NCBI GenBank assembly: GCA_964016885.1
Contig: OZ024743.1
Location: forward strand, 369,272,001-369,336,000
From: Eledone cirrhosa
Lineage: Eukaryota
Direction of reading: 5' to 3'
DNA: 64,000 bases
Made by a program: the position numbers and the translations under genes. The notes below the pieces were generated by a model. That model was not told the DNA's origin. It worked only from the letters and a program-made list of their open reading frames with translations, and did not search any database. How positions within the stretch are numbered: the first letter of the stretch is position 1; each line of letters begins with the position of its first letter. This document shows, in pieces, positions 1-64,000 of the stretch.

Positions 1-187
1 AATAGTATTTTTTGGTCCAAGAAAATAGTATTTTTTGGTCCAAGAAAATAGTATTTTTTGGTCCAAGAAAATAGTATTTTTTGGTCCAAGAAAATAGTAT
101 TTTTTGGTCCAAGAAAATAGTATTTTTGGTTAAGGAAATAGTATTTTTGATCAAAGAAAATAGTATTTTTTGGTCCAAGAAAATAGT
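1..187. repeat. 23-bp tandem repeat (GAAAATAGTATTTTTTGGTCCAA)n, about 8 copies, truncated by window start
   Basis: Period of 23 read directly (unit restarts at 21, 44, 67...); last copies diverge. Confidence 0.95.
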
Positions 188-329
188 TTCAATAAAAAAG
201 CAGGATTTGTTTGCAGCTGTGACAGCATTGGGAGGAAATTGTGCTGGAGTTTTAGACTTATTTATTCTAGCATATCGTTTTGTGAAAATAATGAATGCTG
301 TCTAAACACAAATTCACAGATCTGAAGTT

Positions 330-752
330 TAACTCTTTTTAGTTCAAACCACCTGAAACTGCCCCTGGTTCTATTCCATCAAACTTTATTTTAATGTGTT
401 TACATTTATCTAAAAATTACTTCCACTATACTATTATGTAAGAACCTTTGTTAAGTTATGTTCCAAACACCACCTAAATAATATTATTTTCAAAATGATT
501 TGAAAATTATATGCATTTTTTTTTTATTAGAAATATGGTAACAAAAGTTTTAAAATGTTTATATTTATCTAAAAGTCTTCTGTTATTGTTTTATGTAAGA
601 ATGTTTTTTAAATTATGCTCCAAAACACCAACTTAATAATAAGAGTTAATTAATTATATTACTAATTCTTTCCAAATAGTTGATTATTTTCAAAATGATT
701 TGAAAATCACAGACATTGTCTTTCATTAGGAATATGGCAGCAAAAGGGCTAA
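330..752. mobile_element. Possible piggyBac-like MITE with an internal duplication
   Basis: Ends TTAACTCTTT...AAAGGGCTAA (TTAA-CCC/GGG-TTAA-like). The block tttatctaaaa...ttttcaaaatgatttgaaaat...aatatgg..caaaag occurs twice (about 400-548 and 560-750). Confidence 0.4.
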
Positions 753-1748
753 GAATTTTAATTTTCAAGCAACAAGTAGCAGTATACATTCCTGAAAAGT
801 AGTTTAATCTGTTACTGGCAAGAAGCTACAGGTTTATAGAGAGTAAATATCGTGTCATAATATTTATAATAAAAAAATTATATTTACCCCCCCCCCCCCC
901 CTCCACACACACCACCAAAAATAAAGGTAAAGGTGGAAAGAGAAATGAGAATTAAGCAATGAAAGAGAGAGGGAAGGGAAGGACAGATTCTACACCTTAG
1001 TCTGACAGAATTGCAAAAGCATTGTCACAGAAAATGGCCAGCAATATTTGTTGCAATGGGGCTCCTTCCTCAGGAGGCTGCTTTCTGATTTTCTGGCAAT
1101 TTTGATGTGTGTGTGTGTCTGTGTTATCTTTGTTGATAACACCCACACACATATATGCATATATATATATATATATATATACAAATATAAATTTAGCGAG
1201 AATCGCATTTCGGCGGGTAGAAATTGGCGAAACGCAACATCTGTATTGTGCAGACAAGCGCTCCATGGATATGAAGATACCAGAGCTATAAACATAAGTT
1301 AAAATGGTCATACAAACTGAGACAATGGTTAAGAAGCCATTAACCACCTTAGCCAAAAAAGCGAACAAGCTAAACGGGTCAAACAAAGTAACATATGATT
1401 GAAATAGTTACCCGGACCCTCGGGGAAGATGGAATACTCCGATATTTGGGTTTCTGCAACACCTAAATCAATAATACTGTCTGCTTATAAAAAATAAGCT
1501 TTTGGTATAATGATCAAACAAGGCATCGCTTTCTCAACAGGCATTTTGCTCTTCGTGCGCCAGAATCTCACAGGTTATGAAACCACTATTTTGGCCATTG
1601 AATTCAGCATGTGTAGCTATTGCAAAAATTTGCAAAAACAGCACAAAACGAATTTAGCTCTCGACCGAGTTGTTTTTAAAATAAACTTAAGCGATTAATC
1701 AGTCAATAGAGTTAACTAAAAAGCCAAAGAAAATTAACTGGTTAATAT

Positions 1749-2029
1749 ATATTGACGTACATTGGAGTAAAACCCACATCTTTGGTTATCCAGACCACAC
1801 TGCTACCATTACATCAACACATCACCCATCTCTTTCCATTCAAATTAGAAGTTATATTCATAGCAAGTATAATGACAAGCAAGTGAAGTGAAGTGAAGTT
1901 TGAAGTTTAGTAGAAATAGAAGCTTTCTCTGTATTTTTGACTAAAGGGATGGGTGATGTGTTGGTGTAATGGTAGCATAATGGCCTAGGTAACCAAAGAT
2001 GTTGGTTTGACTTCCATGTACGTCAATAT
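1749..2029. repeat. Inverted pair of degenerate tRNA-like sequences (about 87-bp arms, 107-bp spacer)
   Basis: 1749-1835 is the reverse complement of 1943-2029 (about 85% identical). The right arm has A-box TGGTGTAATGG, B-box-like GGTTTGACTTCC and acceptor-like GATGTGT/GTACGTC. Confidence 0.65.
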
Positions 2030-2139
2030 TCATCCTTTTCCATTTTTAGAGGGTTTTAAACCCCACTATCAGGCTAAAATTTCTTTAATAAAAAACAAAT
2101 TTGCGCTATTGGTGCGGTCAACTAAAGTTGAATATTGTA

Positions 2140-4716
2140 GCAGTCGTTCAGACTAGAGTGATGGGGTGGTGGGTTTGTGTGTACACATCAATACTATTAA
2201 GTCTTTGCATTCTGTCAGTGGTAGTTAGGTTGGTGGCAGACATGGTGGCATTAGTCTGTCCATTGTTGTCTGCCAGTTTCGGTCAGTGGGCGGTATATAC
2301 AATATACTCACAATAACCATCGCTCAACTGTCACTGTGTGTGTTGTTCTATTTATACCAGTCATCTCGTCTCACTTCTCTTGGATTGCTTATTGATTCGA
2401 GATGTTTTATCGAGAGTGCTTCCTTGATCCTTAAAGTTCCAACGTTGTGCTTCATTGCTAACACTGTGATAGTGTGCCTTCCATCTTTGTCTTCGCATTT
2501 GATGATATGTTTTTGGAAAGATGAGGCTCTAGTGTGAACACGTTCTTTGATCCAGACGTGTAGAGGTCAGATGGTGCTACCGATGTAGAATTCCTTTACA
2601 CCTGTCACATTCAATCTTATATACGACATAGGTGTGCAAGCCACAGTTTGTCTCGCGTATCGGACAGTTGTTGAGAGAACACGTTATCTGCGTTGTAAGG
2701 TTTCGTGGGAACTTAAGGAAACACTTATCTGGTTTCTCTGTCTCCTTTGTCTGGGGTTCCTTATTCCGTTTGTAAATGATGCTAGATATCCATTTGTTTC
2801 CAACACCCTGTGGAATTGCTTGGTGTGGGCAACACCACTCACGGGAGCACTGCATCTATCTCTTATCTGCGTAATCTAGTTTGTGATGTAACCTCTTTTG
2901 GCACTGTTAGGGAGGCCACCTTGTGGTAGAAGTCAGTGTTGACCTCTCTCTGTTGTGATGTTGAGTCAGAAATTGAGGAGGGCAAGGGACCTGTCGTCGC
3001 TGGGGTGCTCCATGCTGAAATCAATGTTCTCGTCTGTATTGTTGAATGTCTTGTAAATCCTGTTCGCCATCTCCCAGGAAGACGTGAGGATGAGGATGTT
3101 ATCCATGTATCTTGAGAAGGTGGCAGCATTGGGGTGGCGGTATCTTGCGTTCTAGTCTGTCCATATATGAGATCACCAGCACACCCGACAGGCTTGAACC
3201 CATGGGTAGTCCAGAGGTCTGTCGGTATGTTTGACTGAGAAAATTGATATAGGCGTTGTCAACGACAGCGGATAAGATGGTGGATGTCGGTGGAGGTGAG
3301 CTTGAAGCAGTGTAGGTGGGTAGCTTGGACACGTTCTGTCAGTATGTTGATGGACGGGAGTGCCGGGACCCAGGTGTACAGAGTGACCACATCAAGGCTG
3401 AAGGCATATCTGTTATCCCTTCAGGCGTCAAGTTCCATTTGGTGTAGACGCTCTATAACCTCCTTCGAACTGTTGACGTGTCCTGGCAGGGTGGTCAGTA
3501 AAGGTTTTAAGATTTTGGATAGGAACCATGAAATTTTGTAAAGTGGTCCTTCTATGATGGATAGAATGCTCCTGATTTTCAGGTCAAGTCCTTGCTTTTA
3601 GGTTTTCACGAAGTGATAGAAGGTGGATAGTCTACTGTTCCTCATAAGGAGGTAGCTTCTAAGCCTCTTTGGGAGTTTCTGCCAGTCGCAGATGTTGATC
3701 CAAATGGTGTTGATATGTTCCTCGATTCGCGCGGGGGTGATCCTGTGACCTTGGAGTAGAGGCTGTTGTTGTCAAGGTGTTGGAGAACTAGGGTGTTGTA
3801 GGCCTCTCTGGTGATGATGCAGAATTCTTTTCCTTTGTCGGATGGGAGGTAAACAAGGTTCCTCGATTTCAGGTTTATGAGAGTGGTGAGTTGGGAATTA
3901 ATGAGGTTGCATGTTGTGTGTGTTTATGTAAGATATCAGAGATAGTGTTTCAACCTGATGAGTTTCTTGTCGAGTTTGTGGTTGATGGGTGGGGCTGGAA
4001 TGAGTTGTCAAGGTAGTTTGTGGGAAATTTGGAGCAAGTTGTGTAGGTGCTGTCATTTTTAGTGGTATTGTTGATGGCGGTTACCCATTTGAGCTGGTAA
4101 GTGGCTCGGCAGAAGTTGGCTTCTAAGTCTGTCGTCAAGCTGCTGTGAGATGATGAACTTGGGTCCGAGGTGTAGGAGGTCCAGCTGGTCGTTTGTGAGG
4201 GTACTGGTTAGGTTGGTGACCAGGTGCGTCATGTTGTTGATAGGTGGATCGGTGTTGGCGGATGTAGCGTTGGCGGTTGTTATAATGTTGTCCATGATGT
4301 GGCTCTGGTCTGTCTGTCTGTTAGCGTTGTTATTTCCGTTAAGTTTGTTCAGGGTCCATTCAAATTTCCACTTGAGTCGTTTCTTTTCATGTTGGACTCG
4401 TGAGTGGTAACACTGGTTGATTGCTTTTGTGGTTTTATGGAGCAGGTCGTCGGGTGCCAGTGTTAACCATTGTATCCGCTTGGAGAGGGTAGATGTGTGA
4501 AAGTGCAGCTGACGGTGATGATATCGCAGAATCTTCTTGATACATGTGTGGTGTATGTGGTTGGCAGTGTTTTCAAAGGTTGGTGAACGTAGGCATCCTG
4601 GTAGATAGATATTCTTGATGGTGGTGGGGATTACATGCTTTTTTAGGCAGCCTTTTAGGAAATTAATTTGCTAGCCAACTTTGGACCATTTCCCCGACAG
4701 TCTGAAAAGTTTACAT
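2140..4716 (-). mobile_element. Near full-length degenerate Penelope-like retroelement (N-terminal region, DKG motif, RT, GIY-YIG endonuclease); Nematis-like Cys linker
   Basis: Minus-strand peptides across frameshifts and stops: [100 protein letters not shown]. Confidence 0.92.
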
Positions 4717-4758
4717 ACATATATACATATATGTATATACATACATACATATATATAC

Positions 4759-4792
<34 letters not shown>

Positions 4793-4850
4793 ACATACAT
4801 ATATATATATATACATACATATATATATATACATACATATATATATATAC

Positions 4851-4884
<34 letters not shown>

Positions 4885-4894
4885 ACATATATAT
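4715..4894. repeat. (TA/CATA)n microsatellite
   Basis: Read directly. Confidence 0.95.
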
Positions 4895-5573
4895 ATGATG
4901 GCTGCCCCCTCGTTATCGAGTATGGCAATTGCATGATATACCATTATTAATAATTATAAAGTACCAGTAATGTACTGGGTAATTGCTGGCCTTGTGCCAA
5001 AAGTAGAAACAATTAATTATTAATTAATTTTATCGTGCAATGCTTGTGCGTGAAGATATTTTTTTTTAAAGTGAGGAAAGACTGTGCATTGAGCCAATCC
5101 CACACTCTGAGCGACAGTAACTATAACCCGAAAAGAAGAAAAGATCTACATCATCGGTAACTACTGAGCCACAGGTTTTATGTTGGAGTTATCCCAGTTT
5201 CCTGAGTTGCCATCTCCTTGAAGAATGCCCTGACAAAGGCTAGGGGTCCTTCACTCCCAGTGGTTTAACAGCGCGATCGAATTTCCAGCCCGACTATTTC
5301 TATGTCCCTGTGCATATACATACACATGCACATGCATATACCTATACATATGTACATGTGCATATAAATATTTACACATTTTTGGATGGCCGTTGACTCT
5401 TATGAGTTCTTCTGCCCTTTGTCAGGTTTTGTTTTTTGTCCTGCAGAGTGTCCAAAATCACTCTCCTCACCAAGTAAACTTGGTGGAGTTACCAGTTAAG
5501 TCGCTGACGACCCGACCATGCGATAGGTTGTACTTGGTTACATAATACCAGTAGCACTTGAGAGTGACCCGAC
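4895..5573 (-). mobile_element. Non-autonomous RTE-derived short retroposon (structured 5' part plus the 3' end of the RTE-ZF LINE), with a SINE tail nested at about 4957-5015
   Basis: 3' end (rc of ATGATGGCTGCCCCCTCGTTATCGAGTATGG) matches the LINE 3' terminus at 15359-15392. Homologous to 12586-13195 (+) and 44691-45113 (-). Flanked by TA repeats. Confidence 0.8.
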
Positions 5574-5597
5574 ATATATATATATATACATATATGT

Positions 5598-5747
<150 letters not shown>

Positions 5748-6271
5748 ACAGACAGACAGACAGACAGACACATATATATATGTATATATATATATATGTA
5801 TATGTGTGTGTAAGCATAATGTTGGGTAGTCTAATGCTAAATAGGCATCTCTTACCTGTTGCTATCTGACTCAGCATCAATACATAGTTAAGTATGGTGA
5901 ATCATCAGGTTCCAAAAACTATTCATAAAGCAAGCTGTACAAGTTTTAAAATGCAAATATATAAACAGCCAGACATGCACACACAAATATCCACATACAC
6001 ATATGCATGCACTAGCACATACAGAAGCACACACACACACACACATTTACGCTATGTTTTGCTTTGATGTATTTGCTAAACAAATGAAAATTCTGTCAAA
6101 TGGAAAAAATTAAGTAAGTCTTAGTTTATATTTTATTTTTCTGATATTTATGCAACAGTAAAGAAACAGTTCTACTTCACAGTATTTTAGTTAGAATAAG
6201 AAATGTAACCATCCTTTATATATCTGCTTTAAAGATGACTATATATATATATATATATATATGTGTTGTGA

Positions 6272-6545
6272 TGGGTGATGTGTTGTTTCCTTGAGCAAGA
6301 CACTTTATTTCACATTGCTCCAGTTTACTCAGCTGTAGAAATGAGATGATAGGACTGAGGTCCCTATCATACCACTGTAAAGTGGTCGTGGAGGTGCCAC
6401 GGCAAAAAAAAACACCCAGCACTCACTGTAAATGAGGTTGGTGTTAGGAAGGGCATCCAGCTGTAGAAATCAAGCCAGAATCAGTTCCCGTCCCACCCTT
6501 GCAAGCAGGGAAAAGTGGATGTAAAATGAAATGAATGAATGAAAT
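6272..6545 (+). mobile_element. SINE fragment: V/Ceph-type core (TTCCTTGAGCAAGACACTTTA) joined to an RTE-type 3' tail
   Basis: Core motif recurs at about 42070 and 57705. Tail GGTTGGTGTTAGGAAGGGCATCCAGCTGTAG...GGATGTAAAATGA is shared with the RTE-PHD 3' UTR. Confidence 0.65.
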
Positions 6546-6567
6546 GAATGAATATATATATATATAT

Positions 6568-6792
6568 ATCATCATCATCATCATCATCATCGTTTAACGT
6601 CCATGTTCCACACTTGCATGGGTTTGGACGGGAGTTTTCCCACTTGAGGCAAGAGTGGTTGTCTTGCTCGCATAGGACTGTCTTGCGGGTTTTCTACAGC
6701 TGGATGCCCTTCCTAACACCAACCACATTTACAGTGTGGGGCTGGGAGGTTTTTACCGTGTTGCCTACACGGCCACATTACAGCATGGACTG
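6568..6792 (-). mobile_element. 3' UTR fragment of the RTE-PHD LINE family with (GAT)n tail
   Basis: Near-identical to 16776-16995 and 21528-21750. Confidence 0.85.
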
Positions 6793-6959
6793 TATATATA
6801 TATATACGCCTTTACTCTTTTACCTGTTCCAACCATCCGGTTCAGGCCATGCTGGGGCACAGGCTTTGTTGCTACACATTTGCTCTGGTACAGACTCACA
6901 GCATATGGTTTGTATTGTTGTCATGAAATGTTGAAATGCACTTTGGTGTCTTGCGTGGA

Positions 6960-7790
6960 GATGTCGCTCTAGTAATGCTTCAGGATCTTTTATTGAATCC
7001 TTTCCCAGTTAGCTTTGTGAAAGTTTAGGTTGGATATATTCCCGGGGCTTCTTAATGGTTGTGTCCCTACTGACTCCCTTGGACCATATATCGTTAATTC
7101 TACTAAGTTAGGATCCAAGAAAATCGTTGGTGTCACCTTTACATTGTGGATGAGCACTGTGTTAATTGTAAAGCAGAGATCCAGGACTTTCTTGCCTCTT
7201 GTTGGGGGGAGTACTTCTTGTTTCATGAACAGCCTGTGTGTGAGGGCCAGCAGAGAGTCTGTCTGTCTTTGTTCGGGTGATGTCATTCTTGGGAGGAGGT
7301 GGCCTTCAGGCTATTTGACCTTGGAAAGGTTAAAGTCTCCCAGCAGCAGTTTGTTGAGACTGATCGAGTTTGCCAAGGACTTCCTTCCATCTTTCTGAGG
7401 CTATCTTCGAACTTACTTTCATGACTAGGGGTGTCTGGTGGCCAATATGTTACACCTATTACCATTTTCAGTTGCTTCACATGTACTATCAGTGTGTCAC
7501 AGACTTAGTTGGAATGTGTCAACAGTACAATGGGTGTGACATCTTCACGGATGTACAAAGCAACTCCACCATGAGTTCTGCCCTCTTGTCCATACGAAAT
7601 ACAGTATACTTTGGTATGTGTATTTCCACATCTGCTACACTAGTTGTCAGGTGTGTTTCTGTTAGTGCCATGCATATTGCTTGATTGCTTGTAGCTAGGT
7701 CTCTCAGGTAGGGAATTTTACTCATGTTGATATGTTCCCCCAAGCCTCTGACATTCAACAGCAGACTTGATATAATTTTAGACACACATA
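6960..7790 (-). pseudogene. APE endonuclease region of a CR1/L2-group LINE, frameshifted
   Basis: LLLNVRGL, MALTETHL, IPKYTVFRMD, GVTYWPP, LLGDFN, PTRGKKVLDLCFT, LNFHKANWERI. Confidence 0.85.
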
Positions 7791-8329
7791 CACATTACAC
7801 AATAACATATACATAGATTGTCATACTTTCATACACATAAATACATATATATATATATTGTTATATTTTGGGAGGTTCATGCTGAAGGATTGTTTAGTTG
7901 ATTAAAAGCTCTTTTGTCACACATATTGTGATCTCAATGACTACTTTGTTATTTGGTGTCTCTCCTTTGTCCTGTCCAACACCATTATGTTTTTGTGAGC
8001 TGTGAACTTGGGCTGTGCATGCGCTATATCTGGGTTTCTGTGTGTTTTTATTTATTTATCTTTTTAAAAAAAATCTATTTATTTGTTTATTTATTTATAT
8101 GTTTATTTGTCACTTGTCACTAGTTGGTTACTTGTTCTATCTGTGTGTGTCCTGTTTGTTTTATTAATTTAGTTCTTGTGTGTCTCTGTATGTCTTTATC
8201 TTGTCCTTAGTTACTATGTTGATAGGTTGTTCCTATTCCACTCTGTTTTCTGTTTAGTTTTGGTTGGAGTTATTTTGTGTTTGTCGCTTCTGTAATCTGT
8301 GAGAGAATTCTTTTGATTCTGTGTGTGGA

Positions 8330-8700
8330 TATGATTTTTATCTTAATGTCCTCTAATGTGCCCCCATGTTCCATTCTGACATGTTGGAGTACTGATGAGT
8401 TTTTCCCATCTTGGAGTTCTCACCAGTGTTCTTTTATCCTTTCTACTATGCTATACATAGGGCAAGTCCCATTCGCATCATTTTCTATAATATTCATCCA
8501 TTTGGCCTTGGCTTCTTTATACACCCAGATCTTGTCTCTCTCTGAGTGTAACCAGAGAACTGCATGCAGTGGATGAAGTGTTGTATTTATCTCTCTAATT
8601 CTTTAGGATTGCACATGCGGGGACACTTTCTCCATCACTCTTACTAAGTCCACAATTTTATGTTGATTTTCACTTTATCTGAAATGGCTGAGTTTCAGTT
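8330..8700 (-). mobile_element. Internally deleted relic of a third PLE lineage (RT thumb joined to part of GIY-YIG)
   Basis: SAISDKVKINI...IQHFIHCMQFSGYTQ...VYKEAKAKWMNIIENDANGTCPMY followed directly by ERIKEHW*ELQDGKNSSVLQHVRMEHGG. Confidence 0.6.
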
Positions 8701-9009
8701 TACTTGAAGGTCTTTCTAACCAGAGTTCTGTGTTTAGTTGGGTAGCCTATGGTTGGAGTGTTTAGTTGGGTAGCCTACAGTAATTTTAATACTTTGGTGG
8801 ATGGAGTTAGCTAATTGTTGGATGCTTTCCATGGTGTTCCTTTCTAATTCCTAACTGTACTCCTGTGGGGGTGTTTTTAACTACGATATTGATGTCATTT
8901 ATATATGTGTGCATATGTATATTTATCTGTTATGGGTTAGGTGAGTTATTCCGTGTCTTGTTCATACAGAACTGTTTCTCATTTGGTTTCTACACCAATC
9001 TCATTAACA

Positions 9010-9236
9010 GTGTGAACTGGGTGCTTTTATCATAGTGGTCATGTAGGTGTCACAACAAAAAAGCACCCAGTACTTACTGTAAATGAAGTTAGTGTTAGGA
9101 AGGGCATCCAGCTGTAGAAATCGAGCCCAAATCAGTTCTGTATAAGCAAGACATGTCATCTGCCCACAACAGGACAACCCGTCTAACCCATGCTAGCGTG
9201 GAAGAATGGACGTAAAATGGGGATGATGATGATGAT
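9010..9236 (+). mobile_element. RTE-related SINE or 3' UTR fragment with (GAT)n tail
   Basis: GTTAGGAAGGGCATCCAGCTGTAGAAA...CCCATGCTAGCGTGGAAGAATGGACGTAAAA(GAT)n. Confidence 0.8.
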
Positions 9237-11571
9237 CTACACAGCCACTTTAGAGTGTGGATTGGGCGCTTTTTGTCTTGGCACCAAAACGACCATGTTA
9301 CAGTGTTGACTGGGGGCTGGGGTGGGTGAGGTACGTAGGGATTGGAGAGATAGATCTAGATTGGGGCACCTATCTGATGAAGATTGGTATGCTTCAACCT
9401 CTTTCGACTGTATCTCTGCTGCTGTTTGTATGTCCATCACATCACTCCTTGTCTGCCTATTACATCAGTGTGTTTTCCTCTATCACTCTTTGTAACTGTC
9501 TCTCTAAGCTCTCTAACAATATCAGTTTCTGATTCTCTGCCTGCCATTGCTTCCAGTAGATAAAAGTATGCAATGTAATGTTAAACTCCTGGCTAGCCAA
9601 ATCTATAATGTATGTTATATCACTGATTGAAACAATACACTCCAGTTGCTATCACATCATACCATCTTAAAATTTGAAAATCACATTGGATAATGTAGTA
9701 CATTGCCAGGAGAAAAGGTCTGCTTAGTCAGAGCTAAGTTGAAACTAAAATAACTTGGACACCAATGGCTTTTGCGGTGGTCAAGGTGGAAAGGGTCAAC
9801 ATTCTCTTAAATCCTTAAAAAGGGTTTCATAAAGCCAGCACCAATATGTATTGAATTTTGCTGACATCAGTTATACATACTCCTTGCCAAAAATATGTGG
9901 ACTTGTACAAGCTTTATGAATGAGCTGAGTCAAAGAGCCACTAAGATCATCATTCATCATAATTTTCCCATGCTGGCATTTTTGATTGAGACAATTTTTC
10001 TATGGCTAGATTTCCTTCCTGATGCCCACCTCTACTTTATTATTTTTAACTGTGGCATATATATTGCAGCCATTCATCAAACTGCTAAGTTACTGGATAT
10101 ATTGCTTATACACACATGACAGGCTTGTTTATAGTTTCTGTTGACCAAATTCATTCACAAGGCATTGGCAGACTTAGAGCTATTGCCGAAGGCTATTGTC
10201 AAAGGCTCAGTAGAAGGTTGTTGTAGAAGGCTCAATAGAAGGCTATTTTAGAAGGCTCACTGCCACACACTAATATTGAATCTAGATTTACGTAGACTTG
10301 CCTGATTAAGAAGATAATGAATACTATAATTTCCATAACTTCTCTTTCCTTCTATTCTATATAATCTCAATCATCTTCATGCTTATGTAAGAAACCAAGA
10401 AACAGTTATTCATTGTAAGCATTGTGCTAAACATTTGGTGAATTAGTTTAACTACTGGCCATTCTTCACAGCAATGCTTTCACTATTTTGTTTGTGGAGT
10501 GCAGCTGCTTATACCACTCAGCCAGGAGTATACAGTCTGTCAATCCATCTCCATTTCCTTTCTCTTTCATTGTTTTAATAATTGAACTGTCCTATGTCCC
10601 TTTGATATGACAAAGTCTAACCAAATTAAAGTACTAATATGGCATGTGTTATGAATTCCCAATTAGAAAGCTACTTCCCTTTTCTCTCACTATGTGTAAC
10701 AACATGAATGTAATGACTTCTCATGAATTGGAGATATTCAAGCTTATTTAATGGTTGCTGTGAGATTAAGTTACTGGACACCAGATCATTAAAAGGGCTC
10801 TAAATTCATATTTCACAACAGCCATTGTGATATACTCCTGAGCAAAGTATTGAATTCTCTTAGCTTCAACTTGTCTGTTTAAACAAAAAGAAGCTAAAAA
10901 AACAACAAAAAAACTCCATCCATTCCTATTGTATGGTTCAATGGTTAGTAATAAGAAAAACTTCTTTCTATAAAAGCAATTGTTGCTGCTGGAACAAGTA
11001 AACAATCCTTTCATGTTGAGTCATAATTCAGATCTGGGCAAGCAAGCCTATGTTAGCCATGTCTACTCCAGACTATTTACAAGTTAGATCTGAGTAAACA
11101 AACCCATTTTAGCCATGTCTACTCCAGACTAACCCCACATTAACTCTTGTCAAGTAAAGTTCTGTTCACAGAAATATTCTAGCCAAGTCTACTCCAGACT
11201 TGTCTTCCTTTTGCTAAAGATGATGGTGCAACTTGAGGGGGATTTGACAGCTATTTCTAGCACACATGTTGAGTGACTGTTTAGAAACTTCCACATTCTC
11301 TTTTATAAAAACAATGTTAATGCTATATATGTGAACAATTTCTGTGACAAAAAAACAAAGGCTGGTTTGCTGGGGAAATTAACAGATGCTTTTTAGTTTC
11401 AAATCCTGCTGAAACAGGCTTTGTTTTTCCGGCAATTGAGATCAATAAGTACCAGTAATGTTAAGCTATAAAGTTGATTAATATATAGGTAGATATTTTA
11501 TAGAAAGTGACCTTAAGCAAAAGATAAATGTTATGACTATCAATTGAACATTTTCTAAGAGGTAAAGAGTA

Positions 11572-11610
<39 letters not shown>

Positions 11611-11839
11611 AAGAAAGAGAGAGATTGTGTGTGTGTGTATAAATGGCAATTTGTATATACATATATGTATGTTTATATATTATACACACGAATACTCATA
11701 AACACACACCCACATATGTATATAATGTAAATGCCCAGTGAGCATAAAAGGAGGTCAAAAATGAATAAAGTGGAAATGAAATACCTATCTATCATGCATG
11801 AATGATTTTGCATATATATATACCTGTGTATTGATATGT

Positions 11840-11932
11840 GTAATGATATATATATATATATATATATATACCTGCGTGGGAGTATATATGTGATATATAT
11901 ATATATATGTGAATATAAGTGTGTGTATATTG

Positions 11933-11977
<45 letters not shown>

Positions 11978-12326
11978 ATGTATATATATGTATATATATA
12001 TATGTATATATATGTGTGTATGTATATATGTGTGTATGTATATATATGTGTGTATGTATATATATGTGTGTATGTATATATATGTGTGTATGTATATATG
12101 TGTGTATGTATATATATGTGTATGTATATATATGTGTATGTATATGTGTGTGTATGTATATGTGTGTGTATGTATATATGTATATGTATGTATATATGTA
12201 TATGTATGTATATAAGTATGTATATATATATATGTATGTATATATATATGTATGTATATATATATGTATGTATATATATATGTATGTATATATATATGTA
12301 TGTATATATATATGTATATATATATG

Positions 12327-12366
<40 letters not shown>

Positions 12367-12585
12367 TGTATGTATATATGTATGTATATATATATGTATG
12401 TATATATATATGTATATATATATATGTATATATGTATATATGTATGTATATATGTATATATGTATGTATATATGTATATATGTATGTATATATGTATGTA
12501 TGTATATATGTATGTATATATGTATGTATGTATGTGTATGTATGTATGTATATATATATGTATGTGTATGTATGTGTATGTGTAT
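11840..12585. repeat. (TA/TG/TATG)n compound microsatellite
   Basis: Read directly; source of spurious YICV ORFs. Confidence 0.97.
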
Positions 12586-13195
12586 GTCAGGTCACCAGTG
12601 GTGCTACTGGTAACATGTATCCCAGTACAACCTGTCTCATGGTCGGGTCATTGGCGACTAAACTGGCAACCCCACCAAGGTTTCTTGGTGAGGAGGGTGA
12701 CTTTGGACATCCTGCAGGACTAAAAACAAAACCTGTCAAAGGGCAAAGGAGCTCTTAAGAGTCAATGGCCATCCAAAATCACCGGCAGAGATGACCCCCT
12801 TAGCCTTTGTCAAGGCAGAATTCTAGGAGAAGGAAAACTCTGATATAACACCTGCAACCCTAATGGTATCCAATGATGTTGACTTGTTCTTCTTTTTGGT
12901 AAATATCATCTTGGTTAAGAGAGTGGGACTGGTTTTGTGCAGTGCCTTTGCTCACTATAAAAGCTTCACGGCACAGGCATTGCTTTATATCTGGAGATCT
13001 CTCTGCACTTGTCTTCATATGGTACCATGGGCCCAGCACTATGTGTCAATAATTGTCACAAGTGTAGTGTTTGTACCAGAGTTTTCAAGTCGCTGGCTGG
13101 ACTAAAAAGTCACACTTGTTTAGCGCATCAGTAGGGGTTCTCCTACATGGATATAAAGTAGTGGCCGTACTCGAAAACGAGTTGGCAGCCACCAT
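12586..13195 (+). mobile_element. Non-autonomous RTE-derived short retroposon (diverged relative of 4895-5573)
   Basis: Shares 5' block GTGCTACTGG...CATGGTCGGGTC...CCACCAAG..CTTGGTGAGGAG...GGCCATCCAAAA and 3' GGCCGTACTCGAAAACGAG..GGCAGCCA; in TA/TG repeat. Confidence 0.75.
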
Positions 13196-13237
13196 ATGTA
13201 TGTATATATATGTATGTATATGTATGTATATATATAT

Positions 13238-15305
13238 TTCGAAGCTGAACAGTGGAAGATCTCCAGGTATGGATGGCATACATGCTGAGCTCCTACAATA
13301 TGGTGGTGAGAGACTCCTGCAACATCTTCACTCTTTGTTTGGCAGGATATGGGCTAATGAATCCGTACCTGAGGACTGGAGAGATGCAGTAATGGTGGTC
13401 TTGTACAAGTGAAAGGGTAACAGGAACGATTGTGGGAACTACAGAGGTATATCATTGCTTTCTGTCGTAGGGAAAGTTTTATGTAGGGTGCTTCTGGACC
13501 GTCTGCTGACACACATTGCAGATTGTGTTCTTCCTGAAAGTCAATCTGGTTTTCGTGCTGGACGCGGCACTACTGATATGATCTTCTCAGCTAGACAGCT
13601 CCAGGAGAAGTGCATGGAACAAGGCTTGGATCTGTATCAGGTTTTTGTCGATCTGACAAAAGCTTTCGATACTGTTAACAGAGATGCATTATGGAAGGTT
13701 CTCCAGAAACTTGGTTGCCCTGATAAGTTCCTTGCTTTAGTTAGGTCTTTCCATGACGACATGAAGGCTTGGGTTAATGTCGGGGGTAACATGTCGGAGC
13801 CTATCTCAGTAAAAAATGGAGTGAAACAGGGGGATATTCCAGCACCGACCCTGTTTGCCATATACTTTGCAATAGTTTTCTGTATTGCATTCAGGAATTG
13901 CGAGCATGGTGTTTACATCCGATATCGAACCTCAGGCAGCATATTTAACATCAGGCGCTTTGCTGCGAAGACAAAAGTATTTACATCAATCATAAGAGAC
14001 CTCTTGTATGCAGATGATTGCGATCTTGTAGCGCACACAGAGAGTGATATGCAGCACATTTTGAATGCATTTTCTGACGCTTGCACTGCCCTAGGTCTGA
14101 CTGTCAGTCTCAAGAAAACCGTCGTCATGTACCAACCTGCCCCTGGTAAGCAGTACACTGAACCAAACATCTATGTGTATGGCAAACGACTTGGAGTGGT
14201 TGATCAGTTTGTCTACCTGGGAAGTACTGTCAATCGATACAGCAACCTTGACAGTGAAATCTCACTTAGGATTAGGAAAGCAAGTGATGCTTTCGGAAAG
14301 CTAGAAAGGCGCTTCTGGGGTCGGCGAGACATATGCAGGAGGACAAAGGTAAAGGTGTATAGGGCATGTGTGCTCTCTTTTCTTCTTTATGCCTGCGAGA
14401 CCTGGGTCACATATCGACGCCACCTTAAGCAATTGGAGCGTTTCCATCAGATGTGTCTCAGACGGATCCATGGCGTTCACTGAAGGGACCACATCAGTGA
14501 TGTCGAGATTTTGGAAAGCTCTATGTGTGACAGTGTAGAAGCTCTTGTGCTTAAGCAACGACTCCGTTGGAGTGGTCACCTTGCCTGGATGAAGGATTCT
14601 AGAATACCAAAACAACTCTTTTATGGAGAGTTGGTTAAAGGAAAACGACCGCCACATAAACCAAAAAAGAGGTATAAGGATTCCTTGAAAGCCTCTCTGA
14701 AAGACGCTAACATCTCTGCTGATACATGGGAGAATGTTGCTGCTGATCGTAATAAATGGAGAAAGACTGTATATGAGGGAAAAGTTGCCTTTGAGGCATC
14801 TCGAATCGCATACGAGAAAGTAAAGCGGGATGTGAGGAAGGGCATTGCTGTTGCACTTCCAGACGGCGAGGGTCCTCCTATGGTGCTGACATGCAGCGTA
14901 TGTGCGAGACTCTACCTAAGCAAAGCTGGACTCGAAAGTCATCTTCGCAGTCATAAAGTAAGACCAGTGGTTGACTACCAGGCTGCTGTTGGAGATGCTA
15001 CTCATCATGCTTGCCAAACATGTGGTAGAGAATGTAAATCAGCAGGAGGGCTCAAGCGACATGCAAAAGTACACAAATTCCAACCACAGCCGACTATTCC
15101 CAGTAAATGTTTTGGTTGCCGACTCTGTGCAAGACATTTTAGATCATTGGCTGGGCTAAAAAGCCACATTCGATCGCAGCGCTGTTAGTTGCTATCGTGT
15201 GTGTGTGTGTGTAGATATGCTTTTGTGTGTGCGTGTGTGTGTATATATATGTATATTATTATTATTGTTGTTATTAATGTATGTGTGTGTGTGTATATAT
15301 GTATG

Positions 15306-15344
<39 letters not shown>

Positions 15345-15392
15345 TCTTTCTCGTGCAATGGCCATACTCGATAACGAGGGGGCAGCCATCAT
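13238..15392 (+). mobile_element. 5'-truncated RTE (BovB-like) LINE: RT plus three C-terminal C2H2 zinc fingers; one reading frame with two TGA stops
   Basis: SPGMDGIHAE, LPESQSGFR, FVDLTKAFDTV, GVKQGD, LLYADDC, LRWSGH; CSVC..HLRSH, CQTC..HAKVH, CRLC..HIRSQ. ORFs 13071, 13455 and 14511 are in the same frame. Confidence 0.96.
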
Positions 15393-15423
15393 GTATATAT
15401 ATATATGTATGTATATATATATG

Positions 15424-15493
<70 letters not shown>

Positions 15494-15651
15494 TATATAT
15501 GTGTATGTATATGTATGTGTGTGTATATGTATGTATATGTATGTGTGTATATGTATATATATATATATGTGTATATGTGTATATATGTATATATATGTGT
15601 ATATATATATATATGTGTATATATATATATGTATATATATATATATGTGTG

Positions 15652-15682
<31 letters not shown>

Positions 15683-15805
15683 ATGTGTATATGTATATTA
15701 TGTGTATATATATGTGTGTATGTGTATGTATATATGTGTATATATATGTATATATATATATATATATATGTGTATATATATATGTATATATATATATGTA
15801 TATAT
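15393..15805. repeat. (TA/TG)n microsatellite
   Basis: Read directly. Confidence 0.97.
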
Positions 15806-16429
15806 GAGAGTATTGAAGTTTGCTTGAAGCATTGTGGAGCAATAAGTAAATATCTTTAAGTCGTTTGGAAGCCTCGACAATGCAGGTGGGTGAATCTCCG
15901 GGTGGCAGGGTCCGGTGGTGGAGAGGGAGATGTGGGTGGGTGTACGTTGAGATGCGTGGTGTGTGTGGGATGTGTGAGATGTGTGGAATGGAGGGAGGAG
16001 TGGTGGGATAGAGGTGGAAATAGCAACACAGGAGGGAGTTGCCTGGGGAGAAATTTGATGGTCCCTATATGTTTCGGATTCGCATCCATCGGCTGGGGTT
16101 TTTTTCCGGGGTGGGGGAAAAGGTCTGTCGGACAAGTCCGGAAGGCGTCTTTCGCTGTTTGTGATTTTTCCCTCACCCCGGAAAAAAGGGCCCCAGTTGA
16201 TGGATGTGGGTCCGAGGTATATAGGGACTGTTGGGTCTCTCCCAGGGTGGCTCTCTCTTGTGTTGTTGTTTTTATTTTTGTCCTTTTGCTCTTCCCTCCA
16301 TTCTGCACATCTCGCACGTCTTGTACGCGCCACGCATCTCAGCGTGCACCCACTTGCATCTCTTTCTCCACCGCCGGACCTTGTTGCCCGGAGATTTGTC
16401 CATTTGCATTGTCGAGGCTTCCAAACGAC
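15806..16429 (+). mobile_element. Fold-back PLE-pLTR-like insert whose arms differ almost only by G.U pairs (candidate A-to-I hyper-edited retrocopy)
   Basis: 15860-16098 aligns ungapped to rc of 16191-16429: about 60 G.U-type differences and 3 others in 239 nt. Hammerhead-like motif at 16191-16227 after A-restoration. Flanked by TA repeats. Confidence 0.85.
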
Positions 16430-16542
16430 ATATATGTATATATATATATATGTATATATGTATGTATATATATATATATATGTATATATGTATATGTATA
16501 TGTGTATGTATATATATATATATGTATATGTATATGTATATG

Positions 16543-16573
<31 letters not shown>

Positions 16574-16682
16574 GTATATATGTGTATGTATATATGTGTA
16601 TGTATATATATGTGTATGTATATATATGTGTATGTATGTATATGTATGTATGTATGTATGTATGTATATATATGTATGTATG

Positions 16683-16715
<33 letters not shown>

Positions 16716-16775
16716 GTATATATATATGTATGTATGTATATATATATATATGTATGTATATATATATATGTATGT
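16430..16775. repeat. (TA/TATG)n microsatellite
   Basis: Read directly. Confidence 0.97.
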
Positions 16776-19116
16776 CATCATCATCATCATCATCAGGTTT
16801 AGCGTCCGTGTTCCACGCTTGCATGGGTTTGGACGGGGGTTTTCCCACTTGAGGCAAGAGTGGTTGTCTTGCTCGCATAGGACTGTCTGGCGGGTTTTCT
16901 ACAGTTGGATGCCCTTCCTAACACCAACCACATTTACAGTGTGGGGCTGGGAGGTTTTTACCGTGTTGCCTACACGGCCACATTACAGCGTGGACTGTCT
17001 GGCGGGTTTTCTACAGCTGGATGCCCTTCCTAACACCAACCACATTTACAGTGTGGGGCTGGGAGGTTTTTACCGTGTTGCCTACACGGCCACATTTACA
17101 GCGTGGACTGTGTGTTTTTTTGTCGTGACACCTACACGATCTCATTTGTTTCGGCCTGGATGTTGTGGGACCAACATAACTTTACATTGAAAGGGGCGGT
17201 GTGGATGGGGTGGAGGTGGTGGGACGGGGGTGTGTTTTGATAGAGATGCCTACTGACTGTAGTAGGTTTTTTTTACTTTGTATTTAGGTAAGGCGGGTCT
17301 TCTCTATTACTGAGTACTGCCAAAGGTCTCGGTCCAGTGACATTGTCTTGGAGAGGTGTAAGCGTGTGAGGTCGGAATTTATCAGCTCGTCCCATGTTTT
17401 TCTGGGTCTGCCTACTCCGTGGTTACCGTCTATCTTTATTGCCCTGCACTTTGTTATACAGCTGTCGTCTTTCATGCGCATCACGTGACCGTACCAACGT
17501 AGCCTTCTCTCGAGTAAACAACATCTGATCCCTCTTATTTCTAATTTTTTCCTTAGTTCGTTTATGCTTTGCCGTTCACGTATATTACTATTGCACATCC
17601 AGCGGAGCATGCAAGCTTCGTTCCTCTCTAGTCTGCGTATATCCTCTGCACACAATGCCCAGGTCTCACTGCCATGCAGCATTGCTGTTCGTATGCAGGC
17701 ATCGTATAACCTGCCTTTCATTTTTAGGGAGAACCCTCTAGCAGCTAATAGTGGTATAAGCTCTCTGAACTTTTTCCATCCAGTTTTGACTCTAGCTACT
17801 GTACTTTCAGAGCACCCTCCCCCACTGCTGATTTTGTCACCCAGGTAACGGAAGCTGTCCACTATTTCTATAGAACCCTCTGCGCAGTTGAAGGAGCTAG
17901 TATTTTGTGGGCACTTGCTGCTACTTATTGCACCAGAGCACCGGCCACATGTAAAATCTATGTTCTTAGTTAGCTTACCTGTGATCCCACTACATCTTTT
18001 ATGCACCCATACTTTGCATTTGGGACATAAGATGGAGTTTCTACCTACGCCTTTCCTACACACTGAGCATGGCCATTTCCCAGAAGGGACCGCTGCCTTA
18101 TTTTCTTTCCTACAAACTAGAACTTTAGTCTTAGCCAGCTTAATTTTAAGGCCTTTTGATTCTAGGCCGTGCTTACATGTTTGGAATTTCTTCTCTAGTT
18201 CGGTCATTGATTCAGCTATGAGCGTTAGATCATCTGCGTATAGGAGTTCCCATGGGCAGCCGGTCTTGAACTCCTCTGTTATAGCCTGAAGGGCAATAAT
18301 AAATAGTAGGGGGCTAAGAACAGAGCCCTGATGGACACCAACTTTTACGCTAAACTCTTCACTATATTCGTTGTTAATTCTAACCTTACTGACTGTTTCT
18401 TTATACATGGCTTGTATAGCTCTCACAAGCCATTCGTCAACACCTAGTTTTCTAAGAGACCACCAGATAATGGAACGGGGGACTCTGTCGAAGGCTTTCT
18501 CCAAGTCGAAGAAAGCTAAGTAGAGGGGTTTACTTTTAGCTAGGTACTTCTCCTGTAGTTGTCGTACAATGAAAAGAGCATCTGTGGTACTTTTGCCTGA
18601 CACAAACCCGAACTGCATTTCATCTAGATCAATTCTCTCTCTGATTAGTTGCGCTATTACTTTTTCCGTGACCTTCATGACCTGGTCGATTAATTTAATG
18701 CCTCTATAGTTACTCCTATCTAGGGCATCTCCTTTTCCCTTATAGCAGTTAACGATGATGCTGCTACGCCAGTCCTTCGGAACAACCCCATTCTGTACGA
18801 CTTGGTTAACTATCCGGGTGACCATGGTGTGTCCCACCGAACCAGATGCCTTCAGCATCTCAGCAACTATTTCCGAAGGACCAGCCGCCTTACCCGTCTT
18901 CATATCTTTGATTGCCTTGCTTATTGTACTACTCTGGACTAACACTGCTGGTCCCTCTATTGGGTCGATGTGGGGGAGACTGTCTTTCTCCCATTTGTTC
19001 TCCTCATTTAGAAGCCTTTCGTAGTGACACTTCCAAGCTACCTTCTTATCAGCGTCGGTGATGGCAAGTATGCCATCATCGTTAAGTACACACTTCTACC
19101 CGACAATATCACGGTT
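16776..19116 (-). mobile_element. Young 5'-truncated RTE LINE with PHD-finger insertion, 3' UTR and (GAT)n tail
   Basis: Open frame 17284-18945 extends upstream to about 19095 (AWKCHYERLLNEE). 3' UTR at 16776-17283. 5' junction runs into (TA)n. Confidence 0.95.
17284..18945 (-). CDS. RTE ORF2 fragment: reverse transcriptase with inserted C4HC3 PHD finger (N-terminal APE missing)
   Basis: KAAGPSEI, MQFGFVSGKST, FFDLEKAFDRV, GVHQGSVLSPLLF, LYADDL, CSVC-x10-CPKC-x4-H-x2-C-x14-CGRC, FRYLG, LRWYGH, GRPRKTW; 553 codons uninterrupted. Confidence 0.9.
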   Translation of the reverse strand: MLVQSSTISKAIKDMKTGKAAGPSEIVAEMLKASGSVGHTMVTRIVNQVVQNGVVPKDWRSSIIVNCYKGKGDALDRSNYRGIKLIDQVMKVTEKVIAQLIRERIDLDEMQFGFVSGKSTTDALFIVRQLQEKYLAKSKPLYLAFFDLEKAFDRVPRSIIWWSLRKLGVDEWLVRAIQAMYKETVSKVRINNEYSEEFSVKVGVHQGSVLSPLLFIIALQAITEEFKTGCPWELLYADDLTLIAESMTELEKKFQTCKHGLESKGLKIKLAKTKVLVCRKENKAAVPSGKWPCSVCRKGVGRNSILCPKCKVWVHKRCSGITGKLTKNIDFTCGRCSGAISSSKCPQNTSSFNCAEGSIEIVDSFRYLGDKISSGGGCSESTVARVKTGWKKFRELIPLLAARGFSLKMKGRLYDACIRTAMLHGSETWALCAEDIRRLERNEACMLRWMCNSNIRERQSINELRKKLEIRGIRCCLLERRLRWYGHVMRMKDDSCITKCRAIKIDGNHGVGRPRKTWDELINSDLTRLHLSKTMSLDRDLWQYSVIEKTRLT

Positions 19117-19288
19117 ATATACATATATACATATATATATGTATATATATATATGTATATATATATATAAACGGAAAAAATGAAACGATATACGTGTATA
19201 TATATATGTGTGCATGTATATATATATATATATATATATACATACTACTGTACGTCGGTATACATATATGTATGTACGTGTACATACT

Positions 19289-19323
<35 letters not shown>

Positions 19324-19434
19324 GTATATATATGTATATATATATGTATATATATGTATATATATATATGTATATATATGTATATATATATATATGTATA
19401 TATATGTATATATATATATATGTATATATATGTG

Positions 19435-19511
<77 letters not shown>

Positions 19512-19512
19512 G

Positions 19513-19543
<31 letters not shown>

Positions 19544-19566
19544 GTATATATATGTATCTGTATATA

Positions 19567-19607
<41 letters not shown>

Positions 19608-19616
19608 CTGTATATA

Positions 19617-19657
<41 letters not shown>

Positions 19658-19748
19658 GTATATATATATGTATATATATGTATCTATATATATATATGTA
19701 TATATATGTATCTATATATGTATATATATGTATATATATATATGTATA

Positions 19749-19817
<69 letters not shown>

Positions 19818-19918
19818 GTATATATATATATTTATATATATGTATATATATGTATATATATGTATATATATATATATATGTATATATATGTATATGTATA
19901 TGTATATATATATATATG

Positions 19919-19949
<31 letters not shown>

Positions 19950-19964
19950 GTATATATTTATATG

Positions 19965-19997
<33 letters not shown>

Positions 19998-20138
19998 GTA
20001 TATATATGTATATATATATATATGTATATATATGTATATATGTATATATATATGTATATATATATGTATATATATATATATGTATATATATGTATATATG
20101 TATATATATATGTATATATATATGTATATATATATATG

Positions 20139-20191
<53 letters not shown>

Positions 20192-20320
20192 GTATATATA
20201 TATATGTATATATATGTATATGAATATATATGTATATATATGTATATATATATATGTATATATATGTATATATATATATGTATATATATATATGTATGTA
20301 TATATATGTATATATATATG

Positions 20321-20371
<51 letters not shown>

Positions 20372-20524
20372 GTATATATATGTATATATGTATATATATG
20401 TATATATGTATATATATGTATATATATATATATGTATATATATGTATATATATATATATGTATATATATGTATATATGTATATATATGTATATATATATA
20501 TATATGTATATATATGTATATATG

Positions 20525-20593
<69 letters not shown>

Positions 20594-20740
20594 GTATATA
20601 TATGTATATATATATATATATGTATATATATGTATATATGTATATATATGTATATATATATGTATATATATGTATATGTATATATATATATGTATATATA
20701 TATGTATATATATATATGTATGTATATATGTATATATATG

Positions 20741-20772
<32 letters not shown>

Positions 20773-20778
20773 TGTATG

Positions 20779-20810
<32 letters not shown>

Positions 20811-20822
20811 TGTATATATATG

Positions 20823-20871
<49 letters not shown>

Positions 20872-20922
20872 GTATATATATGTATATATATATATGTATA
20901 TATATATATATGTATATATATG

Positions 20923-20971
<49 letters not shown>

Positions 20972-20982
20972 GTATATATATG

Positions 20983-21029
<47 letters not shown>

Positions 21030-21104
21030 GTATATATATGTATATATATATATATATGTATATATATGTATATATATATATATGTATATATATGTATATA
21101 TATG

Positions 21105-21137
<33 letters not shown>

Positions 21138-21170
21138 GTATATATGTATATATATATATATGTATATATG

Positions 21171-21201
<31 letters not shown>

Positions 21202-21210
21202 GTATATATG

Positions 21211-21257
<47 letters not shown>

Positions 21258-21274
21258 GTATATGTATATATATG

Positions 21275-21305
<31 letters not shown>

Positions 21306-21316
21306 GTATATGTATA

Positions 21317-21357
<41 letters not shown>

Positions 21358-21490
21358 GTATATATATATATATGTATATATGTATATATATGTATATATG
21401 TATATATATGTATATATGTATATATATGTATATATGTATATATATGTATATATATATATATATGTATATATGTATATATGTATATATATG

Positions 21491-21526
<36 letters not shown>

Positions 21527-21527
21527 T
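19117..21527. repeat. About 2.4-kb (TA)n(TG) microsatellite, containing a fragment of the 422-bp hammerhead element at about 19149-19290
   Basis: Read directly; 19149-19290 matches AACGGAAAAAATGAAACGATA and ACTACTGTACGTCGGTATAC of the 21.8-22.8 kb unit. Confidence 0.97.
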
Positions 21528-21800
21528 CATCATCATCATCATCATCAGCGTTTAACGTCCGTGTTCCACGCTTGCATGGGTTTGGACGGGGGTAGTCCCA
21601 CTTGAGGCAAGAGTGATTGTCTTGCTCGCATAGGACTGTCTGGCAGGTTTTCTACAGTTGGATGCCCTTCCTAACACCAACCACATTTACAGTGTGGGTC
21701 TGGGAGGTTTTTACCGTGTTGCCTACACGGCCACATTACAGCGTGGACTGTGTGTTTTTTTGTCGTGACACCTACACGATCTCATTTGTTTCGGCCTCGA
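21528..21800 (-). mobile_element. 3' UTR fragment of the RTE-PHD family
   Basis: Near-identical inverted copy of about 23935-24190. Confidence 0.88.
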
Positions 21801-21989
21801 TGGCCGATGTATATATATATGTATGTACACGTACATACATATATGTATACCGACGTACAGTAGTATGTATATATATATATACATACATGCACGTATGGAT
21901 TCACCGAACATTTATTATAATGCTCGGTGTGTTTGTAAACAAACATCCCGTATTAAGCCGTAGTGTCTAGCAACCACCGTTGCTCGTTT

Positions 21990-22076
21990 GTTCAACACTG
22001 ACAAAGGAACGCTGTACTAGTTTCAAGCTTGTTAGCTATCGTCAGTAACGTATACCTTCCTGCCAGATTGTTGAAC
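21990..22076 (-). ncRNA. Type I hammerhead ribozyme (inverted copy; stem I closing pair mutated)
   Basis: rc of 22475-22561 except CGTTA instead of CGTTG before CTGACGA. Confidence 0.75.
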
Positions 22077-22474
22077 GTATATACTTACCTTATGCATATT
22101 AACGGCTGAGTAGCCCAATTTGCATATCGAGTGGGTTAATCGGCCGGGTGCACCGAAAACGATAAACGGAAAAAATGAAACGATATTTCATTTCCCACTC
22201 TTAGTACGGCTGTTACTTAAATATATAAATCCATACGTGCATATATATATGTGTGCATGTATGTATATATATATATACATACTACTGTACGTCGGTATAC
22301 ATATATGTATGTACGTGTACATACTTATATTTAAGTAACAGCCGTACTAAGAGTGGGAAATGAAATATCGTTTCATTTTTTCCGTTTATCGTTTTCGGTG
22401 CACCCGGCCGATTAACCCACTCGATATGCAAATTGGGCTACTCAGCCGTTAATATGCATAAGGTAAGTATATAC

Positions 22475-22561
22475 GTTCAACAATCTGGCAGGAAGGTATA
22501 CGTTGCTGACGATAGCTAACAAGCTTGAAACTAGTACAGCGTTCCTTTGTCAGTGTTGAAC
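22475..22561 (+). ncRNA. Type I hammerhead ribozyme with extended bulged stem I
   Basis: GTTCAACA-AT-CTGGCA-GGAA-GGTATA-CGTTG / CTGACGA / T-AGCT-AACA-AGCT-T / GAA / ACTAGT / A / CAGCG-TTCC-TT-TGTCAG-TGTTGAAC. Intact core, palindromic stem III, GUA cleavage triplet (after 22536). Confidence 0.88.
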
Positions 22562-23046
22562 AAACGAGCAACGGTGGTTGCTAGACACTACGGCTTAATA
22601 CGGGATGTTTGTTTACAAACACACCGAGCATTATAATAAATGTTAGGTGAATCCATACGTGCATATATATATGTGTGCATGTATGTATATATATATATAC
22701 ATACTACTGTACGTCGGTATACATATATGTATGTACGTGTACATACTTATATTTAAGTAACAGCCGTACTAAGAGTGGGAAATGAAATATCGTTTCATTT
22801 TTTCCGTTTATATATATATGTATATATATGTATATATATATATGTATATATATGTATATATGTATATATATGTATATATATGTATATATATATATATGTA
22901 TATATATATGTATATATATGTATATATATATATGTATATATATGTATATATATATATGTATATATATGTATATATATATATGTATATATATGTATATATG
23001 TATATATATGTATATATATATATATATGTATATGTATATATATATG

Positions 23047-23081
<35 letters not shown>

Positions 23082-23094
23082 GTATATATATATG

Positions 23095-23128
<34 letters not shown>

Positions 23129-23270
23129 TATATGTATATGTATATATATATGTATATGTATATATATATGTATATATATATATATATGTATATATATATA
23201 ACACATATCATGATATGTTGATTTAAAACTGCACTATCCACAAGTGTTTTTTAGCCTTCATATCATGTCC

Positions 23271-23350
23271 TCCTGTTTTATCTGATGAAAACACAAATAT
23301 TATTGCATGATGATGTTTGTTTTTGAAATGCGCATAATAAAATACATGGA
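23271..23350 (+). ncRNA. Type I hammerhead ribozyme in a solo pLTR-like island (about 23200-23470) between TA repeats
   Basis: TTTTAT / CTGATGA / stem II ACAAATATTATT..GATGATGTTTGT / GAA / ATGCGCAT / A / ATAAAA; AUA triplet. Confidence 0.8.
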
Positions 23351-23470
23351 ACTCCTTTAACCATCTTCTGTTCTTATATATTATGTATACTCCAGTCCTA
23401 CAAACTGTAGAGTGCTTCTTATCCGATATCTGCATTGCTTTATTGTACTACAATAAAACTCACCTCCTAC

Positions 23471-23504
<34 letters not shown>

Positions 23505-23577
23505 ATGTATATGTATATATATATATGTATATATATATATGTATATATATATATGTATATATATATATGTATATAAT

Positions 23578-24193
23578 TAGAGATAAGAGGGATCAGATGT
23601 TGTTTACTCGAGAGAAGGCTACGTTGGTATGGACACGTGATGCGCATGAAAGTCGATAGCTGTATAACAAAGTGCAGGGCAATAAAGATAGACGGTAGCT
23701 ACGGAATAGGCAGACCTAGAAAAACCTGGGACGAGCTGATAAACTCCGACCTCACACACTTACACCTCTCCAAGACAATGTCACTGGACCGAGACCTTTG
23801 GCGGTACTCAGTAACAGAGAAGACCCGCCTTGCCAGTAGGCATCTCTAACAAAATACACCCCGTCCCGCCACCATCCCCACCCCATCCACACCACCCCGT
23901 TCTATGTAAAGTTATGTTGGTGCCGCGCCATCCAGGCTGAAACAAATGAGATCGTGTAGGTGTCACGACAAAAAAACACACAGTCCACGCTGTAATGTGG
24001 CCGTGTAGGCAACACGGTAAAAACCTCCCAGTCCCAGACTGTAAATGTGGTTGGTGTTAGGAAGGGCATCCAACTGTAGAAAACCTGCCAGACAGTCCTA
24101 TGCGAGCAAGACAATCACTCTTGCCTCAAGTGGGACTACCCCCGTCCAAACCCATGCAAGCGTGGAACACGGACGTTAAACGTTGATGATGAT
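23578..24193 (+). mobile_element. 3' end of an RTE-PHD LINE (last about 85 codons, 3' UTR, GAT tail)
   Basis: [28 protein letters not shown]; highly similar to 16776-17540. Confidence 0.92.
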
Positions 24194-24364
24194 AGATATG
24201 TATATATATATATGTATATGTATATATGTATATATATATGTATATATATGTATATGTATATATATGTATATGTATATATATCTATATATATTTATATGTA
24301 TGTATGTATATGTATGTATGTATATATGTATATGTATGTATGTATATATGTATATGTATATATG

Positions 24365-24413
<49 letters not shown>

Positions 24414-24414
24414 G

Positions 24415-24452
<38 letters not shown>

Positions 24453-24786
24453 TGTATGTATATATATGTATATATATATATATATATATATAAATATATA
24501 TGTATGTATGTATATATAATTGGGGAGGGTCATATTTGTGTAATATTGCCAGAATTAATAATTGCAAAACCAAATCATCGCCGCTATATATATATATATG
24601 TATATATATATGTATGTACATATATATGTATATATATATATGTATATATATATATACTTGGGGAGGGTCATATAAATGTATATGTATATATGTATATATG
24701 TATATGTATATATGTATATATATATATGTATATATGTATATGTATATATATATGTATGTGTATATATATATGTATGTATATATGTG

Positions 24787-24826
<40 letters not shown>

Positions 24827-24856
24827 TGTACATGTATATATATATATATATATATA
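24194..24856. repeat. (TA/TATG)n microsatellite with short inserted fragments (TTGGGGAGGGTCATAT x2)
   Basis: Read directly. Confidence 0.93.
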
Positions 24857-25473
24857 TAGTTATGTAATAAACAAACAATATAAGATAAATATTTCATTTA
24901 CCAGTGGTTTCTTGAAGACAGGTATTTATGTCTGTTTTCATTCATCAGAAAAAATATTTATTCATGAAGTAGTAATATGGATTTGAAAACAGAGTATAGG
25001 ATAAATGAAAGTGAGGCTGAAATAAAATCACGGGCAAAAATTGAGGGGGAAAAAATTAATAAATAAATATCCAAATACATACATAAACTCACTCATATAC
25101 GTAATAGAACGTAAACATATACATTCACACATAAATATATCTGCGTCTGCATGGAAATACAAATACACACATATGCGTGTGATCTTTCACACACATACGC
25201 AACGATGCATTGGGAAGTAGTTGAGGGACCATAGGAAATAAAATGAAAGCAAAAAGGGACGGGTTGACAACGAAAGGTGTGTGTGTGGGGGTGGGTGGGG
25301 GGGTGAGTTAAATATATATATTTACACACATATATACAACTCTGTTTTCAAATCCATATTGCTACTTCATAAATAAATATTTTTTCTGATGAATGAAGAC
25401 AGACATAAATATTTAACTTCAAGAAACTACTGGTAAATGAAATAATTATCTTATGTTGTTTATTACATAACTA
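24857..25473. mobile_element. MITE-like element with about 135-bp imperfect terminal inverted repeats
   Basis: TAGTTATGTAATAAAC...GAAAACAGAG (24857-24994) vs CTCTGTTTTC...TTATTACATAACTA (25340-25473). Confidence 0.75.
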
Positions 25474-26133
25474 AAAAGCTCTGTAGCCTACATAGAGCAC
25501 TCTCTTTTCCTTTACCTTTCCTACGAAAATACTTCATTTATATATATATATATGCACTCACATACTTATGTTTAAAAGAGTGACACAAGCACTCAACTCT
25601 TTACATGTAGTTGAAATGATAAAGACACAGTGTGTGTTTGCGCGCACACATGAACGTATGTGTAAAATGTAAATTTTGACAAACCAATGTTGGAAGTAAG
25701 AATTTAAAATAATATCAGACTTGTTTATTTTACCTTTCTTCTGCTATATTGTAATTCTCTAATAGAAATTATAAGCATTGCAACAGCAACAGCCGATGTA
25801 ATCACTTCAGACTTAGGCATATTTCAATGTTGTTTTTATTGAAGATTTTTGATAAATTTTATAATTTATTTATTTTAAATCAAATTTCCACTTTTTTAAA
25901 ACAATTTTTTCTTCCTTGTGATTTCAGACATGATTATCCCATTTTCTCTTCATTTGTTTTGTCTTTCTGTTTCCACACCCAACCTTACACACACATGCAC
26001 ATACATGCTTGCTTGTGTGTGTATATACACACACACACAGACATATATATACATACAAGACTAGAACTGTTTCATTCATAAGAAATCATCCTTACAAATG
26101 AAACAAACAGCTCTAGTCATGTAGAAGTCATTT

Positions 26134-27396
26134 CATCATCATCATCATCATCGTTTAACGTCCACCTTCCACGCTAGCATGGGTTAGACGGTTTTGTTCC
26201 ATTTGATGTGGAAATGGTCGGGAGGCGTCTCTGGCAGGTTTTTTACAGCCGGATGCCCTTCCTAAGACCAACCACATTTACAGTGTGGACTGGAAGCCTT
26301 TTCACCATGTCTTCTACATGGCCACCTTATAGTGTGGTCTGTTTTGTCAGCGACAGTGGTTGGAACAGGAGAGGGAGGATGGGGTAGAGGTGTAGGGGTG
26401 GGGTGTACATTGGGTTAAGAGGTGCCTACTGACTGTAGGTTTGTATGCAATGGCAGTCGGGTCTTCTGTACAAGGTCTCAATCCAGTATCATTGTCTTAG
26501 AGAGGTGTAGGTGAGCAAGGTCAGTTTTTATTACATCGTCCCAGGTCTTTCTTGGTCTACCCACTCTGTAGCTTCCATCAATTTTCATTGCCCTACACTT
26601 TTTTATACAGCTGTCGTCCTTCATACGCATCACATGTCCATACCAATGCAGTCTCCTCTCCAGAACACATTTGATACTTCTTATGCTTGGTTTCCCTCTT
26701 AATTTGTTTATGCTTCGCCTTTCGCGCACATTACTATTACACATCCATCAGAGGATGCAAGCTTCATTTCTTTCTAATCTACGCAGGTCTTCGGCACACA
26801 ATGCTCAAGTCTCACTACCATGTAATATCGCTGTTTGTATATATGCATCATACAATCTGCCTTTCATTTTTAGAGAAAAACCCCTTGTGGCCAACAGCGG
26901 TATTAGCTCTGAACTTTTTCCATCCCGCTCTAACTCTGGCTACTACACTTTCAGAGCACCCTCCTCCACTGCTGATTTTGTCACCCAGGTAACGGAAGGT
27001 GTCTACTATTTCTATAGAACCATCTGGGCAGTTGAAGGAGATATCATCCAGTGGGTCCTTGCTACTTACTGCACCTGAGTATTGGCCACATATAAAATCT
27101 ACATTCTTAGATAGCTTACCTCAGATCCCACTACATCTTTTATGTACCCATAGTTTGCATTTGGGACATAGACTGGAGTTTCTGCCTACTCCTTTCTTAC
27201 ACACTGAGCATGGCCATTTCCCAGAGGGTACTTGTGCCCTATTCTCCTTTCTACATACTAGAACCTTAGTCTTAGACAAGTTGACTCTAAGGTCTTTTGA
27301 TTCAAGGCCACGTTTCCATGTTTGGAACTTCCTCTCTAGTTCAGCCATGGAATCAGCTATGAGAGTTAGATCATCTGCATATAGAAGTTCCCGTTA
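26134..27396 (-). mobile_element. Degenerate 5'-truncated RTE-PHD LINE
   Basis: ELLYADDL, WPCSVCKKGVGRNSSLCPKCKLWVHKRC, RRLHWYGH, GRPRKTW, 3' UTR plus GAT tail. Confidence 0.92.
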
Positions 27397-27777
27397 GGCA
27401 TAATAAATAAATATGCCTATACTCTACTAATGTATTGAGTACCCTTTTTAATTGTGGTCACCTGTCGATATACATTGGGAATCCACCTATTATATTTACA
27501 TATATATATTACTTAGCTTCATTAAAACGTAAACAAATGTAAACTAAACCCACCACAAACTAATGCAAATCATAATGTTACCCTACTAGCAATTCTAACT
27601 ACCATACACATATTGCACTAGTCAAATTAAATTAAAATGTGTCCTTCAAAACCACACCTTAGCCCATCCAGTAAAACCACAGCCAATCTGATCTAATTAC
27701 TGGCATGAGGGCAACAGATGTCATCAGGATGCAACCATCATGTTACATAGTTTCTGTAATATTATGAGACTATATGC

Positions 27778-28010
27778 CATCATCATCATCATTTTTACAT
27801 GTTTTTCCATGTTTGCATGGGTTGGATGGTTCCGTTTCTGCACAGCATCTCTCCATACATTGTGAACCTTCGTCATCTCTCCTGTGAGGTTCAGTAATTT
27901 TAGATCAGCTCTCACCACCTCTGCCCAGATCTTTGGCCTTCCTCTATTACAGCTTCTTTCCACTGGGATTTCTTGGCACTTCTTCATCCAGTGATCATCA
28001 TCTATGTGCA
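27778..28010 (-). mobile_element. RTE LINE 3' end fragment
   Basis: KKCQEIPVERSCNRGRPKIWAEVVRADLK plus GAT tail; homologous to 57975-58290. Confidence 0.8.
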
Positions 28011-29025
28011 TATCCTCTGCTATTACTACCCACTGCCCATGTTACACACAGAGACAGACAGACAGACAGACAGAGAGAGAGAGATAATATATTGCCAAAG
28101 GGTTGAGAATGTATCAAGGGCACGGCAATCTCCCTAATGCTAGTGCCATGATGAATCACACCCAGTACACTCTGTAAAGTGTAATGTATATGGCCCGTAG
28201 TCCGTCTATGAGGGCAGTGACTCCAATTAAGTGGTGGCTTAGTTTGTGATGACCCATCCAACTTATGCTATCATGCTTATGCAGATCTAAACGATGATGA
28301 TGGCGTTTAATATATCCCTTCTCTCCACTTAAATTTATCTATTTCTCTCTTTGTTCATTCCCATTCTTTCTATCTGTCTCTCTCTCTGTTTCATTCGCCC
28401 CACTCTCTCTTTTCCTCACTCCACATGTCTATTTCAGCTTTGCTATTCCCCCCTTTCTCCTTTAGTCTCTGCTTTTCTATTTCCCCCTCTATCTCTCTTA
28501 TTTTGTCCCTCTCTATATGTATCACTCTCCCTCAATTTTCTTTGTTGCTATACATTTATAAATAATAACTCACTCAGAAATCTACTTCTATACAAAAATG
28601 GATCCTACATACATGTTTATATGTCCACCCATTTATTTGAATGTTGTCCTAAACACTGATACATACATACTAACACATCAACACATGAGTACAAATACAT
28701 ATATCAATTCATGTCCGTGAGCATTAACAGTCATGTATATAGACACATGTATATGAATGTATACATACTCACAAACACATGTTAATGCATGTGCACACAC
28801 ATATGTACATGCATGCTCACATGTGTTAATGCACACCCACACATACATGTTAATGTGTGTATACACACACTCACATGTTCAGGTATGAAATACCAAGTAT
28901 TAGAAACTCACCAAATAACCTCTTCAAATGGTTTCCGTAAAGACAGCTGTTCAAAGAAAGAATGGAACCTTTACAGATAGACAAGTTACCCTATTGAGGC
29001 TATCCCATCCCAATATCTTTTATAC

Positions 29026-29519
29026 TTATTGTATATATTTGTATATAAGCCAAAATATGTGCAAAAAAAAAAAAAAAAAATCTGGTAAAATTGGTGTTAG
29101 TTTATATTTTGTCGATTTTCACCAACTTCAAAATTCTACGAAAATGAGGTTCTAAAATATTTTCACTTTGGAGGTGAATATTACACCAGTTTCACTTTCA
29201 GTGTGAAATTTGTATTTCCTATTGTTTTTTATGTTTTGTATGAATATGGCTGTCAAAACGGTCAGAAATTGGTAATAGGTCATTACATAATAGAATTGTA
29301 AAATAAAAAAACTGTACTTTAAATTAACTTAAATCATTTTATATATCAAAATATTAAAACTTCATAAATATATTCTCCACTCATGAGAATTTAAAAACCG
29401 CTCCATTTAAACAGAATATGTTGATTTGCTGCTGCGACTTATACGCGGGGTTTAGATTTTTGGCCATTTCTCAGATATAAAATAGGGCCGGTTGGCTTAT
29501 ATTTGATTATATACACGTA
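29026..29519. mobile_element. Tc1/mariner (Tc2/pogo-type) MITE
   Basis: Ends TATTGTATATATTTGTATATAAGCC / GGCTTATATTTGATTATATACACGTA; internal homology to 46700-47139 and 55469-55760. Confidence 0.65.
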
Positions 29520-29799
29520 TGGTGTTTGAAATCTTCACAAGATGACCACTGATACTTTGAAAGATATCTTTGTTCAATGGATAGCCAAGACTTAAAAAAA
29601 TATCTAGCCAGTCATTTATTTTCTCTTTAGATGCATTTCAGTCTCTTGTTGATTTCATTACTAATTTCCTTAACCTTGATTTGTTCTGTTAACAGTTATG
29701 CTTTTTGTAAATATTCAATGTATTTCACATTTTTTTCTTAATTTTCTTCTTTGCACACATATTCCTGAGATGGTTGTGGAGGCAGTCTTCAAATATATC

Positions 29800-30128
29800 T
29801 TTCAGTGGGTCCTGTCAGAAGCAACTCTCCAATTGATCCAGCTGGATCCCCAAGCGAGACCAGCTGAGCTCATAGATGTTATCCAACCATCTTGCTTGGG
29901 GTCTACCCTTGGGTCTCTTGTTAGTTGGTTTTAGGTGTAAAATCTGTCCAGTGATTCTTTCCTGAGACATTCTACGCATGTAATTGTAGTATCAGGGCTG
30001 TGATTTCTCAATTTGGAGAAGTAGTAGCTCTTCCTGGAATGACTCTTTGATCTCTGAGCTATGCACCTTATCAAGTAACGTTACTCCAAAGACCCTGCAG
30101 AGGAACCCCATTTCGACTGCTTGAATTT
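29800..30128 (-). mobile_element. RTE (Expander/Rex3-like) LINE 3' fragment
   Basis: AVEMGFLCRVFGVTLLDKVHSSEI...KRPKGRPQARWLDNIYELSWSRLG; related pieces at 34465-34690 and 52820-53010. Confidence 0.75.
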
Positions 30129-30998
30129 ACATATATAGAAACTTTTATAATACTCGCACATAAACACATAACAATTTCTCTGCTTTTCCCTTCACACTCA
30201 TTGATAATCTATCAATATGGAAATCCAACAACAAGTTCTAAGAAGATCAATTTGTGGACTTTATACCCTTATTTGCCTATAAAGTCCTAGCATCAAGTTC
30301 TAAGAAGATTAATTTGTGTTTTTGCTATAGACCCTTGCATGAAGATGTCTGAGAGACACTAGTTGCTGTTTTGGTTACATAGTTGTGAAAATCATAAGGG
30401 CCCCAAACCAAGTTTTGATAAATCGATTAAGCTGTATCTGAAATGTATTTTAATGGTTTTAGTCTTATGATTAGTAATAAACTCTGAACAGTTGATAAAA
30501 AGGTTCTGACTTAGGAACAAGGCCAACAATTTTGTGTTACTGATACTTTATTTTAACAACCCCGTAATGATGAAAGGCAAAGCTAACCTCTGGTTTCTCC
30601 TCGCCTTTTACTGAAAACACAGTTGATGTGTGGCTGTCATATTGCCTGTCTTTGATAAAAAACAAAAATCTTTCTGTTAAAAATAGATATTGATTTCTAA
30701 GACCAGTAAAAGGCCTCAATGAAAATATAAATTATTAATTCACCAAAGGACTTAAAAGTAGACTCGACCTTTGAAAAAGTTTACTAGAACCATAGTACCA
30801 TCTCTATATTATACATAATTATTTTTAGAAACATAAACCAGTTTGTAAGCTTTACTGAGTAGTTTGTATTTTGTGGTCGGTTAACATCTTCTTTTGCATG
30901 ATGTATTTGAGAATAGTATTAGTAGTAGTTTTTGTTTTCTGGTCTACTACTTTCTTTTGTATGTCTACTTCTATGTTTGTTGTTTTTGTTTTGTGTGT

Positions 30999-31035
<37 letters not shown>

Positions 31036-31039
31036 CACA

Positions 31040-31572
31040 CACACACAAGTTGTCTCGTGAGACAGGTCAGATCAAGTGGTCTTGCTCATACAGAACTAAT
31101 TCTGGGTTGGTTTCTACAGCTGGATGCCCTTTCTATTTTAATGCCAACCACATTTACAGTGTGTACTAGGTGCTTTTTGTCATGACACCTACATGACCAC
31201 TTTACAGTGTGAGCTGGGCGCTTTTTGTTGTGACACCTGCACAACCACATTACAGTGTGGGCTTGGGTGTTGGATGGGGGATTGGGGAGATAGATATCTG
31301 GACATGGGTGAGGGGTGGGGTTAGGGCGTGGATGGGGGTGTTAGTATGTGGGAGGTGTAGGAAAGGGAAGGTGTAGGAAAGGGAAGGTGTTGCATACTAG
31401 AGATATGCAGTAATACAGAAGACCTGTCTTTCGATGTGCATGGGTTGAAACATAACACCAGAGATCTTGGTCTTGTGTCATCGCCTTTGAGAGGTGAATT
31501 GTGCAAGGTTAGCTTTTATTACCTCATCCTAAATCTTCTGAGGTCTTCCTAGTCCATAGCTTCCATCAACTT
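31040..31572 (-). mobile_element. Degenerate RTE 3' end and 3' UTR
   Basis: CTACAGCTGGATGCCC...CCAACCACATTTACAGTGTG and a GRPQKI-like coding tail. Confidence 0.7.
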
Positions 31573-31589
31573 TATTTAAGTGAAATTCA

Positions 31590-32535
31590 TTACAGATATT
31601 TAAATAGTTGTATGTATGTTTATTTAATGACATATTTTCCATTGTGTTCCACTACCGTTTGCCATCTTTGAGGCAACTTCAGGATCCCACCCACCCAGAA
31701 CTTGACATCCTTCTGGGTCATGAACTGGTCCAGGTGGTCTTTGCAGTCTTCTAATGAATTGGAGTTCTTCCCATTAAGAAAATATTATAGTGATCGGAAT
31801 AGATGATAATCCGAAGATGCAAGGTAAGGTGAATATGGTAGGACATCCCAGCCAAGCTGGACCAATTTCGTGGAAGGAGTTCATAATATATAATACCCTT
31901 CCAATTCCACCAGATACAAAGCATTACCTTCTTCGGATACTGACTAGCTGTTGGAATGGTTGAAGGTGGTTCATTTCATTTTCTCCACCTTCTCTTATGC
32001 TCCACATTGTTGTAAACAATCCATTTTTCATCACCTATGATCATTTTTTTCAAAATGGATTATTTAAAAAAAATTTTTTTAGCAGAGAATCACAGATGGA
32101 AATGCGCTCAATTAAAATTTTTTCAAATAAATTATGAGGCACTCAAACATCATAGCGATTCACGTAAATTGTAACACTCATATGGGATATGTGAAGTATC
32201 TCTGCAATGTCTCGCGCTCTGTTACCTGGATTATGTTTGATTAAAATCTCTATTTGGTCATTATCAACTATAATGAGGTCAAAAGTTTTGGCTCTAAACC
32301 TAGCAAACCACTTGCGAACGGTACTATCAGCTATGGTACCATCTCTATAAACAGCACATATCTTTATTGCTTTTTGTGCAGCATTCTTTCCTTTCCTGAA
32401 ATAAAAGAGCATGAAATGATGAAAATGTATCTCATTTCCCCCCATTTTAAATTTTATCATAAAAACAGAAGTAAATAATCTGCACAATATTGAGAATAGA
32501 AAAATGTGTTGAGATTTCCTCTTTCAGAAAATATA
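31590..32535 (-). pseudogene. Mariner transposase relic
   Basis: HFHHFMLFYFRKGKNA..ICAVY..STVRKWFARFR, WIVYNNV, WKGIIY, PYSPYLASSDYHLFRSL across frameshifts. Confidence 0.9.
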
Positions 32536-32539
32536 TATA

Positions 32540-34362
32540 TATGAAGACTGGGAAGGCAACCGGTCCATTGGGTATAGCTGCCAAAATGCTAAAAGCATCT
32601 GGGTCAGTAGGTCACACCATAACCACACGTATTGTTAACCAGGTAATACTAGAGAGTGTCATACCAAAGGATTGGTGCAGAAGCATCATTGTCAACTGCG
32701 ACAAGGGTAAAGGAGATGCACTAGATAGAGGAAACTATAGAAGTATAAAGCTGATGGACCAGATCATGAAAGTAACGGAAAGAGTTATAACACAGTTGAT
32801 TAGGGACTGGATAAAACTAGATGAGATGCAATTTGGGTTTGTACCAGGAAAAGGCACCACTGATGCCCTCTTCTTTGAGAGGCAGTTACAGGAAAAGTAC
32901 CTAGCTAAAAGTAAGCTGCTCTACCTGGCATTTGTCGATCTGGAAAAAGCCTTCGACAGAGTGCCCCATGCTATAATCTGGTGGGCTCTTAGAAAACTAG
33001 GAGTAGATGAATGGCTTGTGTAAGCCGTACAAGCCATGTATAGGGGAGCAATCAGCAAAGTTAGGGTTAACAATGACTAAAGCGAGGAATTTAGCATACA
33101 GGTCGGTGTCCACCAGGGCTCTGTTCTTAGCCCTCTCCCGTTTATTATAGTATTGCAGGCTATAACAGGAGTTTAAGTCCAGATGTCGATGGGAACTCTT
33201 GTATGCAGATGATCTTACACTTATAGCTGAATCTATAGTGGAACTAGAGAAGAAATTCCAAACATGGAAGAAGGGACTAGAAAGACAAAGGTTCTCGTAA
33301 GTAGACAAGAAAACAACCCAGATCCCCTCAGGGAAATGGCCTTGTTCAGTATATAGGAAAGGTGTAGGTAGGAATTCCATCCTCTGCACCAAATGCAAAC
33401 AATGGGTACACAAGAGATGTATTGGGATCTCAGGAAGCTTAGCTAAGAATGTAGGCTTTACATGTAGCATTTGCACTGGAACAGTAAGCAGCAAATGACT
33501 GTAGGGCACAAGCACCACCAAACTCTGCCTTTGCTACCTAGGTGACCGAATTAGCAGTGGAGGTGGGTGTTTTGAAAGTACAGTAACCAGGGTAAGAACA
33601 AGATGGAAGAAATTCAGGGAGCTACTGCCACTGCTAGCTGCAAGGCTTTTCCCTCAAAATGAAAGGCAGACTGTATGATGCATGCATACGAACAGCAATG
33701 TTACATGATAGTGAGACCTGGGCATTGTGTGTAGAAGACTTGCATAGATTAGAAAGAAACGAAACTTGCGTGCTCTGATGGATGTGAAATAGTAATATAC
33801 ACTAACGGCAAAGCATAAACAAATTGAGAGAGAGACTGAGCATAAGAGGAATCAAATGCTGTGTGCAGGAGAGGAGGTTGCGTTGGTATGGACATGTGAT
33901 GCATATGAAGGATGACAGCTGCATAAAAAGGTGCAGAGCACTAGAAGTCGATGGAAGCCGTGGAGTGGGGAGACCCAAGAAGACCTGGGATGACACAGGA
34001 CTGTGACCTCTGGTGGCACGCAGTAATACAGAAGACCCGACCTCCCATGGGTACAAGCCAAAGCTGAAGCATATAGACAATATTCCCCCACCCCCTCCCA
34101 CTGTACAGTGGTCGTGGAGGTCCCACTACAAAAAAGCACCCAGCCCACACTGTAAAGTGGTCGTGTAGGTGCCATGGAAAAAAGGCACCCAGCACTCACT
34201 GTAAATGAGGTTGGTGTTAGGAAGAGCATCCAGCTGTAGAAATCAAGCCAAAATCAGTTCCTGTATGAGCAAGACAAGGTCACCCAACCTGGCACTGCCC
34301 TCAACCCGTCTAACCCATGCTAGCGTGGAAGAATGGACGTAAAACGGTGATGATAATGATGA
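32540..34362 (+). mobile_element. Degenerate 5'-truncated RTE-PHD LINE, apparently inserted in the mariner 5' UTR
   Basis: MKTGKATGPLG, MQFGF, FVDLEKAFDRV, LYADDL, PHD remnant, LRWYGH, 3' UTR plus GAT tail; many stops. Confidence 0.93.
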
Positions 34363-34443
34363 CATATGCTTCTGTCATTTGATCAAATAAGTCACGTGAT
34401 TAAACATGACTGAAAGGCTACGGACTTTTGTTACAACTCATTA
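34363..34443 (-). mobile_element. Probable 5' TIR end of the mariner at 31590-32535
   Basis: rc begins TAATGAGTTGTAACAAAAGTCCG (mariner TIR-like) and joins the mariner leader across the RTE at an ATAT site. Confidence 0.45.
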
Positions 34444-35141
34444 TCATCATCAGAGCTTTGCACTCTATCAAGTAACCTTGCTCCAAACACCCTTCAGAGG
34501 AACCCCATTTCAGCTGCTTGTATTCGCGATCGTATACTGTTGGTTGTTACCCAATATTCATGACCATAGGTGAGGGTTGGCACTGATACCGAATTGAAAA
34601 TAACGAGTTTGGCTTTTACGCCTTCCTCCCTTCTGATTACAGAAATGTTGAAGCTGGCGCATTACTACACCAGCTCCTGCGATTCTTGCACTTAAACAGC
34701 CTCATCATCATCACCGTTTAACATCTTATTTTCCATGCTGGATCAGACGGGTCATCTATGTTATGAAGCAAGTCTGACCAGATGGTCGCACCGTACCTTG
34801 CTCAAATGGAACAGCATTTTGGCTTTGTTTTTTTTTCAGCTGGATGCCCTTCAGTGTGGAACTGGATGATCTCGTTATAAGGTGGATCTGGCTATTTGAC
34901 CGCGCTGTACTTTGCTCAAATGGAACTGTATTTGGGCCAGGTTTTTTTACAGCTGAATGCCCTTCCTAACACAATATATAAATATAAGTGTGTGTGATTA
35001 TATATATATATATACACAAAATGCCAGCACCAACAGTTTTGCAAGAGATGTCAACAGGAATGGACCTGTTATTTTTATCTAAAGACATTTTTTCCATTTC
35101 CAACCCGCCTCTCCCCTGAATCTATCTTATTTCTCATTCTT

Positions 35142-35177
35142 TCTTCTGATGAAGGACTAGCGTCCGAAACGTTAAGA
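35142..35177 (+). ncRNA. Minimal type I hammerhead ribozyme in a solo pLTR (about 35060-35270) of the Neptune-like PLE
   Basis: TCTT / CTGATGA / A-GGAC-TAGC-GTCC / GAA / ACGT / T / AAGA. Downstream 100 nt homologous to rc of 60520-60625. Confidence 0.82.
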
Positions 35178-35261
35178 CCCTCTTTCTGCTATATCAAATG
35201 TTAACTTAATATATCCCTTCTATATGCTGTACCGATTGTGTTGTTATTTCTGTTTACCTTT

Positions 35262-35293
<32 letters not shown>

Positions 35294-35991
35294 TAGGATT
35301 GTAACAATAGACAATCTCCATTGTTACAACCCAAGTGTGCACGCAACTTCCAAAACCTCCTCATTCGCAGCTCTCTTTCTCCCCTGTATCCCTACCCTGC
35401 TCCTGACCCCACTGACACATTTGCTATTATATTGTGAAAATGAGGGGAGGGGTGTTGAATGTTGACACTAGTTACTGGCTGGCGATTTTTGGTTATATAT
35501 ATATATATACATACATACACATCATGTATTTATGTGCACACATACACACACATATATATCATCATTTTATGTCTGGTAGTCTTGTAAATCCCATGACAAA
35601 CTCACTAGTGCTGGTATTGCAGTAAAATGTACTCAGTACACTCTGTAAAGTGGTTGACATTAGGAAGAGCATACAATGTTTAGCTGCACTACACTTATTG
35701 ATATGCCAAAGTATCTGCATTGTCACTCATGTGCTGCCAATGTTACAACTAAATTTAACTCAATAAACATTTTTCTATTTTTAATCTGTGTGTCACATAG
35801 TTAAGTTGTCCTTGTTAGAGTAGCATCTTCATTAATTATATAGAAGATGGAACTTTAACTTTGAAATTGTTCAAGAATACTATAAATATATAAATTAGAT
35901 TAATTCAATAAATATCTTCAACAACGTTAGTACAGTTGCTTTTGTTTCCATCACTTAAATCAGTAATTTATATTAAGACATCCTTTCATAA

Positions 35992-36180
35992 TAATTGTTT
36001 CTACTTTTGGCACAAGGCCAGCAATTACTCCAGTGTATTACTGGTATTTTATTTTATCGACCCCGTAAGTATAAAAGGCAAAGTTCATCCTGGCGGGATT
36101 TGAACTCAGACTGTAAAGGGCCGTAACTCTATGCTGCAAAGCATGGCGTCCGAACCTCTCCGATACTGTCAATTCACTGC
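35992..36180 (-). mobile_element. tRNA-derived SINE with Nin/Deu-type core
   Basis: rc GAGTTCAAATCCCGCC..AACTTTGCCTTT..GGGGTCGATAAAA..TACCAGT..GGCCTTGTGCCAAAAGTAGAAACAATTA. Other copies at 36594-36790 (+), 40098-40222 (-), 46225-46370 (-). Confidence 0.8.
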
Positions 36181-36924
36181 CAATTCACTGCTAACATCCT
36201 TTTATAATGACGTTGCACAGAGGTACTTAACTGGAGTTTTCCATGTCTGGTGTATTGAGACCAACAAATCACTTGTGTTGAATCAGTTATCTCTGTAAAG
36301 TGCTGACTAGGACTCTTCACCACCACTACCACTACTAATGACGTTGATCCACCTCTTACCACTACTGATGCCCCCCTCACACACATATTCTCAACTACCA
36401 ACAACAATAGAGGCAGAATTTAACAGACTAAAAATCTTCAGTATAAGTTGAGAACCAATCCTATTTCCTTTTAGATGGAAAGATCTCTTATGTCACTTAT
36501 GAGATGTTTTCATTATTTACCAGAAGAAAAAAAAAAAAAAAATGCCAATCCAAATATGGAATATATCAGAATTTAATATTATCTATTTATATATGGTGGT
36601 AGATTGATAGGATTGGTAGAGCATTGGACAAAATCCTATTGTGGTATTTGTTTTGGTTCTTTACCTTTTGAGTTCAAATCTCATGAAAGTCAACTTTGCC
36701 TTTCACCCTATCGGGGTCAATAAAATATAGTACTAATCAAGTACTGGGGTTGATTTAATCAACCTTGCTATTCCTCCAAATTTGATGGCTATTCTTGTAT
36801 TATTTTACGCTTTTACTGGTTTCAGTAATTTGACTGCGGCCATGCTGGAGGCACCACCTTCGCTAGCAATCAATTTATTCATGTAAGAGTCAATTTGTGT
36901 GTGTAGGGTTTTTTTTTTTTTCTG

Positions 36925-37100
36925 AAGAGTGGTTTTTTCCACCAGTATCCAGTTAAGTGTTGATTCTGACTTACTTAGCATTTCATCATTAAATGCTGTT
37001 GCTGTGTATCCAGGGGTACTGGTGAGGTGTTTTTAGTCAGAAGTTGAGGCATTATGTCTATTTCTGGTGTTTTACAGTTGTTTACATTTCTCAATGTATC
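36925..37100 (-). mobile_element. R4/Dong-type LINE RT N-terminal fragment
   Basis: WSTITTEVITDTLRNVNN-KTPEID-MPNF*LKHL..ATAFN..NWIL.GKT, matching the NWKxPGxD..NFWLK..W...G.T pattern. Confidence 0.6.
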
Positions 37101-39888
37101 TGTTATTACCTCTGTAGTAATGGTGGACCATGTATGTGGTGTTACAATGTTATTACCTCTGTAGTAATGGTGGACCATGTATGTGGTGTTACAATGTTAT
37201 TACCACTGTAGTAATGGTGGACCCTGTAGGTGGTGTTACAATGTTATTACCTCTGTAGTAATGGTGGACCATGTATGTGGTGTTACAATGTTATTACCAC
37301 TGTAGTAATGGTGGACCCTGTAGGTGGTGTTACAATGTTATTACCTCTGTAGTAATGGTGGACCATGTATGTGGTGTTACAATGTTATTACCACTGTAGT
37401 AATGGTGGACCATGTAGGTGGTATTACAATGTTATTACCTCTGTAGTAATGGTGGACCATGTAGGTGGTGTTACAATGTTATTACCTCTGTAGTAATGGT
37501 GGACCATGTATGTGGTGTTACAATGTTACTACCTCTGTAGTAATGGTGGACCATGTATGTGGTGTTACAATGTTATTACCACTGTAGTAATGGTGGACCA
37601 TGTAGGTGGTGTTACAATGTTATTACCTCTGTAGTAATGGTGGACCATGTATGTGGTGTTACAATGTTATTACCACTGTAGTAATGGTGGACCATGTATG
37701 TGGTGTTACAATGTTATTACCTCTGTAGTAATGGTGGACCATGTATGTGGTGTTACAATGTTACTACCTCTGTAGTAATGGTGGACCATGTATGTGGTGT
37801 TACAATGTTACTACCTCTGTAGTAATGGTGGACCATGTATGTGGTGTTACAATGTTACTACCTCTGTAGTAATGGTGGACCATGTATGTGGTGTTACAAT
37901 GTTACTACTTCTGTAGTAATGGTGGACCATGTATGTGGTGTTACAATGTTATTACCACTGTAGTAATGGTGGACCATGTAGGTGGTGTTATAATGTTACT
38001 ACCTCTGTAGTAATGGTGGACCATGTATGTGGTGTTACAATGTTACTACCTCTGTAGTAATGGTGGACCATGTATGTGGTGTTACAATGTTATTACCACT
38101 GTAGTAATGGTGGACCATGTATGTGGTGTTACAATGTTACTACCTCTGAAGTAATGGTGGACCATGTATGTGGTGTTACAATGTTATTACCTCTGTAGTA
38201 ATGGTGGACCATGTATGTGGTGTTACAATGTTATTACCTCTGTAGTAATGGTGGACCATGTATGTGGTGTTACAATGTTACTACCTCTGAAGTAATGGTG
38301 GACCATGTATGTGGTGTTACAATGTTATTACCTCTGTAGTAATGGTGGACCATGTATGTGGTGTTACAATGTTATTACCACTGTAGTAATGGTGGACCCT
38401 GTAGGTGGTGTTACAATGTTATTACCTCTGTAGTAATGGTGGACCATGTATGTGGTATTACAATGTTATTACCTCTGTAGTAATGGTGGACCATGTAGGT
38501 GGTGTTACAATGTTATTACCTCTGTAGTAATGGTGGACCATGTATGTGGTGTTACAATGTTACTACCTCTGTAGTAATGGTGGACCATGTATGTGGTGTT
38601 ACAATGTTATTACCTCTGTAGTAATGGTGGACCATGTATGTGGTGTTACAATGTTACTACCTCTGAAGTAATGGTGGACCATGTATGTGGTGTTACAATG
38701 TTATTACCTCTGTAGTAATGGTGGACCATGTATGTGGTGTTACAATGTTATTACCACTGTAGTAATGGTGGACCCTGTAGGTGGTGTTACAATGTTATTA
38801 CCTCTGTAGTAATGGTGGACCATGTAGGTGGTATTACAATGTTATTACCTCTGTAGTAATGGTGGACCATGTAGGTGGTGTTACAATGTTATTACCTCTG
38901 TAGTAATGGTGGACCATGTATGTGGTGTTACAATGTTACTACCTCTGTAGTAATGGTGGACCATGTATGTGGTGTTACAATGTTATTACCACTGTAGTAA
39001 TGGTGGACCATGTAGGTGGTGTTACAATGTTATTACCTCTGTAGTAATGGTGGACCATGTATGTGGTGTTACAATGTTATTACCACTGTAGTAATGGTGG
39101 ACCATGTATGTGGTGTTACAATGTTATTACCTCTGTAGTAATGGTGGACCATGTATGTGGTGTTACAATGTTACTACCTCTGTAGTAATGGTGGACCATG
39201 TATGTGGTGTTACAATGTTACTACCTCTGTAGTAATGGTGGACCATGTATGTGGTGTTACAATGTTACTACCTCTGTAGTAATGGTGGACCATGTATGTG
39301 GTGTTACAATGTTACTACTTCTGTAGTAATGGTGGACCATGTATGTGGTGTTACAATGTTATTACCACTGTAGTAATGGTGGACCATGTAGGTGGTGTTA
39401 TAATGTTACTACCTCTGTAGTAATGGTGGACCATGTATGTGGTGTTACAATGTTACTACCTCTGTAGTAATGGTGGACTATGTATGTGGTGTTACAATGT
39501 TATTACCTCTAGTAATGGTGGACCATGTAGGTGGTGTTACAGTGTTATTACCTCTGTAGTAATGGTGGACCATGTAGGTGGTGTTACAATGTTATTACCT
39601 CTGTAGTAATGGTGGACCATGTATGTGGTGTTACAATGTTATTACCTCTGTAGTAATGGTGGACCATGTATGTGGTGTTACAATGTTACTACCTCTGTAG
39701 TAATGGTGGACCATGTATGTGGTGTTACAATGTTATTACCTCTGTAGTAATGGTGGACCATGTATGTGGTGTTACAATGTTACTACCTCTGTAGTAATGG
39801 TGGACCATGTAGGTGGTGTTACAATGTTATTACCCCTGTAGTAATGGTGGACCATGTATGTGGTGTTACAATGTTATTACCTCTGTTA
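37101..39888. repeat. 47-bp minisatellite, about 59 copies (TTATTACCTCTGTAGTAATGGTGGACCATGTATGTGGTGTTACAATG)
   Basis: Period 47 read directly (37101 to 37148); few variant positions. Confidence 0.98.
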
Positions 39889-40100
39889 TTAGAATGTGGA
39901 ATATGAAAGCACTTGTGATTGGTACCAATTGTGATTGGAGCACTTGGGTAGGTGACAGAAAACCTCCAAAAAATCCTTCATAGAATTGGAATCAGTCCTA
40001 GCATTACTGGCTATCTGGGGTTATATAACTTGATAGAGAATCATTTAAATGATCCAGTGTTAATAAGATCACCACTGTCCAAATGAATAATAATAATAAT
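39889..40100 (+). mobile_element. R4/Dong-type LINE 3' end (RLE C-terminus) with (AAT)n tail
   Basis: RMWNMKALVI-VPIVIGALG*VTENLQKILHRIGI, then AATAATAATAAT. Confidence 0.7.
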
Positions 40101-41994
40101 TGTTTCTACTTTTGGCACAAGGCCAGCAATTACCCAGTTCATTACTGGTACTTGAATTTATCTACCCGGTAATAATGAAAGGCAAAGTTAACCTTGACGG
40201 GATTTCAACTCAGACCGTAAATGAATAATAATAATATATATTATAATAATAGCGCTATCTGTCTGGCTGTCCATCTGTCCATCCATCTGTCCCCCATACT
40301 CACTTTGTACATGAAGGGGAAGCACCAAGCAAGAGATATGTACATAGATAGAGAGCGAAAAAGGAATGTCGTGTGTTGTCGAGATTACAGAAAGATGTAG
40401 CTAGAGAGAAAGGTAGGACGTTGCCCTCATCTATATAGAAAGATGGGGAGTTCTAAATGAGAGAGATGTACATAGAGAAAGAAAATGTAATATCATGTGT
40501 TTTCAAGGTGACAGAAAGAGATAGATAGACAGAAAGCTATTGGCCTCCCAGACAGGTCAGGGATCTTCGTTTCACTTAAGTACAGTCTCACATTCTACCA
40601 AGTGCACAGGAGAGGTTGTCATATCTTTGACACAACTGAAGGGTTCTCCGAACCTTGGCCAGCTTTCCAGGGCTGAATGTCCTTCCTATCACCAACCACT
40701 TTATAGTGTGTATTGGGTGATTTTAATGTGGAGATCACCAGCACTAGGGAGGCTGTTATCTCCTTGATAACTGAAGGGTCCTCCCAATCTGGATATTATG
40801 ATAAGGAAGATATTTTCATTTTGTGTCCATAACATCATCAACATCATTTCACATTCATTTATTTCCATACTCACCTTGGTTGAGCAGGTCTTCTCCAGCA
40901 CAGTATCTTGCCATTTATTGTGGTCCTTTATCATACATAAAGAATTTTGATTTCTTTGCCTTTTCTTAATCACTGAATCATCATCATTGACATAATCCTA
41001 CGCTTCCATTCCAGGCTTGCATGGGATGGATGAGTTGTCACAGTTTGAGATCAAAGAGGTTGGTGCATCCAACCTTGTTTGTTATGTCCCATATTTGTTA
41101 TGGTTTTTATGGCTGGATGCTTCTTCTAACACCAACCACCTTTCTGGATGTGCTGAGTTTGGTTTTCATGACACCAACTCTACTGGGATGCATTTTAGCA
41201 TGGTACCAATGGACTGGGTGTATTTTAACATGGTACCAACTCTAGCACTTTATAAAGTGTTTTGGGTACATTTTATCATGGCAACAGCGCTGGAGAGATT
41301 GTCATATGCTAGGCTAGTCAAACGAGTCCTCTCAAACCTTATACTGTCTCTGATTTTGATTGCTAAATACTGTAGCCTCTGGTCATTCACTATGTTTACT
41401 TTTAGTATCACAGTTAAATGAAATAGCACATGTCTAATATGTCTTTTTAAAATAAGGCTGGAGGCTGTATTTTTAAGGAAAAAGGTATATAATAACAATT
41501 TCTAACATAAGCACATGTTCACAATATTTTGGAGAGAGATTGGTTGATTAAATCAATACAATATTTGACATCCTGAGATCGACCTTCACCTTTTGTTCCC
41601 AAGTTTTTCTGTCTTCCTCTTCCACCAGCATCATTTGACACCTCTTCACAATTTTCCAGCAGCCATTACACATCTTTCCCATTCAATATCTATGCTTTGC
41701 TACCATGTTATATTGTACTTCATATACAAGCACCATACAATCTGTTCTTCACTACTGATTAGATCAACTAGATAACAGAAGCTCTCATCTACTTCAAGGA
41801 AGCCTTTTGCAAAGTTGAAAGAATTCACTTTATGAATGAGCAAACAATTCATTGCTTCTATTTTTGTTATATTTTTTCACATTTATTATTAATTTACTTG
41901 TATTATTTGTTGATTTTGTGAACATATTACAAACTATTCTCTCATCAAGTGACTGTGAGATACAGGTTTCTTAAAATAACATTAGTTGAATGAA

Positions 41995-42260
41995 TAACGA
42001 AGGTCTATAACCTAATGGTTAGAGTATTGGAGGTTGTGAGTTCAATTTCAAGACTGGATGGTATGTAGTGTTCTTGAGCACAACACTTTATTTCTCATTG
42101 GTCCAGTTCACACAGCTGTATCAGTAGCAAGGAAAGGGGAGACTGGTATGCATGAATGACTTCTGGCTTTTTACAAAAACACCTTGCCTGGTCTGTGCCT
42201 TGGAGGGCAATTTTTCTAGGTGCAAATCCCATGGTCATTCGCGACTGAAGGGTATCTTTA
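41995..42260 (+). mobile_element. tRNA-derived SINE with V/Ceph-type core
   Basis: A-box-like TAACCTAATGG, B-box-like GAGTTCAATTTC, core GTGTTCTTGAGCACAACACTTTA; related copy at 57628-57855. Confidence 0.65.
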
Positions 42261-43159
42261 CATACAGGATTAAAGATTAGATTACTTTCAGGTAATTAAT
42301 AAATTAATATCTGATGCTTGCACCTATCTAATAATGTTTTTATAATTTGTCCACAAAATTAAATATTCTTAATTAAATTAACCTGAGAATTTCACAAGCA
42401 ATTTCATATTTAGAATTATTAACATTTTTTTATGTAACAAAAATAGTCTATAATAGATTTTCTCTCCATTTGTAATATACAAAAAAACATTTGGATTTTT
42501 TTGCCTTCACTGCTTCCACCGCCTCCTTTTTCTAAGATGAAGCCTTCTCTTAATTATCGAATATTATATAGATTTGTGTTTAAGTTGCACCTCCATTTTA
42601 CATACCCCATTTGTAATGTACCAAATACTTTGAGTTGAGGTTTTGTAGGTCCAATAGATAAGTTACATGTCCAAACACAAGTATATACAGTCTATCTTAC
42701 ACACACAGAAATAAAAACTAAAACACAGGATGATAAAGACCACAGGAGCACAACAAATTTCACAGGCACAACAAAAATATACCCTCATTCTCACTCATAA
42801 CAACAGTCAGAATAAAAACCCTCACTGAAATATTCACCAGAATCAATTTTGAAGTGGAACTGACTGAAGCAATGAATGAAATATAAGAAGAGAACATCTC
42901 ACATTCAAAGAAAAATCACCACAAAGACCTATAAACAACCTCATAGTGGTATCACTGGTTCCTTTGCATTGTGGTGCCATCCAATGCCAGGCTCCCAAAT
43001 TGTGGTTCCACACATGTCCCTCATCATAGTGGTGCCACCCAGAACCTGGGCTCCAAAACTATGGTTCCACTATGTGATGGGTTGGGCTACGAAAACATGG
43101 TTCCATTGTGAGACGGGTTCGGCGTGGCCAACTGGCCCGTCCCTCCTCATAACAGAGCC

Positions 43160-43351
43160 ATCTAGTTCCACACTGTAAATGTGGTTGGTGTTGGGAAGAG
43201 CATCCAGCTGTAAAATACCCAGCCAAATTTACAGTCCTCGCCGGAGCAAGGTGCAACACATGGCCAACCCTGGCTAGACTTGCCTCCCAGCGTGGACGAC
43301 CCGCCTAACCCATGCAAGCATGGAAAAATTGACGTTAAACGGAAATGATGA
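43160..43351 (+). mobile_element. RTE-related 3' fragment
   Basis: GGTTGGTGTTGGGAAGAGCATCCAGCTGTAAAA...CCCATGCAAGCATGGAAAAATTGACGTTAAA. Confidence 0.75.
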
Positions 43352-43668
43352 TATATAAAAATAATGCACCGACTGTGAATCGTGATGTGTCTTATACCTC
43401 CAAGCATTTTTCTTAAAGAATAAACATATAAATGTGTAGTCTCACTTTGCTGTGATACGAACTTGGACTTTCCCTCCAACAACATCTTTAAGGACAATAA
43501 TTTTTCTCTGATGAGTCTTATAAGGGCATCTCCACTGTAGTATATATACACACATATATATCTACTTACTGTATTATAAATATACTTGAAGATGACACAC
43601 CATGTAAGAATTAAATCTCGTTTTTAAATGTCTTGCTTTCTCCTCCATATATTTTTGATTATATATAT

Positions 43669-43716
43669 GGAATTTCACCAGTCAGGCCTCCTGTCATTTT
43701 ACTCAATAATATATAG

Positions 43717-43763
<47 letters not shown>

Positions 43764-43799
43764 AGTAAAAATGACAGGAGGCCTGACTGGTGAAATTCC
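43669..43799. repeat. About 46-bp near-perfect inverted repeat around (TA)n (partial inverted pLTR tail)
   Basis: GGAATTTCACCAGTCAGGCCTCCTGTCATTTTACTCAATAATATA vs its rc, 1-nt indel. Confidence 0.9.
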
Positions 43800-43818
43800 T
43801 TCAAAGATTTATTATAGC

Positions 43819-43880
43819 AAACACTATGTACATTTCAGTGGCCAAGTTCCGTAAGATCCTGGTGACATCATCAGGTGTTT
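43819..43880 (-). ncRNA. Type I hammerhead ribozyme of a PLE-type pLTR
   Basis: rc: AAACAC / CTGATGA / TGTCACCAGG..CTTGGCCACT / GAA / ATGTACAT / A / GTGTTT, followed by AATAAA; stem II imperfect. Confidence 0.75.
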
Positions 43881-44489
43881 ATTGCATAAAAGTTATATGA
43901 TAAAGGAATAATGGTAAACAAATCCAAGAGGCTATAAAAAAATGTTTTTGACTTTAAGGCAATCAAGAAGGCCAGTTGTTGTCAGTTTGGCTGACCACCT
44001 TCCAGTGAGGATTCTCATCAATTTTGTCTTACAGGTTTGATTAGGGGGTTGTATGCTTAATATGCATGCTACTACCACCCTGCCGGTTGGGTCAGGGGGT
44101 TGTATACATAGTATGCCTACTATTACCATGCTGCCATTCACTGCTATTTGGACTCATGCTAGTGGTAAGGGAGATCAAGTTACAGATAGTCGTTAAAATT
44201 ATCATGTTTCAAATTCTTAACTATTGCATGTAAAATGGTGAAATTTATTTACAGTTAATCGAAATAATTTAAATGGAGAGTGGCTATTTAAAATGAAGAG
44301 CCAAAGAAATTATAAACACACACATACAGACAGCGATGCTGTCAACCTTTTATTTCATCCTGGGGCTTTTAAGCCCAATTTTTAGACTATTTTTCATAAT
44401 AAAAAAAAATGTGTTGATGCTTCTAACTCTAGATTAATTTTCAATAAATACATATCTGCTCAATGTTTCTAAAAATAGATCATTATATA

Positions 44490-44673
44490 TGGTGAATTGG
44501 CATTATCAGTAGAGGGTTGGATGCCATGCTTTCTAGCTTAGTTACGTCCCTTTACAGTCTGAGTTCAAATCCTGCCGAGGTTAACTTTGCTTTTCATCCT
44601 TACGGGGTCGATAAAATAAAGTACCAGTAATGTACTAGGTAATTGCTGGCCTTGTGTCTAAAGTAGAAACAAT
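44490..44673 (+). mobile_element. tRNA-derived Nin/Deu-core SINE
   Basis: GAGTTCAAATCCTGCCGAGGTTAACTTTGCTTTTCATCCTTACGGGGTCGATAAAATAAAGTACCAGT. Confidence 0.82.
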
Positions 44674-44690
44674 TATATATATATATATAC

Positions 44691-45113
44691 ATGATGGCTG
44701 CCCCTTCGTTATCGAGTATGGCCATTGCACGATATACCATTATTAGTAATTATTAATTAATTCTATCGTGCGCAAAGATGTTTTTTAAAGTGAGGAAAGA
44801 CTGTGCACTGAGCCAATCCCACTCTCTGAGCGACAGTAGCTATAACCCGAAAAGAAAAGATCAACATCATTGGTAACTACTGAGCCGCAGGTTTTATGTC
44901 GGAGTTATCCCAGTTTCCTGAGTTGCCTTCTAGATGAATGCCCTGACAAAGGCTAGGGGTCCTTCACTCCCAGTGGTTTAACAGCGCAATCGGGTATCCA
45001 GCCCAACTATTTCTATGTCCCCGCGCATATACATACATATGTACATGTGTATATACATATTTACACATTTTTGGATGGCCATTGACTCTGATGAGTTCTT
45101 CTGCCCTTTGTCA
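44691..45113 (-). mobile_element. 5'-truncated RTE-derived short retroposon (same family as 4895-5573)
   Basis: Highly similar to 4895-5424 but lacks the nested SINE tail. Confidence 0.85.
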
Positions 45114-45357
45114 TATACATACATACATATACATACATAATTACATACATACATAAATATATGATGATATATATATATGAATGATGATATATATAGTAAT
45201 AATACAAAGACCAAAATAGATCATACACATTGTATATCAAAGCTCATATTAAAACAACAATAAAAAACGGTCAAATCAATTTAAAGATACTGTTATATTT
45301 GGGATGGTAATTTTACCCATCAAAACACACACTATTTGACTTTCACTTTATTATTAC

Positions 45358-45543
45358 TATGGATTAGCAGTATCAGTAGAAGGTCGGACGCCATGCTTTG
45401 ACGCATAGAGTTACGGCCCTTGCCATTTTGAGTTCAAATCCCGCCGAGGTTAACTTTGCCTTCATCCTTATGGGGTCGATAAAATAAAGTACCAGTAATG
45501 CACTGGGTAATTGCTGGCCTTATGCCAAAAAGTAGAAACAATT
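45358..45543 (+). mobile_element. tRNA-derived Nin/Deu-core SINE
   Basis: Same B-box, core and tail as 44490-44673. Confidence 0.82.
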
Positions 45544-46699
45544 ATTACTATTAGTCATTGGTTATTTTTAGTAAAAACTCTTGTCACATTTTGTGACCTC
45601 CTCAACAACAATTTGCTCTTCTTCTCTCTGTCTCCTCTTCTTTCTGGTCTTGTTCCGCTTACTCCATCTTTCAAAACAAATACATAAATGTAACAATGTA
45701 ATTTTAATTTTGAAGCTATTTGGATATCCTGTCATAGTAAATATAATATAGCCAGCATATTTACCAAGGTAATATTATATAATGTCCTACATACTGGGTG
45801 TTTATGGTTAGCATGCCTTAGATCATTATGGTGGACCTTAGGTTATTCAACAAGAAACTTGCACACTTGAAATGTTTTAGAAATATGGATTAACAAGTTG
45901 GCTTAACCTGCTAGAAATAGCAGCACAATTTCCATGAAATCATATGCTGCCATCTGGATAATGTTGTCCAAGATATACTATGCCTGAAAAAAAAAAGGAT
46001 CTGGTCATCATGCCTAGAATACTTTTTAATGCAATTCTTGAATGTATGTCTGATCCTGTAACTACTCAGAGTTGCCATATTGACATATGACATTTCTAGG
46101 TCATTTGTTAAACCTGGCAGAGCCCATCTCCTCTCCAGATCTGAATACAGCAGATTTATTCCAGAGTAGGATAGAAAATGAGAGAGAGAAAGTGAGAAAG
46201 AGATAAAGAGGAAGAATGGACCCCAGTTCAAGACTGATACTTTTTTTTATTGACCTTGAATGGATGAAAGGCAAAGTTGACCTTGGCAGGATTTGAACTG
46301 AGAGAACAGGGCCGAAATGAATACCACAAAGCATTCTATCCGACATTCTAATAACTCTGTCAATTCGCTACATTACACAGGTCTTAATTAGGGCTCACCT
46401 TGAGTTAAACAACAACAACATTAGAAATATGAGCCAATGAGGGAAGTTTTACACAGTTGTATAACTTGCTGAAAATAGTAGCCAAATCTTCCTCAGACTA
46501 CAACCTGCTGTCTTACAAAGAAGAAAACATTGAAAAGTTCAATTGTAAAATCTTTAGAAATTAACTTTTGATGATTTTGTTGTTTTTTTATTTTTTATTT
46601 TAATTCATGTAGTAATAACGAGCTAGGTTGTTGGTACTTGAATGACAATGTGGATGATGGCTTCAGTTTGAGAACATAGTTATAATTACCTTTGTTGTT

Positions 46700-47139
46700 A
46701 ATTTTTATTTACCATAGAAAATTGAATATCAATATTTTGTTGATTTTCACTTCCAAAATTCTACATAAATGAGGTGTTAAAATATTTTCGCTTTGGAGGT
46801 GAATATTACATTGGTTTCACTTTCACGTATATTTCATTTTTCCTATATTTTTTTAATGTTTTGAATGAATATGGCCTTCGAAACAGTCAGAAATTGATTA
46901 AAAAATCATTGCGTATTGGAGTTATGAAACAAGAACTATACTTTAAAAGACATTTAAAACATTTTAATATCAAAATATTAAAACTTCATAAATATATTCT
47001 CCACGCATAAACATTTTAAAACCACACAATCTAAACATATGTTGATTAGCTGCCTCGGCTTATAAATAGGGTTTGGAGTTTTGCCTATTTCTCAGACATA
47101 AAATAGGGGAGGTTGGCTTATATTCAAGTATATATAGTA
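46700..47139. mobile_element. Tc2/pogo-type MITE (partial)
   Basis: Homologous to 29090-29519; right end GGCTTATATTCAAGTATATATAGTA. Confidence 0.65.
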
Positions 47140-47525
47140 TTTTCTATGGTTTGAAATCAAACCCTTGAAGTTAAGAAACTGTTAATTATCTTATCTACTA
47201 AGAATGTCTACAAGGAAGACTCTACTTATGTAAACTGATATTTTAGCATTAAATGGACTATATCAACTATGGAACCATCTTTGTGATGTAAGATCAAATG
47301 GACATCAGTTCCCAGAATAGAAGGGTTAATTGAAAAGTGTCACCCTTTTACAGTCAGTTTATATCTCACTACTGATACTGGGCTCAAGGTAAAGAACTGA
47401 ACTCTTTGTCAATAAAGCAGGTGTTAACAAGAGGGAGAGAGAGCAAAGAAATTGTTGGCAGAGTACTAATTGAAAATTGACATGATGTTTGAGCATGCTG
47501 CTGAGATTGATAATAATAGTCACAA

Positions 47526-47621
47526 AAAGTATGGTTAATTAAATCAATCAATCAAATAAAAAGTATGGTTAATTAAATCAATCAATCAAATAAAAAGTAT
47601 GGTTAATTAAATCAATCAATT
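47526..47621. repeat. Short tandem repeat x3 (AAAAGTATGGTTAATTAAATCAATCAATCAAAT core)
   Basis: Read directly. Confidence 0.9.
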
Positions 47622-47849
47622 AAAACCAGCAACAATATATATTTCAACCCATTCAGTTAAATTCAATCTGATGTGCCATGTTCAGATATTGTCCTACCAT
47701 CAAGCTATATCTTTTATTGTAATAGTTACAATTTATTTACATTATCCCAAGGCCACCAATTTTGTACTAGAATGTACTCAATTTCTTTTAATTATAATGC
47801 TTGACATATTTTTTTTAACAATTTTAATACACCAAAAATAATATTTAAA

Positions 47850-48190
47850 TGAAACAAACAAAAAAAAAGGAAAGGGAGAGAAGAAAAAGAAAAAAAGAAT
47901 TAAGCAATGTAAGAAAGGGAGAGGGGGACAGAGGGACAGACTCCACACCCCAGTCTGAGCAGTGTTTCAACCATGCCATGGAGGTGGAATGGCACAAGTA
48001 TTGCTGTGGAGAATGGCCAGTTACACCCGCTGCAACAGACACTTCACCCCACCTTCCTCAGGTGGGCTGCTGTTTTCCCGATTGTGAGGAAATCGACAGT
48101 GTGGGGACTGAGGACACTAGTGGTCTTGTTGCTGACCAGTGTAAAAGGAAGTAGTTGATCTCAGCGGGAGTGGAATTTGAACTTTGAATC
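47850..48190 (-). mobile_element. Possible L1/Tx1-type LINE 3' end (second copy at 56045-56320)
   Basis: Two dispersed similar segments (GACAGACTC.ACACCCCA, GGAGAATGGCCA, GAGGAAATC.ACAG) ending in a T-rich tract on the minus strand; clade assignment is weak. Confidence 0.4.
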
Positions 48191-48489
48191 TAAAAAAATT
48201 AACTAAATACTGCAATAAGCCATTTTATTTTATTCACTGTTCTACTGATTGTTCAAATCTAAAATATTTTAGAAACATTAGTGGACTATACACACACATG
48301 TATGTGTGTGTGTGTGAATGTATATATGTGTGTGTGTGTGAATGTATATATGTATGGATGTGTGTGTGTGAATCTATATATGGAGGTGTGAACATATGTA
48401 TGAAGATGGTTTATATAACGGCTTCACTTCATATAAAGATAAATTAATGAGAAGAGAATAAATAATTCAGAAGGAAATATTGTAGCTGC

Positions 48490-51243
48490 TGCTGCTACTA
48501 TCACTATTACTATTATTACTATTACTACTATTACTATTATTACTATTACTATTATTACTATTACCACTATTACCACTATTACTATTACCACTATTACTAT
48601 TATTACTATTACTATTACCACTATTACTATTACCACTATTACTATTACCACTATTACTATTATTACTATTACTACTATTATTACTATTACTATTACCACT
48701 ATTACTATTACCACTATTACTATTACCACTTACTATTACCACTATTACTATTACCACTATTACTATTATTACTATTACTACTATTATTACTATTACTATT
48801 ACCACTATTACTATTACCACTATTACTATTACTACTATTACCACTATTACTATTACCACTATTACTATTACCACTATTACTATTACCACTATTACTATTA
48901 CCACTATTACTATTATTACTATTACTACTATTATTACTATTACTATTACCACTATTACTATTACCACTATTACTATTACTACTATTACCACTATTACTAT
49001 TACCACTATTACTATTACCACTATTACTATTACCACTATTACTATTACCACTATTACTATTACCACTATTACTATTACCACTATTACTATTACTACTATT
49101 ACCACTATTACTATTACCACTATTACTATTACCACTATTACTATTACTACTATTACCACTATTACTATTACCACTATTACTATTACCACTATTACTATTA
49201 CCACTATTACTATTACTACTATTACTATTACCACTATTACTATTATTACTATTACTACTATTATTACTATTACTATTACCACTATTACTATTACTACTAT
49301 TACCACTATTACTATTACCACTATTACTATTACCACTATTACTATTACCACTATTACTATTACCACTATTACTATTACCACTATTACTATTACCACTATT
49401 ACTATTACCACTATTACTATTACCACTATTACTATTACCACTATTACTATTACTACTATTACTATTACTACTATTACTATTACCACTATTACTATTATTA
49501 CTATTACCACTATTACTATTACCACTATTACTATTACCACTATTACTATTATTACTATTACTACTATTACTATTACCACTACCACTATTACTATTACCAC
49601 TATTACTATTACCACTATTACTATTACCACTACCACTATTACTATTACCACTATTACTATTATTACTATTACTACTATTACTATTACTACTATTACTATT
49701 ATCACTATTACTATTACCACTATTACTATTACCACTATTACTATTACCACTATTACTATTACCACTATTACTATTACCACTATTACTATTACCACTATTA
49801 CTATTACCACTATTACTATTATTACTATTACCACTATTACTATTATTACTATTACTATTATTACTATTATTACTATTATTACTATTACTACTATTACTAT
49901 TACCACTATTACTATTACCACTATTACTATTACTACTATTACTATTACCACTATTACTATTACCACTATTACTATTACTACTATTACTATTACCACTATT
50001 ACTATTATTACTATTACTATTACTACTATTACTATTACCACTACCACTATTACTATTACCACTATTACTATTACCACTATTACTATTATTACTATTACTA
50101 TTATTATTACTATTATTACTACTATTACTATTACCACTATTACTATTACCACTATTACTATTACCACTATTACTATTACTACTATTACTATTACCACTAT
50201 TACTATTACCACTATTACTATTACCACTATTACTATTACCACTATTACTATTACCACTATTACTATTATTACTATTACTATTATTACTATTACTATTACC
50301 ACTATTACTACTATTACTATTACCACTATTACTATTACCACTATTACTATTACCACTATTACTATTACTACTATTACTATTACCACTATTACTATTACCA
50401 CTATTACTATTATTACTATTACTATTACTACTATTACCACTATTACTATTATTATTATTATTACTATTACTACTATTACTACTATTACTATTATTACTAT
50501 AACTATTACTATTATTACTATTACCACTATTACTATTATTACTATTATTACTATTACCACTATTACTATTATTACTATTACCACTATTACTATTACCACT
50601 ACCACTATTACTATTACCACTATTACTATTACCACTATTACTATTACCACTATTACTATTACCACTATTACTATTACCACTATTACTATTATTACTATTA
50701 CTACTATTACTATTATTACTATTACCACTATTACTATTACTACTACTATTACTATTACCACTATTACTATTACCACTATTACTATTATCACTTACTATTA
50801 CCACTATTACTATTATTACTATTACCACTATTACTACTATTACTATTATTACTATTACCACTATTACTATTATTACTATTACTATTACTACTATTACTAT
50901 TACCACTATTACTATTACCACTATTACTATTACCACTATTACTATTACCACTATTACTACTATTACTATTATTACTATTACTATTACCACTATTACTATT
51001 ACCACTATTACTATTACCACTATTACTACTATTACTATTATTACTATTACCACTATTACTATTATTACTATTACTACTATTACTATTATCACTATTACTA
51101 TTACCACTATTACTATTATTACTATTACTACTATTACTATTATCACTATTACTATTACCACTATTACTATTACCACTATTACTATTATTACTATTACCAC
51201 TATTACTATTACCACTATTACTATTACCACCACTACTACTACA
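48490..51243. repeat. About 2.75-kb TAC/TAT/CAC trinucleotide satellite, dominant 15-mer CTATTACTATTACCA
   Basis: Read directly; source of spurious VI/SN ORFs. Confidence 0.98.
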
Positions 51244-51853
51244 ACAAATGATTTTCCCATCCATTGACAATTTTATTGTTTGTTAATTCAACATTTTTGG
51301 GGTGTTTTGTTTTTGTTTTTGTTTTGCTCAGCCAAGTCAGCTAAGTCTGTAACTGGGATGGTTCTAGTTCGGAAGTGTTCTATTGTCATATCACTTGAGG
51401 AGTTTATTGTTAATGTTTTTTTTTTCTTATTTTTAAATAATAATTAAATAATATATTACCTTCAAACAACCTCCATTGATGCAACAAGTATAACAGCAAC
51501 AACACTGGAGCAAAAAAAAAAGTGAGGACTAAATATGAAAAGTAAGTTATGTTAGAGAGTAGTCTCTTGATATTATTAATACCATTTATTTAACAATACT
51601 TATCAATTCCTTATTACCATGACCACCACTCTATCTACATATATTCATTTATTCATGAATATTGTATAAGCATGCTTTAGTTTCGTGTTAAACCACTAAG
51701 AGATGAAGAAAGCATTTAATAACTCTTTGGCAAGGGCTGATCTGTGTCTACTGTACTGAATAAAATAAGTATGAGTTAGCTAGTTTCTTGTAATTTCCTG
51801 ACAAACATCTTCATAATCTCTCTCTCTCTCTCTCTCTCTCAAACACATACAGA

Positions 51854-51921
<68 letters not shown>

Positions 51922-53229
51922 ATACATTCTAGATTGAAATGTACATTAGTTAAATTTGACTTTTTAAAATTTTTTTGTAGGTATGATTACATTAAAATAG
52001 CATACACACATACACACATGTAGTGTGTGTGTGTAAACAAAGTGGTTGATTTCAGCATTGTGAACATTTCAAAAATGTAATACAAATAGCCATAATAATA
52101 GTCAATCACTATAAATAATAGTTGAAATAAATCAAGTAAATTACTCTTGGGGATGGAAAAAAGTGAACAGAGGTGTCTGCACCTTTTCTGTCTCTAGGGG
52201 ATTCAATTTTTTCAACTATTATTATGGTCATTTACATTGGGACATACTTATTTCAAATTTCACATATGTATGTGTGTGTATATCATCATCACCGTTTTAT
52301 GTCTATTTTTCCATACTAGCATACATTAGATGAGTTTTCTTGTTGTGGGCAATGCTAGGTCAGGTGACCATCCATGTCTTGCTTATACAGAACTGATTTT
52401 TGCTTGGCTTTTATGGCTGGATGCTCTTCCTAATGCCAACCTCATTTACAGTGAGTCCTGTATACACCCACACATACATATAGACTACCTAAAAAAAGGC
52501 TCATCAAACCCATAACAGCTAGATAATTAAGCATGAAACTTAGAAACTTAGTTGATATTTTGTGTTCATATCTGTTCCTTAACAATTACATATCTATCAT
52601 AGTCAGTTCTTTGGATTGGGTTTGAATGGTGTTTGTGCTTTATTGAAAAAGTTAAAAAATTTCTTTGCTAGCTCTTGATTTCCTCTGTCTTTTCATTTCT
52701 ACTTCAGTGAAGTGCCCTGTATGAGACATGGCTATGTACTTCTTCACATGCATCACATTAGTTTGTATTTCTCATTCAAATCATGTTAAGATGAGGAATT
52801 CTTCTCCTCCTCCTCCTCCTGGGGCTAGTCCTCACGCAGACGTTCCAGCAGATCCTGTCAGATGCAGCTATCTCCAGTTGATCCAGCTGGAACCCTAAAG
52901 GAGACCAGCTGAGCACATGGATCTTATCCAACAGTCTTGCTCGGGGTTTACATTTGGGTTTTGCCCATAAAATCTATCCAGCGATTCTTTCCTGAGACAT
53001 TCTTACCACATATCCGTCATATTAGAGCTTAAACCTTCCTGCATGAAATAAAAATTGAATGGTAGTGGCTTGGTCATGGTTGACTTCAACCTAAACAACA
53101 CTAAAATGTCTTCTTTCTCTGCTGTTGCTGCTACTACTGTTGCTGTTACTATTGACCTCGACACTTGTATCTGAGTGGCAGCTGAGGAAATATACAATGT
53201 CAGATTTGACGACTTTGGATGACAACAGG

Positions 53230-54200
53230 CCACCTTACCTGTTAGAAACGGCGGCCTTGGTCTCCGGTCTCACTGGATTTGCTGGTATTTCTTTCGTCGG
53301 TAACTTCTTGCCACATCCTCATCTCCACAAAATGGACCCGGTGTGATCAAGGAATGTGAAGCCGCCTATGAGACTTGAAACCAGCTGGGACTCTGCCCAG
53401 TAAACCTCCCTCCTCATCTTCCTCTGTAGATGTCAAGTCCCCCCAGAGTATTTGGGATGCCATCCAATGCGACATGGCCTCGAACATTCTAGCGCACCAG
53501 CTTGACCAGCACCGCCTTGCATATTTTCACTCGACCTCACAACCCCACAGTGGTGCCTGACTCAATGACATACCATCCTTTTTGACTGGCACACAGCCGG
53601 ACAACGATAGCCTGCGAATCGGGGTTTCCCTGAGGCTTGGCCCCTGGATGTGCGAGACACACAAATATTGCTGCAGTTCCACCGTTGACTTTTTCGGCTT
53701 CCACCTGCTGTCCCGTCACTACAGTGCCAGCTGCCTTCCACACCACGCTGCCCTCAACAAGGTCATAAAGCATGGCTTGGATGCTGCAGGCTTCCCCTCC
53801 CAGCTCAAGATGGCAGGGCTGAATTGAGGAGACAGCAAGAAGCCAGACAGCATGACCATCTTCCCGTAACGCGGTAGTAAACCCCTCAGTTGGGATGCCA
53901 CATGCAGCGACACATTTTCCAGCAGCAACCTGGTGTAGGCTGTGACTAACCCAGGTTCTGCTGCATTTTGGGCCAAGGAGGATAAACTCTCCAAGTATCG
54001 GTTGCTCTCTAACAGGTTTGCAGTCGAGCCCATAGCAGTGGGGACTTCTGGTGTCCTTTGCCCAATGGCCACCTCCTTACTCACCACCATTGGCACAGAG
54101 TTGGCTCTTCCAGTACTTCTCCCTCACGGAAACGCCTTCTATATTCTGTCCCTCATGGAAACGCCTTCTATATTCTGTCCACCGGAGCTGTGGGGTGGCC
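53230..54200 (+). mobile_element. CRE-clade LINE 3' fragment (zinc knuckle remnant plus restriction-like endonuclease), degenerate
   Basis: HSGA*L, RIGVSLRLG, HHAALNKVI, GDSKKPDSMTIFP, LSWDATCSDT, KLSKY, PIAVGTSG, HGNA. Confidence 0.85.
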
Positions 54201-54334
54201 ATCGTATGGGCTCCCATTTGCTCATGATAGAGAGAGATGGGGAGAACAGGAAAAACAGAGGCTGTGACAGTGGGAATTTGGTTCCTTTGTGTTCAGACTT
54301 GGTGTATACGTCGATATTTATTTACCGAACCACT

Positions 54335-54552
54335 AGTACTAATACTGCTGTTGATGCTGCTGCTGTTGCTGATACTATTACTGTTACTGCTTTTGCTGCT
54401 GCTGCTGATACTTTTACTGCTGCTGCTGCTGCTATTACCACTACTGCTACTACTGATACCATTACTGTTGCTGTTGTTGCTGCTACTACTGATACTATCA
54501 CTGTTGTTGCTGCTTCTACTACTATTACTACTACCACCACTGCATATGCTGA
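54335..54552. repeat. (GCT/ACT)n degenerate trinucleotide repeat
   Basis: Read directly. Confidence 0.9.
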
Positions 54553-56743
54553 CTAAATGTACCACTCATTTTTGGTACACCCACTTTTCCTCTTCCTCTC
54601 ATTAGCTCCCCCACCACTATATTTACCCCTTCTTTCCCCAAACACAAACTAAAAACATTTTAGAATTCTTTCTTAGACCTCCATTCCCTGTAGTCCCTCA
54701 CCCTCCTTCCTGCTTATACACTCCCTTACCAACCACTAGAACTAATTCAAACATATGTATTTTATGATTTTGTTTGAACATTGTACGAGGTAACCTCAGC
54801 CAGTCATCCCTAAGTTCCAGTTTAGGATAGGCTGCAAAAACTATTGGCCCAGTCCCTTTCCTTCGGTAGAATAAAGTTTGGGGGTATGGGCGTTAGTGTT
54901 AGGGTGCATTTATTATTCATGTCCTGTTGCCACACACACTCTCAACAACAATTTAAAATTTTTTTTTTTTTTCAAAGAAATTGAGGTTCTGCAAAATAGT
55001 TTGCCTTAGTTTCATGAATTAATGTCTTTGAGAGTTGAGCTGGTTCTTGAAATGGTAGTTTTGCTTGACTAAGCTTAAATAGAAGCCAAGACAAACTATT
55101 AGTTTCTTAAAGAAGGGTTTATCTTTCTGTTCAGTGATAGCACAAGAACAAGACAGCTTGTATTTTGTTTCTATGTTCATGTTTATCACCATGTGAGAAG
55201 GGATATATGTAAGAAAAAAGAGATTGTGAGAAACAGAGAAAAAAAAAAAGGAAAACAAAAATCAATAACATAAATAGATAAATAAAACAAAAGCCAATCT
55301 TTCTTGCCTACTTGAACTGTATATTGTAAATTTAAAAGGACTATTTAGTTGGATAAATAAATAAATATATAAAATTTTTTTTTTTTTTAAATTTTCAGGG
55401 ATTTAGTAATATAACTAACTTTCAGACAGTTTCCCCAGCATAGTCACAGTCTAATGACTGAAATTTAAAGTATATACTTGAAAATAAGCTGATCCGAATA
55501 TAAGCCAATTCCCCCCACCCCTCATTTTATGTCTGAGAAATGGGCAAAAATCCAAATTCCATTTTATAAGTCGAGGCAGCATCAGTAGAGAATATATGTA
55601 TGAGGTTTTAATATTTTGATATTTAAAATGTTTTGTGTGTCATTTAGAATATAGTTTTTATTTCACCACTCCATTATGCAATGTTTTTTTTACCAGTTCA
55701 TCTGTTTTATAGTTTCAACAAGTTTCTCAAAATTTTGTTTATTTCTGGCCATTAATATGATAAGAGTACTTTGAAAGCAAGAGATTAAGAGAAGTTTGTT
55801 TAGAATAGAAGAGTGAGGGGAGACAGCAGGTGAGAAAGAGGAGAGGGTGAGAAGTGAGGGTGAGAAGTAAGATTTCAATATTTTATAAATTAAAAAAAAA
55901 GTATCATTAAAAAATGTTTGAAAATTAGCAAAATAGTGACCTCACGTATAAGCCAACCAACCATTTACCATCGTTTTTTCTCTGTCATATTTCTCAGCTT
56001 GTGTATATAGGGTATATTTACAATTAGAAAGTAATAATATTTAAATGAAACAAAAGAAAAGGAAAAAAGAAAAGAGGAGACTCAAACAATAAAAAAAAGA
56101 GAGATGTAGAGAGAGACAGACTCTACACCCCACTCATAGCGGTGATAGAATGGTGAAAGCATTGCCACGGAGAATGGCCACCCCACCACATGGGGTTTCT
56201 TCCTCAAACATGCAGCTGTCTTTCCAATTTTACGGAGGAAATCAACAGCGCTGAGACCGAGGACTTGAAAGGTCTCAACGTCAATTGGTCTGAAAAGGAA
56301 ATGGTTGGTCAGGCCCCAGTATTTGTTTGTCTTCTTCTCCTCTGTGATTGATTTATTTTCTCATGTCTTTTTAAACTGCTATGAGGAATGTCTGTAGAGT
56401 GTTGAGAAGAAGAGATACACAATTTAATGTTGAGTCATTGTTCTTGGTGTTGCTATTAGGATAAGTGAATAAGTGTAATATTTGAAATTAATAGTTGATT
56501 TGTGGAGAAACTCTGATCAATAAGTTCCTTGGCAAGAACTGCTAGCCATGAAAACCATGAAAATTGCTGCCAGAATCACCAAGGGTATTTCTGTTGCCTT
56601 ACTTTCTATCATCTAAAAGTACACATGACAATAGAATAAAATTAAACCCAATATTTTTGTAAAAATATCTTTCCATTGATTTCTGTATACCAGATTAAGC
56701 CTAACAATATATCTCTATATTAACTATTCTTAATCCTCTTAAG

Positions 56744-56745
<2 letters not shown>

Positions 56746-56813
<68 letters not shown>
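56746..56813. repeat. (TA)n microsatellite
   Basis: Read directly. Confidence 0.97.
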
Positions 56814-56816
<3 letters not shown>

Positions 56817-57974
56817 CATTTTATTTTTAATAATTTGTGTTCAGATATGTATTTAACTGTTTCTTAGTACTTTGGATTTGTGTAGTGTTGTCATTTATAT
56901 TTTTGTAATGTCAAATTTCCCTAAGTATTAAACCCCCCTCCCCTTTCTCCTGCTATCTCTCTCATATCTACACCTTTTTCTGGATAGCTGAAGTTTTTTT
57001 TAATGCTCACTGTCTTTCCTTTAACCAACTACATCACAATCATTGTTTAACATCCATTTTCCACACTTGCGTGGGTTAGTACAGATACAATGTGATACCA
57101 GTTCTTCTTGGTCATTTGACCTATTAGAAATAGCACCCAATTACCCTCTATTTTAGAAGAGAGAGAGAGAGACGTTTGGTAATATAGTTTTAAGTACAGG
57201 AAAGGGACAATAGATAATGTAGTTCAAGATATCAAAAATGTTGGGATGGTCATGTTTAGAATACCCTTCATCAATACAGGGTGGTGGATTGGTGGAATTG
57301 TTAGTGTCAGTGGAGATACAGATTTATTGCTTTTTTAGTTCAAATACTGCTGTGGTCAACTTAGGGAGTAGATTTAATGTCACCTTTTTAAAACTTTTTA
57401 CTAGCTCTTAGGTGACTTTAATGGAGTCCACTGTGTCGTAGGTATTCGGGCTTCTCTGGTTTGAGGATAGCTTCCTCTCCTCCCACTGATTTAGGAGGCC
57501 TTGAAAAAGGATCATGGGCCTTGACTAAATAGTAAAACAATATATGATGAAGATTGAATAATTTAAATACCGATTAAATACTGAATCTCAACTCTAATTA
57601 TGCTAAATTTTGTACGTTTTCATAAATCCATGGCCTCATGCTTAAGGTGTTGAGCTTATGATCTTAATGTTATAGGTTTGATTCTTGAACTGAATGGTTC
57701 ATTGTGTTGTTGAGCGACACTTCATTTCACATTACTTCAATCCATTCAGCTGAAAGCGTGTGCCAGTAGTAGCTGGGCATTAATCCGGGGATGAACTGAC
57801 ATCTTGTGCTCTCAGTCCCTTAATGCCAAAGAAACTGAGATAAGCACAAGCCAGACTTTAAATATTAACTGGATTTTTCGCTTAATCTAAAATATTTGGA
57901 AAGTTAAATCCTTGTTCTATGTCTGCTGAATCATCTGTTGTAGTGATACTTTAATTTTATAACTGTTTACTGTG

Positions 57975-58290
57975 TATGTGTGTGAGAGAAACTGGGTATA
58001 AGAGGGATAAGTTGTGGTGTGCAGGAGAGAAGACTGAGATGGTATGGATATGAGATGCGCATGGAGGATGACCGCTGGGTAAAGAAGTGCCAAGAAATCC
58101 CAGTAGAAGGAAGACGCAGTAGAGAAAGACCACGAAAAACATGGGCGGAGGTGGTGAGAGCAGACCTCAGATCGCTGAAACTCACAGAGATGATGATGAA
58201 GGACCGTGACAAGTGGAGAGATGCTGTGTTGAATAGGACTCGTCCCACCATTGCAAGCAGGGAAAAGCGGACATATGATGATCATGATAT
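57975..58290 (+). mobile_element. RTE LINE 3' end
   Basis: [43 protein letters not shown] tail. Confidence 0.88.
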
Positions 58291-58707
58291 TTAAGGGTTA
58301 GTCTGCTTCGCGGTCCCAGCAGACAGGATGGAGAAGATATTGCTCTGGAGGATGGTGAGTGAGATGCACTGGAACAGCCACTCTAATTCACAGTACTTTA
58401 AACTACTTCCAGTGAGCTCAGTATTCTACCATATTCTACTGTCATGTAACAGCACAAGAAGCAGCACCTTTTATAAAAGACCAATGATAGATATTTACTT
58501 TATTATTGTAATTCATGGTTGAGTGGTTAGTGGTAGGAAGAGTATCCAGGTGTAAAAAACATAGTTCCCAATAACAGTAAAACAAAAAAAATAAAAAAAT
58601 GGATGTCAAACATGTCGAAAATAAGATTTTAAGGAAAAAGTGTTTCACTTTTACAGTATTCTTAATTTTATTTTCATATATCCTGCGTTGTAAAATTTAA
58701 AGAAAAG

Positions 58708-58876
58708 TACCGTATTTCCTGGCGCCGAAGACGCTTTGTCCTAATTTTGACAAGCAAAAATTTGAAAAAAAAATAATAAACATAAAAATATAACCTTCGG
58801 CCTCCAGGAGACATGGTAGATTTTTTAGACTTACTTTAGGAAGAAAGTAGCGTCTTCGACGCTGGGAAATATGGTA
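58708..58876. mobile_element. Complete Tc2/pogo-type MITE, about 26-bp TIRs and TA target duplication
   Basis: TA-CCGTATTTCCTGGCGCCGAAGACGCT ... AGCGTCTTCGACGCTGGGAAATATGG-TA. Confidence 0.85.
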
Positions 58877-60474
58877 GTTACATTTCCTGCTTAGTGAGTA
58901 TTTATGGGTAGAGTCTATGTTTCTCCTGCTCCAAAAAGAAAAGTTTCTATTACAGAGTCTTTACAAGTGTCAAAATGAGAGCAGGACTTATATTTCTTTT
59001 CTATCCACATTATTGGGTTTCCAGTTGCTTTCCAAGTATTTAGTGGCAAACTTGTATACAAAATCACACCAACTGGTGACTGAAATTAAAACAAGGTTTC
59101 TAATCCCAAAACAAAGTCACATAGACTGCATTATGAAAATACATAATAGTAATTAGTTAAGTTAATCTAACCCATGCTAGCATGGAAGATGGACATTAAA
59201 CGAAGATGATGATGAATCAAACTGATAGCTTAACCGTTTTGATATGAACCTGGTCAAAACCGATATGGTTTATTAAACAAAACTATACATTTTGAAGGGC
59301 TACTTTATAAATCAAAATCTTCAAACATAATTTTATATGAGAACTATATGGTAAGTTTCCATCTTTGTAATGAAATAATTAATAATTTTAGTAAATCCTT
59401 TAAAATATTTCAATCAATTGAACTATAGCGTAACAAACAACCATGGAAGGGTCCAAATTGCACTCATGAAAATATTTCATTAATTCTTAAAACAGCTCTA
59501 TGACTGTATCACATTAAAAGTTGGTCTTTACTGCAAATGTTCACAACAATCTGTCCACTAGTAAAGACGCCAAAATCATTTGAATTAACAAACCTACTTT
59601 TAAAGATATTTTCTACTGAATCATTACAGTATTTTGAGAGCTAATGCTAGACATATAAATATTACTATATTTGAAATCATTGGTTAGGAAAAATAATAAT
59701 CATGGACAGCAATGCCCTAAGCAGGTCAAACAAATTAGTATTCTGTAAATTTTATTATAATACAGAATGTCACAGTACTTAGTTTTGTACTTTGTCCCAC
59801 CATGTAGGCCATTGACTTCTTTCACACACACACATGCATGCACGCATGCACATATATATAAATAATTCAGATGACAGTGCTATCATCATTATAAATATGA
59901 ATGGTGAGAGAGAGAGAAAGAGATAGTGTGTGCCTGTGTGTGACACATGCATATGTGGTCTATTTTAAAAAAATCATTTCAAAACATCTGTTTTCCAACT
60001 TAGTTTGGTTTTGGTAATTTATATATTTCCATCAATGCTGACTGTCAAAGGCAAGTGTTATCTCTATCTTGAACCAATATATTTATCACTTTTAAATAAC
60101 ACAGATATATTGACCACTTTTAAATAACACTGATATATTTACTACTTAAAATACTCTGAAGAAACTGATAACCATTCCTAGGAGCAGGGGAATACTTTTG
60201 ATAAACTGAGTTATAGAAGATTATTTTAGAGCAGAAAAATCTTTGCTTAGCATTTAATGGTAGAGGGTGTGTGCAAGTACACATGGGTACATAATATTAG
60301 TTGTATTTAACAAAAAAACAAAAAACAAAAAACAAAAAACAAAAAACAAAAAACAAAAAACAAAAAACAAAAAAAAAAAAAAATTAAATATGAATTTCAA
60401 TCAGTTATATTCTTTTCTTCCCAAGCACTAATATTTTCGTAATATCAAAATGTATTTTTATTTGGCTCTCCCTC

Positions 60475-60506
<32 letters not shown>

Positions 60507-60514
60507 AGAGATGT

Positions 60515-62422
60515 GATGTGTGTAAAAGGTAAACAGAATTAACAAAGCAAACACCACAGTACATTGAAGAACAATATTAGTTTAACACTTGAAATAGCAG
60601 GAAAAGAGTCTTAACATTTTGGACAGTGGATATAGTTAGAAAAATAGGAGATAAATAGGAAGATAAAGAGTGAGAACGGGGGAAAATGAGGAGAAAAGGG
60701 GGAGAAAAAATGTGCATATTCAGTCAGCCATTTTGGAGATTTACTGATCAAGGACTATCTTATGTCGCATTAGAGAGGTAATCATTGTATATGTGGGGTG
60801 GACGTTTGTGTGTGTGTGTGCGTGCGTGCACCTGCATCTGTGTGTGTGTGTATATATGTTTGAAGGATGGGCATTGGACGTGACAGGCTGGCTACTATGA
60901 GAGTATGCATGTGTGAGTGAGCATGAGCATGTGAACTGATCACAATGTATATGAATTTCTACATATACATACATACACACACATAGTAGCAGCCAAGAGG
61001 GGCTGTGTAGAAAAGAGGAGGTAGCGAATATGATCATTGTCTTTATATTTCATTACGTGGTATGGTCATAAGAGAAGCTGCTTAGCTTCAGTTACGACGA
61101 TATGGTGGTGCAACCGTAAATGGATAAGCTACAAGGTGTGAAGTCATTATGTGTGCGGAGGTGGATAGAGCCAGGAAGTGGTGGGAACAGAGTAAATGTT
61201 AGGAAACATTCAACACCGACGGATTCACAGCCGCGGCACTGAGTGGCATGTGAACTCAGATGAGTGTGCAGATGGTGTGTAGGCATGTGCACATGTGCAT
61301 ACATCAGAATGTGTAGGATTGATGGTTAGGTGTGTTGGGTGGTATATACGGATATTGTAAATGTTGGTGTGTATTGTGTAGTGGCTGGAGTTGTGTGTGA
61401 GTATATGAACATCTCTTTGTGCATAAAAGCAAGGCTAAAGGGAGATTATAGAAACTGGGGTGGGGGAACTGTGTTCATTCGAAGAAGTAGTTCCAAGGCG
61501 GAAAATTAAGTTCTGCTTGGTCCTGGTGCAAGTGGCTATGGATCCATGGTATAAAAGGAGGCCTGAGACAGTGAGGTATTGAGTAGAATGGTTGGGGGAA
61601 TGGAAATGACTAACAACAGGAGTGTCTTTTACCTAGTCGTATGTCCCTCAGGTGTTTGGTGAATGAGTACGCCTGATGACGTCTGATGTAAATGAACCTA
61701 CAAAGGGAATACTGGAAGGCATAGACAATGTTGGTGGAGGTGCAAGTGAAGGAGTGGCAAAAACAAAAAGAATGGTTCATACCTGTGAGGATGGTGAGGC
61801 TGGTTATGTAGGGGCAGGTGTTACAGCGGGGGCAGGAATGGGAAGAGGAACTTTGCACAAGAAGATCATGGAGATTACATGGATGCTTAAAGGCAGTGAT
61901 GGTTATGTTGGGAAAGAAGCGAGAAGTCACGGGATCAGAAACAAGTGTTTGGAAGTTTTGAAGGATGCAGAAACATAATGGTATGAAAGATGGGTGGTAG
62001 GTGAGGGGCAAAGGAAAATGAGTGTTGGGGTGAGGTGGGGGGGGGAGCTGTTGGTGTGTGGGAGGACTGTGGTGTGGTCAGTATTATGGGTACGGGTAGG
62101 GGAGCGTGAATCACAATGGGTGGACATCCATGCTGGATGAAGCAAGAAGCCATGGTCCTGGCTGCAGAACTGACAAAGATGGAGGAATTGGTAGTAGGGT
62201 ATAGAGAGTTTGATATGGGTGGGTTGGGAGGAGGTAAAGTTGAGATAGGAGTGGGAGTAAGTAGGTTTGTAGAAGATGGAAGTTGAGAGGGTGTGGTGTG
62301 TGTTTGTAATCACTACAGAGAGAGATGTCAAGAAATTGGATGGAAGAATTGCAGATGGATGTGATGAAGGTGAGAGTGGGATGAAAAGACTGGATGAAGG
62401 AAAGAAAGAAGTTGACCTGTTC

Positions 62423-62457
<35 letters not shown>

Positions 62458-64000
62458 GGTGCCAATACAGTCGTCAATATAATGACCATACTACTCAGGG
62501 GTATGTCCAGTGTAGTGGGATAAGATCTGGGCCTTGATGTAGCCCACGAACAAGTTTTTATAGTTCAGGCCCATTCTGGTTCCTATAAGACCTACTGGTA
62601 AAACTCTCTAGTAAAGGAAAACACATCAAGGGTGAGAACGAGCTCAGCAAGACAGAGAAGAGTGGAAGTGCTAGAGTAAGGTGAGGGATGACTGTATAGA
62701 GAGAAGTGATTTCCAGTGTGAAGAGGAGATGAGAGGGACCAGGAGAGAAGGAGGAGAGGTTGAAAAGTTGAAGAGCATAATTGGTGTCATGTATGTGAGC
62801 GGGGAGGTTGGCGACTAAGAGAGCAAGGAGTGTATTAAGGAATTGTGAGATTATTTCAGTAGGGCAATTACAAAAGGAAACAGTAGGATGGCTGGGATTA
62901 TTAGGTTTATGTATCTTTGGGAGGAAGTAGATGGTGGGTGTGTGAGGGGTTTGTGCTGAAGGGAGCAGGAGAGAGGAGGAGATCAGTTGGCAAATGGTAG
63001 CCTTGGGTGGGGTCAGAAGATAAAGGGTGGTAAAATTGGGTGTTTTGAAGTTGGCGGAGAGCCTCAATCCTGTAGAGCTCTATGCGCCACCTTTATTGGC
63101 AGGTTTGATGACAATGCCATCATGATACTGTAGGCTGCAAAGAATGGAGATCTTGGTCTGAGTGAGCTTGGTGTAATGAGAATGCTTGTGGAAATTGAAC
63201 CGGCTCAAACTACGTCGGTAAGTATCCACAAAGGAGTCGAGGGTACTGAACTGGCCAGAGCTTGGTGTCCAGTGTGATTGCTGGCAACTGAGACTTGTGA
63301 AGTCATCTGTCTGGGTCAATGATTGTGTGTTGTGGAAAAAAGCTTTGAGTTTTAGTCAACGTAAGAACTATTCAATCTCGGCATGTGTGTGGAACTTGAA
63401 GCAGGTGGATATGGTAGGTATGAAGTGCAAACCCTTGGCGAGGAGTGAGCGCTCAGCTTCGGAGAGTGGTGGGTCCTGGGGTAAGGTGACAATAGTGAAG
63501 TACGTGAGGGAGTGAAAGTAGCAGAGGTGGAGGGAGTGTGGCAGTTAGGCATGGTGTGCGCGGAGTTAGTGGTGAGGAGAGGAGAGAGGAGATAGTAGGG
63601 TTAAGGCTGGATATGAAGTGTGTATGTGTGATGATGGCAGGCAGAGAGCAGAGTGAGTTAAAGTTTTGATTTTTGCTAGAGATGAGAAAAATGAAGAGAT
63701 GCTGTTTGAGGTGATGAATGAATTGGACGATGGATTAGGTGTAGAGGGGGTGGGAAGTGGAGGAGAGAAGGTAGGCTGGCTTTGGGGAGATCATGGTTGA
63801 GGGAACGGATTTGAGAGAGAGTGGAATGAGATGGCGAGAGAAGCGGGTAAGGATGGTAGAAACTTGACCATGATATCTAGTGGTTTCAGCTTGTATGTAG
63901 CAAGCTTTTTCAAGGGTATACTGATTTATGAAGAATCTTTTTCAAATTTGTGAAGGAAGTGATTTGTGTGCATGTGTGGAAGTGACCTAATTCCATACAT
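60515..64000 (-). mobile_element. Degenerate Neptune-like Penelope element (RT, Zn-finger linker, GIY-YIG, 3' pLTR with decayed hammerhead)
   Basis: IVIKPANKGGA, YFLPKIHKPNNP, FTLEITSLYTVIP, FYKPTYSHSYLNFTS, CPRCNTCPYI, NIVYAFQYSLCRFIYI, QNLIFRLGT; 60520-60625 matches the 35.1-kb hammerhead pLTR. Confidence 0.92.

Follow-up and report, generated by a model that had tools for sequence, protein, structure and literature searches.

A-to-G hypermutated avian retroviruses have been described for avian leukosis virus (Hajjar & Linial 1995) and for the U3 of RAV-1 (Felder et al. 1994), both as cited in PMC12925331 and PMC8586724; in those accounts, nearly half of the adenosines of an inverted repeat became G through ADAR acting on RNA and were fixed by reverse transcription. 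The APOBEC "DNA editing" fossils of LTR retrotransposons are recognized as strand-biased clusters of a single transition relative to an unedited source or family consensus, in that case G>A changes made by a cytidine deaminase on the cDNA of vertebrate ERVs (Knisbacher & Levanon, PMC4866542). The same G>A screen of LTR elements placed 19 invertebrate genomes at noise level, and ADAR is not mentioned in the passages that report it (PMC4866542). From comparisons of RNA with its own DNA, ADAR hyper-editing of inverted-repeat transcripts is known as clustered A>G in long dsRNA, depleted at sites with a 5' G (Porath et al., PMC4365171; Eggington et al., PMC3113232), with a 5' preference of U>A>C>G for human ADAR1 and ADAR2 (PMC3113232, Table 3). 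Cephalopods edit repeats in all tissues (PMC9068888). Restriction of human L1 by ADAR1 is described as editing-independent, with no edits in more than 2.5 kb of L1 RNA (PMC5224506).

Here, we describe a hairpin in a 64,000-nucleotide stretch of Eledone cirrhosa DNA (the window, on contig C4), together with an unedited sister on contig C2 and a second hyper-edited copy on contig C9. We propose, at a probability of roughly 0.85, that ADAR-hyper-edited read-through RNA of a LINE was retrotransposed twice from a source resembling the C2 locus, so that RNA edits became inherited DNA mutations. The avian retroviruses are infectious, whereas these would be inherited chromosomal non-LTR insertions in which the duplex is a passenger from another transposon class, and an unedited source and a second copy stand in the same genome. 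Unlike the APOBEC fossils, the changes are A>G, apparently made on RNA, and limited to the duplex, and the pattern familiar from hyper-edited RNA is here found in the genome. Relative to human L1 and ADAR1, the window locus would be the complementary outcome. A keyword search of main texts, covering few subscription journals, listed no paper on a non-LTR retrocopy that was hyper-edited by ADAR and inherited; the supplements of PMC4866542 may bear on this point.

A genomic hairpin with one-sided mismatches

The hairpin and its surroundings comprise the following features, in window coordinates.

12588–13237, plus strand: SINE-like short relative of the carrier LINE, joined to it; the junction was found at full length only in the window and at C2, among the 40 of 888 candidates scored
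13238–15395, plus strand: 5'-truncated LINE, probably RTE-type, with reverse transcriptase (RT) and C2H2 zinc fingers; proposed carrier strand of the edited RNA; two in-frame stops common to C2; not hypermutated
15392–15805, plus strand: (TA/TG)n tract from the source, richer in TG and TGTG than at C2
15806–15859, minus strand: tail of the Penelope-like element, a 3'-terminal extension that is unpaired and lies outside the long stem
15860–16120, plus strand: left arm, antisense of the 3' UTR of the Penelope-like element; on the plus strand, G has replaced 32 of its 78 stem A
16121–16170 (limits approximate), plus strand: loop, a fold-back junction specific to the three copies (unedited C2, window, C9); no A>G
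16171–16429, plus strand: right arm, a 5'-truncated copy in inverted orientation; G has replaced 28 of its 63 stem A; partly matched by a raw-data contig
16430–16773, plus strand: (TA/TATG)n tract, apparent 3' end of the window copy, common to C2 and C9; TG share unchanged
16774–19115, minus strand: a different LINE (RT and PHD), inserted tail-first at the downstream tract and outside the copied unit

The arms (15860–16098 against 16429–16191) align ungapped over 239 columns, of which 176 are Watson-Crick pairs, 60 are G.T, and one each is A.C, T.T and G.A. The G lies on the left arm in 34 of the G.T columns and on the right arm in 26, a recount identical to the earlier note's figure of about 60 G.U against one A.C. 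The plus strand folds at -482.7 kcal/mol and the minus strand at -325.2 kcal/mol, whereas the C2 sister, a near-perfect hairpin, folds at -525.2 and -517.3 kcal/mol on plus and minus strands, respectively. As background, we collected 153 inverted-repeat rows from 540 kb of fetched DNA and set aside 11 that repeat the window locus or one other locus; the remaining 142 rows, which overlap and are not independent, hold 555 G.T and 584 A.C columns. The asymmetry of the window hairpin is genuine and far beyond this background. Another near-perfect palindromic repeat in the window, at 21807–22810, is unedited (326 matches, 1 G.T, 0 A.C), and related sequence lies near L005 and L007.

Penelope-like origin of the hairpin

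By its sequence, the hairpin is a Penelope-like 5'-truncated fold-back. Longer family copies encode a reverse transcriptase domain (RVT_1, E 1.6e-10) and, at the C-terminus, a GIY-YIG domain that scores 20 bits (E 8.6e-4), below the 22.6 cut-off, with its motif visible in the ORF. Because the Penelope-like ORF reads along the minus strand of the left arm, the tailed 3' end of the element lies at 15806 on the minus strand. The family shows an inverted 5'-truncated copy and a one-ended tail, with loops and arm lengths that vary among copies. These traits, with the RT, the C-terminal GIY-YIG and microsatellite targets, are those described for Penelope-like elements, which typically carry a one-ended tail of 30–40 bp (Craig et al., PMC8557442). 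The likeness covers the origin of the hairpin only, since the window copy appears to have been moved again by another element and is hypermutated.

No hammerhead ribozyme matched at the Rfam gathering score in four longer, still truncated family copies, and none turned up in window positions 12400–17400, where the 42 matches with E<=1 are all sub-threshold and driven by microsatellites. A hammerhead ribozyme in the pLTR is typical of Penelope-like elements (PLEs) but not universal. Two further RT-like frames, belonging to other element families, lie near a Penelope copy (L044:555 and L044:7072).

Family copies and an unedited sister give the direction of change

The Penelope-like family is large: at least 88 matches were found with 40 of 2,809 candidates scored, and one 33-letter arm pattern has 2,283 family matches; among the first 100 listed, 97 read all-A. 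When compared with the majority letter of 17 family copies in each of 525 columns, 59 of the 74 differences in the window copy are A>G, as are 57 of 73 in the C9 copy, while each of the other 18 family copies carries between zero and three. The second hyper-edited copy lies at C9:24215429–24216052 (L002).

A pattern specific to the loop has exactly three matches, namely the window, C9 and C2:627630, and the C2 copy has loop, right junction and flanks in common with the window copy. Compared with this unedited sister, the window has 63 A>G changes and C9 has 66; among 174 A sites, 45 are changed in both copies, 18 in the window only, 21 in C9 only and 90 in neither. Family and sister alike give A as the ancestral state at the changed sites, as the earlier note had read it, and the G/C version that would reverse this polarity is not that of the family. 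Besides A>G, the window arms carry four private changes of other kinds, against six in C9 and one in C2. Four of the six in C9 are G>T, and one is a C>T at a CpG that an A>G had created. Derived changes other than A>G that are common to both edited copies are absent from the arms. The private changes would fit inheritance over generations rather than somatic insertion.

The changes follow stem, strand and 5' neighbor preferences of ADAR

Relative to C2, 60 of 141 stem A in the window and 64 of 143 in C9 (43–45%) have changed to G, in both arms and on the same strand, with T>C at 0 of 143 sites in each copy. In the 5' extension, one A of 20 is changed in the window (15839) and none of 20 in C9. 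The flank copied along with the hairpin shows 2 A>G among 718 A over 2.6 kb in the window (Fisher p=4e-50 against the stem) and 3 among 229 A in C9 (p=8e-28). Window positions 12588–15195 match the stretch upstream of the C2 hairpin at 99.35% identity, with 16 substitutions that include these 2 A>G; polarized by outgroup, one is derived in the window and one in C2.

Pooled over both copies, the changed fraction by 5' neighbor is U 51/68, A 51/87, C 16/61 and G 6/68, the U>A>C>G order of human ADAR1 and ADAR2, which the earlier note had likewise given for ADAR. Its estimate of about three 5' G sites among 60 also stands, with 3 of the 60 changed stem A preceded by G, and the depletion survives a formal test: 3 of 34 GA sites are changed in the window compared with 57 of 107 others (Fisher p=2.3e-6; C9, p=8.2e-7). 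Enrichment of a 3' G is not significant in either copy (p=0.67 and 0.83). When 5'-G sites are excluded post hoc, the 3' neighbors rank as G (17/22), C (34/59), A (42/75) and U (25/60), which is the hADAR1 order, G > C ~ A > U.

The outer 25 bp of the stem (15860–15884 and 16405–16429) are spared, with 0 of 12 A changed in the window and 1 of 12 in C9 (1/24 compared with 8.3 expected from context, p=1.5e-4); this part was possibly protein-bound or folded otherwise. Of the earlier claim that the outer 25 bp and the 5' extension are unconverted, the first half holds for the window, and the change at 15839 qualifies the second.

Four loci together yield 12 A_deamin matches, and an exon on C6 has human ADAR2 as its best match (E 2e-101). 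The genome is thus predicted to encode ADAR-type deaminases, including an ADAR2-like exon, so the argument for ADAR does not depend on assuming a coleoid host.

A LINE read-through transcript as the probable carrier

The edits lie on the strand that is sense for the upstream RTE-type LINE unit, whereas the Penelope tail is on the other strand. Since the edits are on the plus strand and the Penelope 3' end on the minus strand, since the flanks are common to C2, and since the family patterns found no hyper-edited copy outside the unit, the hairpin was most likely cargo of a LINE read-through RNA. The earlier note had named as carrier a hyper-edited Penelope-type transcript, reverse-transcribed into a (TA)n site. 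The Penelope-like nature of the hairpin is borne out, and so are the polarity, strand, stem and 5' order expected of ADAR editing followed by reverse transcription; the carrier was wrong, the (TA)n flanks being common to unedited C2.

The two edited copies hold different parts of the unit. The window copy comprises the 5' part through the hairpin and ends in (TA/TATG)n, like the 28 SINE tails examined. The C9 copy starts in the LINE 3' UTR and consists of the last ~95 nt of the LINE, the hairpin, and the two SINEs found downstream of the C2 hairpin, ending at the SINE tail, past which it diverges. Both flanks are present at C2, and neither edited copy holds the flank of the other. The homology of the edited copies to C2 ends in microsatellites, where target-site duplications are unreadable, and none is visible at the copy ends. 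At C2, a different LINE of 1.6 kb lies in the microsatellite between the LINE end and the hairpin and is absent from both edited copies; it was therefore inserted later, or C2 is a sibling of the source. In the surroundings (C2:617000–629400, L034–L036), ~0.62 Mb from the contig start, LINEs and SINEs are nested head to tail and on the same strand in (TA/TG)n tracts; this is likely the source region of the read-through RNA.

The stops in the carrier LINE are common to C2, which suggests mobilization in trans. An intact relative, 96.5% identical, has a 1,239-aa frame with Exo_endo_phos, RVT_1 and a zinc finger. An uninterrupted 1,240-aa endonuclease-RT-C2H2 frame of the same family lies beside a Penelope fold-back at L051 (C4:349995501–350003500). 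We infer the label RTE-type from architecture, namely a single ORF with endonuclease and RT and a short (TA/TATG)n tail; the Atlas clusters for this LINE are unnamed endonuclease-RT clusters only. By the same architectural criterion (single ORF, endonuclease, RT, C2H2 finger), it resembles the octopus RTE-2_OV as that element is described in PMC9115989.

LINE 3' transduction is established for L1. The events proposed here are like it in that a downstream flank was copied with the LINE and unlike it in that the carrier is truncated, has stops and needs a helper in trans, and the cargo carries RNA edits.

Raw reads at the edited sites

Edited words were sought in three runs of one sample (X1–X3), whose kind is unrecorded and which may be the assembly's own. 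The share of sampled words present is 0.28 in X1 and close to zero in X2 and X3, where so low a share does not prove absence. No RNA run was among those listed with these words. A 156-nt contig from X1 (depth 6.9) covers 16144–16298 with no differing letter and one gap. The earlier note had called for raw genomic reads carrying the G sites; this contig supplies 17 A>G sites, on the right-arm side and in one run of three, perhaps from the assembly's own sample. Family words at a depth above 100,000 suggest that the X1 reads are genomic DNA. The match argues against an assembly artefact for 16144–16298 only.

Search for further edited copies and hairpins

Among ~2,280 arm matches, hyper-edited copies were found at two loci only, the window and C9, using patterns that cover three short sites and miss copies that are older or edited elsewhere. 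The two patterns that require two A>G each gave two matches and one match, all of them the window or C9, with C9 missed once through a private T>G; the pattern that requires one A>G gave 17 loci, and only the window and C9 are hypermutated. As the three patterns revealed no further hyper-edited Penelope copy, editing appears to be tied to the read-through unit rather than to Penelope's own cycle.

Elsewhere, a fold-back with 8 G.T and 0 A.C at L064:1–730 (C3:220200024–220200753) was rejected as C>T decay, having 7 C>T and 2 A>G on the sense strand compared with nine family arms. A G.T excess alone is therefore no evidence, and polarization by a family is required. The family of L064 is large (1,836 candidates). 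Three other G.T-biased hairpins (L010, L084 and L078) were rejected as loop or low-complexity misalignment or as having too few differences, L010 by its spectrum. A mild stem G.T excess is seen at L071:1927–2271 (6:3) and L075:2469–3116 (9:3).

Alternative explanations

A route that would still write RNA into DNA is duplication at the DNA level followed by overwriting of the hairpin with cDNA of ADAR-edited RNA, through RNA-templated gene conversion or repair. It would explain why edits are confined to the hairpin and why no target-site duplication is visible. We nevertheless regard it as improbable, since the copies are dispersed, break in microsatellites or at a SINE tail, and in one case are 5'-truncated in a LINE 3' UTR; moreover, likelier targets of conversion would have been the transcribed source, which is unedited, or some arms among the 2,283 of the family. 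Error-prone DNA synthesis through the hairpin, by the LINE reverse transcriptase or a pol-eta-like polymerase, merits the same low standing. Pol-eta has an A>G bias after A/T, so the observed 5' U/A preference overlaps its WA motif, and the changes did arise at a copying event. Such synthesis, however, accounts poorly for a change in 43–45% of stem A with no T>C and few other substitutions, for the sparing of the loop and of 2.6 kb of the same copy, and for the grading of 5' C above G. Slightly less credible still is an artefact of assembly or polishing, for example from edited RNA reads used in polishing or a base-calling error specific to hairpins: although edited words occur in one of the three runs only, the X1 contig matches over 156 nt with 17 edited sites, the edit sets differ between the two loci, whose flanks are unique, and 18 equally perfect family hairpins are clean.

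The remaining explanations have the least in their favor. Editing of a transcript of the Penelope element itself, which that element's RT then inserted, would suit a Penelope-derived hairpin located in (TA)n; it is already largely refuted, because the edited strand is opposite to the one with the element's 3' tail, the edited copies share LINE and SINE flanks with unedited C2, and other edited family copies were not found by the three patterns. Just as remote is ADAR acting at genomic copies on the DNA strand of an RNA:DNA hybrid, although ADAR can edit DNA in hybrids (Zheng 2017, as cited in PMC12925331), since this would not spare the loop and the LINE yet strike the same strand in both arms. 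We place no higher a selection that favors a hairpin RNA rich in G.U; the earlier note had offered selection on a strand-specific hairpin RNA as its alternative, and the plus strand does still fold fully. Such selection is not needed. It cannot produce a one-way change of ~10% in the arms while the flanks diverge by 0.6%, and the ancestral hairpin, being perfect, was more stable to begin with.

Proposed history of the edited copies

We therefore return to editing of a LINE read-through RNA followed by retrotransposition. A Penelope-like element first left a perfect fold-back of ~620 nt within the (TA)n tract that directly follows a SINE and a 5'-truncated LINE, an arrangement that survives unedited at C2. 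Read-through transcription from the sense strand of the LINE would then have yielded RNA with a duplex of ~290 bp, in which an enzyme with the signature of ADAR deaminated 43–45% of the stem A, in both arms and on one strand. An intact family member acting in trans would have copied RNAs of this kind by reverse transcription into germline DNA on at least two occasions, inosine being read as G, with the window copy on C4 and the C9 copy, at two chromosomes, as the products.

Within the stem, 43 edits are shared by the two copies, compared with 38.7+/-2.2 expected from context (p=0.038), and sharing in rare contexts is at chance (5' C, 3 compared with 2.4 expected; 5' G, 1 compared with 0.3). 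Two independently edited RNAs are the simplest reading of the shared and private edits. Because the copies share somewhat more edits than context predicts, an intermediate that was itself edited and has since been lost may stand behind both.

TA/TG microsatellites as possible editing fossils

TG makes up 36 of 197 dinucleotides of the upstream (TA/TG)n tract in C2, 60 of 208 in the window (p=0.014) and 57 of 195 in C9 (p=0.013); TGTG occurs 2, 21 and 17 times, respectively, and the downstream tract is unchanged. These counts weakly suggest that the upstream tract, as self-paired (UA)n, was edited too, although microsatellites also change by slippage. The 28 SINE 3' tails (L062–L089) are an irregular mix of TA and TG with 389 GT and 3 AC dinucleotides on the sense strand, which could stem from slippage units of the RT or from (UA)n editing that accumulated. 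Within the window, a 2.2-kb (TA)n array at 19289–21526 has scattered TG on the plus strand and is essentially without CA, and minisatellite arrays lie at 37101–39886 and 48497–51242 (47-nt unit ×59; 15-nt unit ×186).

A broader idea, which we consider speculative and unlikely, is that ADAR and microsatellite-tailed LINEs together form a recurrent germline mutational pathway, in which read-through fold-backs are written back in edited form and TA/TG tails are fossils of cumulative (UA)n editing. If so, RNA editing would shape a visible part of the repeat landscape of this genome.

Discussion

The locus is probably a mutational fossil, itself without function. It would be a case, direct and open to checking, in which RNA edits have entered the inherited genome, and the unedited source, the second edited copy and the unedited flank of the same molecule provide controls that are usually missing from such claims. 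On the proposed history, ADAR would be active in germ cells or cells of the early embryo on RNA that is competent for retrotransposition, and RNA with a heavy load of inosine would still be usable as a template for insertion. An inverted repeat with a G.T excess on one strand, in a family that has A, offers a simple genome-wide assay of past germline ADAR specificity in species without RNA data.

Follow-up and report, generated by a model that had tools for sequence, protein, structure and literature searches.

The locus raises two questions: how a long foldback in the genome of Eledone cirrhosa came to carry G in place of A along one strand, and whether a hammerhead-like motif within it was the object of that change. 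The window, as we call the whole 64,000-nt stretch analysed, holds the foldback at 15806-16429, set between (TA)n tracts. Its arms are inverted pLTRs of a Penelope-like element (PLE), and form a duplex of ~265 bp with a predicted fold of -484 kcal/mol. The parts are as follows:

15806..16123, minus strand: left arm, antisense pLTR of the PLE; 33/85 A edited in the paired part
15806-15859: unpaired 54-nt end of the left arm, which holds the ORF start; 1/20 A edited
16124..16165, plus strand: apical loop and inversion junction; 0/6 A edited
16166..16429, plus strand: right arm, sense pLTR without its last 54 nt; 28/68 A edited

When the arms were compared with each other, 66 of the 82 mismatches were G:T (292 aligned columns, the alignment ends taking in TA flank and loop). 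The sequence at 16191-16226 reads as quoted in the original prediction, with T opposite the right-arm G's. G:T pairs by themselves leave A>G versus C>T undecided, and the direction was therefore fixed from the unedited family sequence. Against the unedited C2 locus (L003), A>G accounts for 62 of the 69 substitutions, on the plus strand and in both arms, and T>C was seen at just one of 180 T's, which bears out the predicted A>G polarity. The junction at 16124..16165 is common to the C2 and C9 copies and absent from all other loci among L004-L050. An origin of the foldback as a MITE or DNA transposon was rejected in view of its unequal arms, the variable junctions and the linked RT/GIY-YIG ORF.

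The edited strand was first taken for the sense strand of the element itself. This does not hold, as each strand of the foldback contains a sense motif and the minus-strand one is altered too. It is the sense strand of a SINE-like/LINE carrier that flanks the foldback, the components of which are listed below with their neighbours:

12588..13193, plus strand: repeat 'B', ~610 bp, SINE-like and with no coding sequence seen, forming the 5' end of the co-copied unit; 0/161 A>G versus C2
13240..15390, plus strand: 5'-truncated LINE (RVT_1, P0002) with its 3' end at 15390; 2/541 A>G
15391..15805, plus strand: (TA/TATG)n tract from the LINE 3' end to the foldback
16430..16775, plus strand: (TA/TATG)n tract, apparent 3' end of the window's retrocopied unit
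16776..19095, minus strand: separate LINE insertion (P0001, RVT_1 and PHD), outside the edited unit

LINE P0002, which from its motifs we take to be RTE-like, and B end alike: positions 13160-13193 and 15355-15390 are similar over ~35 nt and continue into (ATRT)n, and both repeats are high-copy. Such a shared 3' end would suit B as a non-autonomous partner of the LINE. At its 5' end (window 12588-12690), B has a CCAGT/ACTGG pair and a short hairpin before CTAA, details reminiscent of an HDV-like ribozyme; this candidate was rejected, there being no convincing parse by hand and no ribozyme family among the Rfam results for B. Elsewhere in the window, long strand-skewed (TA/TG or TA/CA)n tracts of 2.4-2.8 kb were observed at 19100-21520 and 48440-51290.

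The window and C2 are 99.3% identical across 12588-15196 and have the same B/LINE junction. Their flanks differ by 16 substitutions in 2,562 bases, with A>G at 2 of 702 A's, and the low count of substitutions indicates that the copying event was recent and has presumably been inherited over generations. The unit consists of B, truncated LINE, tract, foldback and tract, in this order, and then a partial and a further B at C2, C9 and C3. These four loci lie on four contigs, and what they have in common is repeat-derived sequence only, bounded by microsatellites in which target-site duplications are unreadable; unique flanks are not shared. The copies begin at different places: C3 starts only within the right arm and C9 within the 3' end of the LINE, and the window copy reaches back to the 5' end of B. 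All parts are present only at C2, where they are unedited; this locus later acquired a second LINE within the left tract as well as two private changes, which mark it as the aged source or its sister. Among the examined loci the composite was found only at these four (a partial arm at the edge of L070 lies outside this count), and of these every one except C2 is hyper-edited.

The changes at the other two loci are of the same kind. A>G makes up 66 of 74 substitutions between C9 and C2, and 17 of 20 in C3, which has the right arm only, its partner arm being absent. In each copy A>G is frequent in the duplex and rare in the co-copied flanks (window 62/178 vs 2/702, p 7e-45; C9 66/178 vs 3/228; C3 17/57 vs 1/144), while editing amounts to 1/20 and 0/20 in the unpaired end and to 0/6 and 0/6 in the loop. 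GT is more frequent in the left TA tract of the edited copies (59/207 and 56/194 vs 35/203 in C2) but not in the right tract, a comparison that slippage confounds. With the three copies pooled, the edited share depends on the 5' neighbour, namely T 63/85 (0.74), A 57/108 (0.53), C 17/89 (0.19) and G 7/82 (0.09), and there is no preference for a 3' G. The 5'-G depletion is clear in the window (3/36 vs 58/117, p 4e-6) and in C9 (3/36 vs 63/117). This neighbour bias fits the hyper-editing reported for octopus, which is described as depleted in upstream G with a weak downstream G (PMC5625713). A_deamin domains, a family that also covers ADAT/ADAD, were located at four places in the genome; the one at C6:13644405-13646174 (L175, L176) lies in a stop-free 700-aa frame, and the C1 and C25 matches lie in exon-like pieces.

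The confinement to the duplex bears on a deamination at the DNA level, either by ADAR on the DNA of an RNA:DNA hybrid or in a cruciform, and on a C>T change in place of A>G. ADARs are reported to edit DNA in model heteroduplexes (PMC12925331), and the G:T pairs would suit either direction, but the family sequence sets it as A>G, a hybrid would expose the entire cDNA whereas the flanks were spared, and a cruciform would be hit on both strands whereas T>C is restricted to the single case above. We consider this origin exceedingly improbable. An artefact of assembly or polishing is equally hard to believe: a 156-nt contig of the public sequencing run X1 corresponds to 16144-16298 with 0 other letters and 1 gap, in agreement with the edited right arm, and three loci have distinct, context-biased patterns, one of them without a hairpin. 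The reservation here is that no single X1 contig covers the entire hairpin and that X1 possibly comes from the very sample that was assembled.

The window and C9 have 44 edits in common and 18 and 22 private ones, respectively, so that neither copy derives from the other; the three-way patterns of the window, C9 and C3 are not tree-like. The 44 common edits exceed the 23 expected under uniform random editing. Site preference explains much of this excess, and a common, partly edited intermediate may stand behind the two copies. C3 must have been edited in a precursor, since its edited right arm has no partner arm, and 14 of its 17 edits are also present in the window. Within a best-hit, non-random sample of 115 distinct family arms, five (at the window, C9 and C3 loci) have at least 17 A>G or T>C, and none of the remaining 110 has more than four of either. 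Four exact edited-site patterns, searched genome-wide, found hyper-edited copies only at the window, C9 and C3, as patterns that catch copies edited at those sites and that other edited lineages can escape; the seven remaining matches (L101, L169-L174) have at most four A>G in the arm.

These counts also speak to the idea that the loci arose unedited, by DNA duplication or retrocopy, and were each converted in place at a later time by cDNA or RNA of their own edited transcript. Such conversion would agree with each locus having its own edit set. However, C3 shares most of its edits with the window despite having no partner arm in cis, and no such conversion is seen at C2 or in the 110 other arms, many of them in foldbacks, and we give the idea very little credence.

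Our preferred reading is that one SINE-like/LINE/foldback RNA was hyper-edited by ADAR and retrotransposed three times, giving the window, C9 and C3 copies, and we regard this as very probable. It builds on what is observed directly: the composite, the direction and strand of the changes, their confinement to the duplex and their context bias. The PLE left its inverted-pLTR foldback in the (TA)n tract behind B and the truncated LINE, which is the arrangement found unedited at C2. The plus strand would have been transcribed from B via the LINE piece and the foldback into the downstream B copies, and the ~265-bp duplex would then have been hyper-edited by ADAR at about 40% of A's per molecule. 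A reverse transcriptase, most likely that of the LINE with the B-like 3' end, would have copied the edited RNA, reading I as G, and the edited cDNAs would have been inserted into microsatellites at the three places. All three derived composite copies found are hyper-edited (3/3). Tentatively, ADAR editing might even favour rather than restrict the retrotransposition of foldback-bearing RNA, in that I-U pairs would loosen the duplex enough for passage of the reverse transcriptase, and the germline would receive heritable bursts of A>G; we think this possible, with the balance against it.

When the genome was searched with the foldback, 40 of 2,821 candidates were scored and yielded 88 matches, both near-perfect foldbacks and single arms. 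One family copy has a 923-aa open frame that spans RT and GIY-YIG regions and contains the DKG motif; RVT_1 was matched at E 5.6e-10 and GIY-YIG at E 5.7e-4, the latter under Pfam's cut-off strength. The ATG of this ORF falls within the last 54 nt of the pLTR repeat, and the pLTRs are tandem or inverted, overlap the ORF start and have (TA)n flanks. Judged by its sequence, the element is a young PLE with a C-terminal EN and pLTRs. A Cys-rich linker is seen before the EN, with a spacing different from the CX2-5CxxC by which Neptune/Nematis are recognised, and the closest named protein among seven matches is from Octopus bimaculoides (53%), which by itself points to an octopod as the probable host. 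Inverted truncated PLE copies with a one-sided tail and (TA)n targets have been described (PMC8557442), and recent activity in Octopus is reported for both RTE LINEs and Penelope families (PMC13282606, PMC9115989). Many near-perfect ~600-bp PLE foldbacks with variable junctions were observed in (TA)n at L004-L030 and L043-L050, ample dsRNA substrates, and at L033 3400-4600 a PLE-like RT (YVDD motif by eye) lies directly behind a family arm.

Two sister PLE families were recognised, with 56-61% protein identity in a stretch of some 180 residues around the EN. The order of landmarks is the same in all three families: the hammerhead-like motif, a putative AG|GT donor, TGCATTG and the ATG. One sister family has the canonical CTGATGA core (one copy seen). 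The other, which is expanding (L139-L168), has CCGAAGA (U4C) in 23 of 32 motifs and the canonical CTGAAGA in six of 32; core position 4 is thus altered in two PLE families, as read from their sequences. The stems differ between families yet pair (CCC/GGG vs CCT/AGG; GGAT/ATCC vs GAGAT/ATCTC; palindromes ATATAT vs AATT). In all three families the putative 5' splice donor follows GAAA at a distance of 30-45 nt (window 16237-16250; L138, L140, L146), which suggests an intron in the pLTR; the window copy is edited here too.

The motif itself is present once in each arm of the window foldback:

16191..16226, plus strand: hammerhead homologue of the right arm, with stem I at 16191-93/16224-26
16194-16200, plus strand: core C3..A9 (CAGUUGA), followed by an extra U at 16201
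16202-05/16210-13, plus strand: stem II, with A>G also at 16209 and 16210
16214 to 16217, plus strand: G12 (16214), A13 (16215), A14>G (16216) and A15.1>G (16217), then palindromic helix III and H17 at 16223
16062..16098, minus strand: second copy, left arm, in which plus-strand A>G is read as U>C, giving the core CAGCCGA

Left-arm T's at 16072/16073 and 16079/16080 stand opposite G16217/16216 and G16210/16209. The string obtained by restoring the A's, which had been put forward as a hammerhead-like motif, is the natural family sequence, with 2,256 exact matches in the 3.0-Gb genome and none for the reversed control. The proposed search for its core was run over the family: with the rest of the pattern exact, 2,256 copies have CAGTTGA, 21 have CTGTTGA and none has CTGATGA. 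CAGUUGA (U4A, A6U) is the family norm, and departs from the CUGANGA of canonical PLE minimal hammerheads. The arms with CTGTTGA are more diverged (mean 8.6%, 13 arms) than the comparison set (2.9%, 91 arms), which is biased to young copies; the sequences suggest that the core went through stepwise decay. The C3 copy was considered as a self-cleavage product and rejected, given that its 5' end is inside the motif core, off the predicted cleavage site.

A relaxed minimal-hammerhead descriptor (CNGNNGA), drawn up post hoc with the motif already seen, matched once in the unedited 343-nt pLTR and in 0 of 3,000 dinucleotide shuffles. No hammerhead, nor any other ribozyme family of Rfam, was among the 20 matches at E<=10 (L101 1000-1700); Rfam models tend to fit minimal hammerhead forms poorly. 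Folded alone, the 43-nt motif is no better than shuffles (z -0.65). Unedited copies have the C3-G8 pair, the extra nucleotide before 10.1, a stem II with G10.1-C11.1, the palindromic 15.1-16.1, NUH and stem I, and G12-A13-A14-A15.1 is the family sequence and that of C9 and C3 as well, the window copy reading GAGG. The motif also sits in the pLTR of a PLE, where the sister families have hammerheads, and is linked to the RT/GIY-YIG ORF. As it has the traits listed for PLE minimal hammerheads in the available part of PMC4209133, apart from the core, it can be regarded as their homologue, and the architecture proposed at the outset, a minimal PLE hammerhead with a variant core, is upheld. We do not class it as a functional hammerhead in view of the U4A/A6U core, the negative Rfam result and the lowered activity described for a natural hammerhead variant with a changed A6 (PMC3088659). 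It is doubtful, on what the sequence offers, that CAGUUGA works as a variant core, be it in a dimer or together with the PLE protein. PLE hammerhead variants were reportedly the subject of work by Lunse et al. in 2017, which may list this core. Among the papers listed in our survey, we found no report of the CAGUUGA core or of U4A; the supplements of PMC4209133 and PMC8557442 may also list it.

The original prediction held further that editing inactivates the ribozyme, possibly as a host defence. Part of the former stands: GAAA>GAGG includes A14G, a standard inactivating change, described as abolishing cleavage in a canonical hammerhead (PMC4889925); even with an active family motif, the window copy of it would thus be dead. 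What lacks support is a ribozyme silenced by the editing, as the core was non-canonical before editing and the motif is locked in the foldback, where in the model stem II has a pairing probability of 0 and G10.1 is paired with the left arm at a probability of 1.0, edited or unedited. According to this model, the motif cannot fold inside the long duplex.

For a defence that inactivates an active PLE hammerhead, one may cite, besides A14G together with A15.1G in the window copy, the massive editing reported for lizard Penelope RNA (PMC5625713). Nevertheless, editing of the motif does not exceed the background (4/11 A vs 57/142 elsewhere in the paired arms of the window copy, p=1.0) and is not enriched in the other edited copies (4/11 vs 62/142; 3/10 vs 14/48), two of the three edited copies keep GAAA, namely C9 and C3, and the edited RNAs were retrocopied. 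Hammerhead mutants of an anole PLE are also reported to leave insertion in vitro unaffected (PMC11167929). The defence reading is very unlikely; the GAAA>GAGG change is collateral, and the motif is a bystander.

The interest of the locus rests on the editing fossil, not on the host-defence idea. Octopods have the strongest hyper-editing signal reported (PMC5625713), and here the unedited C2 locus, the three copies with edit sets of their own and, as an internal control, the unedited flanks copied along with them would together form a clean natural record of ADAR-edited RNA reaching the inherited genome. The copies would give single-molecule editing profiles of a germline RNA, and make it testable whether germline RNA editing writes to DNA via retroelements. 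In addition, altered cores occur in the hammerhead homologues of PLE families that expanded recently (U4A/A6U in this one, U4C in 23/32 motifs of the sister family), which bears on the question whether PLE hammerheads must cleave at all.

Hyper-editing is also known from an avian retrovirus, a case that reportedly arose in cell culture. There, ADAR hyper-edited an inverted repeat of the viral RNA, and reverse transcription fixed the changes (Hajjar & Linial, 1995; Felder, 1994, as given in the review PMC12925331). As in our case, the review describes A>G at 40-50% of adenosines, restricted to the inverted repeat and kept in DNA; unlike it, the composite in Eledone is non-viral, chromosomal and apparently inherited, and a single genome contains both the unedited locus and three copies edited independently. 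The literature surveyed, at the level of titles and abstract openings and with most subscription papers outside it, contained no report of inherited ADAR-hyperedited retrocopies of non-viral elements. The footprints of APOBEC in LTR retrotransposons (Knisbacher & Levanon, PMC4866542) are described as similarly clustered, strand-biased and fixed in genome copies, but consist of G>A from cytidine deamination of cDNA, in contrast to A>G in an RNA duplex only. With the minimal hammerheads of metazoan PLE pLTRs (Cervera & De la Pena, 2014, PMC4209133) the motif has in common its pLTR position, G10.1-C11.1, C3-G8, the extra nucleotide between 9 and 10.1, the palindromic helix III and the short stem I, but its core is CAGUUGA (U4A and A6U), whereas the core variant described there is U3-A8. 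Finally, the foldback resembles the tandem and inverted PLE insertions of Craig et al. (2021, PMC8557442) in its inverted 5'-truncated copy, the tail on one arm and the microsatellite target, and differs from those described there in having later moved as cargo of a SINE-like/LINE transcript.
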